Origin: a bacterium
GTDB taxonomy: Bacteria > UBA8248
Assembly (NCBI GenBank): GCA_965261085.1
Contig: OZ253442.1
Coordinates: 3,104,001-3,168,000 of the forward strand
Direction: 5' to 3'
DNA: 64,000 bases
Shown: piece after piece, positions 1-64,000 of the stretch
Numbering within the stretch: position 1 is the first letter of the stretch
Layout: the number at the start of each line of letters is the position of its first letter
Position numbers and translations under genes: made by a program
The notes under the pieces: model-generated
The model's database searches: none
What the model was told of the DNA's origin: nothing
The model's input: the letters and a program-made list of their open reading frames with translations, nothing else

Positions 1-626
1 TTGGTGATCATGATTTCAGACAAGGTCTTGGATGGGTCCGCCAGCAAGAGTTGTCGCAAAGTAATCACGCCTCTCAGGCAACCATTCGAATCGATGACAT
101 ACACATAGAAAATGTAGTCCACCTCGCTGGCTTTCCGCACCCGCGAGATCGCCTCATCCACCGTGATGTCCTCGTGAAGGGCCACGTAAGAATCCGTCAT
201 GATGGCGCCTGCGGTTTCCGGCAAATAAGCCATCATGTCCTGAATGGCTTCCGTTTCCGGCGCATCGAGGAGCGCGACGATTTCCTGGGAACGCTCCTCG
301 GGCAGGGTTTCCAGAATATATCTCGCGTCGTCGCTGTCTAATTCCTTGATGAGTGGGACCACATCTTCATTCGACACCGGCTCCAGGAGTTCTCGAACGA
401 TATGAGAATCCGATTCCGTGAGAATCGAGGCGCGATGCTCCTGGTTTCGAACGAGGGAAAACGCCTCTTGGCGTTCTTCGGGAAGGAAATGCTGAAAAAT
501 CTGCGCCACTTCGGCCGCGTGCATTTTTTCCAGCGCATTGGAGAGATTGGCATCGGCCTTATGTCTCAAAAGCCGGCGCACCATGTCTTCTACGCGAAGA
601 AGTCTCGGATCACGCTCGTTCACCAT
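1..626 (-). CDS. mgtE: Magnesium transporter MgtE, N-terminal and CBS domains (runs off the window start)
   Basis: Manual translation from ATG at 626: MVNERDPRLF...MHAAEVAQIF...ELDSDDARYILETLPEE...PETAGAIMT...DYIFYVYVIDSNGCLRGVITLRQLLLADP. These are typical MgtE N-domain and CBS motifs; the ORF is missing from the supplied track. Confidence 0.9.
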   Translation of the reverse strand, partial: MVNERDPRLLRVEDMVRRLLRHKADANLSNALEKMHAAEVAQIFQHFLPEERQEAFSLVRNQEHRASILTESDSHIVRELLEPVSNEDVVPLIKELDSDDARYILETLPEERSQEIVALLDAPETEAIQDMMAYLPETAGAIMTDSYVALHEDITVDEAISRVRKASEVDYIFYVYVIDSNGCLRGVITLRQLLLADPSKTLSEIMIT

Positions 627-825
627 GGTTGGCGCCCCAGGAAATCACGCAAACACAGCGTCCAAAAGGGCGTAGAGTCTATTGGACACCATAGGGAGTG
701 TCAATCATCTTGTGTTACGGGCGAACATAGCATATCTTGGGGTGGGATTGTTGGTTGCGTCGCCGGGTATGTTCACTCGCGCGGCCATCATGATATCGCC
801 CAACTACTCTGGGGAGTGCCTCACT

Positions 826-2541
826 ATCGCTAGACTTCATGGTCGCCTCACCGGGCTGAAGCCCAAGCAAATGAAGGTTTTGGAAAGGGTTTACCGCCGG
901 AAGGTGCCCCCCGATCAATTCATTCATTTAGAGCTCGGTCGTGAATTGGCGCTTCTGTCTCATAAAATCTCGCGTCAGATCGGACTGCTCATTGATCGCC
1001 TAGGCGTAGTGCGCTACGTGATTATCGGCGATGCAAAGGGAATCGAAATACCGGAGCTCGGCCGCGCACGCGCCGGAATGGCAAGACTCAGAGGCCTTCG
1101 GTGCGTTCATACACACTTAAACGCCTCCCCGCTGTCCCAGGAAGATCTAACGGATATGGCCCTCCTCCGTCTCGACGCAATGGGGGTTATCGAGGTGCTG
1201 GAAGACGGGAATACGGGCCGCTTCCACATGGCGCACATCACTCCTCGGCCTCCCGATGAAAACCACCACGATAACGGCAACGGCGCATTCGTGGAGAATC
1301 GCGCTCCCTGGGAAATTCAGTCATTCCCCAATCTCGAATCGAACCGGATTAACATCGAAGCTCTCATCAACTCCTTAGAAAGTGAATTCTCCCGCCTCCA
1401 AAAATCATCCATCCAACTCGAAGAGGGAGAGCGCGCCTTGCTGGTGCATCTCGACACGGGGCAGAATACGAACCGCTCAGCCGAAATCGAGTTTGAAGAA
1501 CTGGCTCTTCTCACACGCGAGGCCGGTTTCATACCTTGTGGGAACATTCTACAGCGCCGAAAAAAACCGGACCCTCGTTTCGTCATCGGCAAAGGCCGGC
1601 TGGCCGATGTCCTGATGAACTCGATGCAGGTGGGAGCCGAGGCGTTGTTCTTCTCCAAGGAGTTGACGCCCTCACAAATTAAAAATTTAGCTGATTTCAC
1701 CGATCTGAAAATTCTCGACCGGACACAGATCATCCTCGATATCTTTGCCCAAAGTGCCAAGAGCCGCGTGGGAAAACTTCAGGTGGAACTGGCTTTATTG
1801 CGATATACCCTGCCCCGCATCTCCTCCCAACACACGGCCCTGAGCAGACTCACCGGCGGCATCGGCGGCAGGGGACCGGGTGAAACAAAACTGGAAATTC
1901 ACCGCCGCCGCGCATTCGAGCGCATTCGCAGGGTGGAGAAAGAACTCGAAAATCTACAAAAAAAACGCTCTCAGGGCAGGCAACTCCGCCAGCGTCGTGA
2001 AGTACCGGTTCTCTCTCTGGTGGGCTATACCAATGCGGGGAAATCGACACTGCTGAACGCCTTAACGAATAGCGAGGTAATCGCCGAGAATCGACTCTTC
2101 GCCACCTTGGACACATCAAGCCGAAGGCTCAGGCTCCCTCGCGAGCAAGAAGTGATTATCACGGACACCGTCGGTTTTATTCACGACCTCCCCCAGGAAT
2201 TGATAGGAGCTTTCCGCTCCACATTGGAGGAACTGAGTGAAGCGGACCTCCTCCTTCATGTGATTGACGCCTCATCCCCACATTGTGAGGACAACCTCAC
2301 GTCGGTAGAGAAAATCCTGGCAGATATTGGGCTGAAAGACACGCCTCTCATTCGGGTTTTTAATAAAATGGACCAGACGGATGATATCCGCCTGGCCAAT
2401 CTGTGTCGTCGATTCAACGGCATCGCCGTGAGCGGCATAGACCCCGAGAGCCTTCTTCCCCTGGTGGAGGAAGCCGCGCACCGCCTATCGAGCATGGACA
2501 AGCATGATGATATGGAAAAATACGAACAAATCGCAAACTAA
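826..2541 (+). CDS. hflX: Ribosome-splitting GTPase HflX, long N-terminal form; probable non-canonical ATC start at 826 (ORF track starts at 682)
   Basis: GYTNAGKSTL (G1), LFATLD (G2), DTVGFI (G3), NKMD (G4), GGIGGRGPGETKLE, ILDIFA. The long-form N-domain reads HGRLTGLKPKQ...RQIGLLIDR. Confidence 0.95.
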   Translation: MARLHGRLTGLKPKQMKVLERVYRRKVPPDQFIHLELGRELALLSHKISRQIGLLIDRLGVVRYVIIGDAKGIEIPELGRARAGMARLRGLRCVHTHLNASPLSQEDLTDMALLRLDAMGVIEVLEDGNTGRFHMAHITPRPPDENHHDNGNGAFVENRAPWEIQSFPNLESNRINIEALINSLESEFSRLQKSSIQLEEGERALLVHLDTGQNTNRSAEIEFEELALLTREAGFIPCGNILQRRKKPDPRFVIGKGRLADVLMNSMQVGAEALFFSKELTPSQIKNLADFTDLKILDRTQIILDIFAQSAKSRVGKLQVELALLRYTLPRISSQHTALSRLTGGIGGRGPGETKLEIHRRRAFERIRRVEKELENLQKKRSQGRQLRQRREVPVLSLVGYTNAGKSTLLNALTNSEVIAENRLFATLDTSSRRLRLPREQEVIITDTVGFIHDLPQELIGAFRSTLEELSEADLLLHVIDASSPHCEDNLTSVEKILADIGLKDTPLIRVFNKMDQTDDIRLANLCRRFNGIAVSGIDPESLLPLVEEAAHRLSSMDKHDDMEKYEQIAN

Positions 2542-3211
2542 TCTTAAAACTGAAAGAAAATTTCTCTTTTTGTCTATTTTGCTGATGGGCTTTCTGGCTG
2601 GAGGTTGTGCTGGAACCGGTCTTTCGTCGAAAGATATCTGGGAAAAGACGAAATCTACCGCTCACTCCGCATACATCAAGACCCAGCGAGCCGTTACGAA
2701 CACCCTGATCTCCATAGGGAAATATCAGCGAGAAAACGCAAACAAACAACAAGCTAGCAGCGAAACAAAAAATACGAATGACAAAAACGCAAAAAACAAA
2801 ACAAAAACCACTCCCCGGCCCTCTGAAACACCCCGTTTTCAGGATCGGTTTCCATCCAGAACTCCGTCTGTGATGGAAGAAAACCTGAGTCACGAAAAAA
2901 CTCGGTAGACCACCAAGGGAATCACACAGGGAATCACACAGGGCGAAAACTCAAGAGAAATGTTTTTGGCGCCACGCTCGCCCATGGCACCGGAAGAATT
3001 TCGACAACGCATCCGAGAGATCGAACTAGAACGAATTCGCCCAAAAAACCCTGAGAAGAAACGCAGGCTGGCTCATGAGCGGAGGAAATGAGAGCGAATG
3101 TTAAGCAAAGCAAAACAAGAAGAAGCCATTATCCAGGAAATGAATCAACTACGTTGCCGGTTGAGAGAATTACAAAAAGATTTCCTTAAAACCCAAAAAA
3201 CCAACAGTTAG
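2504..3211 (+). pseudogene. Putative lipoprotein with C-terminal coiled coil, interrupted by in-frame TAG (2906-2908) and TGA (3089-3091)
   Basis: Signal and lipobox FLFLSILLMGFLAGGC. The same frame continues past both stops as charged helical sequence (EEFRQRIREIELER...EEAIIQEMNQLRCRLRELQKD) to TAG 3209-3211. Confidence 0.5.
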
Positions 3212-5994
3212 GGAGTTAGCCTGTTTTTAGAATTACCCGATACCGTCACCAGGCATTCTTTACTCGGCTTCATGAAATGACGCGCGGCTTCTCTGACGGA
3301 ATTCATATCCACCCGTTCAATTTGCCGTTTTGTTTCTTCAAGCGTTTCCCAACCCAAGCCATGGACAAATCTGCCCGCCAGGTCGGCCGCTCTCGCATAG
3401 GCCCGCTGGTGACTGCGAGACAACCCTCCAATGAGATAAGACTTGGCCCGGTGGAATTCCTCATCACTGAGCCCTTGGAGGCTAACACGGGCAATTTCTT
3501 GCCGCATGAGGTCAATAGCGAGTTTTTCCTTACCCGCAGGGGTGGCCGCATAAATAGAGATGGGGCCCGGGTCTTGAGATTCATGAGAGGAAACGCTCAC
3601 ATCGTAGGCAAGGCCGCGCTTTTCTCTTAGTTCCAGGAATAGTCCTCCGCCCTGACTTCCCAGGGCTGCCGTGATGACGGCAAGCGCATGCCTTGCGGGA
3701 TCGTGAAAAGTCGTTCCCAAAAAAGACATATGGACATGGCTTTGCGACACTTCATCAAGCACATATGAGCGAAAACGCCTCCTCGAAAGACTTCTGGGCG
3801 GAGCGGGCTGAAGGACAGGCGTTTCCCGCGGAGCGCCTGCGGCCCAAGGCGTCAGCATTTCGGGGAGATACTTTTTCAAATACGAGACGTCGAAATTGCC
3901 GGCTACTGCCAGGACTAAATTCGCAGGCGATGTCCTTCTTCGCCATTCTCGCCTCAAAATCCTTTGGTTGAATGCGGCTATCGTCTTGGGAGTTCCAAGA
4001 GGATGGCGGCCCAATGGATGTTTTCCATATAAAAGCTGATACCCCTTGAGTCGGCAGCATTGCCCCAGATCATCGAGTTCGCTGTCGCGCTCCGCATTCA
4101 GCTCCGCCCGGGCGAATTCAACATCATCCTCATCAAAAGCGGGCGCAGACATGACCTCCACGAATTTTTCCATCACTTCGGGCAAAACTGCGCTGAGGCC
4201 AGAAGCAGTCAGCCCGAATGTAATTCTCCCGGCAAATCCATCGATACTGGCGCCCAAACCCTCCACCTCTTTCGTATGGACGAACGATGAACAATTCTGG
4301 GTCGCTATGGGAGCTACCGACATCATCAGGGCATGCAGCCCGCCCTGTCGGGCGGATTCATTTCTTTGCCCTCCGAGGAATACGGCCCGTAAAGAGAAAA
4401 CAAGCGGGCCGCCGTCGGGCAGCATGATCAAATACCCGCCACCGGGAAGTTTCGTCTCTATGGGTTTGTTCTTGGCTTTGGAGCGCGTTGTATTTTTGAC
4501 ATAGCTCCTTTTTTGTGAATCGACGCGAGTACAACCCAATGCAGCCGATATTTTCGCTACACCCCGGTTTCGATTCGCGTCGTTTCGTTGTTCCTCAAGA
4601 TTATTTTCGAATCCGTTCCATATCGCTTTTCGGATTCTTCGCACACCGACTCCTGGTGCTTCCCCCTTGGGCAAAAATACGCCAGCGGTCAATCGTGAAG
4701 GCGTTAAATATCGCCTCGCCACATCCGAGACATCATTCGCATTAACATCCATCACCATTTTCATGTACTTCAAATAATAATTCGCGTCCCCGGTAAGCAA
4801 CTCCGAATAACCCGCCACACGGGCGCGACCCGTCATGCTTTCGCGCCTGAATTCCAAACCCGTCAAATAATTCATACGTACCTTATCCAACTCACTTGGG
4901 CTTGCCGGCTTTTCCTCGATGATTTGTTTCGCTACCTGGAGGATATGTCCGGCGGCCTTCTCGACGTTTTCCGGTGCCGTATACCCGCCCAGGAAAAACA
5001 GTCCCGGCCCTCCAGACAAACAGGTGTCTGCAGAAACATCAAACATCAAGGAGGTGTCCATACAAAGATGTTCATATAGGCGGGAGCTTTCGCCCGCTCC
5101 GAGAACGATGCCGAGCACCTCTAGCGCGGGAGCATCCCGGTGGGTCAAAGGAGGAATTTCGAAGGCAAGATCGAGGTGCGCCGTTCCCGTGCGGCCACGC
5201 CGCACAACGATGCGCGGCCCTGCTTTCAGGGGGGCCGGCCCGGGAACTTTCGGCATTTTTCTGCGCCCGGGTTTCGGCCACTTGGTAAGCAATTTTTTTT
5301 GCCTTTTCTTCAAAATAGATTTGATTCTGGCAACATCGAAGGCACCGGCAAACACCAGGACGGCCGATGAGGGCAAATAGAGTTTCTCGTGATATTTTCT
5401 CAATTCTCCCGCATTTATATTCTTCAGCGTTCGCCGCGTGCCCAAAATAGCGCGGCCATAAGGGTGCCGATAGCCGTACGCCTCACGATAGAGATGATAT
5501 TGAAGCAACTGGTCCGGTTGTTCATAAGTGCGATTCAACTCGGAGAGGATGACCTGTCTTTCCTGGCGAACTTCGCTCTCCTCAAATCGTGGCCACCAAA
5601 GCGCATCGAGGAGCGCTTCCAGACACCCCTCGAATTTATCCGGCATCGATATCAGGTCATAATGGGTCGATTCGCTCGTCGTGTAGGCGTTAATGTCTCC
5701 ACCAGAAGACTCGGCCAGCGAAGCGAGTTCCCCTACTTCCAAATTTTGGGAACCCTTGAATATCATGTGCTCTAAAAAATGGGAGATGCCCTCGAGCGGG
5801 TCTGTTTCCGTGAGGCTGCCAACGCGAAACCATGCCTGCACGCTCACGGCGGGAGCTGTGGAATCCGGCAGGAAAAGACAGGCTGGGCCTCCCTTTACCC
5901 GGGAGACGAGAGGTTTTATATCTTTTGTGAACTCTTCGTCCATATCGCCTTGAAATTTCTTGAACCAGCATGAAATAGGCCTATTTTCGCCCAT
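3208..5994 (-). CDS. M16 family (pitrilysin/insulinase-like) zinc peptidase, fused two-half form
   Basis: HFLEHMIFKGS inverted HxxEH motif, INAYT, HPYGRAILG, and C-terminal half LFLELREKRGLAY. Confidence 0.9.
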   Translation of the reverse strand: MGENRPISCWFKKFQGDMDEEFTKDIKPLVSRVKGGPACLFLPDSTAPAVSVQAWFRVGSLTETDPLEGISHFLEHMIFKGSQNLEVGELASLAESSGGDINAYTTSESTHYDLISMPDKFEGCLEALLDALWWPRFEESEVRQERQVILSELNRTYEQPDQLLQYHLYREAYGYRHPYGRAILGTRRTLKNINAGELRKYHEKLYLPSSAVLVFAGAFDVARIKSILKKRQKKLLTKWPKPGRRKMPKVPGPAPLKAGPRIVVRRGRTGTAHLDLAFEIPPLTHRDAPALEVLGIVLGAGESSRLYEHLCMDTSLMFDVSADTCLSGGPGLFFLGGYTAPENVEKAAGHILQVAKQIIEEKPASPSELDKVRMNYLTGLEFRRESMTGRARVAGYSELLTGDANYYLKYMKMVMDVNANDVSDVARRYLTPSRLTAGVFLPKGEAPGVGVRRIRKAIWNGFENNLEEQRNDANRNRGVAKISAALGCTRVDSQKRSYVKNTTRSKAKNKPIETKLPGGGYLIMLPDGGPLVFSLRAVFLGGQRNESARQGGLHALMMSVAPIATQNCSSFVHTKEVEGLGASIDGFAGRITFGLTASGLSAVLPEVMEKFVEVMSAPAFDEDDVEFARAELNAERDSELDDLGQCCRLKGYQLLYGKHPLGRHPLGTPKTIAAFNQRILRREWRRRTSPANLVLAVAGNFDVSYLKKYLPEMLTPWAAGAPRETPVLQPAPPRSLSRRRFRSYVLDEVSQSHVHMSFLGTTFHDPARHALAVITAALGSQGGGLFLELREKRGLAYDVSVSSHESQDPGPISIYAATPAGKEKLAIDLMRQEIARVSLQGLSDEEFHRAKSYLIGGLSRSHQRAYARAADLAGRFVHGLGWETLEETKRQIERVDMNSVREAARHFMKPSKECLVTVSGNSKNRLTP

Positions 5995-6037
5995 GTAACT
6001 GATTCGACTTCACCTGAATCCAGAATTGGCGAATCTC

Positions 6038-6065
6038 TTGACTTCTAGCGAACGGAGCGTATCAT
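6038..6065 (+). promoter_or_regulatory. Sigma70-like promoter for the ferredoxin/UxaA operon
   Basis: TTGACT-N16-TATCAT about 100 bp upstream of 6169. Confidence 0.45.
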
Positions 6066-6168
6066 CTCCCTCTGGTAAAGTCATTCAGAAATGATGCCGA
6101 GAGATTTTGAAGCCTCACGCGAAAAAATTCCATAAGAGACTATCGCCAATTTGAAAAGAGGATAACTC

Positions 6169-6510
6169 GTGGAACATATCAAAAGGCATGTTTTCGTCTG
6201 CATCAACCAACGCCCGCCGACTCATCCGATGGGCTGTTGTCAGAGCAAGGGCAGCATCGAAGTCGCACAAGCGATCACAGAGGCCATTGGCTCGAATGAC
6301 GACCTCGCTGCGGATACGGCCATGGCGGGCGCGACTTGCCTGGGTCCGTGCACGATGGGCCCCACCCTGGTCGTCTACCCGGAGGGCGTCTGGTACACGG
6401 GCGTGAAGGTAGAGGACGTTCCTGAACTGATAGAGGAACACCTGAGAAACGGCCGCCCAGTCGAGAGACTGCGTCTGAGGCTGCCCGGAAACGTCGAAAG
6501 CGACGACTAG
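6169..6510 (+). CDS. Thioredoxin-like [2Fe-2S] ferredoxin
   Basis: HVFVC...GCC...CLGPC..GPTLVVYPEGVWY; RBS GAGGA upstream of the GTG start. Confidence 0.9.
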   Translation: MEHIKRHVFVCINQRPPTHPMGCCQSKGSIEVAQAITEAIGSNDDLAADTAMAGATCLGPCTMGPTLVVYPEGVWYTGVKVEDVPELIEEHLRNGRPVERLRLRLPGNVESDD

Positions 6511-6531
6511 AATGAAAATGGAGACTGCTCG

Positions 6532-6804
6532 ATGAGCCGTGGGCTGGTGATGCACTCGAAAGACAATGTGGCCACCGTGCTGGAGGACATCGCCTCCGGA
6601 CAAAGCGTGGAAATCGAAGGTGGTGAGAAAACGTTGATGATTTGCGCGACGGAAACGATTCCTTTCGGCCACAAGATCGCAATGGGCAAGATTCGCTCGA
6701 ACGCGAAAGTGCTCAAATACGGCGAGGTCATCGGCACCGCTACACAAAACATATCCGCCGGTAGCCACGTTCACGTCCACAACATCAAGAGCACCAGAGG
6801 TTAA
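6532..6804 (+). CDS. UxaA/SuyA-like small subunit (SAF domain)
   Basis: DNVAT...IPFGHKIA...KYGEVIG.AT..I..G.HVHVHN. Confidence 0.9.
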   Translation: MSRGLVMHSKDNVATVLEDIASGQSVEIEGGEKTLMICATETIPFGHKIAMGKIRSNAKVLKYGEVIGTATQNISAGSHVHVHNIKSTRG

Positions 6805-6806
6805 GT

Positions 6807-7985
6807 ATGCCCAGAAAAAAGGGCACCCCAACTTTCTGGGGCTACAGAAGGCCTGAGGGTCCTCCGGGCGGCCGAAATCATCTCGCCATTATCAGCGGGA
6901 TGGACAATTCAAACCCTATTGTCCGTAGAATCGGCTCATTGGTGCGAGACGCCACCCCTGTGAACACATCGTTCGGACGCGCTCTGATGGGTGAGGACGA
7001 GGAACAGCATTGGCGGGTAATGGGGCACACCGCTGCGCACCCCAACGTAGGGGCAGCCATAATCGTGAGCCTCGAACCCAAGAGCGCGAACGCCATCGCG
7101 GAAGTAGCCGCGAAAACATCCCCCTGGATGCCGATAGAATCCGTGAATATCCAGGAAATCGGGGGAACTCTCAGCACCACTTCTCATGTCGTGGAACTCG
7201 CCACCAAACTTTCCGCTCATCTTGCATCCGCCAAACGCGTCCGCTGTGAATTGGGCGAACTCACCATCGGCGCGGAATGTGGGGGCTCCGATACGACCAG
7301 CGGCGTCATTTCAAACCCCGTGACGGGAATGGTCGCCGATAAAGTCGTAGAGGCGGGGGGCTCGGTCATCTTTTCCGAAACATTGGAAATTGTGGGGGCC
7401 GAGCATCTTCTCGCCCGCCGGGCCGCAGACAGAAAAACGGCGCGGAGAATCATCGCTGCCGCCAAACGCGCCGTCGATTACGCCGAAAGCATCGGCGTCG
7501 ATTTCATCGGCTCGAATCCGGCGCCCGATAATATCCGGGGTGGACTCTCATCCATTGAGGAAAAAAGCCTGGGAGCCATCAAAAAAGCGGGCAGCCACCC
7601 CATCGTCGAGGTCGTCGGCGTGGGCGAGCGCCCCTCGAAGAAAGGCACCATATTCGCCGATGCCCCTTGCGCCGGCGTAGAAAACATATCTTCGCTCGCA
7701 GCCAGCGGAGCGCAAGCGATTATTTTCTCGACCGGCATCGGGAATCCGATCGGACATCCCATTTCTCCCACCATCAAGGTGACCGGAAATCCCCGAACCG
7801 CCCGGACTATGGCCGAGAACATCGATGTGGACATCAGCGGCGTCATGGAAGGGAGGATGCGCATCGATGAAGCGAGGGATTTGCTCGAAAAAGAACTAAT
7901 CGCGGTGATGAGTGGAAAACTCACGACATCAGAACTGTTGGGAGAGACCGAACTCACGGTCAGCCGGGCCGCACTAAGCCTCTAA
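6807..7985 (+). CDS. UxaA/GarD/SuyB-family dehydratase or lyase large subunit
   Basis: FWGYRR..G..GRN, HPNVGA, ECGGSDTTSG..SNP, GGLSSIEEKSLG, FSTGIG, PTIKV. Confidence 0.88.
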   Translation: MPRKKGTPTFWGYRRPEGPPGGRNHLAIISGMDNSNPIVRRIGSLVRDATPVNTSFGRALMGEDEEQHWRVMGHTAAHPNVGAAIIVSLEPKSANAIAEVAAKTSPWMPIESVNIQEIGGTLSTTSHVVELATKLSAHLASAKRVRCELGELTIGAECGGSDTTSGVISNPVTGMVADKVVEAGGSVIFSETLEIVGAEHLLARRAADRKTARRIIAAAKRAVDYAESIGVDFIGSNPAPDNIRGGLSSIEEKSLGAIKKAGSHPIVEVVGVGERPSKKGTIFADAPCAGVENISSLAASGAQAIIFSTGIGNPIGHPISPTIKVTGNPRTARTMAENIDVDISGVMEGRMRIDEARDLLEKELIAVMSGKLTTSELLGETELTVSRAALSL

Positions 7986-8031
7986 AACCTGTATTTGCAC
8001 TCACCTCAGCGAACAAAAAGAAGCCCGCAGC

Positions 8032-8544
8032 CTAAAAGCCCATTCCCACGATGAGTCGATTCCAGGCATTGATGAGCGCGATGGCGCCGAGAAGTTCCAC
8101 TATCTGCGCTTCTGAATAGTGCGCCTTCAGCGCTTCAAAAGTCTCATCGGAAACACTCACCCCCTGTGTACTTTCCTCACAAAGGCGCATCGCCGCTTTT
8201 TCCGGCTCATTGAAGACGTCGCTTGCGGAACCCTCTTGCGCGGCTTTTGTCTTCTCATCGCTCACTTTGTGCATCCTTGCCATGTTGGAATGCATGTTGA
8301 TGCAAAAATGGCATCCGTTGAGCACCGATGCGCGAATGTTCAGGACCTCCTTGAAACCGACCTCGATCTCTCCCGGACCATCCGCCACCGTGGTCAAGCT
8401 CAATAAAGAGCGCAAGAAATCGGGTTTATGGGCCAAAGCCTTCACCGGCGGAATCACGACGCCGAACTGCTTTTTCAGATTCTCCATGATACGTTTCGCG
8501 GATGCTTCCGCCTGCTCGGGCTCTAACTGGGAAATCCGTGGCAT
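8032..8544 (-). CDS. Carboxymuconolactone decarboxylase / AhpD-like protein
   Basis: ASVLNGCHFCINMH (CxxCxxxH) and QIVELLGAIALINAWNR. Confidence 0.88.
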   Translation of the reverse strand: MPRISQLEPEQAEASAKRIMENLKKQFGVVIPPVKALAHKPDFLRSLLSLTTVADGPGEIEVGFKEVLNIRASVLNGCHFCINMHSNMARMHKVSDEKTKAAQEGSASDVFNEPEKAAMRLCEESTQGVSVSDETFEALKAHYSEAQIVELLGAIALINAWNRLIVGMGF

Positions 8545-8777
8545 TCCATGCTCCTTAAATTGATTCGTCCGGGTATATGCTTGCGCACGAGAGATACGCC
8601 CATTCCACCGATATTTACGTCACCTGGAGGGTACTGGTCAATGAATACTTTGAAATCACTCCGTTAGCGCCATGAACCCGAATGAGCGCAAGCGCAAAAC
8701 ATCTTCTTTTGCTAAACTGTACTCCTGTGAATTTCATACTTTCCGCAGCATTCGCCTTAAACGAGTGGATGAATCCT

Positions 8778-9605
8778 ATGAACAAGCAGATTTCTTTACG
8801 AGAAGCCGCTTCACTCATCAAGGAAGGAGATGCGATTAGTCCTGGCGGCACTCTTCTGCATAGGACCCCTGCCGCCCTCGTGCGCGAAATTGCGCGCTCA
8901 GGCATCCGGCGTCTCACACTCATCAAGCCTTCTCCCGGCTATGACGCCGACCTCCTTTGCGCCGCAGGCGCCGTCGAGAGGGTCATCAGCGGCATCGTTA
9001 CGTTTGAAGCGGAATTCGGATTAGCGCCCCATTACAGAAAGGCGATTGAGAAGGGGTTGACCGGCCTCACCGAACACGCCTGAGCCAGCGTTCTCGCTGG
9101 GCTGCGGGCCGCAGCCTACGGCGTTCCTTTTCAACCCGTTCGCGGATTTGATGGGAGCGATATTCCGGAACACAGCGGTATTTTCACGATTGAAGACCCC
9201 TACACGAAAGAGGAACTGTATGCGATTCCCGCCCTGAAGCCGGACTGGGCATTGATTCACGTTCAAAAATCAGATGTACAGGGTAACGCCCAAATCCTGG
9301 GTAACCGGCAGTTCGACGTTGAAATGACGCGCGCGGCGCAAAAAGGAGTCATTCTCACAACCGAGAAAATCGTACCACCCGAAGAAATCGCATCAGAACC
9401 CGAGAGAACCACCATACCGGGTTTTCTCGTCAAAGCTGTCGTGGAAACACCGGGCGGGGCCTCGCCTTGTAGCTGCCACCCATACTATGAGGTGGACAAG
9501 GATGAAATGGGTCGTTACCTAACCCTGACCCAGAGCAAGGATGGCCTTCAAGAATATCTTGCCAGTACCGACCGGACACACACGCAAGACGCAGTGGGAA
9601 GATAG
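8778..9605 (+). CDS. Family I CoA-transferase subunit A (GctA/PcaI-like), about 275 aa if in-frame TGA 9081-9083 is read through, probably as Sec
   Basis: ORFs 8682..9083 and 9252..9605 share one frame with no other stop: ...GLTEHA*ASVLAGLRAAAYGVPFQPVRGFDGSD...DPYT..LYAIPALKPDWALIHVQKSD..GNAQI...TPGGASPCSC. A SECIS-like hairpin follows the TGA. Confidence 0.85.
9084..9122 (+). other. Candidate bacterial SECIS element
   Basis: After the TGA there is an upper stem GGCTGC/GCAGCC (nt +17 to +33) with a G-leading loop GGGCC at +23, extendable by G-U and U-A pairs, plus a lower GCC/GGC pairing. Confidence 0.6.
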
Positions 9606-9607
9606 CG

Positions 9608-10360
9608 ATGGGCAATCGCCTGGCCTTGTTGCCTGAACACGTGATTCGCGCTGGAAACCAGATGGTCGTCACCCTGTCGCGCCTCATCGAAGATGGTGAC
9701 AAGGTGTTCCACGGGGTCAACTCCCCGCTTCCCATGGTTGCGATTTTTCTGGCAAAAAAACGACACGCCCCCAACTGCACGCTCATAGAAGTCGCGGGCT
9801 CGGTGGACCCGAAACCACGCTTCATGCCGAACAGCACGGCCGACCCCGAACTCTGCCATGGCGCGGCTTCCTTGTTCTACAACCCGGACACGTATGATCT
9901 TTTTGCGCGTGGTGAGATGGACCTCGCTTTCCTGGGCGCCGCCCAACTCGACAAGCAAGGACGAGCCAATATGAGTTATATCGGCGACCCGTTCCACCCG
10001 AAAGTAAGGCTTCCCGGTGGAGGGGGAGGCGCCGTCATCATGCCCCAGGTGAAACGAACCGTCATTTGGAGAACGGTGCACGACAAACGATTTCTCGTGC
10101 CTAAGGTCGATTTTTCGACGCAATCCGGAAACCTGAGTCACGTGGTGACACCCATCGCCTTGTTTGAAAAAAAATCAACAGGGCTGGAACTCGCCAGCGT
10201 CCACGCCGGCCACTCGATGGATGAAGTCGTCGAGGAAACCGGGTTTGATCTGCATTGCCCAAGCGTTGTAGCGCAAACTCCCGCGCCGAGCGTCGATGAA
10301 CTAAACGCCTTGGAGGAACTCGATCCGGATGGTGTGCGGTTTTCAGAATTTCGTGTATAA
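9608..10360 (+). CDS. Family I CoA-transferase subunit B (GctB/PcaJ-like)
   Basis: VFHGV..PLP..A, HAPN, AFLGAAQLDKQGRAN, KVRLPGGGG, VDFST, VVTPIALF, LASVH.G. Starts 2 nt after the subunit A stop. Confidence 0.9.
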   Translation: MGNRLALLPEHVIRAGNQMVVTLSRLIEDGDKVFHGVNSPLPMVAIFLAKKRHAPNCTLIEVAGSVDPKPRFMPNSTADPELCHGAASLFYNPDTYDLFARGEMDLAFLGAAQLDKQGRANMSYIGDPFHPKVRLPGGGGGAVIMPQVKRTVIWRTVHDKRFLVPKVDFSTQSGNLSHVVTPIALFEKKSTGLELASVHAGHSMDEVVEETGFDLHCPSVVAQTPAPSVDELNALEELDPDGVRFSEFRV

Positions 10361-10442
10361 GTCGCGCAACTTTGATTGAAACGGTAATCCCCCACTCGCC
10401 ACATGATGTCGAGGTTTTTAGACACGATGAATTCCGGAGAAT

Positions 10443-11087
10443 TTGATGAATCGCGAATTGATGAATCACCTGAAAAACTATTCAGCCTGTCAGGCGGCGG
10501 ACGCCTTTGACAAATTAAAAATCAGAGGCCACATGCCCGACATCATCCTGTTGTCCCCCGATCCTGATTACCGGATGGTGGGAGAAGCCCATACCGTTCG
10601 GATGGTTCCCGCCGGCGGCGGCCCTCTGCCCAAACGCGAGGCGCACCATATCGACGCGGCGCCTGAGGGGAGCATCGTCGTCATAAGCATCCCCTCTGGG
10701 GTGACGACGGCCAACTGGGGCGGAATGATGAGCACGCGAGCGAAAGTAATGAAACTTGGCGGAGTCGTACTGGACGGCAGAGCCAGAGATCTAGAAGAAC
10801 ACCGCCAGATGGGATTCCCCGTGTTCGCCAGAGGGGTCTCGGTTCACGGCAGCGGCGGGTATACGGTTCCCATCAGTGTAGGAGAGCCGATCAATTGCGG
10901 GGGCGTCACGGTAAGGCAGGGAGATATCATTCTGGGAGACGTAAACGGTGTGGTCGTCATCCCCAGGGAAAGGCTCGAAGAAGTCATCGACAAGATGGAT
11001 GAATTGGCGAAAATCGAAGAAAAAATCATTGCGGAGCTCGAAAAAGGCGCGAGCATCGGTGAGACGTTCGCCAAGTATCGAGACTAG
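10443..11087 (+). CDS. RraA family / HMG-CHA aldolase-like protein
   Basis: ANWGGMM, GVVLDGRARD, FPVFARG, GDIILGDVNGVVVIP. Confidence 0.88.
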   Translation: MMNRELMNHLKNYSACQAADAFDKLKIRGHMPDIILLSPDPDYRMVGEAHTVRMVPAGGGPLPKREAHHIDAAPEGSIVVISIPSGVTTANWGGMMSTRAKVMKLGGVVLDGRARDLEEHRQMGFPVFARGVSVHGSGGYTVPISVGEPINCGGVTVRQGDIILGDVNGVVVIPRERLEEVIDKMDELAKIEEKIIAELEKGASIGETFAKYRD

Positions 11088-11186
11088 CCCGAAACCACGA
11101 CAACCACCTGAAAACGCAATTTCATAAAACCTACTCAAAAAAAATTTCTGCCTGGCAGCAACAGATGAACCTGATATAATGCCAAT

Positions 11187-11882
11187 GTGATTCAAAAAAT
11201 CCGCCCTAGATACATTCCGATGAACTTAAAAAACACTCCGTCGCATATTGTTCCCTTGCAGGTTCTTATCGTTTATCTCGTTTTTTCCATCTTCCTGAGT
11301 GGATGCAGCTTTATACCCTCGCCGATAAGTCCTCATATCCAGAGTGAGAATTTCTACGGCATCGCATCGTGGTATGGAAATCCCTACCACGGACGCAAAA
11401 CAGCAAATGGCGAAACCTATGACATGCACGCGCTCACGGCCGCGCACCGCACCCTGCCTTTTGGTTCAAGAGTACGGGTGCGAAGAAACGACGACGGACG
11501 GGAAGTGGAAGTCCGGATTAACGATCGCGGTCCCTTTTTTATTAACCGAGTTATCGACCTCTCACAAGAGGCCGCTCGTAGAATCGGCATGTTGCGCAGT
11601 GGCACCACCGAGGTTCACATCGAACCCCTCTATGTCCCCCGAGAATTGAACCCGAAATGGATGATCCTGGTGGGCGGGTTTACGGAAAAACCAGAGGCGC
11701 AAGAATTCGCCGATTATTTTCACGGCAATGGCACGATCTCAGAGATTCGACCCGGCTGGCACGGGAACTACAACCACTATCACGTGCAGATCAAAGGACT
11801 GGGCCGTGAGAGTAAAGCAAAGCGATTGGCAGAAAGGTTGCAGCGAAACGGGTACGGGGCATTTATCGTAAGAGCGAAATGA
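11187..11882 (+). CDS. rlpA: Septal ring lytic transglycosylase RlpA lipoprotein with SPOR domain
   Basis: Lipobox LSGC; GIASWYG...TANGE..DM..LTAAHRTLPFG...INDRGPF...IDLS; C-terminal SPOR-like region. Start codon uncertain. Confidence 0.9.
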   Translation: MIQKIRPRYIPMNLKNTPSHIVPLQVLIVYLVFSIFLSGCSFIPSPISPHIQSENFYGIASWYGNPYHGRKTANGETYDMHALTAAHRTLPFGSRVRVRRNDDGREVEVRINDRGPFFINRVIDLSQEAARRIGMLRSGTTEVHIEPLYVPRELNPKWMILVGGFTEKPEAQEFADYFHGNGTISEIRPGWHGNYNHYHVQIKGLGRESKAKRLAERLQRNGYGAFIVRAK

Positions 11883-11887
11883 ACAAC

Positions 11888-13960
11888 TCAATCCCTCTGG
11901 AGCGCTCGTTCGATAGCGCTCAGATCCGTAAGCGGCTCTTTACATATGAAATTTTCGCACAGGTATACAGTAGCTCGTCCATCCACCATGAATTTTCCAT
12001 CGAGCAGGGGCACTTCGATGTCTGTTTCTGCATCTGATGATTCCGACTTCAAAGCCAAAATTTTATTGGGAATAAAGCGCGAATCAACGGCCCTGAGAGT
12101 TGCGCGCGTATCTTCTGAGTCTCTCTCGCCGACAACCACCACCTCCATCGGGGAATCGAGATAAAAGTCCAACGCCACCAGCATCATGTGGAAGGCGGCC
12201 GGTGCGCGGTCCAGGTATTCACCAAACGAGCGCAAAACACCCAAGCCGCATTCCGCGAATTCCGTCTCGCCCGACAGCTTCGCCAATTTCAGCAAACCCA
12301 GCGCCGCCATTGAGTTGCCGCTTGGTATCGCGCCGTCTTGCGTCATCTTCTTTCTAACGATGAGCCGTTCATGGTCGTGGGCAGTGAAGAAGAATGCGCC
12401 CTCCTCGTCATCCCAATAGCGCGATATCATCTCCCTCGCCAAATCCGAGGCCGCTTGAATCCATCGAGGCTCGAAACTTGCTTCGTATAAATCCACCAGA
12501 CCCACGATCAAAAAAGCATAATCATCTAGATACGCGTTGAACTTGCTCACGCCTGCCCGGTGACTCCTCAGCAGGCCCCGCTCATCGCGCATGTTGTTCA
12601 AAATAAAATCCGCCGCCTTGCTCGCCTCTTCCACGTAGGGTGGGTGCTCCAGAATTCTGCCCGCCAAAGCCATCGATCCAATCATGAGTCCGTTCCAGCT
12701 CGTGAGAATCTTATCGTCCAGGCCAGGCTTCACGCGCCGCTCGCGCTCGGCAAAGAGTTTTGCGCGTCCCCTTTGCAAAATATCAAAGAGGTCCTCTTCT
12801 GTGATTCCCAGTTCTTCGGCGAAAATGCGGGGTGGTTTCTGGATGAACAAGGCGGAAGTTTTCCCCTCGAAGTTCCCCTCATCCGTCACGCTGTAGAAAC
12901 GGCAGAAAATGTCCGCTTCATCCTTGCCGAGAATCTCTTCTATCTGCTCAGGACGCCATACGAAGAACTTGCCCTCCTCGCCCTCGCTGTCGGCATCCTG
13001 CGCAGAGTAGAATCCGCCGTCCGGGCTGGTCATTTCACGCAAAACATAATCAAGCGTATCCGCCACCACGGAGCGATAAAACGCGCTTCCCGTCGCCTGG
13101 TAGGCCTCGAGATACACCCTGGATAAAAGACCGTTGTCATAAAGCATTTTTTCGAAGTGCGGGATGAGCCAGTAAGCATCCACGCTGTATCGGTGAAACC
13201 CGCCGCCGAGTTGATCATACATCCCGCCCAACGCCATCCTCTGGAGCGTTATCTCGACCATCTTCAGTAGTTCCTGATCCCCGGATCGTCTCCACTTTCT
13301 CAAAAGCAACATCAACGCCATGGAAGGTGGAAATTTTGGAGCTTGCCCAAAACCACCCCAGGTAGAGTCGAATCGATCCTTCAGTTCTTGCGCGGCTTTG
13401 TCGATCCATTCCGCTTTCAAATCACCTTTTGTGGATGCAACGACTCCCATTTGCTGCAAATTCGCCGTTAAGCTTTCTGCATTATCCTGCAAATCCTCTT
13501 GTCTCGTCCGATAAACTTCGGCCAGCCTCAAGAGCACGTTTTTGAAGCCGGGCCTGCCCCATTTGTCATGTGGGGGAAAATATGTGCCCCCGAAAAAGGG
13601 CCGTAAGTCCGGGAGCAGGAAAACACTCATGGGCCAACCACCTTGGCCCGTCATCATCTGCACCGCCTCCATGTAGATCCCATCGATATCGGGACGCTCT
13701 TCGCGGTCCACTTTAATGGAGACGAAATGCTCGTTCATGATTTCAGCGATTTCCTCATCCTCGAAACTTTCATGCTCCATCACATGGCACCAATGGCAGG
13801 CAGAATAGCCGACAGACAGAAAAATGGGCTTGTTTTCTTCTCTTGATTTGCGGAGCGCATCCTCGCCCCAGGGATACCACTGCACCGGATTATATTGGTG
13901 CTGCAAGAGGTACGGGCTCGTCTCCTGCGCAAGGAGGTTCTTCCGCTGGGGCTGATTCAT
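11888..13960 (-). CDS. Thioredoxin-domain protein, YyaL/SSP411 family
   Basis: SPYLLQH, YSACHWCHVMEHESF, KVDREERPDID, GGFHRYSVD..W.IPHFEKMLYDN, DDKILTSWNGL. Confidence 0.93.
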   Translation of the reverse strand: MNQPQRKNLLAQETSPYLLQHQYNPVQWYPWGEDALRKSREENKPIFLSVGYSACHWCHVMEHESFEDEEIAEIMNEHFVSIKVDREERPDIDGIYMEAVQMMTGQGGWPMSVFLLPDLRPFFGGTYFPPHDKWGRPGFKNVLLRLAEVYRTRQEDLQDNAESLTANLQQMGVVASTKGDLKAEWIDKAAQELKDRFDSTWGGFGQAPKFPPSMALMLLLRKWRRSGDQELLKMVEITLQRMALGGMYDQLGGGFHRYSVDAYWLIPHFEKMLYDNGLLSRVYLEAYQATGSAFYRSVVADTLDYVLREMTSPDGGFYSAQDADSEGEEGKFFVWRPEQIEEILGKDEADIFCRFYSVTDEGNFEGKTSALFIQKPPRIFAEELGITEEDLFDILQRGRAKLFAERERRVKPGLDDKILTSWNGLMIGSMALAGRILEHPPYVEEASKAADFILNNMRDERGLLRSHRAGVSKFNAYLDDYAFLIVGLVDLYEASFEPRWIQAASDLAREMISRYWDDEEGAFFFTAHDHERLIVRKKMTQDGAIPSGNSMAALGLLKLAKLSGETEFAECGLGVLRSFGEYLDRAPAAFHMMLVALDFYLDSPMEVVVVGERDSEDTRATLRAVDSRFIPNKILALKSESSDAETDIEVPLLDGKFMVDGRATVYLCENFICKEPLTDLSAIERALQRD

Positions 13961-14032
13961 GAATTCCTCATATGAGTGGATGACAAACCGCTAGCCACAA
14001 AAGGATGCCTGCCCTAGGGTATGGGAGAATGC

Positions 14033-14536
14033 TCAACGAAACAATTCCGGCTGGGGAGCTGTTTGCGTGTGTGTCTCCACACGCCCGTCTCCCCGAATAT
14101 GCGATATGTTTGCACCGCAACTCTCCACCCAGGCCGCCGATATCAGATGGAAGCGATGACAATTTCTCGGATTCTCCTCCGCGCAGAGAATCGCCGTGGG
14201 CGTTTTTTCTACCAGCGCTCTCAGGCGCTTCATGGCGCGGGTGAAATTCTTACTAAGCCTTACTTTCATCCAATCGATACGCCCTTGGGCATCGAAAAAT
14301 TCTGGATTTTTTGTGAAATCGCGTTTGCCTCCCAATGCATCTCCTTCCCAGATGTATACGATGTCTCTCGATGAGAGACCCTGGTCCATTTTTTCCCTGC
14401 TGAACTGGGGATTTCTCCTGCTGTAGGGGATGCTGCGCACATCCACCACACATGCGATACCGTGGCGACTCAGCAAGTCCAGGAATTTCTCCTCGCTGTG
14501 GTTGCTGTGACCTATCGTCCAAAGCGGGTGCTTCAA
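14033..14536 (-). CDS. DUF488 family protein
   Basis: WTIGHSNH, VDVRSIPYSR.NPQF, LCAEENP..CHR. The TTG start overlaps the M20 peptidase stop. Confidence 0.88.
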   Translation of the reverse strand: MKHPLWTIGHSNHSEEKFLDLLSRHGIACVVDVRSIPYSRRNPQFSREKMDQGLSSRDIVYIWEGDALGGKRDFTKNPEFFDAQGRIDWMKVRLSKNFTRAMKRLRALVEKTPTAILCAEENPRNCHRFHLISAAWVESCGANISHIRGDGRVETHTQTAPQPELFR

Positions 14537-15873
14537 ACGAGGCCCCCCATGAGAGTCGCCGCAATCTCGCACCCGCGATGAAAAATCTCTACGTCGATAT
14601 TCTCATCCGGAGCATGAGCGTTCGAGTCCGCATTGGCGAGAGGGAACCAGACGGACGGAATGCCTAAGTCCCTCGTGAACATGCTATCAGGAACGCTGCC
14701 GCCGAAGTTAGGATAAATGACAGGTTCGATCCCGTAACCGCCGACGGCCTTGATCACCTTTTGCACATAAGGATCGTCCGCTGGTGTCTTACTGGCGTCG
14801 AAGGTGGCCAGCTTGCGCACTTCGATGTCATTGAAACCTTCTGCTACCAAAAAAGAGCACACATCATCAAAAAGCCTGTTCGGGTTCTGTTCCACCACAA
14901 GGCGAAAATCCAGCTTCGCGCGCACAGAACCCGGGAGGACCGTTTTCATGCCATCGTGAGAATATCCCCCCTGAAATCCACAAATATTCAGGTTCGGCTG
15001 GGTGAGAGATTTCACATAAAAAGAGGACAGATCTGGAATCTGAGCGGCTCCCTCTCCGATAACGGCCCGAAGCTCCGTTTCCGGGTCAGGAATGCCCTCC
15101 AGCGCATTCTTGTCCGCATCGCCAACCTGGAGAACGGCATCGTAAAACCCGGGCACACGCACCCTCCCATCACCGTCGCGTAGACATTGCACGGCCTCCA
15201 TGAGACGCCAGAATGGATTCGGGACCGGTCCGCCGTAAGTCCCGGAATGGAGGTCTTTCCCGACGCCGTGAGCCAGGAGTTCGATATAGAGCAACCCCCT
15301 ACAACCTAAAGAGAGTGTTGGTCTGCCCGATGGGTGCAAGGAACCATCTGAAGAGCAAGCGATATCGGCTTTCAACAATTCTTTGTTCGCCTGTATGAAT
15401 TTCCTCAAGTTGGGAGAACCCATTTCCTCTTCGCCCTCTATCAAAAATTTGAGGTTGATGGGCATTTCCGTATTCGTCTGGTGATAAGCCTGCACCGCCT
15501 TGATTTGGGCGAAATGCTGGCCTTTGTTGTCTCCCGCCCCTCGGGCGTAGAGGCGGCCATCGCGCACTTGAGGCTCGAATGGTTCGGAACTCCAGCCCTC
15601 GGCCATGTCGGCCGGCTGAACGTCATAGTGACCATAGATCAGCAAGTTCGGAGCATTCGGAGGCCCTTTCACTTCCCCGTATACGAGAGAAATACCCTCC
15701 GTCGGAAGGATCTGCGCCTCGATGCCTGCGCTGTTCATCAATCCCGTCAAATGCGCCGCCGCCTCCTCGACACCGATACCCAACGTGCTGATGGATGGCA
15801 TTCGTAGGTATTCAATGAGTTCCGCCAGACTCTGCTCCCTTCTCGCTCGCAGAAAATCAATCACCGCCGACAT
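14533..15873 (-). CDS. M20/M25/M40 family metallo-dipeptidase
   Basis: YGHYDVQP, ARGAGDNKGQ, EGEEEMGS, DLHSG, HAPDEN. Confidence 0.92.
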   Translation of the reverse strand: MSAVIDFLRARREQSLAELIEYLRMPSISTLGIGVEEAAAHLTGLMNSAGIEAQILPTEGISLVYGEVKGPPNAPNLLIYGHYDVQPADMAEGWSSEPFEPQVRDGRLYARGAGDNKGQHFAQIKAVQAYHQTNTEMPINLKFLIEGEEEMGSPNLRKFIQANKELLKADIACSSDGSLHPSGRPTLSLGCRGLLYIELLAHGVGKDLHSGTYGGPVPNPFWRLMEAVQCLRDGDGRVRVPGFYDAVLQVGDADKNALEGIPDPETELRAVIGEGAAQIPDLSSFYVKSLTQPNLNICGFQGGYSHDGMKTVLPGSVRAKLDFRLVVEQNPNRLFDDVCSFLVAEGFNDIEVRKLATFDASKTPADDPYVQKVIKAVGGYGIEPVIYPNFGGSVPDSMFTRDLGIPSVWFPLANADSNAHAPDENIDVEIFHRGCEIAATLMGGLV

Positions 15874-15997
15874 TCCACTCTCCTTTGCAACAAGCTATAT
15901 TCGCCAAGATGTTGCCGAAATCGTTCACCTGGATTATTCTCAGAGATGGCATGAACCCGCCAAATTTTTTTGCCGCCGCGCAAAAATTGGATTTCGC

Positions 15998-17008
15998 ATG
16001 ATTCGATCTGTTCTTAGCATAATTCATCGCTTCTTCAAGGTCATCCGCGTAAGGTGGCTCCTGCTTTTCATGCTCGCCATGCTGATGGTGACAAGCTGTG
16101 TCCGGCCCCGCACCTCAGGTCTCGTTCCTGCTCCTATCGGAAGCTACGACCACCAAGAGAGCTATGTCGAATTACCATCGAGCATTGAAACCGCTTCGAT
16201 AATGGGATATCTGGTGCGTCCTGCAAAAAACGAGAGATACCCTTGCGTGATATTGCTGCACGGGAAAGGCGGTTGGTGGCGGGCATATATCCGCTACGCT
16301 CGAAAGCTCGCAAGCCATGGATTCTCATCCTTAATCATCAATTATTACTCCGTGCACCAAGTGGACCTCGAAGGCCTTACGACACCATTCGTCCAACGAA
16401 AGGTGAATTTCGAACGCCAGAATGAAGACATCAACCGAGCCGTTTCCGCCTTTGCGAAAAGCGCGCATTGCATGCAAAACAAGGCCGGTCTCATCGGATT
16501 CTCCCTTGGCGCGGACAAGGCGTTTCGCGCGGCCGCGTCACTTCCGGTCGTGAAGGCCGTGGTAGCCTACTATGGTCCTTATGATTATGCGTCTTTCATC
16601 AAAAAGCGCATCAACGCCGTGGTTCTCGCCCTGGCGACCGAGGATTTGTTGCGCTGGAAGAAATATCTGGAATTTCACAGCCCCGCCAACAAGATACAGA
16701 ACACAAAAGCTTCGACCTTGATGTTTCATGGTGTGGCGGACGGGATAATTCCCGTCCAACAATCATTCGCAATGATGAAAAAGCTGCGCGAGAGAGAATC
16801 GGGTTATGCTGAATTGAAACTTTACGAGGGCACCGGCCACAATTTTATTCTGAGAAGGAGAACTCCACGGGAAAGAGAAGATTCGATTCGACGCGCATTG
16901 ATTTTCCTCAAAAGCCACCTTTCTCAAACCCGGGAACGGCCTAAAGCACAAGATAAGGACGAAAAACGAGTAAATCTTCATCCTGAAAACAATAAACAAG
17001 AAAGTTGA
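15998..17008 (+). CDS. Dienelactone hydrolase-like alpha/beta hydrolase, possible lipoprotein
   Basis: VILLHG, GFSLG nucleophile elbow, FHG.AD..IP, YEGTGHNF; lipobox-like MVTSC. Start inferred. Confidence 0.8.
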   Translation: MIRSVLSIIHRFFKVIRVRWLLLFMLAMLMVTSCVRPRTSGLVPAPIGSYDHQESYVELPSSIETASIMGYLVRPAKNERYPCVILLHGKGGWWRAYIRYARKLASHGFSSLIINYYSVHQVDLEGLTTPFVQRKVNFERQNEDINRAVSAFAKSAHCMQNKAGLIGFSLGADKAFRAAASLPVVKAVVAYYGPYDYASFIKKRINAVVLALATEDLLRWKKYLEFHSPANKIQNTKASTLMFHGVADGIIPVQQSFAMMKKLRERESGYAELKLYEGTGHNFILRRRTPREREDSIRRALIFLKSHLSQTRERPKAQDKDEKRVNLHPENNKQES

Positions 17009-17014
17009 CTGATT

Positions 17015-19240
17015 ATGGATACGACACCAGACGGCAGACATGGCAAGAGTGAATCCTGGATTCGTGAATGGATAGGCTGGACTGAACTCACTCCCGCCGG
17101 GAACGTGGAAGCGGGCGCATCGGGTACATGGACAATCACCTACCACGTTGGCAGATATGGGGTGGACGATGGCGGGACAATCGTCCTCTCGCGTCGCTTC
17201 GCCAGCGATTGGGCCAAACCCCAAACCGATGCGCCCGGTGAGCTCCATTATGCGAGCGCGAACACGAGCGGGAGCGCCTCCCTGAGGATAAGGTGGGACC
17301 CGAAATCGAACATCAGGCCCTGGCAGCAAGGCTTGGCCATCGATGTATTTGATAGTTATCTGGCGGAAGGTGATACGGTAACCATCGTTCTGGGAGACCA
17401 AAGCGGAGGCGGCGCGGGAACACGGGCTCAAACCTTTTGCGAAAAGAATTTCCGCTTCCGGCTTTTCGTCGATTGTTTCGGCTCGAACCGCTTCATCGAA
17501 GCGGCCGATACGCCCGCCTTTTCCATCGTCCCGGGAAAACCAGCCCGCCTCGTCATCCATGGCGCAACCGAACAAACGCCAAACGAGACTTCCTGGATGC
17601 AAGTGAAACTCGAGGACATCTGGGGTAATCCGTGTCATGGTATAGATGCGGAAGTCTCGCTCACCGCGGAAGGAGGAACCTGCGAGGGCTTGCCCCAGAC
17701 CCTTCGATTCGAGTGCGAAAAACATGCCGTAGTCCGTTTGGAGAATTTATGCTGGGAATCCGGAAATTGGGGACGAATACGAGGCGACGCAAATATCGAC
17801 ATCCCCCCTACCTACAGCAACTACGTGCGAGGAATGGAGAAAATCCACCAATGGAAACCATTTTGGGGCGATCTCCACGGCCAAAGCGAAGAGACAGTAG
17901 GCACGAATACCGTGGATAATTATTTCGCCTTCGCCCGCGATATGGCCGGAGCGCAATTTTCTTGCCACCAAGGAAACGATTTTCAAGTCACAGAGAAAAC
18001 CTGGAACGCCATTCGCGCGGCCACGAAGAAATACAATGAGCCGGGGCGCTTCGTCACATTCCTGGGGGTCGAATGGTCAGCCGTGACGGGCATGGGCGGG
18101 GACAGGAACGTCATGTACCTAGGCGATGATGGGCCCTTGCACCGAACCAGCCATTGGCAAATAGATGATTGGGATGACCAACAAACAGACCGATACCCCC
18201 TAGACGCCCTCTACGACGCTATGGGAGGGCGCCGGGATGTCACGCTCATTCCTCACATCGGGGGTAGGCGAGCAAGTCTGGACTATCACCACACAGAGCT
18301 CGAGCGCGTCATGGAGATATACTCTTCCTGGGGACGATTCGAATGGTTTGTGGAAGAAGCCCTGGAAAAGGGCTGGCGCGTGGGCATCACGGCGGGGAGC
18401 GACGGACATAAGGGACGTCCGGGAGCCAGCTACCCGGGCGCCGCTATTTTCGGGGTCTATGGCGGTTATATTTGTATCTATGCAGAAGAACTCACACGCG
18501 AGAGCCTGTGGGAAGCGATTCAGGCGAGGCGCGTCTATGCAACAACGGGGAAGAAAATTCATCTTTCCTTTTCGGCTGGAGATCATTTTATGGGAGAGGA
18601 ATTTGAATCCACCACTCCTCCTGTGTTCAAAATGCGTGCAATGGGAGAATGCGGTATCGAGTCGATAGAATTCAAACGCGCTTCGGAAACTATTTTCTCT
18701 TATCGTCCGAAAGATGCAGCCGCCCGAAATTCTGATTGGTTCCGTGTCTCCTGGAGCGGCGCCCGCATACACCAGCGCAACCGCCAAACGCACTGGCACG
18801 GCGGTTTGCGGGTTGATAAAGGAAAGATTGAAGAGCCCAGAAATTGGCAAGTGGACAACCTGGAAGAAGGAATCCAATCGGTTGATGAGCGGAACTTACG
18901 GTGGTTGAGCCGCACGACCGGCGATGCGGACGGCGTCGAGTTCCGCCTTTCGGGCGGAGAAGACACAATGCTCTTTTTCGAAACCGATGTCGTTTCTTTT
19001 GAGGTAAAACTCGATGCGATCGGCGCCGTTCCTTATGTGGTGGGCGCAGGCGGCGTTCGCCAACAGGTGGAAGTGCAGCGCATCAGCCCGATTCCTGGTG
19101 ACCCTGGTGCGAACATCACGTTTAACGTCAGTGAAAAAGATTTCCACGATGGATGGAACCCCTATTTTGTCAGGCTGATGCAAGAAGATGGGGCATTGGC
19201 CTGGAGCAGCCCCATTTTCGTGAAAAAGGGTGAAAAATGA
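17015..19240 (+). CDS. DUF3604 family (PHP-like metal-dependent hydrolase)
   Basis: WGDLHGQSEETVG, HQGNDFQ, EWS...GGDRNV, IPHIGGR, GSDGHKGRPG, AWSSPIFV. Confidence 0.85.
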   Translation: MDTTPDGRHGKSESWIREWIGWTELTPAGNVEAGASGTWTITYHVGRYGVDDGGTIVLSRRFASDWAKPQTDAPGELHYASANTSGSASLRIRWDPKSNIRPWQQGLAIDVFDSYLAEGDTVTIVLGDQSGGGAGTRAQTFCEKNFRFRLFVDCFGSNRFIEAADTPAFSIVPGKPARLVIHGATEQTPNETSWMQVKLEDIWGNPCHGIDAEVSLTAEGGTCEGLPQTLRFECEKHAVVRLENLCWESGNWGRIRGDANIDIPPTYSNYVRGMEKIHQWKPFWGDLHGQSEETVGTNTVDNYFAFARDMAGAQFSCHQGNDFQVTEKTWNAIRAATKKYNEPGRFVTFLGVEWSAVTGMGGDRNVMYLGDDGPLHRTSHWQIDDWDDQQTDRYPLDALYDAMGGRRDVTLIPHIGGRRASLDYHHTELERVMEIYSSWGRFEWFVEEALEKGWRVGITAGSDGHKGRPGASYPGAAIFGVYGGYICIYAEELTRESLWEAIQARRVYATTGKKIHLSFSAGDHFMGEEFESTTPPVFKMRAMGECGIESIEFKRASETIFSYRPKDAAARNSDWFRVSWSGARIHQRNRQTHWHGGLRVDKGKIEEPRNWQVDNLEEGIQSVDERNLRWLSRTTGDADGVEFRLSGGEDTMLFFETDVVSFEVKLDAIGAVPYVVGAGGVRQQVEVQRISPIPGDPGANITFNVSEKDFHDGWNPYFVRLMQEDGALAWSSPIFVKKGEK

Positions 19241-19962
19241 CGGAAGACAAGCTCCCTGCTTTAGATGAGAACTGGCAACGGGCACTGGCCATCGTGGCGC
19301 ACCCTGATGACATGGAATTCGGGGCATCGAGCGCAGTCGCCAGATGGACGGCGCAAGGCAAGGAAATCTCCTATATCCTCATGACGAGTGGCGAGGCGGG
19401 TATTGACAGCATGTCGCCGGAGGAGGCAGGCCCTGCGAGAGAAGAGGAAGAAATAAAAAGCGCCGCAATCGTCGGCGTGGAAAAGGTGGAATTCCTGGGC
19501 TACACGGATGGGGTCATCGAGTACAATCTGGACTTAAGACGCGATCTCGCCCGAAAAATCAGAAGATACCGCCCTGAAATTTTGATCACTCTTTCCCATC
19601 ACCTCACCTGGCCAGGTGGCCCTTTGAACATGGCGGATCACCGCTGGCTCGCATATGGCGTGATGGACGGAGGACGCGATGCGGGCAACCGCTGGATTTT
19701 TCCAGAGCTGTTGGATGAGGGTTTGGAGCCCTGGACAGGAGTTCGTCAGGTTTTACTCAGCGGTTCCCCAAGGCCTACGCATGCCGTAGACATCAGCGAA
19801 TACCTCGAGAAAGGAATCACATCCCTACAAGCACATAAACTCTACATCGACAATCTCGCACAAGGCTTTGATGCCGTCGGTTTCCTCACTCAGGCGGCCC
19901 TCGAAACAGGTAAACGTACCGGATTTCACTATGCGGTATCATTCGAGGCGATCTCCATATAA
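19237..19962 (+). CDS. PIG-L/LmbE family deacetylase
   Basis: AHPDDMEFG, TSGEAG, REEE, ADHR. Confidence 0.9.
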   Translation: MTEDKLPALDENWQRALAIVAHPDDMEFGASSAVARWTAQGKEISYILMTSGEAGIDSMSPEEAGPAREEEEIKSAAIVGVEKVEFLGYTDGVIEYNLDLRRDLARKIRRYRPEILITLSHHLTWPGGPLNMADHRWLAYGVMDGGRDAGNRWIFPELLDEGLEPWTGVRQVLLSGSPRPTHAVDISEYLEKGITSLQAHKLYIDNLAQGFDAVGFLTQAALETGKRTGFHYAVSFEAISI

Positions 19963-20080
19963 TTTCTAAAAAAATTACTTGCCAAGGCTATCTCTTCTCA
20001 ACTGAATTGGGTAGTATTCGCCTGCGGTTGGGCCATTATGCCCTTTATCTTATTGATTTATACATCTAACGAGGAAATGA

Positions 20081-21025
20081 ATGCTTGACGATGCAACAAA
20101 ACAAGAACTGAGAGAAAAACACTACAACGCAACAGTCATGGATATCGTCTGGCAGCATGAGACGCTCGCTTGTTTTCGCGTAAAGCCCGATTTCGACTTT
20201 CCCCAATACAAATCAGGTCAATATACGACTCTGGGCCTGGGTAACTGGGAGCCTCGGCACGAAAACGCCGTCAAGGAAAAAGAACTCGACGAGAAAAGAA
20301 TCAGGCGAGTGGGCAGGCGCGCTTATTCCGTGTCCCATCCGGTGGTCAATGAAGCGGGAGAATTATATCCACCGGAAAATTTGGATTTCCTGGAATTTTA
20401 CATCGTCATGGTCATCGGCGAGGAAGGTGAGCCCGCGCCTCTTCTCACCCCAAGGCTTTTTCTCCGGAAAGCCGGCGATCGCGTTCACATGGGACAAAAA
20501 TTCACCGGTGAATACACGCTCGATTGCATGAACGATATTCGGGATGACGAAAACTCTCTCGTCGTCTTCGCAGGCACGGGGACGGGAGAGGGTCCGCACA
20601 ACCATATGATATGGGAGCTTCTTCGCACGGGCTACAAAGGCCAAATCGCCAGCATCAACGTCGTGCGATACAAAAACGACCTCGCATACGAACCCCTCTA
20701 TAGAGAACTCGAGAAGAATTACCCCACCCTCTCATATCACGCGCTCACCACGCGCGAGGCAGATACCATACACAACAAAGTGTATGCGCAGGATTATCTG
20801 GCCTCGGGCGCATTTGAGGAAAACATCGGCCGCAAGATGGACCCTTCGAACACGCATCTGTTCTTGTGCGGAAACCCCGCCATGATCGGCATCCCCAAAG
20901 TTCGTGAAGGCAACAAGATATGGCCGGAAGGCGCGCGGGGTGTTATTCAGATCATGGAAGATCGCGGCTTCACGATGGACTATGGCCGGACGAAGGGAAA
21001 CATTCATTACGAGAAATACTGGTAA
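20081..21025 (+). CDS. Ferredoxin--NADP+ reductase
   Basis: GQYTTLGL, RRAYSVS, LTPRL, GTGTGEGP, LCGNPAMI, C-terminal EKYW. Confidence 0.88.
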   Translation: MLDDATKQELREKHYNATVMDIVWQHETLACFRVKPDFDFPQYKSGQYTTLGLGNWEPRHENAVKEKELDEKRIRRVGRRAYSVSHPVVNEAGELYPPENLDFLEFYIVMVIGEEGEPAPLLTPRLFLRKAGDRVHMGQKFTGEYTLDCMNDIRDDENSLVVFAGTGTGEGPHNHMIWELLRTGYKGQIASINVVRYKNDLAYEPLYRELEKNYPTLSYHALTTREADTIHNKVYAQDYLASGAFEENIGRKMDPSNTHLFLCGNPAMIGIPKVREGNKIWPEGARGVIQIMEDRGFTMDYGRTKGNIHYEKYW

Positions 21026-21081
21026 GACCTGCGTTTCACACATCACCTCGGCGCAAGTAGACGCGATAAGCAGGAGAACCC

Positions 21082-21861
21082 ATGCCCGATTTCATTTATG
21101 AAGCCGAGGGCGCACTTTCCACCTTGAAGTTCAACAGAAAAGATGTTCGCAACGCCATCAACGAAGAAATCATGCAGGGCCTCTCCGATACTCTCGACAT
21201 CCTCGAAGCATCGCGCGATCTAAGAGCCGTCATCCTCACAGGCGCGGGCGAGGAAGCATTCTGCTCGGGTGGCGACCTGAAGTGGCTCCAGTCTTTTGAA
21301 TCTCATGATGAGGGAATGGGCATGAGCAGGCGCATGCAGGGAATACTGGGGCGCCTGTCTGCGCTGCCGGTACCCGTCATCGCCGTTTTGAATGGATACG
21401 CTTTGGGCGGCGGGACCGAAATCGCCATGGCCTGCGACATGCGGATCATGGAAGAACATACTTACATGAGTTTCAAGCAAGCTCGCGTAGGTCTCATGAC
21501 GGGCTGGGGAGGCGGCGGGCGCCTCCTGCGTGCCATCGGATATGGGCGGGCGATGGAATTATTGACCACATGTAAAGAGTTGTACTCGGAAGATGCGCTG
21601 GAGATGGGACTCGCCAATGCCGTAGTCCCAAAAGGAGACGGGCTTCGTGTCGCCAAAGCGATGGTGAGAGAAATTTCCAAAAGCGCTCCGGGAGCAATCC
21701 GTTCGATAAAGGAATTGCTCTTATTCGGATTAGAAAATACACTAGATGAAACGACGAGCCAGGAATCATCACGATTTGCGGATCTTTGGGTATCAGAAGA
21801 TCATGATGAGGCGGTAAAAGCATTTTTTGAAAAGCGAAGCCCCGTTTTCAAGGGGAGATAA
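21082..21861 (+). CDS. Crotonase-superfamily protein (enoyl-CoA hydratase-like; ECHDC1-like features)
   Basis: RNAI, FCSGGDL, NGYALGGGTEIAMACDMR, FKQARVGLMTGWGG, AFFEKR.P.FKG. Confidence 0.88.
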   Translation: MPDFIYEAEGALSTLKFNRKDVRNAINEEIMQGLSDTLDILEASRDLRAVILTGAGEEAFCSGGDLKWLQSFESHDEGMGMSRRMQGILGRLSALPVPVIAVLNGYALGGGTEIAMACDMRIMEEHTYMSFKQARVGLMTGWGGGGRLLRAIGYGRAMELLTTCKELYSEDALEMGLANAVVPKGDGLRVAKAMVREISKSAPGAIRSIKELLLFGLENTLDETTSQESSRFADLWVSEDHDEAVKAFFEKRSPVFKGR

Positions 21862-21868
21862 GCACGAA

Positions 21869-23455
21869 ATGACAAATGATCCTCAGCCGGTAAAAACACG
21901 CTCAGGCCTCGCCGTTGAAAATACCTACTGTCCTGAGGATATGCCCCAGAACTATAACCCGGGCAAACCAGGCGCCTACCCTCTCACGCGCGGCATTCAC
22001 CCCGAGATGTACAGGAAACGTCTCTGGACGATGCGCCAGTATTCTGGATTTGGAACCGCCGAAGAAACGAACCAGCGATACCGCTTTTTGCTCGACGAAG
22101 GAAACACCGGACTATCCGTCGCGCTCGATCTCCCAACCCAACTGGGACTCGACAGTGACGATGCAAGGTCAGCCGGCGAAGTCGGTAAAGTCGGCGTTGC
22201 CATCGACTCACTTGCTGATATGGAAACCATTTTCCAAGGCATCCCGCTCGATAAGATCAGCACGTCTTTCACCATTAATTCAACGGCCGCTATTCTATAT
22301 GCCATGTACATTGCGGTTGGGAAGAAACAAGGTGTTTCGCCCTCTCAGCTAACCGGCACCATTCAAAACGACATTTTGAAAGAATACGTTTCTCGCGGCA
22401 CATGGATATTTCCGCCCGAGCCATCTCTCAGGCTGATTGTCGATACCATTGAATACGGTGTGAAAAACACCCCGAGGTTCAACACCATTAGTGCTGCGGG
22501 CGCTCATTTCAGAGATGCAGGCGCAACTGCCGTCCAGGAAGGCGGCTTTACCCTCGCAGACGCAATCGTCTACGTGGAAAGATGTCTGGAGCGCGGACTT
22601 GATATCGACGAGTTCGCCCCCAGGCTCAGTTTTTATTTTTACACCCACATGGATTTTTTCGAAGAAATCGCCAAATACCGCGCCATGCGGACGCTTTGGG
22701 CCAAAATCATGCGGGAGCGCTTTGGCGCCAAAAACGAGAGAAGCTGGCTTTTTCGCTTCGGCGTCGTTTGCGGCGGCAGCACGCTCACCGCGCAAGAACC
22801 CGAGAACAACATCGTCCGAGTCACCTACGAGGCGCTGTCCGCCGTGCTCGGCGGCGCCCAAACCATCTTTACTTGTGCATATGATGAAGCGCTCGCGTTA
22901 CCAACTGAGGAAAGCGCTCTCCTCGCCCTGCGCACTCAGCAGATCATCGCTCATGAAAGCGGCGTGCCCGACGTGGCGGATCCTTTCGGTGGCTCACATT
23001 ATCTGGAAAATTTGACTGCTCGTATGGAAGGCGGGATGGCGCAAATTATCGAAGATGTGGAAGAGCGCGGCGGCATGGTCGAGTGCATCCAGCAGGGCGT
23101 GGTGCAAAGGTGGATTGCAGAGAGCGCTTTCCGCTGGCAAAAAGCAGTGGATGCACAAGAACGGACTATCGTTGGCGTCAATAAATATGTGCGTGAAGAG
23201 CCCCCTGCTCAAGAGATATTCACGACTGACCCTAAACTTGAAGAACGTCAGAAGAAACAGCTGAATAAATTGAAGTTAGAGCGAGATTCCTCGCAGGTGG
23301 AGAAAAGCCTCAAGCGACTCGATGATGCCACCAATGGAGATGTAAATCTCATGGAAGCAATTTCCGAAGCGGTGGAAGCATATGCCACTATCGGGGAGAT
23401 AACGGATGTGCTGCGCGGGGTTTTCGGAGAGTTTCAAGAGCCCGTGGCTTTCTAA
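21869..23455 (+). CDS. B12-dependent acyl-CoA mutase large (catalytic) subunit, methylmalonyl-CoA mutase family, divergent active site
   Basis: YPLTRGI, WTMRQYSGFG, GLSVALDLPTQLG.DSD, GEVGKVGV, QNDILKEY, YDEALALPTE, ATIGEI. No fused B12-binding domain. Confidence 0.9.
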   Translation: MTNDPQPVKTRSGLAVENTYCPEDMPQNYNPGKPGAYPLTRGIHPEMYRKRLWTMRQYSGFGTAEETNQRYRFLLDEGNTGLSVALDLPTQLGLDSDDARSAGEVGKVGVAIDSLADMETIFQGIPLDKISTSFTINSTAAILYAMYIAVGKKQGVSPSQLTGTIQNDILKEYVSRGTWIFPPEPSLRLIVDTIEYGVKNTPRFNTISAAGAHFRDAGATAVQEGGFTLADAIVYVERCLERGLDIDEFAPRLSFYFYTHMDFFEEIAKYRAMRTLWAKIMRERFGAKNERSWLFRFGVVCGGSTLTAQEPENNIVRVTYEALSAVLGGAQTIFTCAYDEALALPTEESALLALRTQQIIAHESGVPDVADPFGGSHYLENLTARMEGGMAQIIEDVEERGGMVECIQQGVVQRWIAESAFRWQKAVDAQERTIVGVNKYVREEPPAQEIFTTDPKLEERQKKQLNKLKLERDSSQVEKSLKRLDDATNGDVNLMEAISEAVEAYATIGEITDVLRGVFGEFQEPVAF

Positions 23456-23581
23456 CCATCTCACCACGCCCGTCCGCTTGCCCGACCGGGCAAAACACGG
23501 AATAATCACCATCAAGAAAAATAACCAAAAATATGAATTCAGAATCCTAAATGGCATATTCATCGGAGGTATGCAGAAAAA

Positions 23582-25450
23582 ATGTGGACAGACGCCAAAA
23601 ACGGGAACAACTCGGCAACTGATTACAAGTACAGAAGCGCTACTGTTGATCTCGACAGTGGAAACATCACGATCGAAGATAAATTCTGCGGGGATTTGGA
23701 AGATTTTCTAGGCGGGATCGGCAGAATTTTCAAGATTCTTTCCCACCACGATGTATCCGACCCCTACGCCCCCTCCTCCCCTCTCGTCATGGAGCTTGGC
23801 TGTTTTTCTGGTACAAACCTGATGACGGGGTTACGGGCTTTCTTTGGCGGCTATAGCCCGCTCAAGAGCACGCTCGCCGGTGCGCCTTCGGCCATGTATT
23901 CGGCGGGCTCCGGTAAATTCGGAACCAAGGTAGCCTGTGCCGGTATAGATGAAATCATCTTTACCGGCAGAAGTGAAAAGCCCGTCACACTGGTGATTAA
24001 GAGCGATGCCCTCGGCGGTCCTGCTCACTTGGAACTCGTGGATGCCGCACCCCTCCTGGGCAAGGATTCGCATGAGAAAATCATGGCGCTCGCCGGTGAA
24101 TATGACGACGCGCATTTCGCCGTTATCGGCCCGCCGGGGGAGAATTACGAAACGAACCGCATGGCCTCCATCGTCTTGAGCACGGAAAACCAGCTTAAAA
24201 CGAACGAGTGTAAACCGAGATTCTGTGGGCGTGGGGGTTTTGGAGGCGTAATGGGCTCCAAAAACCTCATCGCCATCGTCGCGCAATCGCCCGACGACAA
24301 GTCAGCCGTCACGAATGTCGTCAAAGAAGCGAACAAGGTCATCTCCCGAGGCGCCGGCTCTAAAAACTATCGCGATGCCCATAAAGCAGATGGCGGCGGC
24401 GGCACATGGCGAAATATCGCGGGTCTACACCCCATGGGCTGTCTGCCCGAGAGAAACTTCTGGGCTCCGGGGAATGATGATGCAGTGCAACTCTATCGCG
24501 GCAGTTTTGAAGAACCCTACGTGATTAAGGATGAATCCTGCTTCAAATGCGGCATCGCGTGCCACAAAAACATTTACGACAGGCCCGAAGGAGAAACTGC
24601 CGAAGGAAGAAGAGCCAAAAAAGGTAAATTCAGGGTCAAGTTCGACTATGAGCCACTCGATCTCATCACGGCGAACTGCGGCGTCTACGATGCGGAAGAA
24701 TCTCTCGAGCTCGTCGAACTGGGTGACCGCATGGGCTACGACGCCATCAGCCTGGGCGCCACCGTCAGCTACGCGATGGAGTGGAATGAGGGAAATCCCG
24801 ACAAACCCGTGCTTGACGACATCCGCTTTGGCGATGCCAAAAAGATGGACGAATTGATCCGAAAAGCAGCAGCGGGTGAGTGTGAAGAACTGGCGCAAGG
24901 CACTATGCGCCTGGCCCAGCAATGCGGCGACCTTTCCTTCGCCATGCAGGGCAAAGGCCTCGAATACCCGGCCTATCTGCCCGAAACCAACCCAGGCTAC
25001 CCTTGGGCGCTGGCCGGTGGCCACATGAGCATGCGCACGTTCTTGCTTCTCATACTGGATGGCCAGCAAACAGATATCGATTATTGGGAAAATGCCATCC
25101 TGAACGGCATCTACTATACGAGGGATGACCTCATCGGCACCTGTAAATTCGCAGGCGCGCCCAATGAAAATATCGTCGATAGCTTAAACGACATGTTCGG
25201 CCTCTCCTTGACGGAAGAAGACGTAAACCAGGCCATTAGACGCTCATACTTGAGAGGGCGTTTGCTGGAGAAAAAAGTGGGCTATACCGATGAGGAATAC
25301 GATGTGCCCTCCCGCGTGTATGAAGGGGCGAATGAAAACGTCAAAATGCCCAGCTTCATGACGCGCGAGTTCATGGATGAACTGAAAAAACGAACCGAGG
25401 CGAATTGGGACAGGCTCACGGAGGAGGAAGGCATCGCCCTTCCCGCCTAA
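23582..25450 (+). CDS. Aldehyde ferredoxin oxidoreductase (tungsten/molybdopterin AOR) family protein
   Basis: SPLK, GRGGFGGVMGSKNL, CFKCGIACHK, DYE, DRMGYDAIS.G, KGLE.PAY, IGTCKF. Confidence 0.88.
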   Translation: MWTDAKNGNNSATDYKYRSATVDLDSGNITIEDKFCGDLEDFLGGIGRIFKILSHHDVSDPYAPSSPLVMELGCFSGTNLMTGLRAFFGGYSPLKSTLAGAPSAMYSAGSGKFGTKVACAGIDEIIFTGRSEKPVTLVIKSDALGGPAHLELVDAAPLLGKDSHEKIMALAGEYDDAHFAVIGPPGENYETNRMASIVLSTENQLKTNECKPRFCGRGGFGGVMGSKNLIAIVAQSPDDKSAVTNVVKEANKVISRGAGSKNYRDAHKADGGGGTWRNIAGLHPMGCLPERNFWAPGNDDAVQLYRGSFEEPYVIKDESCFKCGIACHKNIYDRPEGETAEGRRAKKGKFRVKFDYEPLDLITANCGVYDAEESLELVELGDRMGYDAISLGATVSYAMEWNEGNPDKPVLDDIRFGDAKKMDELIRKAAAGECEELAQGTMRLAQQCGDLSFAMQGKGLEYPAYLPETNPGYPWALAGGHMSMRTFLLLILDGQQTDIDYWENAILNGIYYTRDDLIGTCKFAGAPNENIVDSLNDMFGLSLTEEDVNQAIRRSYLRGRLLEKKVGYTDEEYDVPSRVYEGANENVKMPSFMTREFMDELKKRTEANWDRLTEEEGIALPA

Positions 25451-25471
25451 GATCATCAATATCAAAACAAG

Positions 25472-25513
25472 AAGACGTCTCATCAGGTGCTTCCTGGCGG
25501 GGCGTTTTCATTT
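25472..25513 (+). terminator. Possible intrinsic terminator after the AOR gene
   Basis: Imperfect hairpin AAGACGTCTCATCAGG/CCTGGCGGGGCGTTTT followed by a T-rich tail, between convergent genes. Confidence 0.35.
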
Positions 25514-25549
25514 CATCAAACCCTGTTGAATTCTCTGGCTACGTGGAAT

Positions 25550-26254
25550 CTAGATACCCCGCTTGTCCCCCCACAGCATGACATGCAGCCTGGGAGTGAA
25601 GCGAAAGCCTCGATTCATCGAAGCCTCCGCCAAGGCGAACAATCTGTGCTCCATCTGCTCGCGTGTTTTGCCACCCGGGGATATGATGATGCGACTTCGC
25701 GGGAAATCACCAAGACCATATTTTTCAAGAACTACTTCGATTTCATCGAGTTCATCCGTCCGGTGAACCACGAATTTGAGGTAGGGTTCTTTGGCCTGGC
25801 GAAGCCAGTCAAGGGTTTTCGGCTGTTTTTCCTCTGATATTTGGGCCGACTGTAGTTTAGGCGAGACATTCCACTGATTCACTCGCTTGAGGGCGTCTTC
25901 AGGTGGCGGAATGTGCCCGGCCGTTTCCACTTCCACTCTCAAGCCTGCACGATGAAGCGACTCGATAAGCACTGAAAATTGCGGGGATTCCAGAGGCTCT
26001 CCCCCTGTCACCACCACTTGGGCGCCTTCGTGTTCCTCGCAAAAATCCAAAATTTCGGAAAGCGTTTTTTCTTCCAGCGGAGGACCCGCCCATGAATACT
26101 TCGTGTCGCACCACACACAGCCCACTGAGCAGCCCATCAGGCGAATAAATACTGACGGCCGGCCGATGGTGGCCCCTTCTCCCTGCAAAGAGAAAAAAAG
26201 CGGATCCGCGAGTGGTACCTTCAAATCCGCTTTTCCCTTTATTTCGATCATCAC
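25550..26254 (-). CDS. queE: 7-carboxy-7-deazaguanine synthase (radical SAM)
   Basis: FFSLQGEG...G.PSVFIRL.GCSVGCVWCDTKY, VVTGGEP, VET.G, VSPK, R.TPRLH..LWG. Confidence 0.92.
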   Translation of the reverse strand: MMIEIKGKADLKVPLADPLFFSLQGEGATIGRPSVFIRLMGCSVGCVWCDTKYSWAGPPLEEKTLSEILDFCEEHEGAQVVVTGGEPLESPQFSVLIESLHRAGLRVEVETAGHIPPPEDALKRVNQWNVSPKLQSAQISEEKQPKTLDWLRQAKEPYLKFVVHRTDELDEIEVVLEKYGLGDFPRSRIIISPGGKTREQMEHRLFALAEASMNRGFRFTPRLHVMLWGDKRGI

Positions 26255-26329
26255 GCCAAGTCCGCTTCTTCGCTTTTGGTCCGCAAATTCTCAACCCGAG
26301 AGCAAAAAGAGCGAGAACCTCCGGATCAA

Positions 26330-26617
26330 CTACCCCAACGCCGCCGCAACGATAAGCGCCACGCCAATGAAAATCGCGCCCACGACGATTCCGACCGCCC
26401 TGTTTTGATCTTTCGACAGCGCATCGTTCACCGAGAATGGCGTGATCCACTCGAATATCTTGTAGCCGATCATCAGCAAAGCGATGCCGATCAGGCCATA
26501 GACAATCGAAAGAAACAGACCCGTGCCGACCCCCATGCGAGGCGCGCCTTGGGCGAGGGCCACGGTGGGCGTCATCAGACTCAAAGCGGCTGGAATCGCG
26601 AACTTTTTCATGTGCAA
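26330..26617 (-). CDS. DUF350 family small membrane protein
   Basis: YGLIGIALL..GYKIFEWITPF...L..DQNRAVGIVVGAIFIG. Confidence 0.85.
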   Translation of the reverse strand: MHMKKFAIPAALSLMTPTVALAQGAPRMGVGTGLFLSIVYGLIGIALLMIGYKIFEWITPFSVNDALSKDQNRAVGIVVGAIFIGVALIVAAALG

Positions 26618-26642
26618 ACTCCTTGTTAAGTGAAGGAAAGGC

Positions 26643-27074
26643 TCAACGTCGAGACATCATTCTCAAAATAAAAATCAGGATGAGGGGAAAGAGAAGCATC
26701 CGGCCCAGACCGAATAGACCAAGCCCGCCGAATCCCCATCCCCCCAGAAGCCCCAAACCCATGCCCATGCCAAAGCCACCCAACCCGCGCCGCCCAGCAG
26801 ACCTTTGGCCGTAGCCCCGGCCATAGCTTCGTCTTGAAAAAGAACGCGCGCCGAAAGAACGCGCTCGCCCGAATCCGCCAAACGACATGCCGCCGCCGAA
26901 GCGTCTGGCCTCCGCGATGGATGGATGAAGCACAAGGGCGGCAGTGATGGCGGAGATGCCCACGGCGCCGCGCACGATGGGCGGCAGCGAAACGGAGGCA
27001 AATGTAATGAATGCGCCCGCAACAATGGCTGAGAGATAGCAAACAGAGCGAAACAAATACGGCGTTGTTTTCAA
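26643..27074 (-). CDS. Gly-rich membrane or exported protein resembling the N-terminus of bacterial Tim44-domain proteins
   Basis: AEARRFGGGMSFGG..RSF, then GLGGFGMGMGLGLLGG and a hydrophobic C-terminal helix. No Tim44 domain follows; start uncertain. Confidence 0.5.
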   Translation of the reverse strand: MKTTPYLFRSVCYLSAIVAGAFITFASVSLPPIVRGAVGISAITAALVLHPSIAEARRFGGGMSFGGFGRARSFGARSFSRRSYGRGYGQRSAGRRGLGGFGMGMGLGLLGGWGFGGLGLFGLGRMLLFPLILIFILRMMSRR

Positions 27075-27151
27075 TGCGGCCTCGCATCAGGGGCGGTCAA
27101 AACGACGGAAGCAGCCTAGCAGGGCGCGCGCAATTTCTCAATCACTCGTTT

Positions 27152-27931
27152 TTAGTCCCATTTCCTGCCCGGCATGTGATTATAGACGCTATTCAGGATG
27201 CCGCCATCGATATCGAGGCGCGAAGCCGTAATCCAATCGGATTCCTCGGAGAGCAAGAACAAGATGCCGTGCGCGATATCCACGGGCTGGCCCACACGGC
27301 CAAGGGGCGTCACGTCGCTTCTGCCTTTTTTGATTTCAGGGTCTTGCAGATAGGCGGTGAGCGGCGTTTCCGTATGGCCGGGACAGACGGCGTTCACGCG
27401 AATTCCCTTCCGCGCCCATTCGATGGCCAGCTGTTTGGAGAGCATGATGATGCCCGCCTTCACCGTGCTGTACGCGCCCGACATCCCGTAAGGCTGAACC
27501 CCGGCATTCGAGGATAAATTCACCATAACGCCCGGCCTTTCGTTCTCTATCAGCCAGCGCCCCGCCGCCTGCCACATCAGGAACATGCCCGTAAGGCCTA
27601 TATCCAGCACCATCTTCCAACTCGCCAAAGACAAATCGACCAAAGGGGCGGGGTCCATCTTGATGGCGCAGTTCACCAGATGGTCCAGACCGCCGAACTC
27701 GCTCACCGCGCGCTCCACCGCCGCCCGGCAAGAAGCCTCATCCGTCACGTCGAGCCTTTCGAATACCGCTTTATCCTTCCCCAGCTTGGCTTCCAGTTCG
27801 ACGCCCAACTCCTCGTTCACGTCGCCGATGAGAACGCGCCCGCCCTGCTCCACATACATTTCACACGTCTTGGCGCCGATGCCCCGGGCGCCCCCCGCTA
27901 CGATGCAGACATCTCCATCAAAACGGCCCAT
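27152..27931 (-). CDS. Short-chain dehydrogenase/reductase
   Basis: AGGARGIG, YSTVK (YxxxK), VNAVCPG. Confidence 0.92.
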   Translation of the reverse strand: MGRFDGDVCIVAGGARGIGAKTCEMYVEQGGRVLIGDVNEELGVELEAKLGKDKAVFERLDVTDEASCRAAVERAVSEFGGLDHLVNCAIKMDPAPLVDLSLASWKMVLDIGLTGMFLMWQAAGRWLIENERPGVMVNLSSNAGVQPYGMSGAYSTVKAGIIMLSKQLAIEWARKGIRVNAVCPGHTETPLTAYLQDPEIKKGRSDVTPLGRVGQPVDIAHGILFLLSEESDWITASRLDIDGGILNSVYNHMPGRKWD

Positions 27932-27946
27932 GTTCCACCTCCTCTC

Positions 27947-28753
27947 TCAAGTCGTTTTATAGTCTATTTTCCTGCCGCCCCAGTTTCGCCCGGGCGTATG
28001 AATCATCTTGCTCTCCACCTGTCCCCCGTCGATTGGCAGGTTCGCCGCCGTGATGTACCTCGCCCGATCCGAGAGCAGGAACACGCAGCCTTCCGCGATA
28101 TCCTCAGGCGTGGCCACGCGCCCCATGGGCACCACGGCGGCGCGTCCCGCCGCGAGCTCCGGGTCCTGGAACATGGCTTCCGTCATCGGGGTGCGCACCT
28201 GGCCCGGAGAGACGGTGTTCGCGCGAACGCCGCGCCCGCCCCACTCCACGCCGAAAAGCTTGCTGAGCATGATGGCTCCCGCCTTGCACACGCTGTAAGC
28301 GCCCGCGAGGGGGTAGGTCTGCATACCGCCGATGGAGGACACGAAAACAATAGACCCTTGCCCCTTGTCCAGCATTACCCTTCCCGCCGCCTGAGCGCAG
28401 AGGAAATAGCCCTTGAGGCCGATATCCATCACCATGTCCCAGTCGTCCTCGGGCAGGTCTTCCAACTTTCCCGGCACGAGCTTGATCGCGCAGCAAACAA
28501 GGCTGTCTATCGTTCCGAAGGCGTCGATGGCCTCCGCCGCCATGCGCTCGGCATCGGCTTTTTTCGAGGTATCCATCTCGATCAGGAGCGCCTTGCCGCC
28601 TTTCTCCTCGACCATGGAAACCGTCTCGGCCGCGGTTTCGGGGTTGATGTCGGCCACGGCGACGTCCGCTCCCTCGGCGGCGGCGAGGACGCACGTGGCG
28701 CGGCCGATGCCGCTGCCCCCTCCCGTCACGATGACCTTCTTGCCTTCGAGCAT
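27947..28753 (-). CDS. Short-chain dehydrogenase/reductase (paralogue of the neighbouring gene)
   Basis: TGGGSGIG, YSVCK, ANTVSPG. Shares CAIK..P..L.DL and a C-terminal H.PGR.W with the neighbour. Confidence 0.92.
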   Translation of the reverse strand: MLEGKKVIVTGGGSGIGRATCVLAAAEGADVAVADINPETAAETVSMVEEKGGKALLIEMDTSKKADAERMAAEAIDAFGTIDSLVCCAIKLVPGKLEDLPEDDWDMVMDIGLKGYFLCAQAAGRVMLDKGQGSIVFVSSIGGMQTYPLAGAYSVCKAGAIMLSKLFGVEWGGRGVRANTVSPGQVRTPMTEAMFQDPELAAGRAAVVPMGRVATPEDIAEGCVFLLSDRARYITAANLPIDGGQVESKMIHTPGRNWGGRKIDYKTT

Positions 28754-29192
28754 GGTGAAAAATCCCCCAAAGATTGATTATTCAATATGTTATGACTCAT
28801 CAAAGCGATATGGACGGCATCATACGCGAGAGTCGCCTCCCGGGCCAGCCTCATCCGGTCCGCTCGTGAATGAATTATATATCTATATAGATAACAATAT
28901 GTTACCGCATATATATGATATTTATTCGAGGGTCCGGAGGCGCATTTTTCTTATCAGATAAACATCGTCAATTTATCGAAAAACGTCGTGAATTTATCGT
29001 ATTTTATCGAATTGTTCATTTTAGATTTTTGATTTTGGATGGATTCGCCGGCGCCGCTCACGCCCGCCCGAGGCGTCTTTCCCGCCTCGCGCTCCCTCCC
29101 GCGCTTACAAGAAGGGAGCCGAACTATACGTGCGCGCCCGAAATTCCCCTGCTCCGCAAATGCGGGCAAATGCGCGCCGCCGCACGGACGCA

Positions 29193-29612
29193 TCACTCTT
29201 CGTTCCCGTCTGGCGCTTGAACCCGCCACACCTGAATGAGCGACCCGACGATTCCCCTCGGAGCCGGCAATATCGTGATGATGAAAAACAAGCCGATGAC
29301 CAGAATCGCCCGTTCGGTATGTTCGCCCAGAAAATCGTTCAGGTAATGCACGAAGCTCGCGCCGACGAAAGGCCCGACGAGCGTTCCTAGCCCGCCGACG
29401 ACCGACCAGATGACAATTTCTCCCGAGTGAATCACGTCCATCTGCTCGGTGCCGATGATGCCGTTTTTCAGCAGGGCCAGCACCCCCGCCGCCGAGGTGA
29501 AGAATCCCGAAACGGCCGTGTTGAATATCTTATAAGCGTTCACGTTATAGCCGAGATAAGCGACGCGCCGCTCATTCTCGCGAATGCCCATGAACACCAG
29601 TCCGACGGGCGG
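29193..29612 (-). pseudogene. C-terminal fragment of a branched-chain amino acid ABC permease (LivM-like)
   Basis: GIRENERRVAYLGYNV..YK, VVGGLGTLVGPFVGA, PRGIVG. The N-terminal half is missing; upstream lies AT-richer DNA leading into mrr. Confidence 0.75.
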
Positions 29613-29715
29613 GATTTGAGTATCTCGATTATTCTCAGGATACAACCATACAAATTGACAATCATCACCCACCGTCTCATAAACGATGGAAACAAAAACG
29701 AAGAGGAGAGATGAA

Positions 29716-30660
29716 ATGCCAATACCAGGTTGGCAGGATTGTATGCTCCCGGCGCTTGAGGCTCTTGGCGATGGAAAGGAAGCGCACAAAAACAGCGTGA
29801 TTGAAAGGGCGGCCCGTTCCCTGAAAATTACGCCTGTCGAACTTAAAGAAGAATACTCCCGTTCGCGTAATCCGATATTCGCCAATCGCGTTGGTTGGGC
29901 GATAACAGACTTGAAATTCGCCGGGTTGATAAAAAGCCCGCGCCGGGGCGTGTTCCAAATTACGGAGGAAGGCCGGAAACTGTTGGATGATCGGCCCTCT
30001 CAGGTCAACGTTAAATTTCTCATGAAGAACTATGAGCTATATCGGAAATCGCAAACAAAGGATGCGAAGCTGGCACGCTCAAGAAAGACGCGGAAAATAG
30101 AGGATGTGGAGACGACCATAGAAGCCGGCACACCCGAAGAACGAATTGAGCAAGCCGCCGAAGAAATCAGAGCGGCGCTCGAACGTGAACTCCTGGAGAG
30201 AATCCATTGCGCTCCGCCTGATTTTTTTGAAAGACTGGTGGTCGATCTCCTTGAGGCGATGGGTTATGGCGTAGGCGAACACGAGGGAAGGCCTGGAGAC
30301 GGAGGAGTGGACGGCAAGATTCGGGAAGATGCCCTAGGCCTCGATGAGGTCTATGTTCAGGCGAAAAGATACGCTCCGAAAAACAGCGTAGGAAGTCAGG
30401 AGATAGACGCATTCGCCGGGGCGCTCGACATCAAGGGAACCAACAAAGGGGTTTTCTTCACCACTTCGACCTTCTCACCCGCCGCCCGGAGACACGCCGA
30501 GGCAAGCTCCAAAAAGATTGTGCTCATAGATGGAGAAGAACTCGCCAGCCTCATGGCGCGGCATTCAGTTGGGGTGCGCGAGAGTGAAGGCATCGCCTTG
30601 GTGATCGAGCATGTGAAGCGCATTGATGAGGATTATTTCGATTTAGAGGGTGGCTCGTAG
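29716..30660 (+). CDS. mrr: Mrr family type IV restriction endonuclease
   Basis: Mrr_N (MPIP..Q..MLP.L...DG, F.NRVGWA...L..AGLI), FFERLVVDLL..MGYG, DGGVDG.I..D.LGLD.VYVQAKRY, KGVFFTTS.F, LIDG.EL. RBS GAGGAG. Confidence 0.93.
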   Translation: MPIPGWQDCMLPALEALGDGKEAHKNSVIERAARSLKITPVELKEEYSRSRNPIFANRVGWAITDLKFAGLIKSPRRGVFQITEEGRKLLDDRPSQVNVKFLMKNYELYRKSQTKDAKLARSRKTRKIEDVETTIEAGTPEERIEQAAEEIRAALERELLERIHCAPPDFFERLVVDLLEAMGYGVGEHEGRPGDGGVDGKIREDALGLDEVYVQAKRYAPKNSVGSQEIDAFAGALDIKGTNKGVFFTTSTFSPAARRHAEASSKKIVLIDGEELASLMARHSVGVRESEGIALVIEHVKRIDEDYFDLEGGS

Positions 30661-30716
30661 GTTTACAGTTGGGATTGAGTGGCTGGTTATGTGGGCTTGA
30701 GTTAGAAGGATAGCGA

Positions 30717-31304
30717 ATGAAAAAACCACAAATGGAAGATCCTGATGACTTGCCCGATTCTCTTTGGGAAGCCATCAATGGGCGGCTTTGGCATGCGACC
30801 TCGACCGAGGGGCTAAAAGGAATATTGGAAGCCGGGAAAATAAGAATAGGCAATCGCTACAAGAACGCGTTGTGTCGTCACTTAGGCTGTGTAAGCCTCT
30901 TTGATTTCGGGCCGACTGCAAAGCATTACGAAGGCCAGTTTAACAACTGGTGGGGTTGGTTCGGTCATCAGCAAGATTCAACAATGGCCGTATGGCTTGA
31001 GATTGATCGTGTTGCCACGGCCAACAAAGTTTATGACGCAGGGGAAATACATAGAATTTCGAAAGACAATCTCAAGAAACAGTTGATCCCCGGAGTGGAA
31101 GCTGGCCATAAAGGCCCAATTCCCCTTGATGTCTTGAAAAGCGCGTTGCTGATCTACCGATATGATTTGAATAGGTTCAAGCGTTTCGAGGAAGTTGATG
31201 AAGTCCTTATCCGCCAAGCAATTGATTTTAAAAAATCGTTGCCTCCACCTCCTCCGCTTCATCCTCTAGAAATTGCTCGAAGACTCTCAGCATCGAAATC
31301 ATAA
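30717..31304 (+). CDS. Hypothetical protein with ADP-ribosyltransferase-like N-terminal signature
   Basis: 195-aa ORF containing LWHATS..GL.GIL..G.I...VSLFD...GVE; lies directly downstream of mrr. Confidence 0.55.
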   Translation: MKKPQMEDPDDLPDSLWEAINGRLWHATSTEGLKGILEAGKIRIGNRYKNALCRHLGCVSLFDFGPTAKHYEGQFNNWWGWFGHQQDSTMAVWLEIDRVATANKVYDAGEIHRISKDNLKKQLIPGVEAGHKGPIPLDVLKSALLIYRYDLNRFKRFEEVDEVLIRQAIDFKKSLPPPPPLHPLEIARRLSASKS

Positions 31305-31484
31305 AAACAAGGTAAACTAAAAGTAATATACAATGTGTGGACACGGGGGTCTCGTCCTAAACCACCTGCTCGATTTCGGAATTTCGCCCTTGTCTTATCG
31401 TCGGATTCCCGTGGAGGAAGAAAAACAAAGCCTCGAGGGGGAGAAAATAAAAACTCCTCACATGAAGCGCATTTGACTCCTCCC

Positions 31485-31643
31485 TCAAACAGGAATGTAC
31501 GCCCCTCTAAATTCCAGCAGATCATCACGCCGGGGGCTGAAAATCTGGAGGTACTGGGAGCCGTCCTCAAGCGCCTTGAGCCATTGCTCGACGTTCGACT
31601 TGCGCACCGCCACATCGCCCGCGCCGACTTCACGCGCGCCTTC
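31485..31643 (-). pseudogene. 3' fragment of a cupin gene paralogous to 33532..33906
   Basis: EGAREVGAGDVAVRKSNVEQWLKALEDGSQYLQIFSPRRDDLLEFRGAYIPV* versus EREVGAGEVVVCKSNVEHWLKALEDGSQDLQIFSPRRDDLMEFTGAYIPV*. An upstream in-frame stop and no N-terminus. Confidence 0.85.
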
Positions 31644-31695
31644 GCGAGTCTCTTTTCATGGTTCGCGAATCATCGCCTACTTGCCGGGCAATACC

Positions 31696-32127
31696 TTAGG
31701 GCATCACCTTAATCGAGATGGTCGCCGACCACTTCTTGCCGTAGGAGCGGTGCAGGCCGTCGGCGAACTGCATCGTGAGCGTATAATCCCCGGGAGCAAG
31801 CTTGAGAGACGCTTCCGTCTGTCCCTTCCCGTAGTGCGGGTGCATGGCGTCGGTGGGTATCACCTTGCCTTTGCGCATGGAACCTCCGTTGATGATAATG
31901 TGATGATGCCCCGTTCCCTTCACCACGCCGCCCGAGGGCTTGATGGTCATGCCCGCAACGCCCATCGCGACTTTCACGGGGCTTTTCACCTGCGCCCCGT
32001 CTTTGGGCTCGACGAAGAAGACCCCATCTTTCATCTCTTTCTTCTCGGCCCCTTGCGCATATCCCGCAAACGCCAGAACCGCCGCGAATCCTAATGCGAA
32101 CAACCCGAAGAACACCCGTCTGCTCAT
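31696..32127 (-). CDS. DUF4399 domain exported protein
   Basis: Signal peptide; VFFVEPKDGA.V, TGHHHIII, HYGKGQTE..L.L.PG.YTLTMQFADG.H. RBS AAGGAG. Confidence 0.88.
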   Translation of the reverse strand: MSRRVFFGLFALGFAAVLAFAGYAQGAEKKEMKDGVFFVEPKDGAQVKSPVKVAMGVAGMTIKPSGGVVKGTGHHHIIINGGSMRKGKVIPTDAMHPHYGKGQTEASLKLAPGDYTLTMQFADGLHRSYGKKWSATISIKVMP

Positions 32128-32362
32128 TTCGAACTCCTTTCCGGCTCCCGCTAGAAGAGCCTTGAAAAATACGCGAAGGGCGATACGCCCGGAAGTGATT
32201 CGAGAAATCCGCATCAGTATATCGCAAAGAGAGTCCGAGTCCATGAAATACTCGCATCGCTCCTCCCTTGAGAGTCAAATCCGACCGGGGCGGGAGGGGG
32301 TTTGCGATTTTTGTCGGAATGATGGCAGAGGGCTCCCCGATCTTCGCGAGAGGAATTGCTTG

Positions 32363-32453
32363 TTGTAGGGGTCGCATATATGCGACCCGGCTTTTTCGCC
32401 TTCCGTCCTTGGGCCGCATATATGTGTGGCGGACATATATGTCCGACCTACAA
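32363..32453. repeat. GTAG-type REP doublet (REPIN/BIME-like)
   Basis: TTGTAGG-GGTCGCATATATGCGACC ... CGGACATATATGTCCG-ACCTACAA: inverted GTAG-led palindromes with a CATATATG core, plus a third partial unit between them. Confidence 0.7.
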
Positions 32454-32471
32454 GTCAATACCGATCGAGGA

Positions 32472-32662
32472 GGGGTTGTTGAAAAAGACCCCTTTTTAGA
32501 GAGTAGAGGGGACACCCCTTTCGACTGGTAAAAGCAACCCCCCTGCCCCCCTTGTCAGGGGGGTAAAGGCGATGCCCCCCGACGAGGGGGTGGAAGAAAA
32601 GCCCCCCTGACAAGGGGGGACAGGGGGGTTACTCCCTTGACAAAGGCTTTTTCAACAGCCCC
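32472..32662. mobile_element. MITE, 191 bp, non-autonomous
   Basis: TIRs GGGGTTGTTGAAAAAG / CTTTTTCAACAGCCCC (15/16 match); 5-bp GAGGA target duplication at 32467-32471 and 32663-32667; long internal inverted repeat; no ORF. Confidence 0.82.
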
Positions 32663-32735
32663 GAGGAATGAGGAATTGACCCTCAAGGGGGGCGTGATTA
32701 GAACCGTGTATCCTCCAATTTTCCCGGAGCGGCCA

Positions 32736-33500
32736 TCACTCGCGCGCGCCGCGCGTTTTCAGTACCCGTATCACTTCTTCGAAGGGCGCCTTGTTTCCCT
32801 GGTTCGCTTGCACCTGAAAGCGGGCTGCTCCCAGGGGCGTCTGCCCGCGCTCGTCTTTCGCGTTCACGTCCGCACCCGCATCGAGCAGGGTCTGCGCGGC
32901 GGCCGCCCCTCCACCGAAAGCCGCCAAGTGAAGCGGGGTCCTTCCGTGCTCATCGTCCTTTTCCCCTATCTTCGCACCGCCCTTGAGCAGCACCTTGACT
33001 GCCGCTACTTGTCCGTTTCCCGCCGCGATGTGGAGCGGCGTCATCCCAAGCCTGTCTTTCGCGTTCACCTCCGCCCCGCCCGAGAGCAGAGCCTCCATGC
33101 TCGCCGCGCGTCCTTTTATCGCGGCCCCGTGAAGAGCGGTCGATTCCTGGTTGTCCCTCCCGTTGGGCTCGGCCCCGCCGCGCAACAAAGCCTCGACCGC
33201 CGCCTTGTGTCCCTGAAACGCCGCCCAATCGAGCGGGGCCTTTCCTATCTTGTCTCTCAAATTCGCGTCCGCACCGCCGGCGACGAGCGTCTCGATGCCC
33301 GCTGCGCGCCCCTTGATGGCCGCAAGGTGAAGCGGGGTCATCCCCACGTGGTTGCGCGCGTTCGCGTCCGCCCCGCCTGAAAGCAGGGTTTTAATCTGGG
33401 CCACCTCGCCCTTGAACGCCGCCCCGTGAAGCGGAGCCGCCAGCGCGGGGGAGGCCCACAGGCAAATCGCAAGAGCCACAAAAATCAATCGGCGGAGCAT
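32736..33500 (-). CDS. Secreted ankyrin repeat protein
   Basis: Signal peptide (WASPALA), then about 6 repeats of the type G.TPLH.AA..G....V..LL..GA..NA.D. Confidence 0.93.
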   Translation of the reverse strand: MLRRLIFVALAICLWASPALAAPLHGAAFKGEVAQIKTLLSGGADANARNHVGMTPLHLAAIKGRAAGIETLVAGGADANLRDKIGKAPLDWAAFQGHKAAVEALLRGGAEPNGRDNQESTALHGAAIKGRAASMEALLSGGAEVNAKDRLGMTPLHIAAGNGQVAAVKVLLKGGAKIGEKDDEHGRTPLHLAAFGGGAAAAQTLLDAGADVNAKDERGQTPLGAARFQVQANQGNKAPFEEVIRVLKTRGARE

Positions 33501-33531
33501 AATATACCCTCCGTATCCAGGGGGCCGTCCA

Positions 33532-33906
33532 TCACACCGGAATGTACGCCCCGGTGAACTCCATCAAATCATCCCGCCGGGGGCTGAAAATCTGAAGGTC
33601 CTGGGAGCCGTCTTCCAGGGCCTTGAGCCAGTGCTCTACGTTTGATTTGCACACCACCACCTCGCCCGCGCCCACCTCGCGCTCCTCCTCACCCTCGACG
33701 CGGAACAAAAAGCGCCCGCGCTGGATGAAGGACATCTGCTCGTGGGGATGTTTGTGGGCGGCGACCTCCGAGCCTTCCGAGAAGGTCCACAGCGCGAGCG
33801 TCTGGTTCTCGCCCACTATCATCTGGAGTTCGATGACGCTCTCGGGCGGAATGTTCTCGTGGATGATGCGCATCCGGGGAATATCGTTCCATCGCTGAAA
33901 GATCAT
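33532..33906 (-). CDS. Cupin domain protein
   Basis: HKHPHEQ...G...F.V, SNVEH, IFSP.RDD. Confidence 0.9.
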   Translation of the reverse strand: MIFQRWNDIPRMRIIHENIPPESVIELQMIVGENQTLALWTFSEGSEVAAHKHPHEQMSFIQRGRFLFRVEGEEEREVGAGEVVVCKSNVEHWLKALEDGSQDLQIFSPRRDDLMEFTGAYIPV

Positions 33907-33994
33907 GGCTCCCTCCTTTTGGTTGAAAGAACGCGAGGACTCTCGGCAGGATGTTTTTACTTTGGCTCGGCGTCAAGCGAATACCACTCCTACC

Positions 33995-34444
33995 TCACGT
34001 CTGTGCGCGCGTCCACGGGTCGATGACGGGGACGCCGGTGTTGCGGAACTCTCTCCGGTTGCGCGTGATGAGAGTAAGCCCTCGGGAAAGGGCCATTCCG
34101 GCGAGCATGGCGTCCGGTAGATGGTCGTCGAGAGGTTCGCCCCGCCTGCGTTTTTTCTCCATCACGCGGGCGCACGCCCGAGCGTCGGCGAGAGTCCAAT
34201 TGAGCACGCGCTCCTCGAACAAATCTTCGAGAATGCCCTGAAACCGCTCGGCAAGCTCCTCACGCCTTCGGCTCGGCTGAAGACGCCCGACTCCGTCGAG
34301 TATCTCCCAGACGGTAATGGAGGCGAGAGCGATTCCCTCTCCGGCAATTGCGTCGATACAGACCACGACCTTCGGCTCCGGGTTCGGGCGCATCATTTCA
34401 GAGACGACATTGGTGTCGAGCAGATAGGTAAGAGGCTCGTTCAC
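33995..34444 (-). CDS. vapC: Type II toxin, PIN domain (VapC/FitB)
   Basis: YLLDTNVVSE.MRP.P, DAMLAG.A....L.L.TRN.R.F, IDPW. Confidence 0.92.
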   Translation of the reverse strand: MNEPLTYLLDTNVVSEMMRPNPEPKVVVCIDAIAGEGIALASITVWEILDGVGRLQPSRRREELAERFQGILEDLFEERVLNWTLADARACARVMEKKRRRGEPLDDHLPDAMLAGMALSRGLTLITRNRREFRNTGVPVIDPWTRAQT

Positions 34445-34698
34445 GCCTCCTCCCCATCACCCAGGTCGAGCGGGCGGTAGCCATAGCGGACGGGTGGCGG
34501 CAGTTCCACCCCGTGCTCCGGCCCGAAAAACCGCTTGAATACCTCCGAGGGTTTTGCGCGGCTTTCAGTCTTTTCGCGTCTTTCGTGGATGAGACGGCGA
34601 ACGAACTCCTCCATCGAGACCCCGAGCCGCCGCGCTTCTCTTTTGATCCAGGCCTTGTCCCCTTCATCCATATTCCGAACGGTAATAGCTGTGCTCAT
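34441..34698 (-). CDS. FitA-like ribbon-helix-helix antitoxin
   Basis: ITVRNMDE..K..I...A...G.SMEE.VR..I, FG.EHGVEL; 4-nt overlap with the toxin gene. Confidence 0.85.
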   Translation of the reverse strand: MSTAITVRNMDEGDKAWIKREARRLGVSMEEFVRRLIHERREKTESRAKPSEVFKRFFGPEHGVELPPPVRYGYRPLDLGDGEEA

Positions 34699-34747
34699 CG
34701 AATGGTCTCCTTCTCCCGTATTCAAGCACAATATCAACCGAACGAAA

Positions 34748-34768
34748 TGCTAGCATATTTTGCTATCA
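34748..34768. promoter_or_regulatory. Putative FitA operator
   Basis: TGCTAGCA-N5-TGCTATCA about 50 bp upstream of the antitoxin ATG; TGCTATCA matches the FitA half-site I recall from Neisseria. Confidence 0.55.
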
Positions 34769-34794
34769 CAGGCAAAAGCGCATTTTCCCTACCC

Positions 34795-36000
34795 CTACCC
34801 CACACCCTCGCCCGCCATGAAGCGCGAGATTTCCTCCTCCGGCCAGCCGAGCCATTCACCGAGCACTTCGGCGGTGTGCTCACCCAGCAGGGGCGGCGGC
34901 TTCACCTCGGCCTGAGCACCACTCATGATCCACGGCGCGCCCACCACGCGAATCTCACCCGATACGGGGTGTTCGACTTCTTTGATGAGGCCCCGGTGCG
35001 CGATTTGGGGGTCTGAGAGCGCGCGCGTGTAGTCGTTCACCGGGGAGAAGCCCACGCGCTCGGCTTCTAAGCGCTGCTCCCATTCGGCCATCGTGCGCGA
35101 GGCGAAAATCTTGGACACCCGCTCGTTGATGGCGTCCCGGTTCGCCACGCGCGCCCGCGCGGTGGAAAAGCGCGGGTCCTCCAACCAGTCCTCCACCCCC
35201 AGCGCGCGGCAAAAGCCCGGCCAGAAGCCGTCGTGCTGCACGATGACGGTCACGTACTCCCCATCGCTCGTTTTATAGGTGTTCGCGGGCACGCGCATGG
35301 GGTTCTGGTTCCCGTGCCGACTGGGCGCGACGCCCGCCTGGAGCGTCTCGCCCATGCGCGGCCCAAGAGCCGCCACCATGGCGTCCTGAATGCTCACGTC
35401 GATGTAGCGCCCCGCGCCCTCGCGCCGCACCGCATGAAGCGCGCTCACGATGGCGTAGGCGGAGAACATGCCCGCCAGCACGTCGGCGAGCGGTGCGCCT
35501 ATCTGGGTGGGGTCCTCCATGCCCGTCACGCTCATGACGCCCGAGACGGCCTGTAGAATCGGGTCGATCCCCACGCGGTCGCGGTAGGGGCCGCTTTGGC
35601 CGAAGCCCGAGAGCGAGCAATAGACGATTTTGTGGTTCATCGCGCGCGCATCCTCCCAGCCGAGGCCGAGTTCGGCCAGCTTGCCGGGCGCCATGTTCTC
35701 GATGAGCGCGTCCGCCTCCCCCGCCAGGGCGCGCACGGCGTCCCTGCCCGCGCTCGTCTTCATGTTGATGGCGACGCTTTTTTTCGAGCGGTTGTTCGCA
35801 TAGAAATAATCCTCGTGTTCCTCGCGATCCTTGTAGCGGGTGATGCGGCGCGTGTCGTCCCCGAAACCGGGGCGTTCTATCTTCACCACCTCGGCCCCCA
35901 TGTCGGCCAGCATGGTGGCGCAGAAAGGACCCGCGATGACCTGGGTGAAATCCAGCACCCGGAACCCGCTCAGGGGTGCTGCTGCTTCTGGTTCGGACAT
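34795..36000 (-). CDS. Family III CoA-transferase (CaiB/BaiF)
   Basis: LSGFRVLDFTQVIAGP, LADMGAEVVKIE.P..GD, NRSKKS, ADVLAG (catalytic Asp), PPLLGEHT. Confidence 0.95.
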   Translation of the reverse strand: MSEPEAAAPLSGFRVLDFTQVIAGPFCATMLADMGAEVVKIERPGFGDDTRRITRYKDREEHEDYFYANNRSKKSVAINMKTSAGRDAVRALAGEADALIENMAPGKLAELGLGWEDARAMNHKIVYCSLSGFGQSGPYRDRVGIDPILQAVSGVMSVTGMEDPTQIGAPLADVLAGMFSAYAIVSALHAVRREGAGRYIDVSIQDAMVAALGPRMGETLQAGVAPSRHGNQNPMRVPANTYKTSDGEYVTVIVQHDGFWPGFCRALGVEDWLEDPRFSTARARVANRDAINERVSKIFASRTMAEWEQRLEAERVGFSPVNDYTRALSDPQIAHRGLIKEVEHPVSGEIRVVGAPWIMSGAQAEVKPPPLLGEHTAEVLGEWLGWPEEEISRFMAGEGVG

Positions 36001-36139
36001 CTCTCCCTCAACGTATGAAACCGGCGCGACGTAAGGCGGAAGACCTCATCGCCCCGGCTTATTCATAGATAGATGAATATGAAAACTATATTGTTATGCT
36101 CGCGATGCGCGCCCTAGCGCGCATGGTGCCCGGGGCCGG
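35984..36139. repeat. Left copy of an imperfect ~150-bp direct repeat (caiB 5' end, its leader, and the tRNA 3' end); att-like
   Basis: 35984-36063 is identical to 37009-37088 (80 bp). 36113-36139 is identical to 37127-37153 (27 bp, including the last 16 nt of tRNA-Leu). Confidence 0.9.
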
Positions 36140-36433
36140 TACATCGAACCATTGAATTCATTGACGCCTGACCATTTTTTAGTATCTTTTACCCTTTATT
36201 TACCCGCGATATAGTTAGACAAAAGTGTCAAGTTCGATTCCACACTATAAAGGGCCGATCTCCGCCGCGCCAGCCGCCGCCCGTTTTCAACCAAAAGAAA
36301 AACCCCCTTTGACACGATCACACGAGGGGTTTTTTGCCGCTCAAAATGGATGGATTTTTGAGCATCAATCGCGTATAGTTCTCGACGGAATAAGGTGTTT
36401 GCGTTTGCTCACCGCCCGTTTTTGAGGTGACCA

Positions 36434-36892
36434 ATGAACAGCATGGAAGTTTTTGGAAGAGTTGCGGCCAGCCCTGCCATGGAAGATTTTGGAAGAGTTG
36501 CGGCCAGCCCTGCCATGAAAGTTTTTGGAAGAGTTGCGGCCAGCCCTGCCATGAAAGTTTTTGGAAGAATTGCGGCCAGCCCTACCATGGAAGTTTTTGG
36601 AAGAGTTGCGGCCAGCCCTACCATGGAAGTTTTTGGAAGAGTTGCGAGACATACAGAAGTTTTCAGAAAGATGGCGAGAGATGCGAAAGCGCACAACGAA
36701 GCTATCAGCAAGATGGCGAGAGATGCGAAAGTTCGCAGAGTTACGTTTGCATCTAGTCCGCCTACCAGAAGGGCGGCGGTTGTATACCAAGGCCTTGACG
36801 AAAAAGCGTTACATACAAAATTAGCCCAAGAAGAGAGAAAATTTGGTGCGGATTATCCAGATGCACGCTCTCAAACGGGTTTTCTTCAATAA
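36434..36892 (+). CDS. Hypothetical protein with 12-aa tandem repeats (MEVFGRVAASPA)
   Basis: RBS GAGGTG then ATG; about 5.7 copies of a 36-bp unit, followed by KMARDAK twice. Confidence 0.55.
   Translation: MNSMEVFGRVAASPAMEDFGRVAASPAMKVFGRVAASPAMKVFGRIAASPTMEVFGRVAASPTMEVFGRVARHTEVFRKMARDAKAHNEAISKMARDAKVRRVTFASSPPTRRAAVVYQGLDEKALHTKLAQEERKFGADYPDARSQTGFLQ
36443..36646 (+). repeat. 36-bp tandem repeat, about 5.7 copies
   Basis: Units ATGGAAGTTTTTGGAAGAGTTGCGGCCAGCCCTGCC start at 36443, 36479, 36515, 36551, 36587 and 36623; no spacers. Confidence 0.95.
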
Positions 36893-37137
36893 TCTCCACA
36901 TTCCCTTTTCAAAAAATGTCTAATGAGTGCGAACGAGCGAAGCGTGAGACCCAGCAAGCAAAGAAAAACCCCTACATGACACGATCAAGTGGGGGTTTTG
37001 CTTTTTCCGCTTCTGGTTCGGACATCTCTCCCTCAACGTATGAAACCGGCGCGACGTAAGGCGGAAGACCTCATCGCCCCGGCTTATTGGACAACTGATA
37101 AACGAAGGCTACATCCTGGAAGTGCGCCTAGCGCGCA

Positions 37138-37223
37138 TGGTGCCCGGGGCCGGACTCGAACCGGCACGGCCTCTCGGCCAAGGGATTTTAAGTCCCTAGT
37201 GTCTACCATTCCACCACCCGGGC
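37138..37223 (-). tRNA. tRNA-Leu (TAA)
   Basis: GCCCGGGTGGTGGAATGGTAGACACTAGGGAC-TTAAAA-TCCCTTGGCCGAGAGGCCGTGCCGGTTCGAGTCCGGCCCCGGGCACCA: long variable arm, GGTTCGA T-loop, encoded CCA. Confidence 0.97.
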
Positions 37224-37484
37224 AGGTGTGGGGAGAATACCCCACCAAGCGGCGTTTCCGCCACTTTGATACTTCTCGAGAGGGGGGGGGAAACTCCCAA
37301 AGGAAGCGGGAGGGCCCGCGCCCATATTCCGCAAGAGAGAAAAAGGCCGCGAGCGTGAGAATCAAGCCCCGCGCGCCGCGGCCCTAATAATTGGGAGAGA
37401 TTGATTCCTAACCCGTGTATCTCACCTCATGAAGTCCCGGAACTATCACCAGCAGGAACGCCGCCGAGCAGACAAGTATGAATG

Positions 37485-38759
37485 CTAGCCCGTGTACTCC
37501 ATGATGTGGAGACCCAGCCCCCAGCGGTCGGCCATGTAGATGAGGCCCGTATCCTTGTCCACCTGCACGTCGTTGCTCTGCGGGCAGCAGCGCTCCTTCG
37601 TGCCTGCGGGGATGTAGTAGCCCACCTCCTTCGGGCTGAAGGGGTTCGACCAGTCCACCACCCGAAGGCCTGCGTTGAACCAGCAGATGTACATGAGGTC
37701 GTCTTTCGTCATGTCGAGCCAAATGTTGTGCGCGCCGTGGCGCGAGCCCGTCTTGTTCCATTTATCATCCAGGGGCCTCATCTCGATCGGGTCGATCTCA
37801 TAGGGCATGAACGTGCTCACCGGCAGGGGCTCGTGCATGTTCCTCAAGTCGTAGAAGGTCACGAACGCCGGGGGATCGTCGCAGTTCACCGTGGTGGTCT
37901 CCTGCGTCACGATGCCGAAATCAGACCCCTCCGGCACCAGGAAGCTGTGGTAGCAGCCCGCCCAGCCGTGCGTCTCGTGCGGATTGTGGCGCCACATGAG
38001 TTCGGGTTTGGTCGGGTCGGTCAAATCGAACAGCGCGACGCCTGCGTCCCAATAGCCCGCCGTGACGTAGTTCCCCCAGGGATTCCCCTCGTGAATCCAC
38101 GCGCCGTCGCCCACGATCTCGGGGTCCCAGGAGGGCGCTTCCCCGTCTTTCTGGCCCGGAATCGTGCCCATGCCGATAAATTCGGGCGCCCAGGGGTCCT
38201 TCATGTCGTGGACGAGGAGCACCTTGCCCGCGTAGCCGTCCTTGAAGCCCGAGCTGTACATGAGCTGGCGCTTGCGGTCATAAATCGGACGGTGGATGCC
38301 GAATCCGTCCACTTCCACGTAGTTCACGAATTTGGGGTGGAACGGATCGCGATTGTCAAAAATGCGCAACCCGCCGATGGCGTCCGGGTACTGGGCGCGC
38401 AGGGAGGGTCTGAGCTCCGAGTTCGTGATCAGCACCTCGTCGTTGATGCGGAGCACCTTGTGCGTGCGCGCCGCGGGGCTGTCGACGATCTGGTTGATGA
38501 TCTTGGGATTCGCCGGGTCCTTGACGTCGAGAATCGTCATGCCGTCGTGGCCGTTCACGCCCGAGGCCGCGACGTAGCAGATGCCGCCGCCCACCTGAAT
38601 CTGGAACGCGTCGCCCCAGCCGTTCAAATCCGAATGGGCGACGAGGCGGACGTTGTGCGCCTCTTCCTTCCAGGGTTCGGTGAGCACGTGGTCAACGCCC
38701 GTGTAGGCGTCGTTGCCGCCGCCGCGAATGGGGTTTGGGTGATACGAGGGTCTGGGCAT
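37485..38759 (-). CDS. LVIVD repeat beta-propeller protein
   Basis: ILDVKDPANP, IFDNRDP.HP, LFDLTDPTKP, GAHN, WFNAGLRVVD.SNP..PKEVGYYIP, GLHIMEYTG. Confidence 0.85.
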   Translation of the reverse strand: MPRPSYHPNPIRGGGNDAYTGVDHVLTEPWKEEAHNVRLVAHSDLNGWGDAFQIQVGGGICYVAASGVNGHDGMTILDVKDPANPKIINQIVDSPAARTHKVLRINDEVLITNSELRPSLRAQYPDAIGGLRIFDNRDPFHPKFVNYVEVDGFGIHRPIYDRKRQLMYSSGFKDGYAGKVLLVHDMKDPWAPEFIGMGTIPGQKDGEAPSWDPEIVGDGAWIHEGNPWGNYVTAGYWDAGVALFDLTDPTKPELMWRHNPHETHGWAGCYHSFLVPEGSDFGIVTQETTTVNCDDPPAFVTFYDLRNMHEPLPVSTFMPYEIDPIEMRPLDDKWNKTGSRHGAHNIWLDMTKDDLMYICWFNAGLRVVDWSNPFSPKEVGYYIPAGTKERCCPQSNDVQVDKDTGLIYMADRWGLGLHIMEYTG

Positions 38760-38874
38760 GTTTCCTCCATCTAGGAATGAATGAGGTCGAACGAAGTGAA
38801 CTGTTCAGATTCGCCGGGCATTCTATGGGAACAATGCTGGATTGGAAAAGCGCCTGATGGGATTTTTTTCGGAA

Positions 38875-39996
38875 TTACTCTTCTCTGAACAGGCGGATGA
38901 AATCCTCGAAAGGAGCGGGCGGCGACTTGCCCACTTCCATGTTCTCGACGACGTGGGCCATCTGGCGCATCCCCACCAGGGCGACGGCCACGCCGGGCGC
39001 GCTGCGGGTGAACTGGATCGCGCGCTGCCCGTCGGTGGAAAACCCCGGAAACACCTCCCCTATCACGGGGGGAAGCCCATCAGCCGCCTGTCCCTGGAGT
39101 ATCGAGCCGCTCGTCATGACGGTGACGCCGTTTTTGGCCGCGGCGGCCAGAAAGCACGTCGTCTCACCGTCCAGGGCCTGATTCGGCTTGGAGAAGGCCT
39201 CCGGCATGCCCAGGTTCAGCGGCAGTTGAACCACCCTGAAGTGGTGATCCTCCCCGCCGGCGGCCCGCGCCGCACCCAGAACCTCTTCCAGCGATAGATA
39301 CTCTCCCTCGCCCGGCTCCATGCGGTATCCGTTCCATGTGGCCGTGCCGTAACTCCTGATCTTCCCCTCGGCCACGGCGCCCTCGAGCGACTCGAAGGCG
39401 TCGCGCAGGCGGCTTAGGAAAACCTCGCGCGACACTTCCTGGAGCTGCGTCTCGGGGTTGTGCACATAGTAGACGTCGATGGTCTCGACCCCCAGGTTCT
39501 CGAGGCTCGCGTCGAGTTCATGCCTGATATACGCGGGCGTCATGCAGTGGCAGTTCGCGACGATGTCTTTAGGCTCACAAACCCCGGGCTCGAAATAGGT
39601 TTTCCTCATGTAGTCGGTGAAATCCGCCTGGCCTTGCGGCGGATGGGTATCGAAGGGAATGAACCCTCCCTTGGTGCATATGGCCAGCGCCTCCCTGCCC
39701 ACCTCGCCCCCGGCGAACAAATCGTCCAGAGCCGCGCGGATGTTCCTCTCGCTGCGCTGGAAGCGGTAGTTCACCGCCGTGTCGATGACGTTGCACCCGC
39801 CCCGGACGGCGGCGGCCACGGATTCGCGATAGGCCGCGTCTGTCGCCTCGTCCGCTTCCCCGAGATAGGTGCCGATACCGATGGAGGAGAGCCAAAGCCC
39901 CCCCAGTTGCCTGAAATGCTCAGGGTGTAAGACGGACGAGTGGGCTTGCGCGTAGCTTTTTGTACCCTCGGTCGTGGCGAAACCTGCGTGGGCCAA
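38875..39996 (-). CDS. Aldo/keto reductase
   Basis: SSIGIGTY, NVIDTA.NYR.QRSE, TKGG, IDVYYVHNPE, QLP.NL. Confidence 0.9.
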   Translation of the reverse strand: MAHAGFATTEGTKSYAQAHSSVLHPEHFRQLGGLWLSSIGIGTYLGEADEATDAAYRESVAAAVRGGCNVIDTAVNYRFQRSERNIRAALDDLFAGGEVGREALAICTKGGFIPFDTHPPQGQADFTDYMRKTYFEPGVCEPKDIVANCHCMTPAYIRHELDASLENLGVETIDVYYVHNPETQLQEVSREVFLSRLRDAFESLEGAVAEGKIRSYGTATWNGYRMEPGEGEYLSLEEVLGAARAAGGEDHHFRVVQLPLNLGMPEAFSKPNQALDGETTCFLAAAAKNGVTVMTSGSILQGQAADGLPPVIGEVFPGFSTDGQRAIQFTRSAPGVAVALVGMRQMAHVVENMEVGKSPPAPFEDFIRLFREE

Positions 39997-40182
39997 TTTT
40001 ATACTCTCTCCGTGATTGCGCCTTCACTCGGCGGAACCACCCGGCTCGCGCATCTGGAGTGCGGCGCAAGTGTTTTCTTCCGGCGATTCGGGTGTGAGAC
40101 GGGGCCATCCTACACATATTTGCGCCGAAAGGCGATGCGTCGGCTCAAAATACTCCCGAGCGGGCCGCGAAAAATTGCCGTC

Positions 40183-40212
40183 TTGACATGGCATCGCCGT
40201 ATCATCAATAAT
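40183..40212 (+). promoter_or_regulatory. Sigma70-like promoter for coxSLM
   Basis: TTGACA-N18-AATAAT about 110 bp upstream of coxS. Confidence 0.4.
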
Positions 40213-40321
40213 GTTCTCACTGGATAATTTGATGGAGGAACATCATTCTTCGGTGATGGAAGAGACTCCCCGTTGAGGGGACGCGCTTCGAACATTTATC
40301 TTAAGTGGGGGCCCGAAGACC

Positions 40322-40786
40322 TTGGAAATCAATATCAGCATCAACGGCGAGAGCCGGACGTTCGACGTGGAACCCAGAACTCTTCTGGTTTACCTGTTGC
40401 GCGATGACGCCGGCCTTACGGGTACGCACGTCGCGTGTGAAACCTCGATATGCGGCGCCTGCACCATCCTGATCGACGACAAGGCGGTGAAAAGCTGCAC
40501 GGTGCTGGCCGCGCAGGCGGATGGTTGCGCCGTCACGACCATCGAAGGACTCGCCAATGGCGAGCAGCTTCATCCTTTGCAAGAACAATTCTGGGAGAAA
40601 CACGGCCTTCAGTGCGGCTACTGCACGCCGGGCATGATCCTGACGGCGAACCAACTCATTGCGGACAACCCCGATCCGACGGACGAGGAAATCAGGCACG
40701 GCATAGAAGGCAACCTTTGCCGCTGCACGGGTTATCAAAACATCGTCGACGCCATTTCCGCGGCGGCGGCTCAGATGAGGGAATAA
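40322..40786 (+). CDS. coxS: Molybdenum hydroxylase 2Fe-2S subunit (CoxS-like)
   Basis: CETSICGACT, KSC, QCGYCTPG, GNLCRCTGY. Confidence 0.93.
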   Translation: MEINISINGESRTFDVEPRTLLVYLLRDDAGLTGTHVACETSICGACTILIDDKAVKSCTVLAAQADGCAVTTIEGLANGEQLHPLQEQFWEKHGLQCGYCTPGMILTANQLIADNPDPTDEEIRHGIEGNLCRCTGYQNIVDAISAAAAQMRE

Positions 40787-40789
40787 GAG

Positions 40790-43117
40790 ATGGCCCAAGC
40801 ACCCAAATTCATCGGCGCGCCCATCAAAAGACGTGACGATCCGCGTCTCATTCAGGGCCTCGCCCACTACGTGGACGATTTCAACCCACACGGCACCCTG
40901 CACATGGCGCTCGTGAGAAGCCCGTACGGCAAAGCCGCCATACGCTCGGTCGATATTTCCAGGGCGAAGGCGGCGGAAGGCGTGGTCGCCGTCTACACCC
41001 ACGAGGAGACGAAGGGCATCGGCCCCGTCCCCGTGGGCGGCCTCGTGCCCGACGCCAAGGTGCCGAACCAGCCGATACTGGCCGATAAACAGGCGCTCTT
41101 CGCCGGTGAACCCGTCGTTGCGGTTGTCGCAAAGACGCGCTACGGCGCGCGAGACGCGGCGGAGTTGGTCGAGATCGACTACGAGCCGCTCGACGCCGTG
41201 GTGGACTTAGAGGCCGCTCTGGAGCCCGGCTCACCCAAGGTGCACGAAGCCTATGAGAGCAACGAGGCGTTCATATGGGGAATCGCCGGCGGCGACGTGG
41301 AAGCCGGTTTCAACGAAGCCGACGTCATCGTCAAGGAGAGGATCACGAACGCCCGCGTCGCCCCGCTGGCGCTGGAGCCGCGCGGCGTTCTGGCGCACTA
41401 CCTCCCCGGCGAGGACAAGATGACGCTGTGGACCTCCACCCAGGTGCCGCACAAGGTGCGCACGCTCGTGGCGATCCAGATCGGGATGCCGGAGAACCGC
41501 ATGCGCGTCATCGCCCCCGAAGTGGGCGGCGGCTTCGGCAGCAAGCTCAACATCTACCGCGAAGAGGCGCTCGCGGCTTTCGTCTCGCGCGAACTCGGCC
41601 TGCCGATCAAGTGGGTGGAAAGCCGTTCCGAGAACTTCATGGCCACCATCCACGGGCGCGGCCAGGTGGGCGACGTGGAGATGGGCCTCAAGAACGACGG
41701 CACCATCACCGCGTTCCGCTACAACGTGCTGGCCGATTGCGGGGCCTACTATCAGTTGCTCACCATAGCCATCTTTACGCTGACGGGCCTCATGCTCCCC
41801 GGCCCCTACAAGATCGCGAACATCGAGATGAACGCCACCGGCGTGTTCACCAACAAGGTGGCGACAGACGCCTACCGGGGCGCGGGCCGTCCCGAGGCGA
41901 CCTACATTCTCGAACGCATGATGGACATCGCGGCGATAAAACTGGGAATGGACCCCGTGGAGATCAGGCGCAAGAATTTCCCGGATAAATCCGAGTTCCC
42001 CTTCAGCACGTCCGCAGGTCTGCTCTACGACAGCGGGGATTACCATCAGGCGCTCGACCTCGCGCTCGAAGCGGCGGACTACCCCGCCATGCGCGCGCAG
42101 CAGGAAGAGGCCAGAAAAGACGGCAGGTATCTGGGTATCGGCTTTTCCACCTACGTCGAGATTTGCGGCATGGGACCCTCCGCCGCGCTGGGCGGCCAGG
42201 GTTGGGAGAGCGCGCGCGTGCGCGTGGAACCCACGGGCAAGGCCACCGTATTCTCGGGCGCATCGCCCCACGGCCAGGGCCAGCAGACCTCTTTCGCCCA
42301 AATCGTGGCGGACGGCCTGGGCATCGGCGTGGACGACGTGACCGTCATCCACGGAGATACCGACGTGGTGCCCTACGGCGTGGGCACCTTCGGCAGCCGG
42401 GGCACCGTGGTGGGCGGCTCGGCGGTCGTCTACGCGCGCGACAAGGTGCGGGCGAAGATGACCAAGTTCGCGGCGATGGAATTCGAGGCCGCCGAGGACG
42501 ACATCGAATTCGAGGACGGCAAGGTATTCGTCAGGAGCGCGCCCGAGAAATCGACCGGCTTCGCCGAGATCGCGATGATGGCCTACAGCGCCATCAAACT
42601 GCCTGAAGACACCGATCCGGGCCTCGAGGAAACCCACTTCTTCGAGCCGAGCAACTTCACCTTCCCCTTCGGGACGCACATCGTCCTGGCCGAGGTCGAT
42701 CCGGATACGGGTGAGGTGGAAATTCTCCGCTACGTGGCGGTGGACGACGTGGGCAACATGATCAACCCGCTGCTCGTACACGGACAGATCCACGGCGGCA
42801 TCGCCCAGGGGCTGGGACAGGCACTGGAAGAAGAGATGATTTACGGCGAGGGCGGACAGCCGCTCAACGCGTCTTTCATGCACTACGCCCTTCCCAAGGC
42901 GAACAGGCTGCCACGCTTCGAGCTTCTGCACACCACCACGCCGACGGACGTGAACCCCCTCGGCGCGAAAGGCGTGGGCGAGGCCGGCACCATCGGCTCG
43001 ACACCCGCCGTGGTGAACGCCGTGCTCGACGCGCTTTCGCCATTCGGCATCACGCACATCGACATGCCGCTGCGCCCCGAGAGGCTGTGGCGCGCCATCG
43101 CCGAGAAGAGGGCTTAA
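40790..43117 (+). CDS. coxL: Molybdenum hydroxylase large subunit, CoxL form II-like
   Basis: VGGGFGSK, AYRGAGRPEA (form II signature), HGQG, GSR, GQIHGG.AQG, KGVGEAG. Confidence 0.92.
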   Translation: MAQAPKFIGAPIKRRDDPRLIQGLAHYVDDFNPHGTLHMALVRSPYGKAAIRSVDISRAKAAEGVVAVYTHEETKGIGPVPVGGLVPDAKVPNQPILADKQALFAGEPVVAVVAKTRYGARDAAELVEIDYEPLDAVVDLEAALEPGSPKVHEAYESNEAFIWGIAGGDVEAGFNEADVIVKERITNARVAPLALEPRGVLAHYLPGEDKMTLWTSTQVPHKVRTLVAIQIGMPENRMRVIAPEVGGGFGSKLNIYREEALAAFVSRELGLPIKWVESRSENFMATIHGRGQVGDVEMGLKNDGTITAFRYNVLADCGAYYQLLTIAIFTLTGLMLPGPYKIANIEMNATGVFTNKVATDAYRGAGRPEATYILERMMDIAAIKLGMDPVEIRRKNFPDKSEFPFSTSAGLLYDSGDYHQALDLALEAADYPAMRAQQEEARKDGRYLGIGFSTYVEICGMGPSAALGGQGWESARVRVEPTGKATVFSGASPHGQGQQTSFAQIVADGLGIGVDDVTVIHGDTDVVPYGVGTFGSRGTVVGGSAVVYARDKVRAKMTKFAAMEFEAAEDDIEFEDGKVFVRSAPEKSTGFAEIAMMAYSAIKLPEDTDPGLEETHFFEPSNFTFPFGTHIVLAEVDPDTGEVEILRYVAVDDVGNMINPLLVHGQIHGGIAQGLGQALEEEMIYGEGGQPLNASFMHYALPKANRLPRFELLHTTTPTDVNPLGAKGVGEAGTIGSTPAVVNAVLDALSPFGITHIDMPLRPERLWRAIAEKRA

Positions 43118-43119
43118 GA

Positions 43120-43992
43120 ATGATTCCAGCTTCTTTCGACTACGTTCGACCCAAGGCGCTTGAAGACGCTCTCGCGCAACTCAGGGAGCATGGAGAAGAC
43201 GCGCGAGTCCTCGCCGGAGGACACAGCCTTCTGCCCGTGATGAAGGCGAGGCTCGCCGACCCGGGCGTCCTCATCGACATCGCCCACATCGAGGGCCTCT
43301 CGGGCATCACCGAGTCCGAGGGCGGAGTTCGCATCGGCGCGATGACGACCCACGCCGAAATCGAGAATTCATCTCTGGTGCAGGAAAAATGCCGGGCCCT
43401 CGCAGAGGCGGCGGGCTCCATCGGCGACGTGCAGGTCAGAAACCGGGGCACGCTGGGCGGCTCTCTCGCCCATGCGGACCCCGCCGCCGACTATCCGGCG
43501 GCCGTGCTGGCGGCGGGAGCGGAAGTCACCGTCGCGGGCGCGGACGGCGAGCGCGTTATCGGAATCGACGATTTCTTCACCGGAACGTATGAGACGGCCC
43601 TCGCCCCCGCCGAGATTCTCACCTCCGTTCGCATACCGGCTCCATCCGGACGCAGCGGCGGCGCGTATCTCAAGGCGGCGCAACAGGCCAGCGGCTTCGC
43701 GGTGTGCGGCGTGGCCGTCCAGCTCGCGCTGGACGCAAACGGCGCGGTCGCCTCCATCCGCGTGGGCGTGACGGGCGTGGCCGCGCCCGCCTACCGGGCC
43801 ACAAACGTCGAGGATGCTCTCATCGGCGGCGCGCCGAGCGCTGAGTCGATTCGCAAGGCGGCTGCGGGAGCGGGAGAGGGCGTCGATGCGCTCGATGATT
43901 TCTACGCCGGGGCGGATTTCAGGCGCCATCTGGCCGGCGTCTACGCCGCGCGCGCCATCGGCAAGGCCTGGATCCGCGCCTCCGGCAACTAA
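43120..43992 (+). CDS. coxM: Molybdenum hydroxylase FAD subunit (CoxM-like)
   Basis: MIPASFDY.RP, LAGGHSLLP.MK.RL, QVRNRGTLGGSLAHADPAAD. Confidence 0.93.
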   Translation: MIPASFDYVRPKALEDALAQLREHGEDARVLAGGHSLLPVMKARLADPGVLIDIAHIEGLSGITESEGGVRIGAMTTHAEIENSSLVQEKCRALAEAAGSIGDVQVRNRGTLGGSLAHADPAADYPAAVLAAGAEVTVAGADGERVIGIDDFFTGTYETALAPAEILTSVRIPAPSGRSGGAYLKAAQQASGFAVCGVAVQLALDANGAVASIRVGVTGVAAPAYRATNVEDALIGGAPSAESIRKAAAGAGEGVDALDDFYAGADFRRHLAGVYAARAIGKAWIRASGN

Positions 43993-44090
43993 CGCTTACG
44001 CTTCGGGCGTGCAGCTTCCCCGGCAAAACGTGTTTTCCCCTCATCGCCCGTATACCTTGCGGGCGATTTTCACGTCCGCAGCGGTTTCAA

Positions 44091-44915
44091 ATGAATAACG
44101 CCCCGCTTCTTCCCTCCATCCCCTGGCTCGCGCATGAGAACGCGCGTTTTATCGACCATCTTCGCGCGATGGCGCAAGCCGATTGGCTCAAGCCCACCTT
44201 CTGCCTCGAGTGGAACGCGGCCCAAATCATCGGCCACATGACGGGAGGGGCCATCTCCTATGTCGAGCGTATCCGGGCGGCGCGCAGAGGAGAGGTCATC
44301 CTCTCTCTGGGAGCCGAGACGCCGGCGGAATTCCAGGCGGCGCGCGGTGAGATTATGCGCAAATCCATCGCCATGTCTTCCGCAGAGCGCATCGACTGGA
44401 TAGAACAAAGCCAGAGCGCGCTCCAGGCTGAAATCGAACGCTTGGAACCCGGCGATCTCGACCGAAAACTCTGGCACAGAAAGGGCGACACGCGGGTGCG
44501 GACTTTTCCCGATCAAAGGCTCTACGAGGTGGCGCTACACTCCTGGGATTTGGAGAACGACCCCGCATCACCGCTTGAGACCGATTCACTGGGCATGCTT
44601 GTGAAAATCCTCGAAACGAGGCTTTCATTATACGTCAACCGCGCCGCGCCTACTGGAATTACGGGTGTGTTCCGCTTCGAGACGACGGCGCCCGAGGCGG
44701 TATGGGAAATGGCGATAGCAGGTAGTAAGGCATCGCCCACGGAGGGCCTCTCCGATTCGCCCGACGCCGCTCTCTCCGCATCTGCGAGCGACATGGTGCT
44801 CCTGTGCGCGGGCCGGGCGGAGCGCGCGCTGAAAATCGTAGAAAACTCCCTGCGCATCGAAGGAGACACGCAAAAAGCGACAAAACTCATGGACGTCCTC
44901 TTTCAGCCCTTTTGA
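44091..44915 (+). CDS. DinB-superfamily maleylpyruvate isomerase-like protein (MDMPI N-domain plus SCP2-like C-domain)
   Basis: PTFC.EW...QIIGH and E.ALHSWDL metal-binding His motifs. Confidence 0.78.
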   Translation: MNNAPLLPSIPWLAHENARFIDHLRAMAQADWLKPTFCLEWNAAQIIGHMTGGAISYVERIRAARRGEVILSLGAETPAEFQAARGEIMRKSIAMSSAERIDWIEQSQSALQAEIERLEPGDLDRKLWHRKGDTRVRTFPDQRLYEVALHSWDLENDPASPLETDSLGMLVKILETRLSLYVNRAAPTGITGVFRFETTAPEAVWEMAIAGSKASPTEGLSDSPDAALSASASDMVLLCAGRAERALKIVENSLRIEGDTQKATKLMDVLFQPF

Positions 44916-44942
44916 ACGCGGCACGGGAACAGGGGAAAAATC

Positions 44943-45455
44943 ATGCGGCTCGTCATTGATGGATACAACCTCATTCCCGCCATCGCCGAACTCAGGCGCG
45001 TTCTTCATCAGGATTTGGAAGCCGGTCGCGAGGGCCTCATCGAGATGCTCCAGAGCTACCGCAGGAATTCTCAGGGAAATCCCCAGATTACCGTCGTATT
45101 CGACGGAAAATCCCACCATGACCGAGGGGGGAGAAGCCCGGGCGGTGTGGAGGTATTGTTCTCCAGACACGAAATCGCCGACGCGCTTATCCTGCGCCTC
45201 TTGAAAGACAAATACAGGGGGGCGGTTCTCGTCACCTCGGACAGGGCGCTCGGCGAGGCGGCGGCGCCCTTCGCGTCTGCGGTCGTGCGGACGGGCGAGT
45301 TTAGGGACCGTCTCCATCAGGCGGCCTTCATGGAAGATGACGCGCCGGAAGATGATCCCTCCAGAACGCCCAGGCGAGACACCCGGAAAAAAGGAAACCC
45401 CAGGCGCGCCCCCAAAAAAGAGCGCAAAAGAAGCCGGCAACTCAAGAATCTTTGA
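44943..45455 (+). CDS. NYN/YacP-like PIN-fold ribonuclease
   Basis: LVIDGYNLI, VVFDG, AD..I, VTSDR, C-terminal KKGNPRR.PK. Confidence 0.85.
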   Translation: MRLVIDGYNLIPAIAELRRVLHQDLEAGREGLIEMLQSYRRNSQGNPQITVVFDGKSHHDRGGRSPGGVEVLFSRHEIADALILRLLKDKYRGAVLVTSDRALGEAAAPFASAVVRTGEFRDRLHQAAFMEDDAPEDDPSRTPRRDTRKKGNPRRAPKKERKRSRQLKNL

Positions 45456-45714
45456 GGTGACGTTCATCCGAGGCGGGCGCTAGTTACTCCGCGCGGTAAT
45501 TTTCATCTCTTCCGCCGAAAACCCATCGCCCTATCCCGCACAAGCAACTCTCCGCAGCCCCGCGCGAGAATCGCATGGCCCCTACCCTCATGTGAATGTC
45601 TTTGGAATGCAATACCTCTCAACACCTCGGAATGCCGAATTCACCGCTCAGCTTTTCAACCGCCCGCGCATCTCCCCGAAATGCAGGATGATGGAGAGCG
45701 TCGCCAATATGAAA

Positions 45715-46617
45715 CTATTCGGAGCGCAGTCTGGGGTCGAGCGTGTCGCGCACGGCGTCGCCGAAGAGGTTGAAGGCGAAGACGGAGGCGGTGATGGCGA
45801 GACCGGGAAAAACGGGAATCCAGGGCGCGCTTTCGGCGTATTCCTCAGCCCCTCCCTGGAGCATCAGCCCCCAGGCGGCGGTGGGTTCCTGCACTCCGAG
45901 ACCTAAGTAGGAGAGTGAGGCTTCGAGCAGTATCGCCTGGCCCAGGAAAGAAGTGAGCATGATGAGATAGGGCGCCATGACGTTGGGAATCATGTGCCGG
46001 AAGATGATGCGCGCGTGCGCGAAGCCGAGCGCCCGGGCGGCGTCCACGTAGGGAATCTCGCGGATGGAGAGCGCGCTTGAGCGCACCACGCGGGCGCATC
46101 TGGGGATCAAGGGAATCGTGATGGCGAAAATCACGTTCTGCGTTCCGGTGCCGAAGATGGAAACCACCGAGAGCGCCATGATGATGAGCGGAAACGAGAT
46201 GAAGATATCCATGAAGCGCTGGAATATGAGGTCGAAGCGCCCGCCGAAATACGCGCTGCCCACGCCGAGGACGAGGCCGGCGGTGGAGCCCATTATGGCG
46301 GCCGAAAAGCCGATGAACAGCGCCGTTCTGGCGCCGAAGACAATGCGCGTGAAAATATCGCGCCCGAACTGATCCGTCCCGAACCAATGCGCGACGCTCG
46401 GGGCGACGTGCATGCTGTCGAAGGAATTCTGCACCGGGTCGTAGAAGGTGATGATGTCCGCGAAACCGGCCAGCAGGATCATCGCGATGACGGCGCACGC
46501 ACTCACCGCGCCCAGGGGCTTCTTCCTCGCGGTGTCCTTGAGCTTGCTCAACAGCGAGCGCTCGGGGACGGCGGCGAAATCCATCTCGGAGACGGCAAGG
46601 TCGGTGGGGGACGCCAT
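45715..46617 (-). CDS. Peptide/nickel ABC transporter permease (DppC/OppC)
   Basis: HWFGTDQFGRD, YVDAARALG, EASLSYLGLG, FNLFGDAVRD.LDPR. Confidence 0.93.
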   Translation of the reverse strand: MASPTDLAVSEMDFAAVPERSLLSKLKDTARKKPLGAVSACAVIAMILLAGFADIITFYDPVQNSFDSMHVAPSVAHWFGTDQFGRDIFTRIVFGARTALFIGFSAAIMGSTAGLVLGVGSAYFGGRFDLIFQRFMDIFISFPLIIMALSVVSIFGTGTQNVIFAITIPLIPRCARVVRSSALSIREIPYVDAARALGFAHARIIFRHMIPNVMAPYLIMLTSFLGQAILLEASLSYLGLGVQEPTAAWGLMLQGGAEEYAESAPWIPVFPGLAITASVFAFNLFGDAVRDTLDPRLRSE

Positions 46618-46628
46618 CACGTAACCTC

Positions 46629-47600
46629 CTAGCTGTAGCGTATGCGCGGGTCGAGCCACGCATAGAGGATGTCGATGAACAGATTCGTAAAGATGAAGAC
46701 GACGGCCACGAGCATGACCAGGGCCTGCGTCATGGTGTAGTCGTGGTTACTCACCGATTCGACTAAAAGTTTCCCCAGGCCGTTTAGGTTGAACACCAGT
46801 TCGGTCACCACCAGCCCGCCCATCAGGAAGGCGAACTCCAGGCCGATGACGGTCACCACGGGCAGAAGCGAATTCTTGAGCGCATGGCGGTTGATGATGA
46901 GCTTTTCCAGCAGACCCTTGGCGCGTGCGGTGCGCACGTAATCCTCACGCAAGACCTCCAGCAGGGCCGAGCGCGTCATGCGCGTGGCGACGGCGGAGTA
47001 TCTATATCCCGTCGCGACGGCCGGCCATATCAACTGCGATATGTTGGCCACCGGATCCTCCCATATCGGGGTATAGTGAATCGGCGGCATCCAGGGGTCC
47101 CCGAAGACTTTCTGCGTCATGATCAAAAGACCGAGAATAATCAGAATGCCCAGCCAGAACGAGGGCATGGCGATCCCTGCGATGCTGATCGAGCGCACGA
47201 CGTAGTCGATCCAGGTGTCCTGCTTGATGGCGGAAATCGTTCCCAGCGGAATGGAGATGAGGATGCCCGTGAGCGTCGCCATGATGGCGACCTGCAAGGA
47301 GAGTTCGAACCTAAGGCCGATTTCGTGCAGAATCGGCTTGCCCGTCCACATGGATTGGCCCAAATCGAACGTGAAGAATCCCGTGATGAAATCGATGAAC
47401 TGCACGTAGATGGGCGCGTCTATCCCCAGGTTCTCCTGGCACGTCGCTATCGCTTCCTTGTCCACGTACATGCCCGAGCCGGCCATGCGGAGTTCGCACA
47501 CGTCACCGGGTATCAGGCGGAGCATGAAGAACACCAGCACCGCCGCTCCCAGGAGCGTCGGGAACATCAGCAAAATTCTCTTGAGCGTGTATTTGTACAC
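46629..47600 (-). CDS. Peptide/nickel ABC transporter permease (DppB/OppB)
   Basis: LIPGD, DLGQS, PSFWLG, EDYVRTARAKGL, HALKNS, LDPRIRY. Confidence 0.93.
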   Translation of the reverse strand: MYKYTLKRILLMFPTLLGAAVLVFFMLRLIPGDVCELRMAGSGMYVDKEAIATCQENLGIDAPIYVQFIDFITGFFTFDLGQSMWTGKPILHEIGLRFELSLQVAIMATLTGILISIPLGTISAIKQDTWIDYVVRSISIAGIAMPSFWLGILIILGLLIMTQKVFGDPWMPPIHYTPIWEDPVANISQLIWPAVATGYRYSAVATRMTRSALLEVLREDYVRTARAKGLLEKLIINRHALKNSLLPVVTVIGLEFAFLMGGLVVTELVFNLNGLGKLLVESVSNHDYTMTQALVMLVAVVFIFTNLFIDILYAWLDPRIRYS

Positions 47601-47831
47601 TTTGTGCGTCCTTGCGATTCACGCCATGCGAGCGTATCGCACGCCTCGGGAGGAGTTCGCCGACTCATCCATCATTGATGCGCCCTTGCGTTTCACTTCT
47701 TGCGTGACTCTCATCACCTCACATGCGGCGATGGGGCGCTTTCACGTTCGCTCACAGGCCCCCATGCCGCTTTTTGGGGCCGCCCTCCCCCGCCCACCCG
47801 GGCGTCCGGGCGGCGAGGGAGACGATGCGGC

Positions 47832-49454
47832 CTATTTGTCGAGCCAGACGTTATCCAGATGCTGGTTCAGGTAGTGGCTCGGCGCTATCTTCCAACCCTT
47901 CACGTAGCTTCGGTGGGGGTTGATCTTGTACCACCAGAGCGTCACGAACTGGTGCGCCATCTCATCGAGGGCGCGCTTTTCATACTTGCGCATGATTTCG
48001 CGCTGCTTCTTCACGTCGGGTTCGCGGTTCATCTCGTCGAACCATTTGTCGAGCTGGCGATCCTGGTATTGCGCGTACTGGTTGCCCGCCCTGTCGTCGG
48101 AGATGAACTTCGAGATGTCGACCAGCGGATTGATGACCGACTGGCAGTTGAAGTCGATGGATACGTCGAAGTTCTTCTTCTTTCTCAGCGTGGCGTAGAA
48201 AGGCCCGGAAGGCTGCACCCACTGCTTGACCTTGAGGCCGATCTTCCGCCACTGGTCGATGACCCAGGTGCCCACGACCTTGTAGGGCTGGTCCACTCCC
48301 CGGTTGTGCAGGGTGAACTCGAAGCCGCTCGGATAGCCGGCTTCCTTGAGGAGTCTCTTGGCCTCGGCGCGGGATTTATTGATGTCCGACCAGTAGCCCG
48401 CGATCTTCGTTAATTCCTCTTTCGTGGCCGCCAGGGGATGTTTGGGAAAAACCACGCCGCCGACGGTCTTCACGATGGCGATGCGCGAGAGGTATTTGGA
48501 TCCGCCCCAGCGGTCGATCGCCAGCGTAAGCGCCCGGCGCACGCGCGCATCGTCAAAAGGCTTGCGCTTGTGGTTGGGCGTCACCATGAGATTGCAGTTC
48601 CAGTCGCTTTCCTGGACGGTGAGCTTGTCGCCCAGCGCTTTCTTGAGATCGTCACGCGCCTTGGGCGGAAATCCGCGGAATTCGATGGCCGCGCGGTCGC
48701 CGCGAATGGCCTGGAGGCGAATGGCCATCTTGGGCGCGGAAATCGCCCGGTAGCCGTCGAGATAGGGTTTTCCCTTGTGGTGGTATTTGGCGTAGCGCTT
48801 GCCCTCGACGAACGCGCCCGGCTGGTGCTGCACGAACGTGAAGGCGCCCGTGCCGTTCACGTTCTTCTGGTGCCATCTGTAGCCGTGCTTGTCGAGGTCG
48901 GCCTTCGAGTAGATGAAGTTATAAGGCAGCGCAAGCGCCGGAACGAAGGAGCCCGTCGGGTATTTCAGCTTGTAGACCAGCGTCTCGGGGTCCGGTGCGC
49001 TGACGGATTTCACCATGCTGAAAAACGCCTTGCGGTTGCTCTCGATGCCTTTCGGCGGGCTGATGATCTTGTCATACGTCGCCTTCACGTCCGCAGAGGT
49101 GAGTTTCTGGCCGTTGTGGAACGAGATGTCCTTGCGGATTTTGAAGGTGTACTTCGTATGCCCTTCTGTCGGCTTCGGCACTCCGCCCTCGCACACGTCG
49201 CAGACGAAATCCGTCGGTGAAGAGGGATTGTCCGGATTCACGCGAATCAGCAGGCTGTAGAAGGGACGAAGCGGGTGAATCATCCCGAAGGTGGATTCGA
49301 TGTGGCCATCGTATGAGGGAATCTTACTGCCGACGACGAATTTGAGAATGCCGCCTTTCTTGGGAGCCGCCTCGGCGGGTGGAGCAAAACTCCACAGCGC
49401 CAGGGCGAACAGCGCCGCTACGATGACGAAAGTTCTGAGACGAGTCTTAAGCAT
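47832..49454 (-). CDS. ABC transporter substrate-binding protein, family 5
   Basis: Signal peptide, PKKGGIL, FHNG..LTS.DV..T, GTGAF, PFDD.RVRRAL, LDNVWLDK. Confidence 0.93.
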   Translation of the reverse strand: MLKTRLRTFVIVAALFALALWSFAPPAEAAPKKGGILKFVVGSKIPSYDGHIESTFGMIHPLRPFYSLLIRVNPDNPSSPTDFVCDVCEGGVPKPTEGHTKYTFKIRKDISFHNGQKLTSADVKATYDKIISPPKGIESNRKAFFSMVKSVSAPDPETLVYKLKYPTGSFVPALALPYNFIYSKADLDKHGYRWHQKNVNGTGAFTFVQHQPGAFVEGKRYAKYHHKGKPYLDGYRAISAPKMAIRLQAIRGDRAAIEFRGFPPKARDDLKKALGDKLTVQESDWNCNLMVTPNHKRKPFDDARVRRALTLAIDRWGGSKYLSRIAIVKTVGGVVFPKHPLAATKEELTKIAGYWSDINKSRAEAKRLLKEAGYPSGFEFTLHNRGVDQPYKVVGTWVIDQWRKIGLKVKQWVQPSGPFYATLRKKKNFDVSIDFNCQSVINPLVDISKFISDDRAGNQYAQYQDRQLDKWFDEMNREPDVKKQREIMRKYEKRALDEMAHQFVTLWWYKINPHRSYVKGWKIAPSHYLNQHLDNVWLDK

Positions 49455-49541
49455 ATGGATATCTCCTTTTGAATACTCGGATGAAATTCATACATCCCAA
49501 ATTAAGTCGTGAAACGAGTAAAACTACATAGCCAAAAAATT

Positions 49542-50576
49542 TCAGACTTCCATACAGGCCACCCAATGGCTCGGTTTCAACTCCCGCGAAACAGGCGCCT
49601 CTTTGGAGCAGTTCTCCACCGCGATAGGACACCGGGGGTGGAACACACAGCCCGATGGCGGGTTTATCGGGCTGGGCACCTCTCCCGCGACGAAGCTGAT
49701 ATCGCGTTTCTGCTCGACCTCCGGGTCCGGCACCGGAACGGCCGAAAGCAACGCCCGCGTATAGGGGTGCATCGGATTATCGTACAATTCGTCGCAATCC
49801 GCCAATTCCACGATCCGGCCCAGATACATGACCGCCACCCGGTGGCAAAGGTGGCGCACCACGCTCAGATCATGCGCGATGAACAGGTACGTCAGATTAT
49901 ATTCATCTCTCAAGTCTTCGAGCAAATTGATGATTTGCGCCTGGATCGACACGTCGAGCGCCGAGACGGGTTCATCGCAGATGATGAAATCGGGCTTCAG
50001 GCTCAAGGCCCGTGCGATTCCCACGCGCTGGCGCTGCCCGCCGCTCATCTCGTGTGGATATCTATCCGCCATCCTGGGATTCAGCCCGCAGACGCTGAGC
50101 AACTCGCTGACTCTATTCTTTCTCTTTCGGGCGTCCGGTTCGATTCCGTGGACGTACATGGGCTCGTCTATTATTGCGCCGATCTTCATGCGCGGATTCA
50201 AAGAACTGTACGGGTCCTGGAAGATTACCTGGATTTTTTGCCTGTATTCGCGCAATTCCACCTGACCGAGCTTCGTCAAATCCACGCCGTCAAAAACAAT
50301 TTCACCCTCCGTGGGCCGTTCGAGCTGGAGGATGCACCTTCCCGTCGTCGTCTTCCCGCAGCCGCTTTCGCCCACGAGACCCAGCGTCTCGCCGCGCCTG
50401 ATGTGCAAATCCACGCCATCCACGGCCTTCACCAAGCCGACGAGTTTATTGAAAACCACGCCCTCGGTGATGGGAAAATGCATCTTGAGGCCCTTGACGT
50501 CGAGGAGAACGTCGCCAAGCCCACCATTTCGGGTGAGTTGGGCATCACTTTCCATAGTGGACCCCGCATGGTTCAT
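49542..50576 (-). CDS. Peptide ABC transporter ATP-binding protein (DppF/OppF)
   Basis: [38 protein letters not shown]. Confidence 0.95.
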
Positions 50577-50579
50577 TGT

Positions 50580-51569
50580 TCATTCTCTCCCTGCGTGGAG
50601 ATTGTGCTTTTCCCAACAGGCGGCCAGATGACCGTTCCCAATCGTCTCTAGCGGCGGTATCTCGCTCGCGCATCTATCCACGGCGAACTTGCACCGGGGC
50701 AGAAAAGCGCAGCCCGCGCCCAGGCGCGTCAGGTCGGGCGGCTGTCCGTCGATGGGGTCCAGGCGCTTTTGCCTGGGCTGATCGAGCCTCGGCACGGAAC
50801 TCAGCAGCCCCAGGGTGTATGGATGCCTGGGCTCACGGTAGATGTCCGCCGCGAGACCACGCTCGATAATCCTTCCGGCGTACATGACGTTCACGCGATC
50901 CGCATACCGGGCCACCACGCCGAGGTTGTGCGTGATGATGATGAGCGCCACACCGAGGCGTTTGGTGAGGTTTTTCATCAACTCCAGAATCTGGGCCTGG
51001 ATGGTGACGTCGAGCGCCGTTGTCGGCTCATCCGCGATGATGAGCTTCGGCTCGCAGCAAAGCGCCATCGCGATCATCACCCTTTGCCGCATCCCGCCGC
51101 TCAGGTGATGGGGGTATTGCCGAATGCGCCGCTCGGGCTCGGATATGCCCACGAGGCGGAGATATTCGACCGCTTTTTTCTCCGCGTCGGCCCTGTCCAT
51201 GCCGAGGTGATGCTCCATCGTCTCGGTGAGCTGCAGCCCGATGGTCAAAACGGGGTTGAGGGAAGTCATCGGCTCCTGAAAGATCATGCCGATCTGGCGG
51301 CCCCGGATGTTTCTGATCTGCAAATCGTCGAGTTTGATCAGATCATCTCCCAGAAAGCGTATCACTCCCCCGACGATGCGGCCGGGCGGGTTCGGGATGA
51401 GGCCGAGAACGGAGAGCGCGCTCACGGACTTCCCGCAGCCCGATTCGCCGACAATCGCCACCGTCTCGCCTTCCTGAACGTCATAAGAGATGCCGTTGAC
51501 GGCCTTGACGACGCCGGAGGAGGTGAAAAAATGCGTTCTCAAGTCTTCGATTTCAAGAAGCGCGCTCAT
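50580..51569 (-). CDS. Peptide ABC transporter ATP-binding protein (DppD/OppD)
   Basis: GESGCGKS, FQEPMTSLNP, SGGMRQR, ADEPTTALDVT. Confidence 0.95.
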   Translation of the reverse strand: MSALLEIEDLRTHFFTSSGVVKAVNGISYDVQEGETVAIVGESGCGKSVSALSVLGLIPNPPGRIVGGVIRFLGDDLIKLDDLQIRNIRGRQIGMIFQEPMTSLNPVLTIGLQLTETMEHHLGMDRADAEKKAVEYLRLVGISEPERRIRQYPHHLSGGMRQRVMIAMALCCEPKLIIADEPTTALDVTIQAQILELMKNLTKRLGVALIIITHNLGVVARYADRVNVMYAGRIIERGLAADIYREPRHPYTLGLLSSVPRLDQPRQKRLDPIDGQPPDLTRLGAGCAFLPRCKFAVDRCASEIPPLETIGNGHLAACWEKHNLHAGRE

Positions 51570-51742
51570 CCACACTCGATCTTTTGAAACCAGGAAGAAG
51601 CAAAGACAAAAAATATCATTGGTGCTTTGTCAATCCAAGATATGGAAAACACTAAATCTTGTTATAGGTAAAGTCAATCGGTGATTTTCGCGGCATGGGC
51701 GAGGGCCTTTTTCAGGCGTCAAATGGTGGGCGAAGCGCGGCG

Positions 51743-53872
51743 TCAGGCGGAGTTTCGGGTGATGACGAGCGCATCCGCCACGAGGCATCCCCTGCCCGCT
51801 TCGCGCAGAAAAACGGGGTTCAAATCCACTTCTTCAATCTGCGCGCGGTGGGCGAAAGCGAGGTCTCCCAGGCGGCGGATCGCCTCGGCGAACGCTTTTG
51901 TGTCGAGCGGCCCGCGCCCACGGTGGCTCTCGAATATCTTCTTGCTCTTCAGTTCATCCATCATCTCGTAGGCGTCATCGAGCACAAGAGGCGCTGCCCG
52001 CGCGCTCACGTCGTCGAGAAGCTCCACATCCACCCCGCCCAGGCCAATCGTCACCATCGGGCCGAACTGCGGGTCCCTCTTCACGCCGAGCAAAAACTCG
52101 ACGCCATCCCCAACCTGCTCCTGAAGGAGATAACCCTCCAGATCACACCTTTTGCGCAAACTCGAGATTTCAGAGAGGGCGGCTTCGAGCGACGCCTCAT
52201 CGCCCAGGCCCGTTTTCACCAGCCCCCATTCCGTCTTGTGATGAATTTTCGAGGACACCCCCTTCAAAACGAGCGGAAAGCGCAAATCACGCGCCGCCCG
52301 GCGCACCTCTTCTTCTGTGCGGCAATACCGGTGGGCCACCACGGGCAAACCGAAATCCCGCATGAGCGCCAGACATTGCGCTTCATTCAGTGAGCCGGCG
52401 CTCGACAGGGTTTCCGCTACCGAGGGGGATGGCGCTTCATTAACGGGCGGCGGCGCGCTATTTTTTCTTCTCTTCAAAACTTCTGCATACCGCACCAGGG
52501 CCGCCGCCGCGCGCGCGCAGCCCGAGATGGACTGAAATGAGGCTATCCCCTTTCCCGCCAGTAGCCTGTGCGCATCCTCCGCATGGGGATTGAAATATGC
52601 CAGCATGGGAACGTCGGGGCTCGTCCGCTTCAAGCGTACGATGGGCTCCACTCCCATCTCGGGCTTGAACTGCGCGCTCGAACCCACGATGGGAATCACC
52701 GCGTCGAAGGGGCCGCTCTCGAGAAAATTTTCGAGAAAATCCGAATAAAGGTGAATGTCCGCGATGGTGGTATCGAGCGGATTCTCTATCCGCCCAAACG
52801 CGGGGTGTTTTTCCTTTATCCTGGCGCTGAGGGCGTCATCCACCTCGGCGACTTCCAGGCCGAGGGCGCCGCACTTATCGGCCATCAAGGCGCCCGCCCC
52901 GCCCGTCGTCGTCACGATGCCCACTCTCTTTCCCTTTGGTCTTGCCGAGACGCAAAACATGTGGGCGACCTCGAAAAGCGCTTCGAGGTCATCCACCCGC
53001 GTGACGCCCCACCCCCGGAACAGCGCCTCATAGGCCCTGTCCTCACCCACCATGGCCCCCGTATGGCTCAAGGCCGCGCGCTCCCCCTCGCGCGCCTCGC
53101 CCACCTTCAGCACGACCACGGGCTTCTCCCGGCGCAGCGCTTTTTCGAGAACCTTTTTGAACTTCTCTCCGTCGCGCACCCCTTCGAGATAGACCGCGAT
53201 GGCGTGGGTGTGGGAATCGTCGATGAGATAATCGAGATAATCCGAGACTTCCAGATCCATCTCGTTGCCGCAGGAGATCAGGTAGCTGAACCCGATGCCG
53301 CGCTGTGTGGCGCGCGAGAGCAGTGCGCCGCCGATGCTCCCGCTCTGGCAGACGACCCCAATGCGCCCCGGCAGCATCTCCTCCACGTCGAGCGCGATTA
53401 AGCCCGCGAGGTGAAAATTGTGATGGAAATTGTGAACGCCCGACGTATTCGGCCCGCAAACGCGGATGCCGGTATTTCGGGCGATGCGCTGAATGTCAGC
53501 TTCCAGGCTCGCGCCCGCCTCGTCCGCCTCGGAAAAACCGCCGGTATAGATGATGGCCGCGCCTACTCCCGCCTCGGCGCATTCGGCCAGAACGCCCGCC
53601 ACTCGCTCTCTTCCCACGGTGATGAATGCGACATCCGGCGCTTCGGGAAGCGCGTCGAGACTCGACCGGCAAGGCAGGCCGGCCACTTCCTCGTATTTGG
53701 GATTTATGGGGTATACCCGACCCGCAAAGCCGTGGCGCAGTAGATTCTTCACCAGGCGGCCGTTGAACTGCTCAAGGTTCGCCGACGCCCCGACGACGGC
53801 TATCGAGGCGGGCGAGAGAAGATTTTCAAGGCCTTCAGTTACGTTGCGTCGCATAATCAGGCGATTTCCCAA
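51743..53872 (-). CDS. ADP-forming acyl-CoA synthetase (acetate--CoA ligase family)
   Basis: P.SIAVVGAS, GPN, QSGS, GNE.DL, YLEG, SHTG, NP.D, HKTE.G.V, DLNPV. Start uncertain. Confidence 0.9.
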   Translation of the reverse strand: MGNRLIMRRNVTEGLENLLSPASIAVVGASANLEQFNGRLVKNLLRHGFAGRVYPINPKYEEVAGLPCRSSLDALPEAPDVAFITVGRERVAGVLAECAEAGVGAAIIYTGGFSEADEAGASLEADIQRIARNTGIRVCGPNTSGVHNFHHNFHLAGLIALDVEEMLPGRIGVVCQSGSIGGALLSRATQRGIGFSYLISCGNEMDLEVSDYLDYLIDDSHTHAIAVYLEGVRDGEKFKKVLEKALRREKPVVVLKVGEAREGERAALSHTGAMVGEDRAYEALFRGWGVTRVDDLEALFEVAHMFCVSARPKGKRVGIVTTTGGAGALMADKCGALGLEVAEVDDALSARIKEKHPAFGRIENPLDTTIADIHLYSDFLENFLESGPFDAVIPIVGSSAQFKPEMGVEPIVRLKRTSPDVPMLAYFNPHAEDAHRLLAGKGIASFQSISGCARAAAALVRYAEVLKRRKNSAPPPVNEAPSPSVAETLSSAGSLNEAQCLALMRDFGLPVVAHRYCRTEEEVRRAARDLRFPLVLKGVSSKIHHKTEWGLVKTGLGDEASLEAALSEISSLRKRCDLEGYLLQEQVGDGVEFLLGVKRDPQFGPMVTIGLGGVDVELLDDVSARAAPLVLDDAYEMMDELKSKKIFESHRGRGPLDTKAFAEAIRRLGDLAFAHRAQIEEVDLNPVFLREAGRGCLVADALVITRNSA

Positions 53873-53892
53873 AAATTCATGGCGGGTAAAAA

Positions 53893-55044
53893 TTACGCTC
53901 TGGGCGGGCGCTGGCTGAAGGGGCGCTCATAGATCAGGGAAGCCAGGCGGTTTCTCAACATCTCGGTGGAACCTCCCGCGATGGACCACCCGCGAATCTT
54001 GCGGTAGAGGAACTCGAGCGGCATCTCGGTCGAAAAACCATAGCCGCCATGAAGCTGAATCGCGTCGTCCGCCACCTGGCGCGCCATCTCGTTGCAGTAG
54101 AGCTTCGCGCTCGTCGTCTCGATTGCCGAGGGCAGGCCCGCGCGCGCGTTCGAGAGCGCCCGGTAAAGGAGCAGGCGCGCCGCCTCGAGCTTGACCCGCA
54201 TGTCCGCGACCATCCACTGCACTCCCTGAAACTCACACAGGGGGCGCCCGAATTGCCGCCTCTCGCTGGTATGCGCGACCGTCATATCGTAAGCCGCCTG
54301 CGCCAGAGCGAGGCAGCGCGTGGCGTTCCCTAACCTCTCCACGTTGAACACGGGCATAAGCACCTGAAAACCCTCCGCATCCACAAGCACGTTCTCCTTA
54401 GGCGCGCGCGCGTTCTCGAAGTGAAGCGCGCAGTGCGCCTCCCCGCTCATGTAGTGTTCGGTCTTTCCTTTCGTGAAGCCGGGCGTTCCCGTCTCCACCA
54501 CGACGGCGCCGCAATCCCGCGTCCTGGGGCCGAAGCGGACGTAGACGACGAACAAATCAGCGTGCGGGGCGTTGGAACTGAAGCACTTCTGGCCGTTCAC
54601 GACGACGCTATCGCCGTCATACTCCGCCGTGGTCTGTAAATCCGTGGCCGCCGAACCGGCGTCGGGCTCCGTCATGCTGATGGAGATTATCTTCTCCCCC
54701 CGGCATATCGGGGGCAAAAACCGCTCTTTCTGCTCGGCGGAACCCAATTCGTCTATCACGCGGATGGGGCCCATGTTCCCCATCTGCACCACGTCGCCGC
54801 TGTGGGGGCACACTTGGGAGACCGCCTCCATCACCAGGCAGGCCTCGAAAATCGAGTGGCCCCCTCCGTGGGGTTCGGTTACCGTCATACCCATCATGCC
54901 GTGCTCGGCCAGCACCTGCATCGAACGCCGGGGGTATTCTCCCGTTCGCGCATAGGAGAAGGCATCGGGCGCGAATTCCCTTAAAGCCAGTTCCCGCGCC
55001 GTCTGCTGGAGCAGGCGGTCTGATTCTTCAAGTTGAAAATCCAC
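53893..55044 (-). CDS. Acyl-CoA dehydrogenase
   Basis: MTEPDAGSA, NGQKCF, ERL, R.QFG..L..FQ, QLHGGYG, IAGGSTE. GTG start with RBS AGGAGG. Confidence 0.93.
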   Translation of the reverse strand: MDFQLEESDRLLQQTARELALREFAPDAFSYARTGEYPRRSMQVLAEHGMMGMTVTEPHGGGHSIFEACLVMEAVSQVCPHSGDVVQMGNMGPIRVIDELGSAEQKERFLPPICRGEKIISISMTEPDAGSAATDLQTTAEYDGDSVVVNGQKCFSSNAPHADLFVVYVRFGPRTRDCGAVVVETGTPGFTKGKTEHYMSGEAHCALHFENARAPKENVLVDAEGFQVLMPVFNVERLGNATRCLALAQAAYDMTVAHTSERRQFGRPLCEFQGVQWMVADMRVKLEAARLLLYRALSNARAGLPSAIETTSAKLYCNEMARQVADDAIQLHGGYGFSTEMPLEFLYRKIRGWSIAGGSTEMLRNRLASLIYERPFSQRPPRA

Positions 55045-55283
55045 GAAACCTCCTTCAAAACCATTGGAGCGATGACACCGCAAATACCCAAGAGCGCGCC
55101 GCCTGCCCTGCTGATCACTCCAGGCGGACATGCGCGACATCCCAAGTTTTACAACACCTTCGGTTTCGAGGCGAGACGCCGCGCATCGATGAAACTAAGC
55201 CATGCGGCGAGCACGGAGGCGCTTTGGCCTCCCGCCGAATTATTCTACAATCACAGAATCCACTATCCGCTCCGGAGACTGCG

Positions 55284-56012
55284 ATGAACACCGCCCATGA
55301 AACCCCGTTTCGCGTCGGCCTTCTGGTTCCCTCGTCGAACGCAACGATGGAGCGCGATTTTCACAAGAACCTGCCGGAGGGAGTCTTCACCGCCACTTCC
55401 CGCATGTTCCTCGATGAGACGACGAAGCAGGCCGAAATCCGCATGATCGAAGAATCCCTGCCCGAGGCGAACCGGATGCTTAGGACCGTTCATCCCCATT
55501 TTTGCGTCTTCGGCTGCACGTCGGGCGGCGCACTCTTCGGACAGGCGCATGACCAGAAGATTAAAGCGCAAATCGAAGAGCAAACCGGCGCGGAGACGGC
55601 CACCATTCTTTCTGCGCTCTCGCGTGAATTCGCCGAGATGGGGGCCAGGAAACTGGTGGTGCTCACGCCCTACGTCGATGAGTTGAACGCGTCCATACGC
55701 GCCTCTCTCGAAGAAGACGGCATGGAGGTTCTCTCGATAGACGGCATGGGGATAACGGACAACATCGAGATCGGCAACACGCGGGCGGATAAAATCCTAA
55801 AGTTCGCGGACGAGAGGCTCTCCCCTCAGAACTTGAAAAAAGCGGATTGTCTTTTCATCTCCTGCACGAACCTCCCCGCCGTCGACGCCCTGCCCGAGAT
55901 TCATGCCCGCTATCCCGACCTCCCCCTGATGACGAGCAACCTGGCCGCTCTCCTGGCGGTGCGTAGAAAATTTGAGGGGGGAATGACGCGGGAGAGCGCC
56001 CGCCCGGGATGA
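55284..56012 (+). CDS. Maleate cis-trans isomerase / Asp-Glu racemase family protein
   Basis: GLLVPSSN.TME, FGCTSG, TPY, ISCTNL, TSN. Confidence 0.9.
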   Translation: MNTAHETPFRVGLLVPSSNATMERDFHKNLPEGVFTATSRMFLDETTKQAEIRMIEESLPEANRMLRTVHPHFCVFGCTSGGALFGQAHDQKIKAQIEEQTGAETATILSALSREFAEMGARKLVVLTPYVDELNASIRASLEEDGMEVLSIDGMGITDNIEIGNTRADKILKFADERLSPQNLKKADCLFISCTNLPAVDALPEIHARYPDLPLMTSNLAALLAVRRKFEGGMTRESARPG

Positions 56013-56144
56013 CTCCGCTCTCTTCCTCTGACGTAAAAATCGGTGTAGGATTGGCATCCGCTATATTGACATGGCAGCATCCAGCATCGAGGGCGCCTCG
56101 GGGCGCGCCTTGAGCAGGATGCGTATGAACCTCACCAGAATGGA

Positions 56145-57533
56145 GTGAATTTAATCTTGGAAGCGCGCGTACTCTCCCCTTGCGGCGTCATCGGCTCCGG
56201 TTTTCCCCAAAGCTCTTTCGAGCGTGGCTTGTCCATGAAGCCGCACATCATCGCCTGCGACGGGGGATCGACGGACAACGGGCCGGCTTTTCTCGGTGCG
56301 GGCAAACCGAACTTCTCCCGCTCGGCGACCAAGCGCGACCTGAAGCTCATGCTCAAAGGGCGAGAAAGCCTGGGAGTTCCCATGATAGTCGGTTCATGCG
56401 GAACGGCGGGCGGTGACGCAGGGCTCGAGTGGATGCGCGATATTTGTCTGGAAATCGCCCGCGAGGAGGGCCTGAGTTTCAATCTCGCACTGGTCCGGGG
56501 TGAGCAGGAAAAGGCGTATCTCAAGAAAAGATACAAGGAAGGCCGCATCCAGGCGCTCGACCCCGCACCCCCGCTCGATGAAGAGATAATCGAAAAAAGC
56601 GCGCACATCGTGGGCATGATGGGCGATGAACCCATCGCCCGGGCGCTCGATCAGGGAGCGGACGTGGTGTTGACGGGCAGGGCTTCTGACACCTCGGTCT
56701 TCGCCTGCCATCCCGTGCGGATGGGTGCGGACCGTGGCCTTTCCTGGCATGCGGCGAAGATACTCGAATGCGGCGCTGCCTGCGCCGTGCACCGCGCGCG
56801 GCCGGATGGTTGTTTCGCCTGGATTCGGGACGATCATTTCGTGGTCGAGCCCTTGAACCCGCAGATGTACTGCACCCCGCAGAGCGTGGCCTCCCACACC
56901 CTGTATGAAAACACGGACCCTTACCGCATCACCGAACCCGCTGGCGTCCTCGACACGAGCCGCTCGGCTTATTCGGCGGAAAACGAGCGCTCCGTTCGCG
57001 TAGTGGGTTCCGAGTTCCATACGGCGGAGCGGTATTCCATCAAGCTCGAAGGAGCCGAACTCGTCGGCTACCAGTCGGTGATCATCGGCGGCGTGCGCGA
57101 CCCCATGATCCTCAAGCAACTCGACTCCTGGCTCGACGGCATCAGAGAGGGCTTCGATACGCGCGTTCAGGAAATCTTCCCCGACCGGGAAACGCCGCCC
57201 GCTTATCAACTCACCATCCGCGTATTCGGGCGCGACGCCGTGATGGGGAAGCTCGAACCCCAGGCGGACCGGATTCCGCACGAGGTGGGCGTTCTCTTCG
57301 AGGTGACGGCGGAGGATCAGGTATCCGCCAATACGATGGCGGCCACCCTGGCCCATTTCGCGCTCCACTACCCCATTCCCGAGTGGGGCGGCCTCATATC
57401 GACCCTGGCGTTTCCCTTCACGCCGGCGGAGCTTGAAAAAGGCCCTGTCTATCGCTTCAACCTGAACCACATTGTCTACCCGGACGACCCCTACGAGATG
57501 TTCCCGGCCGAGATGATGGAGGTGGCGAACTGA
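56145..57533 (+). CDS. AtuA-like (DUF1446) family protein
   Basis: G.IG.GF, DGGSTD.GP..LG.G, GS.GTAG, GR..D, WHAAKILECG, SVA.HTLYE..DP, GVRDP. Confidence 0.85.
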   Translation: MNLILEARVLSPCGVIGSGFPQSSFERGLSMKPHIIACDGGSTDNGPAFLGAGKPNFSRSATKRDLKLMLKGRESLGVPMIVGSCGTAGGDAGLEWMRDICLEIAREEGLSFNLALVRGEQEKAYLKKRYKEGRIQALDPAPPLDEEIIEKSAHIVGMMGDEPIARALDQGADVVLTGRASDTSVFACHPVRMGADRGLSWHAAKILECGAACAVHRARPDGCFAWIRDDHFVVEPLNPQMYCTPQSVASHTLYENTDPYRITEPAGVLDTSRSAYSAENERSVRVVGSEFHTAERYSIKLEGAELVGYQSVIIGGVRDPMILKQLDSWLDGIREGFDTRVQEIFPDRETPPAYQLTIRVFGRDAVMGKLEPQADRIPHEVGVLFEVTAEDQVSANTMAATLAHFALHYPIPEWGGLISTLAFPFTPAELEKGPVYRFNLNHIVYPDDPYEMFPAEMMEVAN

Positions 57534-57847
57534 TGGCCACGCTCGGTGAACTCGCCAAACTCATTCGCTCGAAAAACGCAGGGCCGTTCAACCTCACGTT
57601 CGACGTCATGTTCGATGAGGAAGACACCTATCGGCATGTGGTGGATTCGAATGTCCTCACCAAGGAGGTGTTTTGCCGCCTCTACAATCTGACCGAGGAG
57701 AAGGTGCTGCTCGTCCACCACGACGCCGCGCGCGCGATTAAAATATCCATTCCCCGCCCCGTGTTCTCCTGCGATCTGGAAGACGCCGACTGCTACGGCG
57801 GCCAGCAGTTCGGCCCCCTTGTCGGCCTCGAAGTCCCGGACCCATAA
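57533..57847 (+). CDS. DUF4387 family protein
   Basis: L.ELAK.IRSKNAGPF.LTFD.MF, AIKISIPR, D.YGGQQ..PL. Confidence 0.88.
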   Translation: MATLGELAKLIRSKNAGPFNLTFDVMFDEEDTYRHVVDSNVLTKEVFCRLYNLTEEKVLLVHHDAARAIKISIPRPVFSCDLEDADCYGGQQFGPLVGLEVPDP

Positions 57848-57871
57848 GAAAGACTGCGCGGAGATAAGAAG

Positions 57872-58480
57872 ATGGCGATTCAGACGACCGCGGATGAGAT
57901 TCGAGCGCTCTTCCCGGAGGTGAACCAAATCGAAGACGCCGATTTACGCGAGGGCGTCATCGACATCTGGCTGGACTTGGCCCGGGAGACCGCCTGGGAG
58001 CGTTTCGGGGACATCCCCAAAAACCTGAAAGAAGAAAAACACATGACGCTCATCGGCCACGTTCAGGGCGTCACCCAAATGGCGCTCGCCATGGCCGATA
58101 TCGCCGAAAGACTCCACGGGATCCAGGTCGACCGCGACCTGCTCATCGCCTCCTGCATCCTGCACGACATCTCGAAACCGCTCGAGTCCACGCCCAACCC
58201 CGGCGGCCCCCCCACGGGCAGCAGCGTGCCGCCAGGGAAAATCACCGAATTCGGCGAGAAAATCCAGCACGCCGTCTACGGGGCGCACAAAATCTGGGCC
58301 AAGGGCCTGCCCAAGGCCACGGAACTGGCGCACCTGGTCATCACCCATACGCGCACGAGCAATACGCGCTCGAACAGCTACGAGGCCGCGCTGCTTTTCT
58401 ACGCCGACTGGGCGGATTCGGACGCAGGCATCGTCCTGGGCGGAGACGCGCCCTTCTCCGCGAAATGGGTGGAGAAGTAG
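57872..58480 (+). CDS. HD domain metal-dependent phosphohydrolase
   Basis: L..HV..V...A, LHDISK, H..YG, H...H, EA..L.YAD. Confidence 0.85.
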   Translation: MAIQTTADEIRALFPEVNQIEDADLREGVIDIWLDLARETAWERFGDIPKNLKEEKHMTLIGHVQGVTQMALAMADIAERLHGIQVDRDLLIASCILHDISKPLESTPNPGGPPTGSSVPPGKITEFGEKIQHAVYGAHKIWAKGLPKATELAHLVITHTRTSNTRSNSYEAALLFYADWADSDAGIVLGGDAPFSAKWVEK

Positions 58481-58603
58481 GGACGATGTACATAATAAAG
58501 AGTAATACTCTTACCACAACTTAATGTCAGCAAGTTATTCTTCGGGACTGAGGATTATTACCCCAATAATCATCACTTTGGCAGCAGAAAAGGCAAGTAA
58601 TTC

Positions 58604-59896
58604 ATGAACCGATCCACGCAGAACTTACTCATTAGCAGTACCTGCATTATTTTAATGACTCTACTGCTTTTCAATTCTTCTATTGCACAGTCTTTACCGG
58701 AAAACGCATCCAAGAACGCATTCGGGGGAGGTTGGCGATGCAATAGGGGGTATTACAAAGCCGGCCAGAAATGCCTGAGGATCCAAATCCCCGAAAACGC
58801 CAGCCTCGACTTGATCGGCAACAATTGGAAATGCAACAGAGGGTATTACATAGCCGGTCAGAAATGCCTGAGAATCCAAATCCCCGAAAACGCCAGCCTC
58901 GACTTGATCGGCAACAATTGGAAATGCAACAGAGGGTATTACATAGCCGGTCAGAAATGCCTGAGGATCCAAATCCCCGAAAACGCCAGCCTCGACTTGA
59001 TCGGCAACAATTGGAAATGCAACAGAGGGTATTACATAGCCGGTCAGAAATGCCTGAGAATCCAAATCCCCGAAAACGCCAGCCTCGACTTGATCGGCAA
59101 CAATTGGAAATGCAACAGAGGGTATTACAAGGCTGGTCATAAATGCCTGAAAATCCAAATCCCTGAAAGCGCCAGCCTCGACTTCATCGGTAACAATTGG
59201 CAATGCAACCGAGGGTATTACAAGGCTGGTCATAAATGCCTGAAAATCCAAATCCCTGAAAGCGCCAGCCTCGACTTCATCGGTAACAATTGGCAATGTA
59301 ACCGAGGGTATTACAAAGCCGGTCGTAAATGCCTAAGAATCCAAATCCCTAAAAACGCCAGCCTCGACTTCATCGGTAATAATTGGGAATGTAACCGAGG
59401 GTATAAGAAATCAAATGACTCATGCGCACCAATGTCGAAAAAAGAAATCCAGCAACAAAACAAAAGACTAGAGCAAATTATGAGGAAAATATATCGTCGC
59501 AAAGTTCAAGGAATTGATTGCAGCACGGAATTTAAAACAAACGCTGAAGTTTGCATAAAGAGAACCCACCGGGAATTGGATTGCAATAAAAGCTATGATG
59601 GAAATCATTTCACGGACTGTGATTTGCTAGTAAGTTACGATATTCAAACTGACTATCGAGGAGGCACTTACATTGATGCTGATGTTAAGTGTGAAGTTGA
59701 AATAGAGTACAAGGGAAAGCAAAGATACTCTTCACAATCAGACTCAAATTCTGAATCCAAATCTCATAGTTTATATGCACACAATAGCGAGAGCGAAACG
59801 GTGGAATTCAATTTTTCGTTTAGTTATTACGAAAAAATCACCAGCGTAAAAATAAGCTCTGCGAGTTGCGAAATAGATAGTCTAAATCTGCAATAA
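58604..59896 (+). CDS. Secreted Cys-rich tandem-repeat protein
   Basis: Signal peptide; 8 copies of an approximately 31-aa unit (IPENASLDLIGNNWKCNRGYY.AG.KCL.IQ); AT-rich Cys-containing C-terminal domain. Confidence 0.85.
   Translation: MNRSTQNLLISSTCIILMTLLLFNSSIAQSLPENASKNAFGGGWRCNRGYYKAGQKCLRIQIPENASLDLIGNNWKCNRGYYIAGQKCLRIQIPENASLDLIGNNWKCNRGYYIAGQKCLRIQIPENASLDLIGNNWKCNRGYYIAGQKCLRIQIPENASLDLIGNNWKCNRGYYKAGHKCLKIQIPESASLDFIGNNWQCNRGYYKAGHKCLKIQIPESASLDFIGNNWQCNRGYYKAGRKCLRIQIPKNASLDFIGNNWECNRGYKKSNDSCAPMSKKEIQQQNKRLEQIMRKIYRRKVQGIDCSTEFKTNAEVCIKRTHRELDCNKSYDGNHFTDCDLLVSYDIQTDYRGGTYIDADVKCEVEIEYKGKQRYSSQSDSNSESKSHSLYAHNSESETVEFNFSFSYYEKITSVKISSASCEIDSLNLQ
58781..59410 (+). repeat. 93-bp coding tandem repeat, 7 near-identical units plus one degenerate unit upstream
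   Basis: Units start at 58781, 58874, 58967, 59060, 59153, 59246 and 59339. Confidence 0.95.
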
Positions 59897-59932
59897 GAAA
59901 TGTGGATATAACGCGATATTTGTCACTTCCAT

Positions 59933-60835
59933 TCACTTCCCCCAGGCAATCGCAAACGCGCCCACCACGGAGAGGACGCCGCCTACCACGATGCGCAGGG
60001 TGATGCTCTCCTGTTTCTTCAGGAACAGCCACGAGAAAATGATGACCCACAAGACGGAGAGGCGGTTGATGGGTATCACCTGCACCACCTCTCCCTCCCT
60101 GAACGCCGTCCAGAAGCAGAGGGCGGCTATTATATTCGCGACGACCCCGCAGGCAATCGTTACCAGTCCCCTGGGGCTCCAGCCTTTCATCCCGCTTTCT
60201 TCCTTCGTGAACGGCATGGCCAGAAGAAGCAGGGACATCGCCGTGAAGGTGGAAATCGCGATTCCCAGAGATTCCGAGGGCATGACGAGGATGGCGTATT
60301 TTCTGAAAACAAACGTCAAGGAAAACAAGAAGGAAGCGATGACCGGCACGAGAAAATAAACCAGCGCCACGTCCTTCTCACCCGATTCTCTTTTGGAGGA
60401 CTCTCTCTTATAGACGAGAAGAACGGCCCCGATCATGATGGCGAAAGTGCCGACGGCCACGCCCGCCGAGAAGCGCTCACCCAATATGAACACGCCCACG
60501 AGCGCCGACCACACCAGGATCGACTGCACCATAATCTGCGTCCGCGCCAGACCGAGCAGGCGCATCGACCCGAAAATCATGTAACGCCCGACCGAACTCC
60601 CGAAAAGGCCGATGAGCATGTACCACATGACGCCTTCCATCCGCCATGAAACGCTCTCGCCCCAGGCGAGGTAGAGCATGATCGCCAGTATCGCGGTGAG
60701 GGCGTTCATCACAATGGCCGCAATCCCCGGTCCGATATGGATCAGCGCCTTTCGATAGAATACTTGGGAGACGGCGACGAAAAACGCCGCGATGAACGAC
60801 AGGAGGTTCGGATCTAAGGATTTGAGCAAAATCAC
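59933..60835 (-). CDS. DMT/EamA family transporter
   Basis: About 10 hydrophobic segments in two repeats; ILGER and LFLK..E. Confidence 0.85.
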   Translation of the reverse strand: MILLKSLDPNLLSFIAAFFVAVSQVFYRKALIHIGPGIAAIVMNALTAILAIMLYLAWGESVSWRMEGVMWYMLIGLFGSSVGRYMIFGSMRLLGLARTQIMVQSILVWSALVGVFILGERFSAGVAVGTFAIMIGAVLLVYKRESSKRESGEKDVALVYFLVPVIASFLFSLTFVFRKYAILVMPSESLGIAISTFTAMSLLLLAMPFTKEESGMKGWSPRGLVTIACGVVANIIAALCFWTAFREGEVVQVIPINRLSVLWVIIFSWLFLKKQESITLRIVVGGVLSVVGAFAIAWGK

Positions 60836-61059
60836 CCCATAAAAGGACGGTGCGAGCGGCGCTACGCAATCCGGCAGCCGGGGAAGCGAGTATCACACCC
60901 ACACTCCCCCTCGCGCTGATCCCGAAAACCAGAGAATTACCCGGGATTTGCTTCCGACTGATACTGGCGCAGGCGCACGAAAACGCATCCGGCGAAAAAA
61001 GCCTGGTGGTTGGGGAACGTCACCCAGGCGGCTGTGCGCTCAAAAATTCTCGACGCCGC

Positions 61060-62955
61060 CTAGTCGAAGGGATAGCCCAGCCCGGCGAGCGCCTCGGTGA
61101 TCTCGGGCAGAATGGCCGGATCGTCGATGGTGGCAGGCATCTTGTATTCCTCGCCATCTGCGATGTTCGACATCGTTCCCCGCAGAATCTTGCCCGAGCG
61201 CGTCTTGGGCAGGCGCGTCACCACCGTCGCCTGGCGGAACGAGGCCACCGCGCCGATTTGACTGCGAACGAGCTGCACCACCTCGGTGACGATATCTTCG
61301 TCTTGTTTATCGACGCCCGCCTTGAGCACAAGGAAACCGAGCGGGAGCTGGCCCTTGAGCTGGTCCTTCACGCCGATGACGGCGCACTCGGCCACGTCGG
61401 GGTGAGCCGACAGAACCTCTTCCATCGCGCCCGTGGAGAGCCTGTGGCCCGCCACGTTGATGATGTCGTCCGTCCTCGACATCACGTAGACGTAGCCCTC
61501 CTCATCCATGTATCCGGCGTCACCCGTCTTGTAGAAACCCGGGTACTCGCTCAGATAGGAGTCGATGAAGCGATCATCAGCGTTCCAGAGAGTGGGCAGG
61601 CACCCGGGCGGCAAGGGGAGCCTGACGCACAGCGCGCCCATCTCGCCCGCGCCCAGTTCGCGGCCCTCTCCGTCGAGAACCTTGAAATCATAGCCGGGCA
61701 CCGCCTTCGAGGGGGAGCCGTACTTGACGGGCATATGCTCGATGCCCATGGGGTTCGCCAGCATCGGCCAGCCGGTCTCCGTCTGCCAGTAGTGGTCGAT
61801 GACGGGAATCTGCAGGTGCTCCTCGGCCCACTGAATCGTATCCGGGTCGGAGCGTTCCCCGGCCAGGAAAAGAATGCGGAAACGACTGAGGTCGTAATTC
61901 TTCATGAGTTCGGCGTCCGGATCGTCTCGCTTGATTGCGCGGAACGCCGTGGGCGCAGTGAAGAAAACCTCTACCCCGTGCTCGGAGATGATGCGCCAGA
62001 AAACGCCCGCATCGGGCGTGCCGACGGGCTTGCCCTCGAAGAGGATGGTGGTGCAGCCATGAATCAGCGGCGCATAGGTGATGTAGGAATGACCCACTAC
62101 CCAGCCGACGTCGGACGCCGCCCAGAACACATCTCCCGGCGACACGTCGTACACGTTTCGCATCGACCACTTGAGCGCCACCAGGTGGCCGCCGTTGTCC
62201 CGCACCACGCCCTTGGGCTCGCCGGTCGTGCCCGAGGTATAGAGGATATACAGGGGGTCCGTGGCGGCGAGGGGAACGCAGTCCGCAGGCGTTGCGTCTT
62301 TGAGAGAATCGTTCCACTCGATGTCGCGGCCCTCGATGAGTTCCGCCTCGACCTGGGAGCGCTGAAAGATGATGCATTTATCGGGTTTTACGCTGGAGAT
62401 GTTGATCGCCTCATCGAGCAGGGGCTTATAGGCGATGACGCCCGAGGGTTCGACCCCGCACGAGGCGGAAATCATGAGCTTTGGTTTTGCGTCCTCGATT
62501 CGCGTGGCCAACTCATTCGGCGCGAAGCCGCCGAAAACGACCGAGTGCACCGCGCCGATGCGCGCGCAGGCCAGCATGGCGATTGACGCCTCGGGCACCA
62601 TCGGCATGTAAATGATGACGCGGTCGCCCTTCTCCACCCCCTGGGCCTTGAGAGCGCCCGCGAAATGCGCGACTCTTTGCAACAATTCCCCATAAGTTAT
62701 CTTCTGAGTGGGTTCGCCCGTGATGGGGGTGTCGTATATCAGAGCGAGTTGATCCGCCCGTCCTTCCTCGACGTGCCGATCGACCGCGTTGTAGCAGGTG
62801 TTGACCTCGCCTCCCGTAAACCAGCGGTAAAAAGGCGGGTTCGAGTCGTCAAACACCTTGTCCCATTTCTTGTACCAGTGGATATCCTCCGCCGCCTCCG
62901 CCCAGAAGGCTTCCCCATCCGAGAGGGAGCGACCGTAAACTTCCGCATAGCCCAT
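61060..62955 (-). CDS. prpE: Propionyl-CoA synthetase (PrpE/ACSS3-like)
   Basis: YTSGTTGEPKG, SDVGWVVGHSY, AGER.DP, DHYWQTETG, SRTDDIINVAGHRLS, LPKTRSGKILR, PATIDDP. Confidence 0.9.
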   Translation of the reverse strand: MGYAEVYGRSLSDGEAFWAEAAEDIHWYKKWDKVFDDSNPPFYRWFTGGEVNTCYNAVDRHVEEGRADQLALIYDTPITGEPTQKITYGELLQRVAHFAGALKAQGVEKGDRVIIYMPMVPEASIAMLACARIGAVHSVVFGGFAPNELATRIEDAKPKLMISASCGVEPSGVIAYKPLLDEAINISSVKPDKCIIFQRSQVEAELIEGRDIEWNDSLKDATPADCVPLAATDPLYILYTSGTTGEPKGVVRDNGGHLVALKWSMRNVYDVSPGDVFWAASDVGWVVGHSYITYAPLIHGCTTILFEGKPVGTPDAGVFWRIISEHGVEVFFTAPTAFRAIKRDDPDAELMKNYDLSRFRILFLAGERSDPDTIQWAEEHLQIPVIDHYWQTETGWPMLANPMGIEHMPVKYGSPSKAVPGYDFKVLDGEGRELGAGEMGALCVRLPLPPGCLPTLWNADDRFIDSYLSEYPGFYKTGDAGYMDEEGYVYVMSRTDDIINVAGHRLSTGAMEEVLSAHPDVAECAVIGVKDQLKGQLPLGFLVLKAGVDKQDEDIVTEVVQLVRSQIGAVASFRQATVVTRLPKTRSGKILRGTMSNIADGEEYKMPATIDDPAILPEITEALAGLGYPFD

Positions 62956-63192
62956 CTTTTTTCCTCCAAGCAGAAAACTTGTATTTTTTAGTTGTAGTGA
63001 AAAAACGCATCATATCAAATTCCGCTTCCCTTTGCGCGGCTCACCGGGATGGTTCACGCTTGCCACCGACTCATGGTCGCCATCCTGACGAACACTCTCA
63101 CCTCCCCACCCGCCCTATGCGAATGATTCGCGCTTGTCCGCGCTCTGGGCCGGTGCTAGGCTCGGTTCTCTCCATCTGAGACAGGATGCGCC

Positions 63193-64000
63193 ATGGGCAT
63201 GACCCTGACAGAGAAAATCATGGCCAGAGCCTCGGGACGGGACGACCTGCGCGCAGGCGACATCGTATATCCAGAAGCCGATCTGGCGACGATTCACGAT
63301 CTCTACGTGGTAGAAGCCGACCGTCAACTCTTAGAGCTCGGTGTGGAGCGTCCCTGGGACCCGGAGCGCGTGTTCGTTTGCTTCGACCACGACACGATTC
63401 CCCAGACCATCGCCATCGCGAATCGCGCCCGGCGGATAAGAGAAATCGTCAAACGCTGGGGCGTAAAGCATTTCTTCGATACGGGCCGCGGCCAGGGCCA
63501 TGTTTTCCCGATGGAAATCGGCATCGTAAAACCCGGCGAATGCGTCCTGGCCTATGACATTCACGTCACGAACTACGGCGCCATGGGTTGTCTCGGCCTG
63601 GCGCTCGTCTTCGAGTTCCCCGCCGTGCTCGCCACGGGCAGCCATTGGCTCAAGGCGCCTGAGACGATTCAAATCGATTTGAGCGGAAAACTCCCGGCGG
63701 GCGTCGGCATCCGGGACGCCGCCGCGCGCATCATTCACGACATCGGCCCCGACGCCGCCGATTACCGCGTCTTCGAGTACACCGGAGAGGCTCTCGCCCA
63801 TCTCGGGGTCGACGCGCGGGTGAAGCTCTGCAACCTGCCGATAGAGATCGGGGCGAAAAGCGCCATCGTGCCCGCCGATGAAGTCGTGGCGCAGTGGATG
63901 CGCGAGAGGAACATCGACGGTTTTGAAGCGACCCGAAGCGACCCCGACGCCGCATTCGCCGAAACTTATGAGTTCAACCTCTCCGAGATGGAGCCCATCG
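63193..64000 (+). CDS. Aconitase-family (LeuC/HacA-like) dehydratase large subunit, partial
   Basis: Manual translation: MGMTLTEKIMARASG...IHD...FDH...GQGH...PG...YDIHVTNYGAMG...W.K.PETI...CN..IE.GAK...SDPDA. Not in the ORF track. Confidence 0.88.
   Translation, partial: MGMTLTEKIMARASGRDDLRAGDIVYPEADLATIHDLYVVEADRQLLELGVERPWDPERVFVCFDHDTIPQTIAIANRARRIREIVKRWGVKHFFDTGRGQGHVFPMEIGIVKPGECVLAYDIHVTNYGAMGCLGLALVFEFPAVLATGSHWLKAPETIQIDLSGKLPAGVGIRDAAARIIHDIGPDAADYRVFEYTGEALAHLGVDARVKLCNLPIEIGAKSAIVPADEVVAQWMRERNIDGFEATRSDPDAAFAETYEFNLSEMEPI

Follow-up and report, generated by a model that had tools for sequence, protein, structure and literature searches.

A candidate selenocysteine-containing alpha subunit in an enzyme of the CoA-transferase fold

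Bacterial selenoprotein genes of the fdhF and selD type carry an in-frame UGA followed by a G+C-rich stem-loop, which presents a small, GG-leading loop at a spacing of 16–37 nt. Their products have cysteine homologues, and their genomes encode selA, selB, selC and selD. According to PMC13188914, the bacterial SECIS model calls for an apical loop of 3–9 nt with a G in loop position 1 or 2, an upper stem of 4–16 bp, a spacing of 16–37 nt from the UGA and a minimum free energy of −7.5 kcal/mol or lower. The alpha-subunit gene described here resembles these genes on every one of the shared points, and the selD of its own genome has the same kind of hairpin. It differs in its protein family – the PF01144 fold is absent from the 119-family catalogue, and no NCBIfam model covers the family. 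The alpha protein has neither a UxxC nor a CxxU redox motif; the context of its selenocysteine (Sec) is EHA-U-AS.

The closest described enzymes share the alpha/beta architecture of the glutaconate CoA-transferases. The best solved relative of both subunits is AibA/AibB, the 3-methylglutaconyl-CoA decarboxylase of Myxococcus xanthus (PDB 5mzw and others; E-values of 1.9e-32 and 8.6e-33), in which the CoA-transferase fold serves a reaction on an acyl-CoA that involves no CoA transfer. IpdAB, the COCHEA-CoA hydrolase of steroid catabolism (PDB 6co6, 6co9, 6coj and 6con), is likewise a non-transferase with the alpha/beta glutaconate-CoA-transferase fold, though it is distant from the present protein (E-values of 1e-27 to 1e-28). 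GctAB (PDB 1poi) and the other family I CoA-transferases share with the locus the fold, the two-subunit gene order and a beta-subunit glutamate at the catalytic position. According to papers on these enzymes, AibB Cys56 replaces the catalytic glutamate of glutaconate CoA-transferases and is the proposed general acid (PMC7756340); IpdB lacks the catalytic glutamate and has Gly57 in the beta subunit (PMC5380842); and SCOT-type enzymes have a conserved glutamine (Gln99/Gln110) that hydrogen-bonds the bound carboxylate beside the catalytic glutamate (PMC12817287).

We analyzed a stretch of 64,000 nucleotides (the window), in which positions 8778–9605 of the forward strand form a single frame of 275 codons. 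Its sole internal stop is a TGA at 9081–9083, codon 102, in the context TEHA-U-ASVLAGLRAAAYGVPF, and its true stop is a TAG at 9603–9605. The ATG of the 250-amino-acid beta subunit (9608–10360, forward strand) follows 2 nt later, and both subunits score well above the Pfam CoA_trans (PF01144) cut-off of 23 bits (alpha 77.2, beta 69.1). Translation thus bears out the sequence-only reading of this stretch, which had described one frame of GctA/PcaI length (about 275 amino acids) interrupted by a TGA alone at codon 102, with subunit B starting 2 nt past the true stop. That reading also expected annotation pipelines to call the locus a pseudogene or two genes, and databases do carry the pieces: a 101-amino-acid N-terminal fragment of an alpha-type gene (P0133) and C-terminal fragments of 154–170 amino acids, for example P0013 and P0043 (166–167 amino acids), with P0043 annotated as a ‘hypothetical protein’. 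From its translation, its Pfam match and its orthologues, 8778–9605 is very probably an intact selenoprotein gene, neither a pseudogene nor two genes.

A lone in-frame stop resembles a fresh nonsense mutation, and the fragmentary public gene calls would suit a pseudogene or a sequencing or assembly error equally well. The distribution of the TGA speaks against this. In a search of 61 genomes, all 30 matches at 63–100% identity, found in 29 genomes, carry one TGA each, which falls at codon 102 in 30 of 30 orthologues (265–279 amino acids; source records labelled Nitrospinota); paralogues of lower identity in the same search carry none. TGA occupies the codon-102 column in 32 of 32 loci from genome contigs. 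It is also present in 42 of the 78 metagenome homologues that cover the column, which span several divergent clades, though this fraction overstates the frequency of the Sec form because the metagenome query was built from truncated forms. Contigs of two other DNA runs and of one RNA-library run (related strain) read TGA at 9081–9083, not TGC or TGG; the RNA-library contig that spans these positions is not proof of transcription, and the parts of the stretch left uncovered in runs X15 and X16 are uninformative. On both sides of the TGA the frame is open and under purifying selection across the 30 orthologues, with synonymous changes frequent relative to non-synonymous ones (47 against 33 upstream and 63 against 58 downstream in the comparison with L051). 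A systematic error common to different studies and clades is implausible, and we give a recent nonsense mutation or miscalled base practically no chance of accounting for the codon.

Homologues without the TGA have cysteine in its place. Cysteine occupies the Sec column in 91 of 91 sequences at 45% identity or more and in 118 of 252 full-length sequences overall, with P0001 – this protein with C substituted for U – counted within both the 91 and the 118. Among the cysteine forms, all 20 of the 20 paralogues and 36 metagenome loci use TGC or TGT as the codon. The sequence-only reading had interpreted the locus as a selenoprotein gene and named cysteine at this column in homologues, TGA plus hairpin in other genomes, agreement among sequencing reads and the presence of Sec machinery as what would support it; each of these is found, and they favor a selenoprotein as the predicted product.

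The cysteine column also bears on a second alternative, in which the UGA is a true stop and the locus would make three polypeptides (a 101-amino-acid N-terminal protein, a re-initiated C-terminal protein and the beta subunit), with the hairpin serving translational coupling or mRNA stability. Split CoA-transferase subunits do exist – the alpha/beta division itself separates what single-chain enzymes carry on one polypeptide – and some genomes have a GTG three codons past the TGA, with P0013 beginning MLAGLR. A hairpin past a stop could, moreover, tune re-initiation. In this window, however, the first in-frame ATG, GTG or TTG after the TGA lies only at 9252, so that the conserved codons 103–158 could not be made by re-initiation. 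These codons are among the best conserved at the protein level, yet they vary synonymously. Every close full-length homologue has cysteine at the column, the genome has complete Sec machinery, and the hairpin matches the SECIS spacing and loop, reappearing at an equal distance where the stem sequence differs. We therefore consider separate polypeptides a very unlikely outcome, and return to the single selenoprotein frame.

The hairpin downstream of the UGA (9099–9117, forward strand) has the sequence GGGCUGCG-GGC-CGCAGCCU. Its 8-bp stem is formed by arms at 9099–9106 (GGGCTGCG) and 9110–9117 (CGCAGCCT), and its apical loop, GGC at 9107–9109, begins 23 nt past the UGA. With a 3-nt loop that opens with GG, an 8-bp stem, a 23-nt spacing and an energy of −13.7 kcal/mol, it lies within the bacterial SECIS model. 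The SECIS-like stem GGCTGC/GCAGCC seen in the sequence-only reading is present, with its loop 23 nt downstream, but measures 8 bp with a GGC triloop, not 6 bp.

By itself, this hairpin is no evidence of recoding; the comparative signal is what exceeds chance. Its single-sequence fold z-score is an unexceptional −1.26, and a crude genome scan for an open frame, a TGA and a hairpin, run with no homology filter, returned 362 places, too many to define the selenoproteome. Among orthologues, synonymous entropy is lower over codons 108–114 than in any other of the 194 codon windows (0.11 bits against a median of 1.04). Across 41 distinct sequences the stem is paired in 94.2% of cells, with compensatory change in three pairs (15 cells), a level that 0 of 500 shuffles matched and that derives from comparison between clades. 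Within the Nitrospinota-type clade the hairpin is nearly invariant, its only changes being two one-sided (wobble) substitutions, neither of them compensatory. At the corresponding site in two distant clades the stem is built from another sequence (GCUCUCC/GGGGAGC), and the loop is CGGGC or GUG. The hairpin is shifted by 3 nt in the clade of L147, L149 and L155, and that of L127 contains a U-U mismatch. The Cys paralogue encodes near-identical residues at the hairpin (GLRA-S-AYG, with one Ser for Ala), and its third positions vary freely.

Two other foldings of the same region were considered as SECIS candidates and set aside in favor of the 8-bp stem. A competing hairpin noted earlier at +2 to +17 (CCAGCG-TTCT-CGCTGG, 9085–9100) is present in the window but shows no conservation beyond shuffles: it is paired in 79.5% of cells, and 424 of 500 shuffles equal it. 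The alternative that RNAfold prefers for the 45-nt piece (pairs 21–24/39–42 and 26–29/34–37) does no better than shuffles across the 41 sequences. As for the lower GCC/GGC pairing of the sequence-only reading, which would extend the SECIS-like hairpin, 69.9% of cells are paired with some G-C to C-G swaps, and a slid control equals it.

The genome has the machinery that Sec insertion requires in bacteria, with profile matches to selA (514 bits), selB (384 bits), selD (336 bits) and tRNA-Sec (selC, 75.9 bits), all above curated cut-offs. Its selD itself contains one in-frame TGA, followed by a similar hairpin with a GGA triloop. These observations bear on whether the UGA might be read through as Cys, Trp or Gly, by near-cognate suppression or under a reassigned code. 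Homologues do have cysteine at the column, and a shortage of selenium can lead to cysteine being inserted at Sec codons. However, TGA is the commonest stop in this genome, terminating 1448 of 3099 long frames; the tRNA-Sec is the sole tRNA with a UCA anticodon among 52; and simple suppression needs no strongly constrained hairpin. Insertion of an amino acid other than selenocysteine is thus a highly improbable reading of the locus.

Recoding of the UGA as selenocysteine is, by these comparisons, well supported, and the in-frame TGA is almost certainly a selenocysteine codon for a residue of the active site. In the mechanism we propose, the codon-102 UGA would be decoded by Sec-tRNA(Sec) brought by SelB, which the hairpin at 9099–9117 would recruit; the SelB step is taken from the established bacterial mechanism. 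The product, an alpha subunit of 275 amino acids, would join the beta subunit, whose gene starts 2 nt further on, in an enzyme of the CoA-transferase fold, in which Sec102 would replace a clade-invariant cysteine and act on an acyl-CoA substrate.

The column of U102 is occupied by glutamate in the IpdA chains of 6co6, 6co9 and 6con, by alanine in 6coj, by glutamine in GctA (1poi_A) and by glycine in AibA (5mzw_A). Over the aligned stretch 6coj is otherwise identical to the other IpdA chains, and the residue changed in it, which we take to be the catalytic base Glu105, lies exactly at the Sec column. Since the Sec/Cys column matches the IpdA residue that the depositors mutated, it is probably catalytic, and Sec102 most likely acts in catalysis as a nucleophile or as an acid-base residue. 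The comparison with IpdA differs in that this column holds Sec or Cys in the locus and its clade, not Glu. It differs from AibAB in the subunit concerned: the AibAB cysteine is in beta, at the place of the transferase glutamate, whereas the locus has a glutamate there and its Sec/Cys in alpha.

That glutamate, Glu61, stands at the transferase catalytic position of the beta subunit, which is Glu54 in the beta chain of GCT. It aligns with AibB Cys56 and is shared by 31 of 31 Sec-type loci in the Nitrospinota-type lineage. Elsewhere in the clade it is rare. Among 68 metagenome loci of the Cys/Sec clade, the beta residue at this position is Asn in 56 and Glu in 3, so that most betas of the clade resemble IpdAB, and differ from family I CoA-transferases, in having no catalytic Glu. 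Sec in alpha is not coupled to Glu in beta across these 68 loci (TGA loci: 26 Asn, 4 Thr, 3 Glu and 2 Ser; Cys loci: 30 Asn, 2 Thr and 1 Val). Because its betas mostly lack the transferase glutamate, the Cys/Sec clade as a whole is probably made up of acyl-CoA-modifying enzymes like AibAB and IpdAB, not transferases. The Nitrospinota-type subclade has regained or kept the beta glutamate.

The pair has the sequence features of a putative family I CoA-transferase, namely two adjoining subunits above the Pfam cut-off and the catalytic Glu in beta. Scores against the 3-oxoacid CoA-transferase models TIGR02429 and TIGR02428 fall far below the curated cut-offs (38.2 against 128.5, and 27.1 against 243.55), and NCBIfam holds no model naming the family of the alpha protein. 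The signature of an IpdAB-type hydrolase is absent, with Sec in place of Glu at the alpha column and Glu61 present in beta; that of an AibA/AibB-type decarboxylase, cysteine at beta position 56, is replaced by Glu61.

Given the retained beta glutamate, the enzyme of this locus may work as an ordinary transferase and leave Sec a secondary role, for example redox or regulatory. In its fuller form, this alternative accepts the selenocysteine but makes it non-catalytic in acyl transfer: a normal family I reaction would proceed through beta-Glu61, and Sec102 would be a redox switch or be serviced by a CxxC neighbor. A candidate neighbor exists in a divergent CMD/AhpD-like protein of 170 amino acids with a C-H-F-C motif (8032–8544, reverse strand; Pfam PF02627), whose gene is found upstream at 27 of the 32 Sec-type loci, including loci with as little as 64% identity. 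Some homologues also have redox-type genes next to them (L187 a pyridine nucleotide-disulphide oxidoreductase, L190 a CCG-domain protein), and according to PMC13188914 known selenoproteins are mostly redox proteins. The complete conservation of Glu61 in the lineage fits the same picture. Against it, the Cys/Sec column is invariant in a clade whose betas mostly lack Glu, so whatever conserved function the residue has cannot require transfer through Glu, and the column is the one mutated in IpdA. We regard a non-catalytic Sec as rather unlikely, though a serious contender.

A catalytic role for the alpha residue leads to a broader proposal, which we put forward tentatively and which may well prove wrong. 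The Sec or Cys at column 102, and not the beta Glu, would be the nucleophile or acid-base catalyst of a new, non-transferase reaction of acyl-CoA esters, possibly via an acyl-selenoester or acyl-thioester enzyme intermediate, and the clade would constitute a widespread, uncatalogued family of selenoenzymes within the CoA-transferase superfamily. If this is correct, selenocysteine here serves thioester chemistry and not classical redox chemistry, and the repeated Cys/Sec switches mark the catalytic residue of a large uncharacterized enzyme clade; our search found no characterized member of it.

These switches are apparent in the phylogeny. The Sec rows of the Nitrospinota-type lineage group into a single clade with an SH-aLRT of 100, surrounded by Cys rows, and at least six Cys/Sec changes are needed on the 84 rows of the tree, with five forced by starred branches. 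At least five to six switches at one column single out one functionally critical residue.

The sequence-only reading did not place this family among described bacterial selenoproteins, and the catalogue agrees: the 119 prokaryotic selenoprotein families tabulated in 2026 (PMC13188914) include no CoA-transferase. The main texts of PMC12013277, PMC13326102 and PMC9312934 contain no CoA-transferase selenoprotein, although their supplementary lists or BSepDB could hold the family, and PMC7176365 concerns formate dehydrogenase. A Sec family of alpha subunits would be new to the checked catalogue and would join a list dominated by thiol-redox folds. Selenoprotein genes are routinely mis-annotated, and this alpha gene is stored publicly as two fragments; recognizing the family would correct the annotation in 29 of the 61 searched genomes and in the 42 metagenome loci of 78 (the fraction inflated by the query). 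BSepDB counts three organisms labelled Nitrospinota, Nitrospinaceae or Nitrospinae among its top ten bacteria for number of selenoprotein genes. If the present genome belongs with these, their selenoproteomes are still incomplete.

Beyond the CMD/AhpD-like gene, the surroundings of the locus are conserved to differing depths. A gene for an RraA-like protein of the aldolase/decarboxylase family (10443–11087, forward strand; Pfam PF03737, 114.9 bits) lies downstream in 26 of 32 Sec-type loci. Upstream, a small SAF-domain protein (6532–6804; PF08666) and a UxaA/GarD-like dehydratase large subunit (6807–7985; PF20629 and PF04295) form a pair spanning 6532–7985 on the forward strand. This pair is a neighbor within the genus only, at loci of at least 81% identity, and is absent in two such loci, one of which lacks upstream DNA. 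The gene neighborhoods of the homologues did not point to a single pathway. L108, L158 and L163 have a gene for an AMP-binding CoA ligase immediately upstream, and the neighbors of other homologues include an oxidoreductase, a CCG-domain protein and transporters of the MFS or TctC type.

The alpha subunit gene (window 8778-9605, + strand) is a single frame of 275 codons ending in a TAG at 9603-9605, and its translation contains one internal stop, the TGA at codon 102 (9081-9083, +; context TEHA-U-ASVLAGLRAAAYGVPF). A second gene, encoding the 250-codon beta subunit, starts on the same strand at 9608. The sequence-only reading had joined two open reading frames into this one gene and placed subunit B directly after the true stop, and both points stand. 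Both products match Pfam CoA_trans (alpha 77.2 bits, beta 69.1 bits; cut-off 23), and against the 3-oxoacid CoA-transferase subfamily models both score far under the curated cut-offs. Since the first in-frame start after the TGA lies at 9252 – the window has no in-frame ATG, GTG or TTG before it – re-initiation could not make codons 103-158, which contain the protein's best conserved motif. Compared with the most distant orthologue, locus L051, the part before the TGA differs at 47 codons synonymously and at 33 non-synonymously, and the part after it at 63 and 58, respectively, indicating coding-sequence evolution on both sides. The expectation that annotation pipelines would split such a gene is borne out in public collections, which hold a 101-residue protein ending exactly before the TGA (P0133) and nine proteins of 154-170 residues starting just past it (one of them, P0043, named 'hypothetical protein'); gene callers thus split the Sec gene.

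Searching the window's own genome and those of 60 relatives, 61 in total, with the read-through protein returned 30 places in 29 genomes, at 63-100% identity and each with one TGA, together with lower-scoring paralogues (35-54% identity) that have no stop. Within the genus, 21 of 23 genomes (the window's own counted) have the Sec-type gene, as do 8 of 14 from other genera of the same family; none was found in the 24 from other families. All 30 extracted genes have the TGA as codon 102 and a frame open from start to normal stop (265-279 codons). A one-genome-per-species scan, which overlaps the genomes of this search and is not independent of it, identified 32 Sec-type loci, all with the TGA, in records titled Nitrospinota, Nitrospinaceae, Candidatus Tectomicrobia or 'bacterium'. 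The same scan found eight proteobacterial homologues (45-53% identity) with TGC or TGT at this codon.

Cysteine at this column in homologues had been named as support for selenocysteine, and we observed it widely. Across 252 full-length sequences aligned from two large protein searches, column 102 is most often C (118), then E (71), N (20), G (14) and H (10); at 45% identity or more it is C in 91 of 91, the read-through query (C for U) among them. The same genomes also encode a Cys paralogue at 46-53% identity, with TGC (16) or TGT (4) in the 20 examined. The copy in the window's own genome (C1:328089-329665, - strand; 48% identity) has TGT at the column, and the beta subunit paired with it carries Asn at the position that is Glu61 in this locus.

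The hairpin proposed to follow the UGA was confirmed as an 8-bp stem (9099-9106 paired with 9110-9117, +) capped by a GGC loop, which begins 23 nt past the UGA (-13.7 kcal/mol). It fits the consensus bacterial SECIS model on every count given in section 5 of PMC13188914: a loop of 3-9 nt, a stem of 4-16 bp, G in the first two loop positions, a spacing of 16-37 nt and an MFE at or below -7.5. Third positions of codons 108-114 (GGG CTG CGG GCC GCA GCC TAC) are kept in 28-30 of 30 orthologues, compared with mostly 13-27 for other codons, and this stretch has the lowest synonymous codon entropy of 194 seven-codon windows (0.11 bits versus a median of 1.04). As a control we used the Cys paralogue, whose residues here (G-L-R-A-S-A-Y-G) are nearly identical yet whose third positions are free (major letter in 10-17 of 20), implying that the constraint acts on the RNA rather than the protein. 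Within the lineage six of the eight stem pairs are invariant and two show one-sided changes (U-A to U-G and G-C to G-U) – a near-invariance that is by itself uninformative on pairing. The competing hairpin raised as a rival structure, CCAGCG-TTCT-CGCTGG at +2 to +17, is conserved no better than shuffles and drops out. The fold favoured by RNAfold for the single 45-nt sequence also did no better than shuffles. For the lower GCC/GGC pairing named in the sequence-only reading, 69.9% of cells pair and there are some G-C to C-G swaps, a level that a slid control equals.

Because truncated database hits at about 50% identity suggested further Sec forms, we used an alignment of five of them to scan JGI metagenome contigs. 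This yielded 80 loci, 78 of them covering the column (TGA 42, TGC 24, TGT 12), with a TGA share biased upwards because the query came from truncated forms. The TGA forms belong to several clades at 40-66% identity to the window's protein, with contexts that include TENS-U-PVIYAGM, VEHA-U-ISL, REFS-U-VGV, HEYT-U-IGL, REHA-U-LSI, EEHA-U-MTL, TEHT-U-ASI and VEGS-U-TAI. Most of their 29 distinct downstream sequences fold to a hairpin at the same place with differing paired bases (stems GGGAUGCG/CGCAUCCC, GGGACUGCG/CGCGGUCC and GGGAUUGCG/CGCAAUCC), and the most distant clades have a stem of different sequence, GCUCUCC/GGGGAGC, with a CGGGC or GUG loop. The combination of TGA and hairpin, sought in other genomes, therefore recurs both among the orthologues and in the metagenomes.

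We assessed covariation in 41 distinct sequences, the full set of 29 from the metagenomes plus 12 representatives picked from the 28 in alignment A3. In this set the 8-bp structure was paired in 94.2% of cells, three pairs showed two-sided change (15 cells), and none of 500 column shuffles matched the observed pairing, compensatory cell count or covariation score. As related sequences may outdo column shuffles without any structure, slid controls were also needed, and these gave 33-54% pairing. One locus (L127) has a U-U mismatch in the stem. In one Sec clade (L147, L149-L155; EEHA-U-MTLVSG) the stem is displaced by 3 nt (GGGGCUG-CGUG-CAGCCUC/U), which means that the family has no single SECIS register.

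All of the Sec machinery looked for is present in the genome, a single 4.27 Mb contig: selA (514 bits) adjoining selB (384 bits), selD (C1:3459-4421, - strand; 336 bits) and a tRNA-Sec with anticodon UCA (75.9 bits), the sole UCA tRNA among 52. UGA is not generally reassigned, since TGA ends 1448 of 3099 long frames. The selD gene has one in-frame TGA with a GGGUCC-GGA-GGACCU hairpin 17 nt downstream, the same kind of element as in the Sec gene, indicating that selenophosphate synthetase is itself a selenoprotein in this genome. The TGA also held up in other sequencing runs. Contigs from X1 and X5, runs whose kind is not on record, cover 9081-9083 with zero differences there, and a contig of a related strain from the metatranscriptome library X15 – whose presence in an RNA library does not itself prove transcription – is unchanged at these positions, with 14 differences over 334 nt. 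The closest differences in these runs, at 9053 and 9125, lie outside both the TGA and the hairpin.

Comparative sequence evidence thus offers good support for UGA102 as a conserved, selected codon beside a constrained hairpin in a Sec-equipped genome, and we consider its decoding as selenocysteine highly probable. Following the established bacterial pathway, SelB with Sec-tRNA would bind the apical part of the hairpin and decode the UGA.

Two further tRNAs touch on the tRNA-Sec model. ARAGORN reports an 89-nt tRNA-Trp (CCA) at C1:1155312-1155400 (- strand), beside a normal 76-nt tRNA-Trp, which matches the model weakly (37.7 bits, under the cut-off). The window's only tRNA, a tRNA-Leu (UAA) at 37138-37223 (- strand), has a sub-threshold match (44.2 bits) that is probably due to its long variable arm.

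The recoding mechanism is already known; it is the CoA-transferase-like family that appears new as a selenoprotein. The 119 families and subfamilies in Table 1 of a 2026 review (PMC13188914) include no CoA-transferase or PF01144 entry, and the table passages of a 2022 review do not name the family either. Neither 'CoA' nor 'transferase' occurs in the main texts of deep-Sep and BSepDB, though the supplements and the BSepDB database itself may differ. Full-text searches pairing CoA transferase with selenocysteine gave, judged by title, only unrelated papers (one on formate dehydrogenase), and no NCBIfam model of June 2026 names this family. The BSepDB main text counts three bacteria labelled Nitrospinota, Nitrospinaceae or Nitrospinae (GTDB UBA8248) among the ten richest in selenoprotein genes. 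Within the catalogues and main texts examined, this appears to be a genuine, previously uncatalogued selenoprotein family.

To place the Sec forms, we built quick maximum-likelihood trees. The first covered 73 alpha subunits, had the Sec column masked and used Glu-type rows as outgroup; in it the lineage's 15 Sec rows make up a single clade (SH-aLRT 100) that sits within a clade of Cys rows (96). A second tree that includes metagenome forms (88 rows, of which 36 have U, 48 C and 4 E; a row with an extra stop was left out) requires at least six Cys/Sec changes, and well-supported branches force five of these. As both trees are quick ones and not bootstrapped, their topology is approximate and the count is a lower-bound estimate. 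Functionally critical, reactive cysteines typically show such repeated switching at a single column.

The nearest solved relatives are AibA/AibB (E 1.9e-32 for alpha, 8.6e-33 for beta), with glutaconate CoA-transferase (1poi) and the IpdAB hydrolases (6con, 6co6, 6co9, 6coj) also near. Aligned with HMMER, AibA has Gly at the Sec column, GctA (1poi) has Gln, and IpdA chains 6con, 6co6 and 6co9 have Glu. Chain 6coj_A has Ala there and otherwise equals 6co6_A over the aligned stretch, implying that the depositors engineered this residue; it is presumably Glu105, the proposed catalytic base of IpdA. SCOT-type transferases have a conserved Gln (Gln99/Gln110) that hydrogen-bonds the bound carboxylate next to the catalytic Glu (PMC12817287). 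From its alignment, Sec102 would lie within the active site, and we lean slightly towards Sec/Cys102 being the catalytic residue.

Glu61 of the beta subunit lines up with AibB Cys56, which occupies the site of the glutaconate CoA-transferase catalytic glutamate (PMC7756340), Glu54 beta (PMC5380842). The solved AibB variants 5n00, 5n02 and 5n03 differ from wild type at the Cys56 position. Every Sec-type locus of the lineage that covers this region (31) carries Glu, whereas in the proteobacterial Cys forms the position is Ser or Thr. The 68 metagenome loci mostly carry Asn (56), followed by Thr (6), Glu (3, each from a locus of the same type as this one), Ser (2) and Val (1), and this residue is unrelated to whether alpha has Sec or Cys. 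As its beta residue is mostly Asn, Ser or Thr, the Cys/Sec clade as a whole is without the residue that defines family I transferases; IpdAB and AibAB likewise lack this Glu, and the clade retains the alpha Cys/Sec. In this lineage, Glu61 may be an added partner of Sec102.

Within the genus only, the locus neighbours a small SAF-domain ORF directly before a UxaA/GarD-like dehydratase large subunit (6532-7985, +), a two-piece architecture resembling that of sulfolactate sulfo-lyase SuyAB. An RraA-like gene (10443-11087) is present at 26 of 32 loci, and a CMD/AhpD-like gene (PF02627; 8032-8544, - strand), divergent from the Sec gene, at 27 of 32. CMD-like and AhpD-like proteins are catalogued selenoprotein families with CxxU (PMC13188914); this copy has Cys (motif C-H-F-C) and no in-frame TGA. 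The conserved CxxC neighbour hints at a redox or regulatory Sec in an otherwise ordinary Glu-dependent transferase, the main rival reading of this locus, which we consider unlikely. Among distant members, an AMP-binding acyl-CoA ligase lies directly upstream of the alpha/beta pair in two Cys forms (L108 1466-3001, where it overlaps the alpha start, and L158 1-1137) and one Sec form (L163 3-1133); other distant homologues neighbour transporters or redox proteins. An upstream ligase fits an enzyme given ready-made acyl-CoA rather than one transferring CoA, though the contexts are mixed and name no substrate. In the reading that we tentatively prefer, Sec/Cys102 would be a nucleophile or acid-base towards an acyl-CoA, and the reaction would not be CoA transfer.

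One subclade has, on the same strand as its Sec-type pair and ~1.6 kb further downstream, a Cys-type alpha/beta pair (L098 4610-5431, L101 4646-5455, L102 2456-3253; also genomes G023, G031 and G035) that could serve as a selenium-independent backup. Further along the window, 11888-13960 (- strand) encodes a 690-aa protein with an N-terminal thioredoxin-like DUF255 (Thioredox_DsbH) domain.
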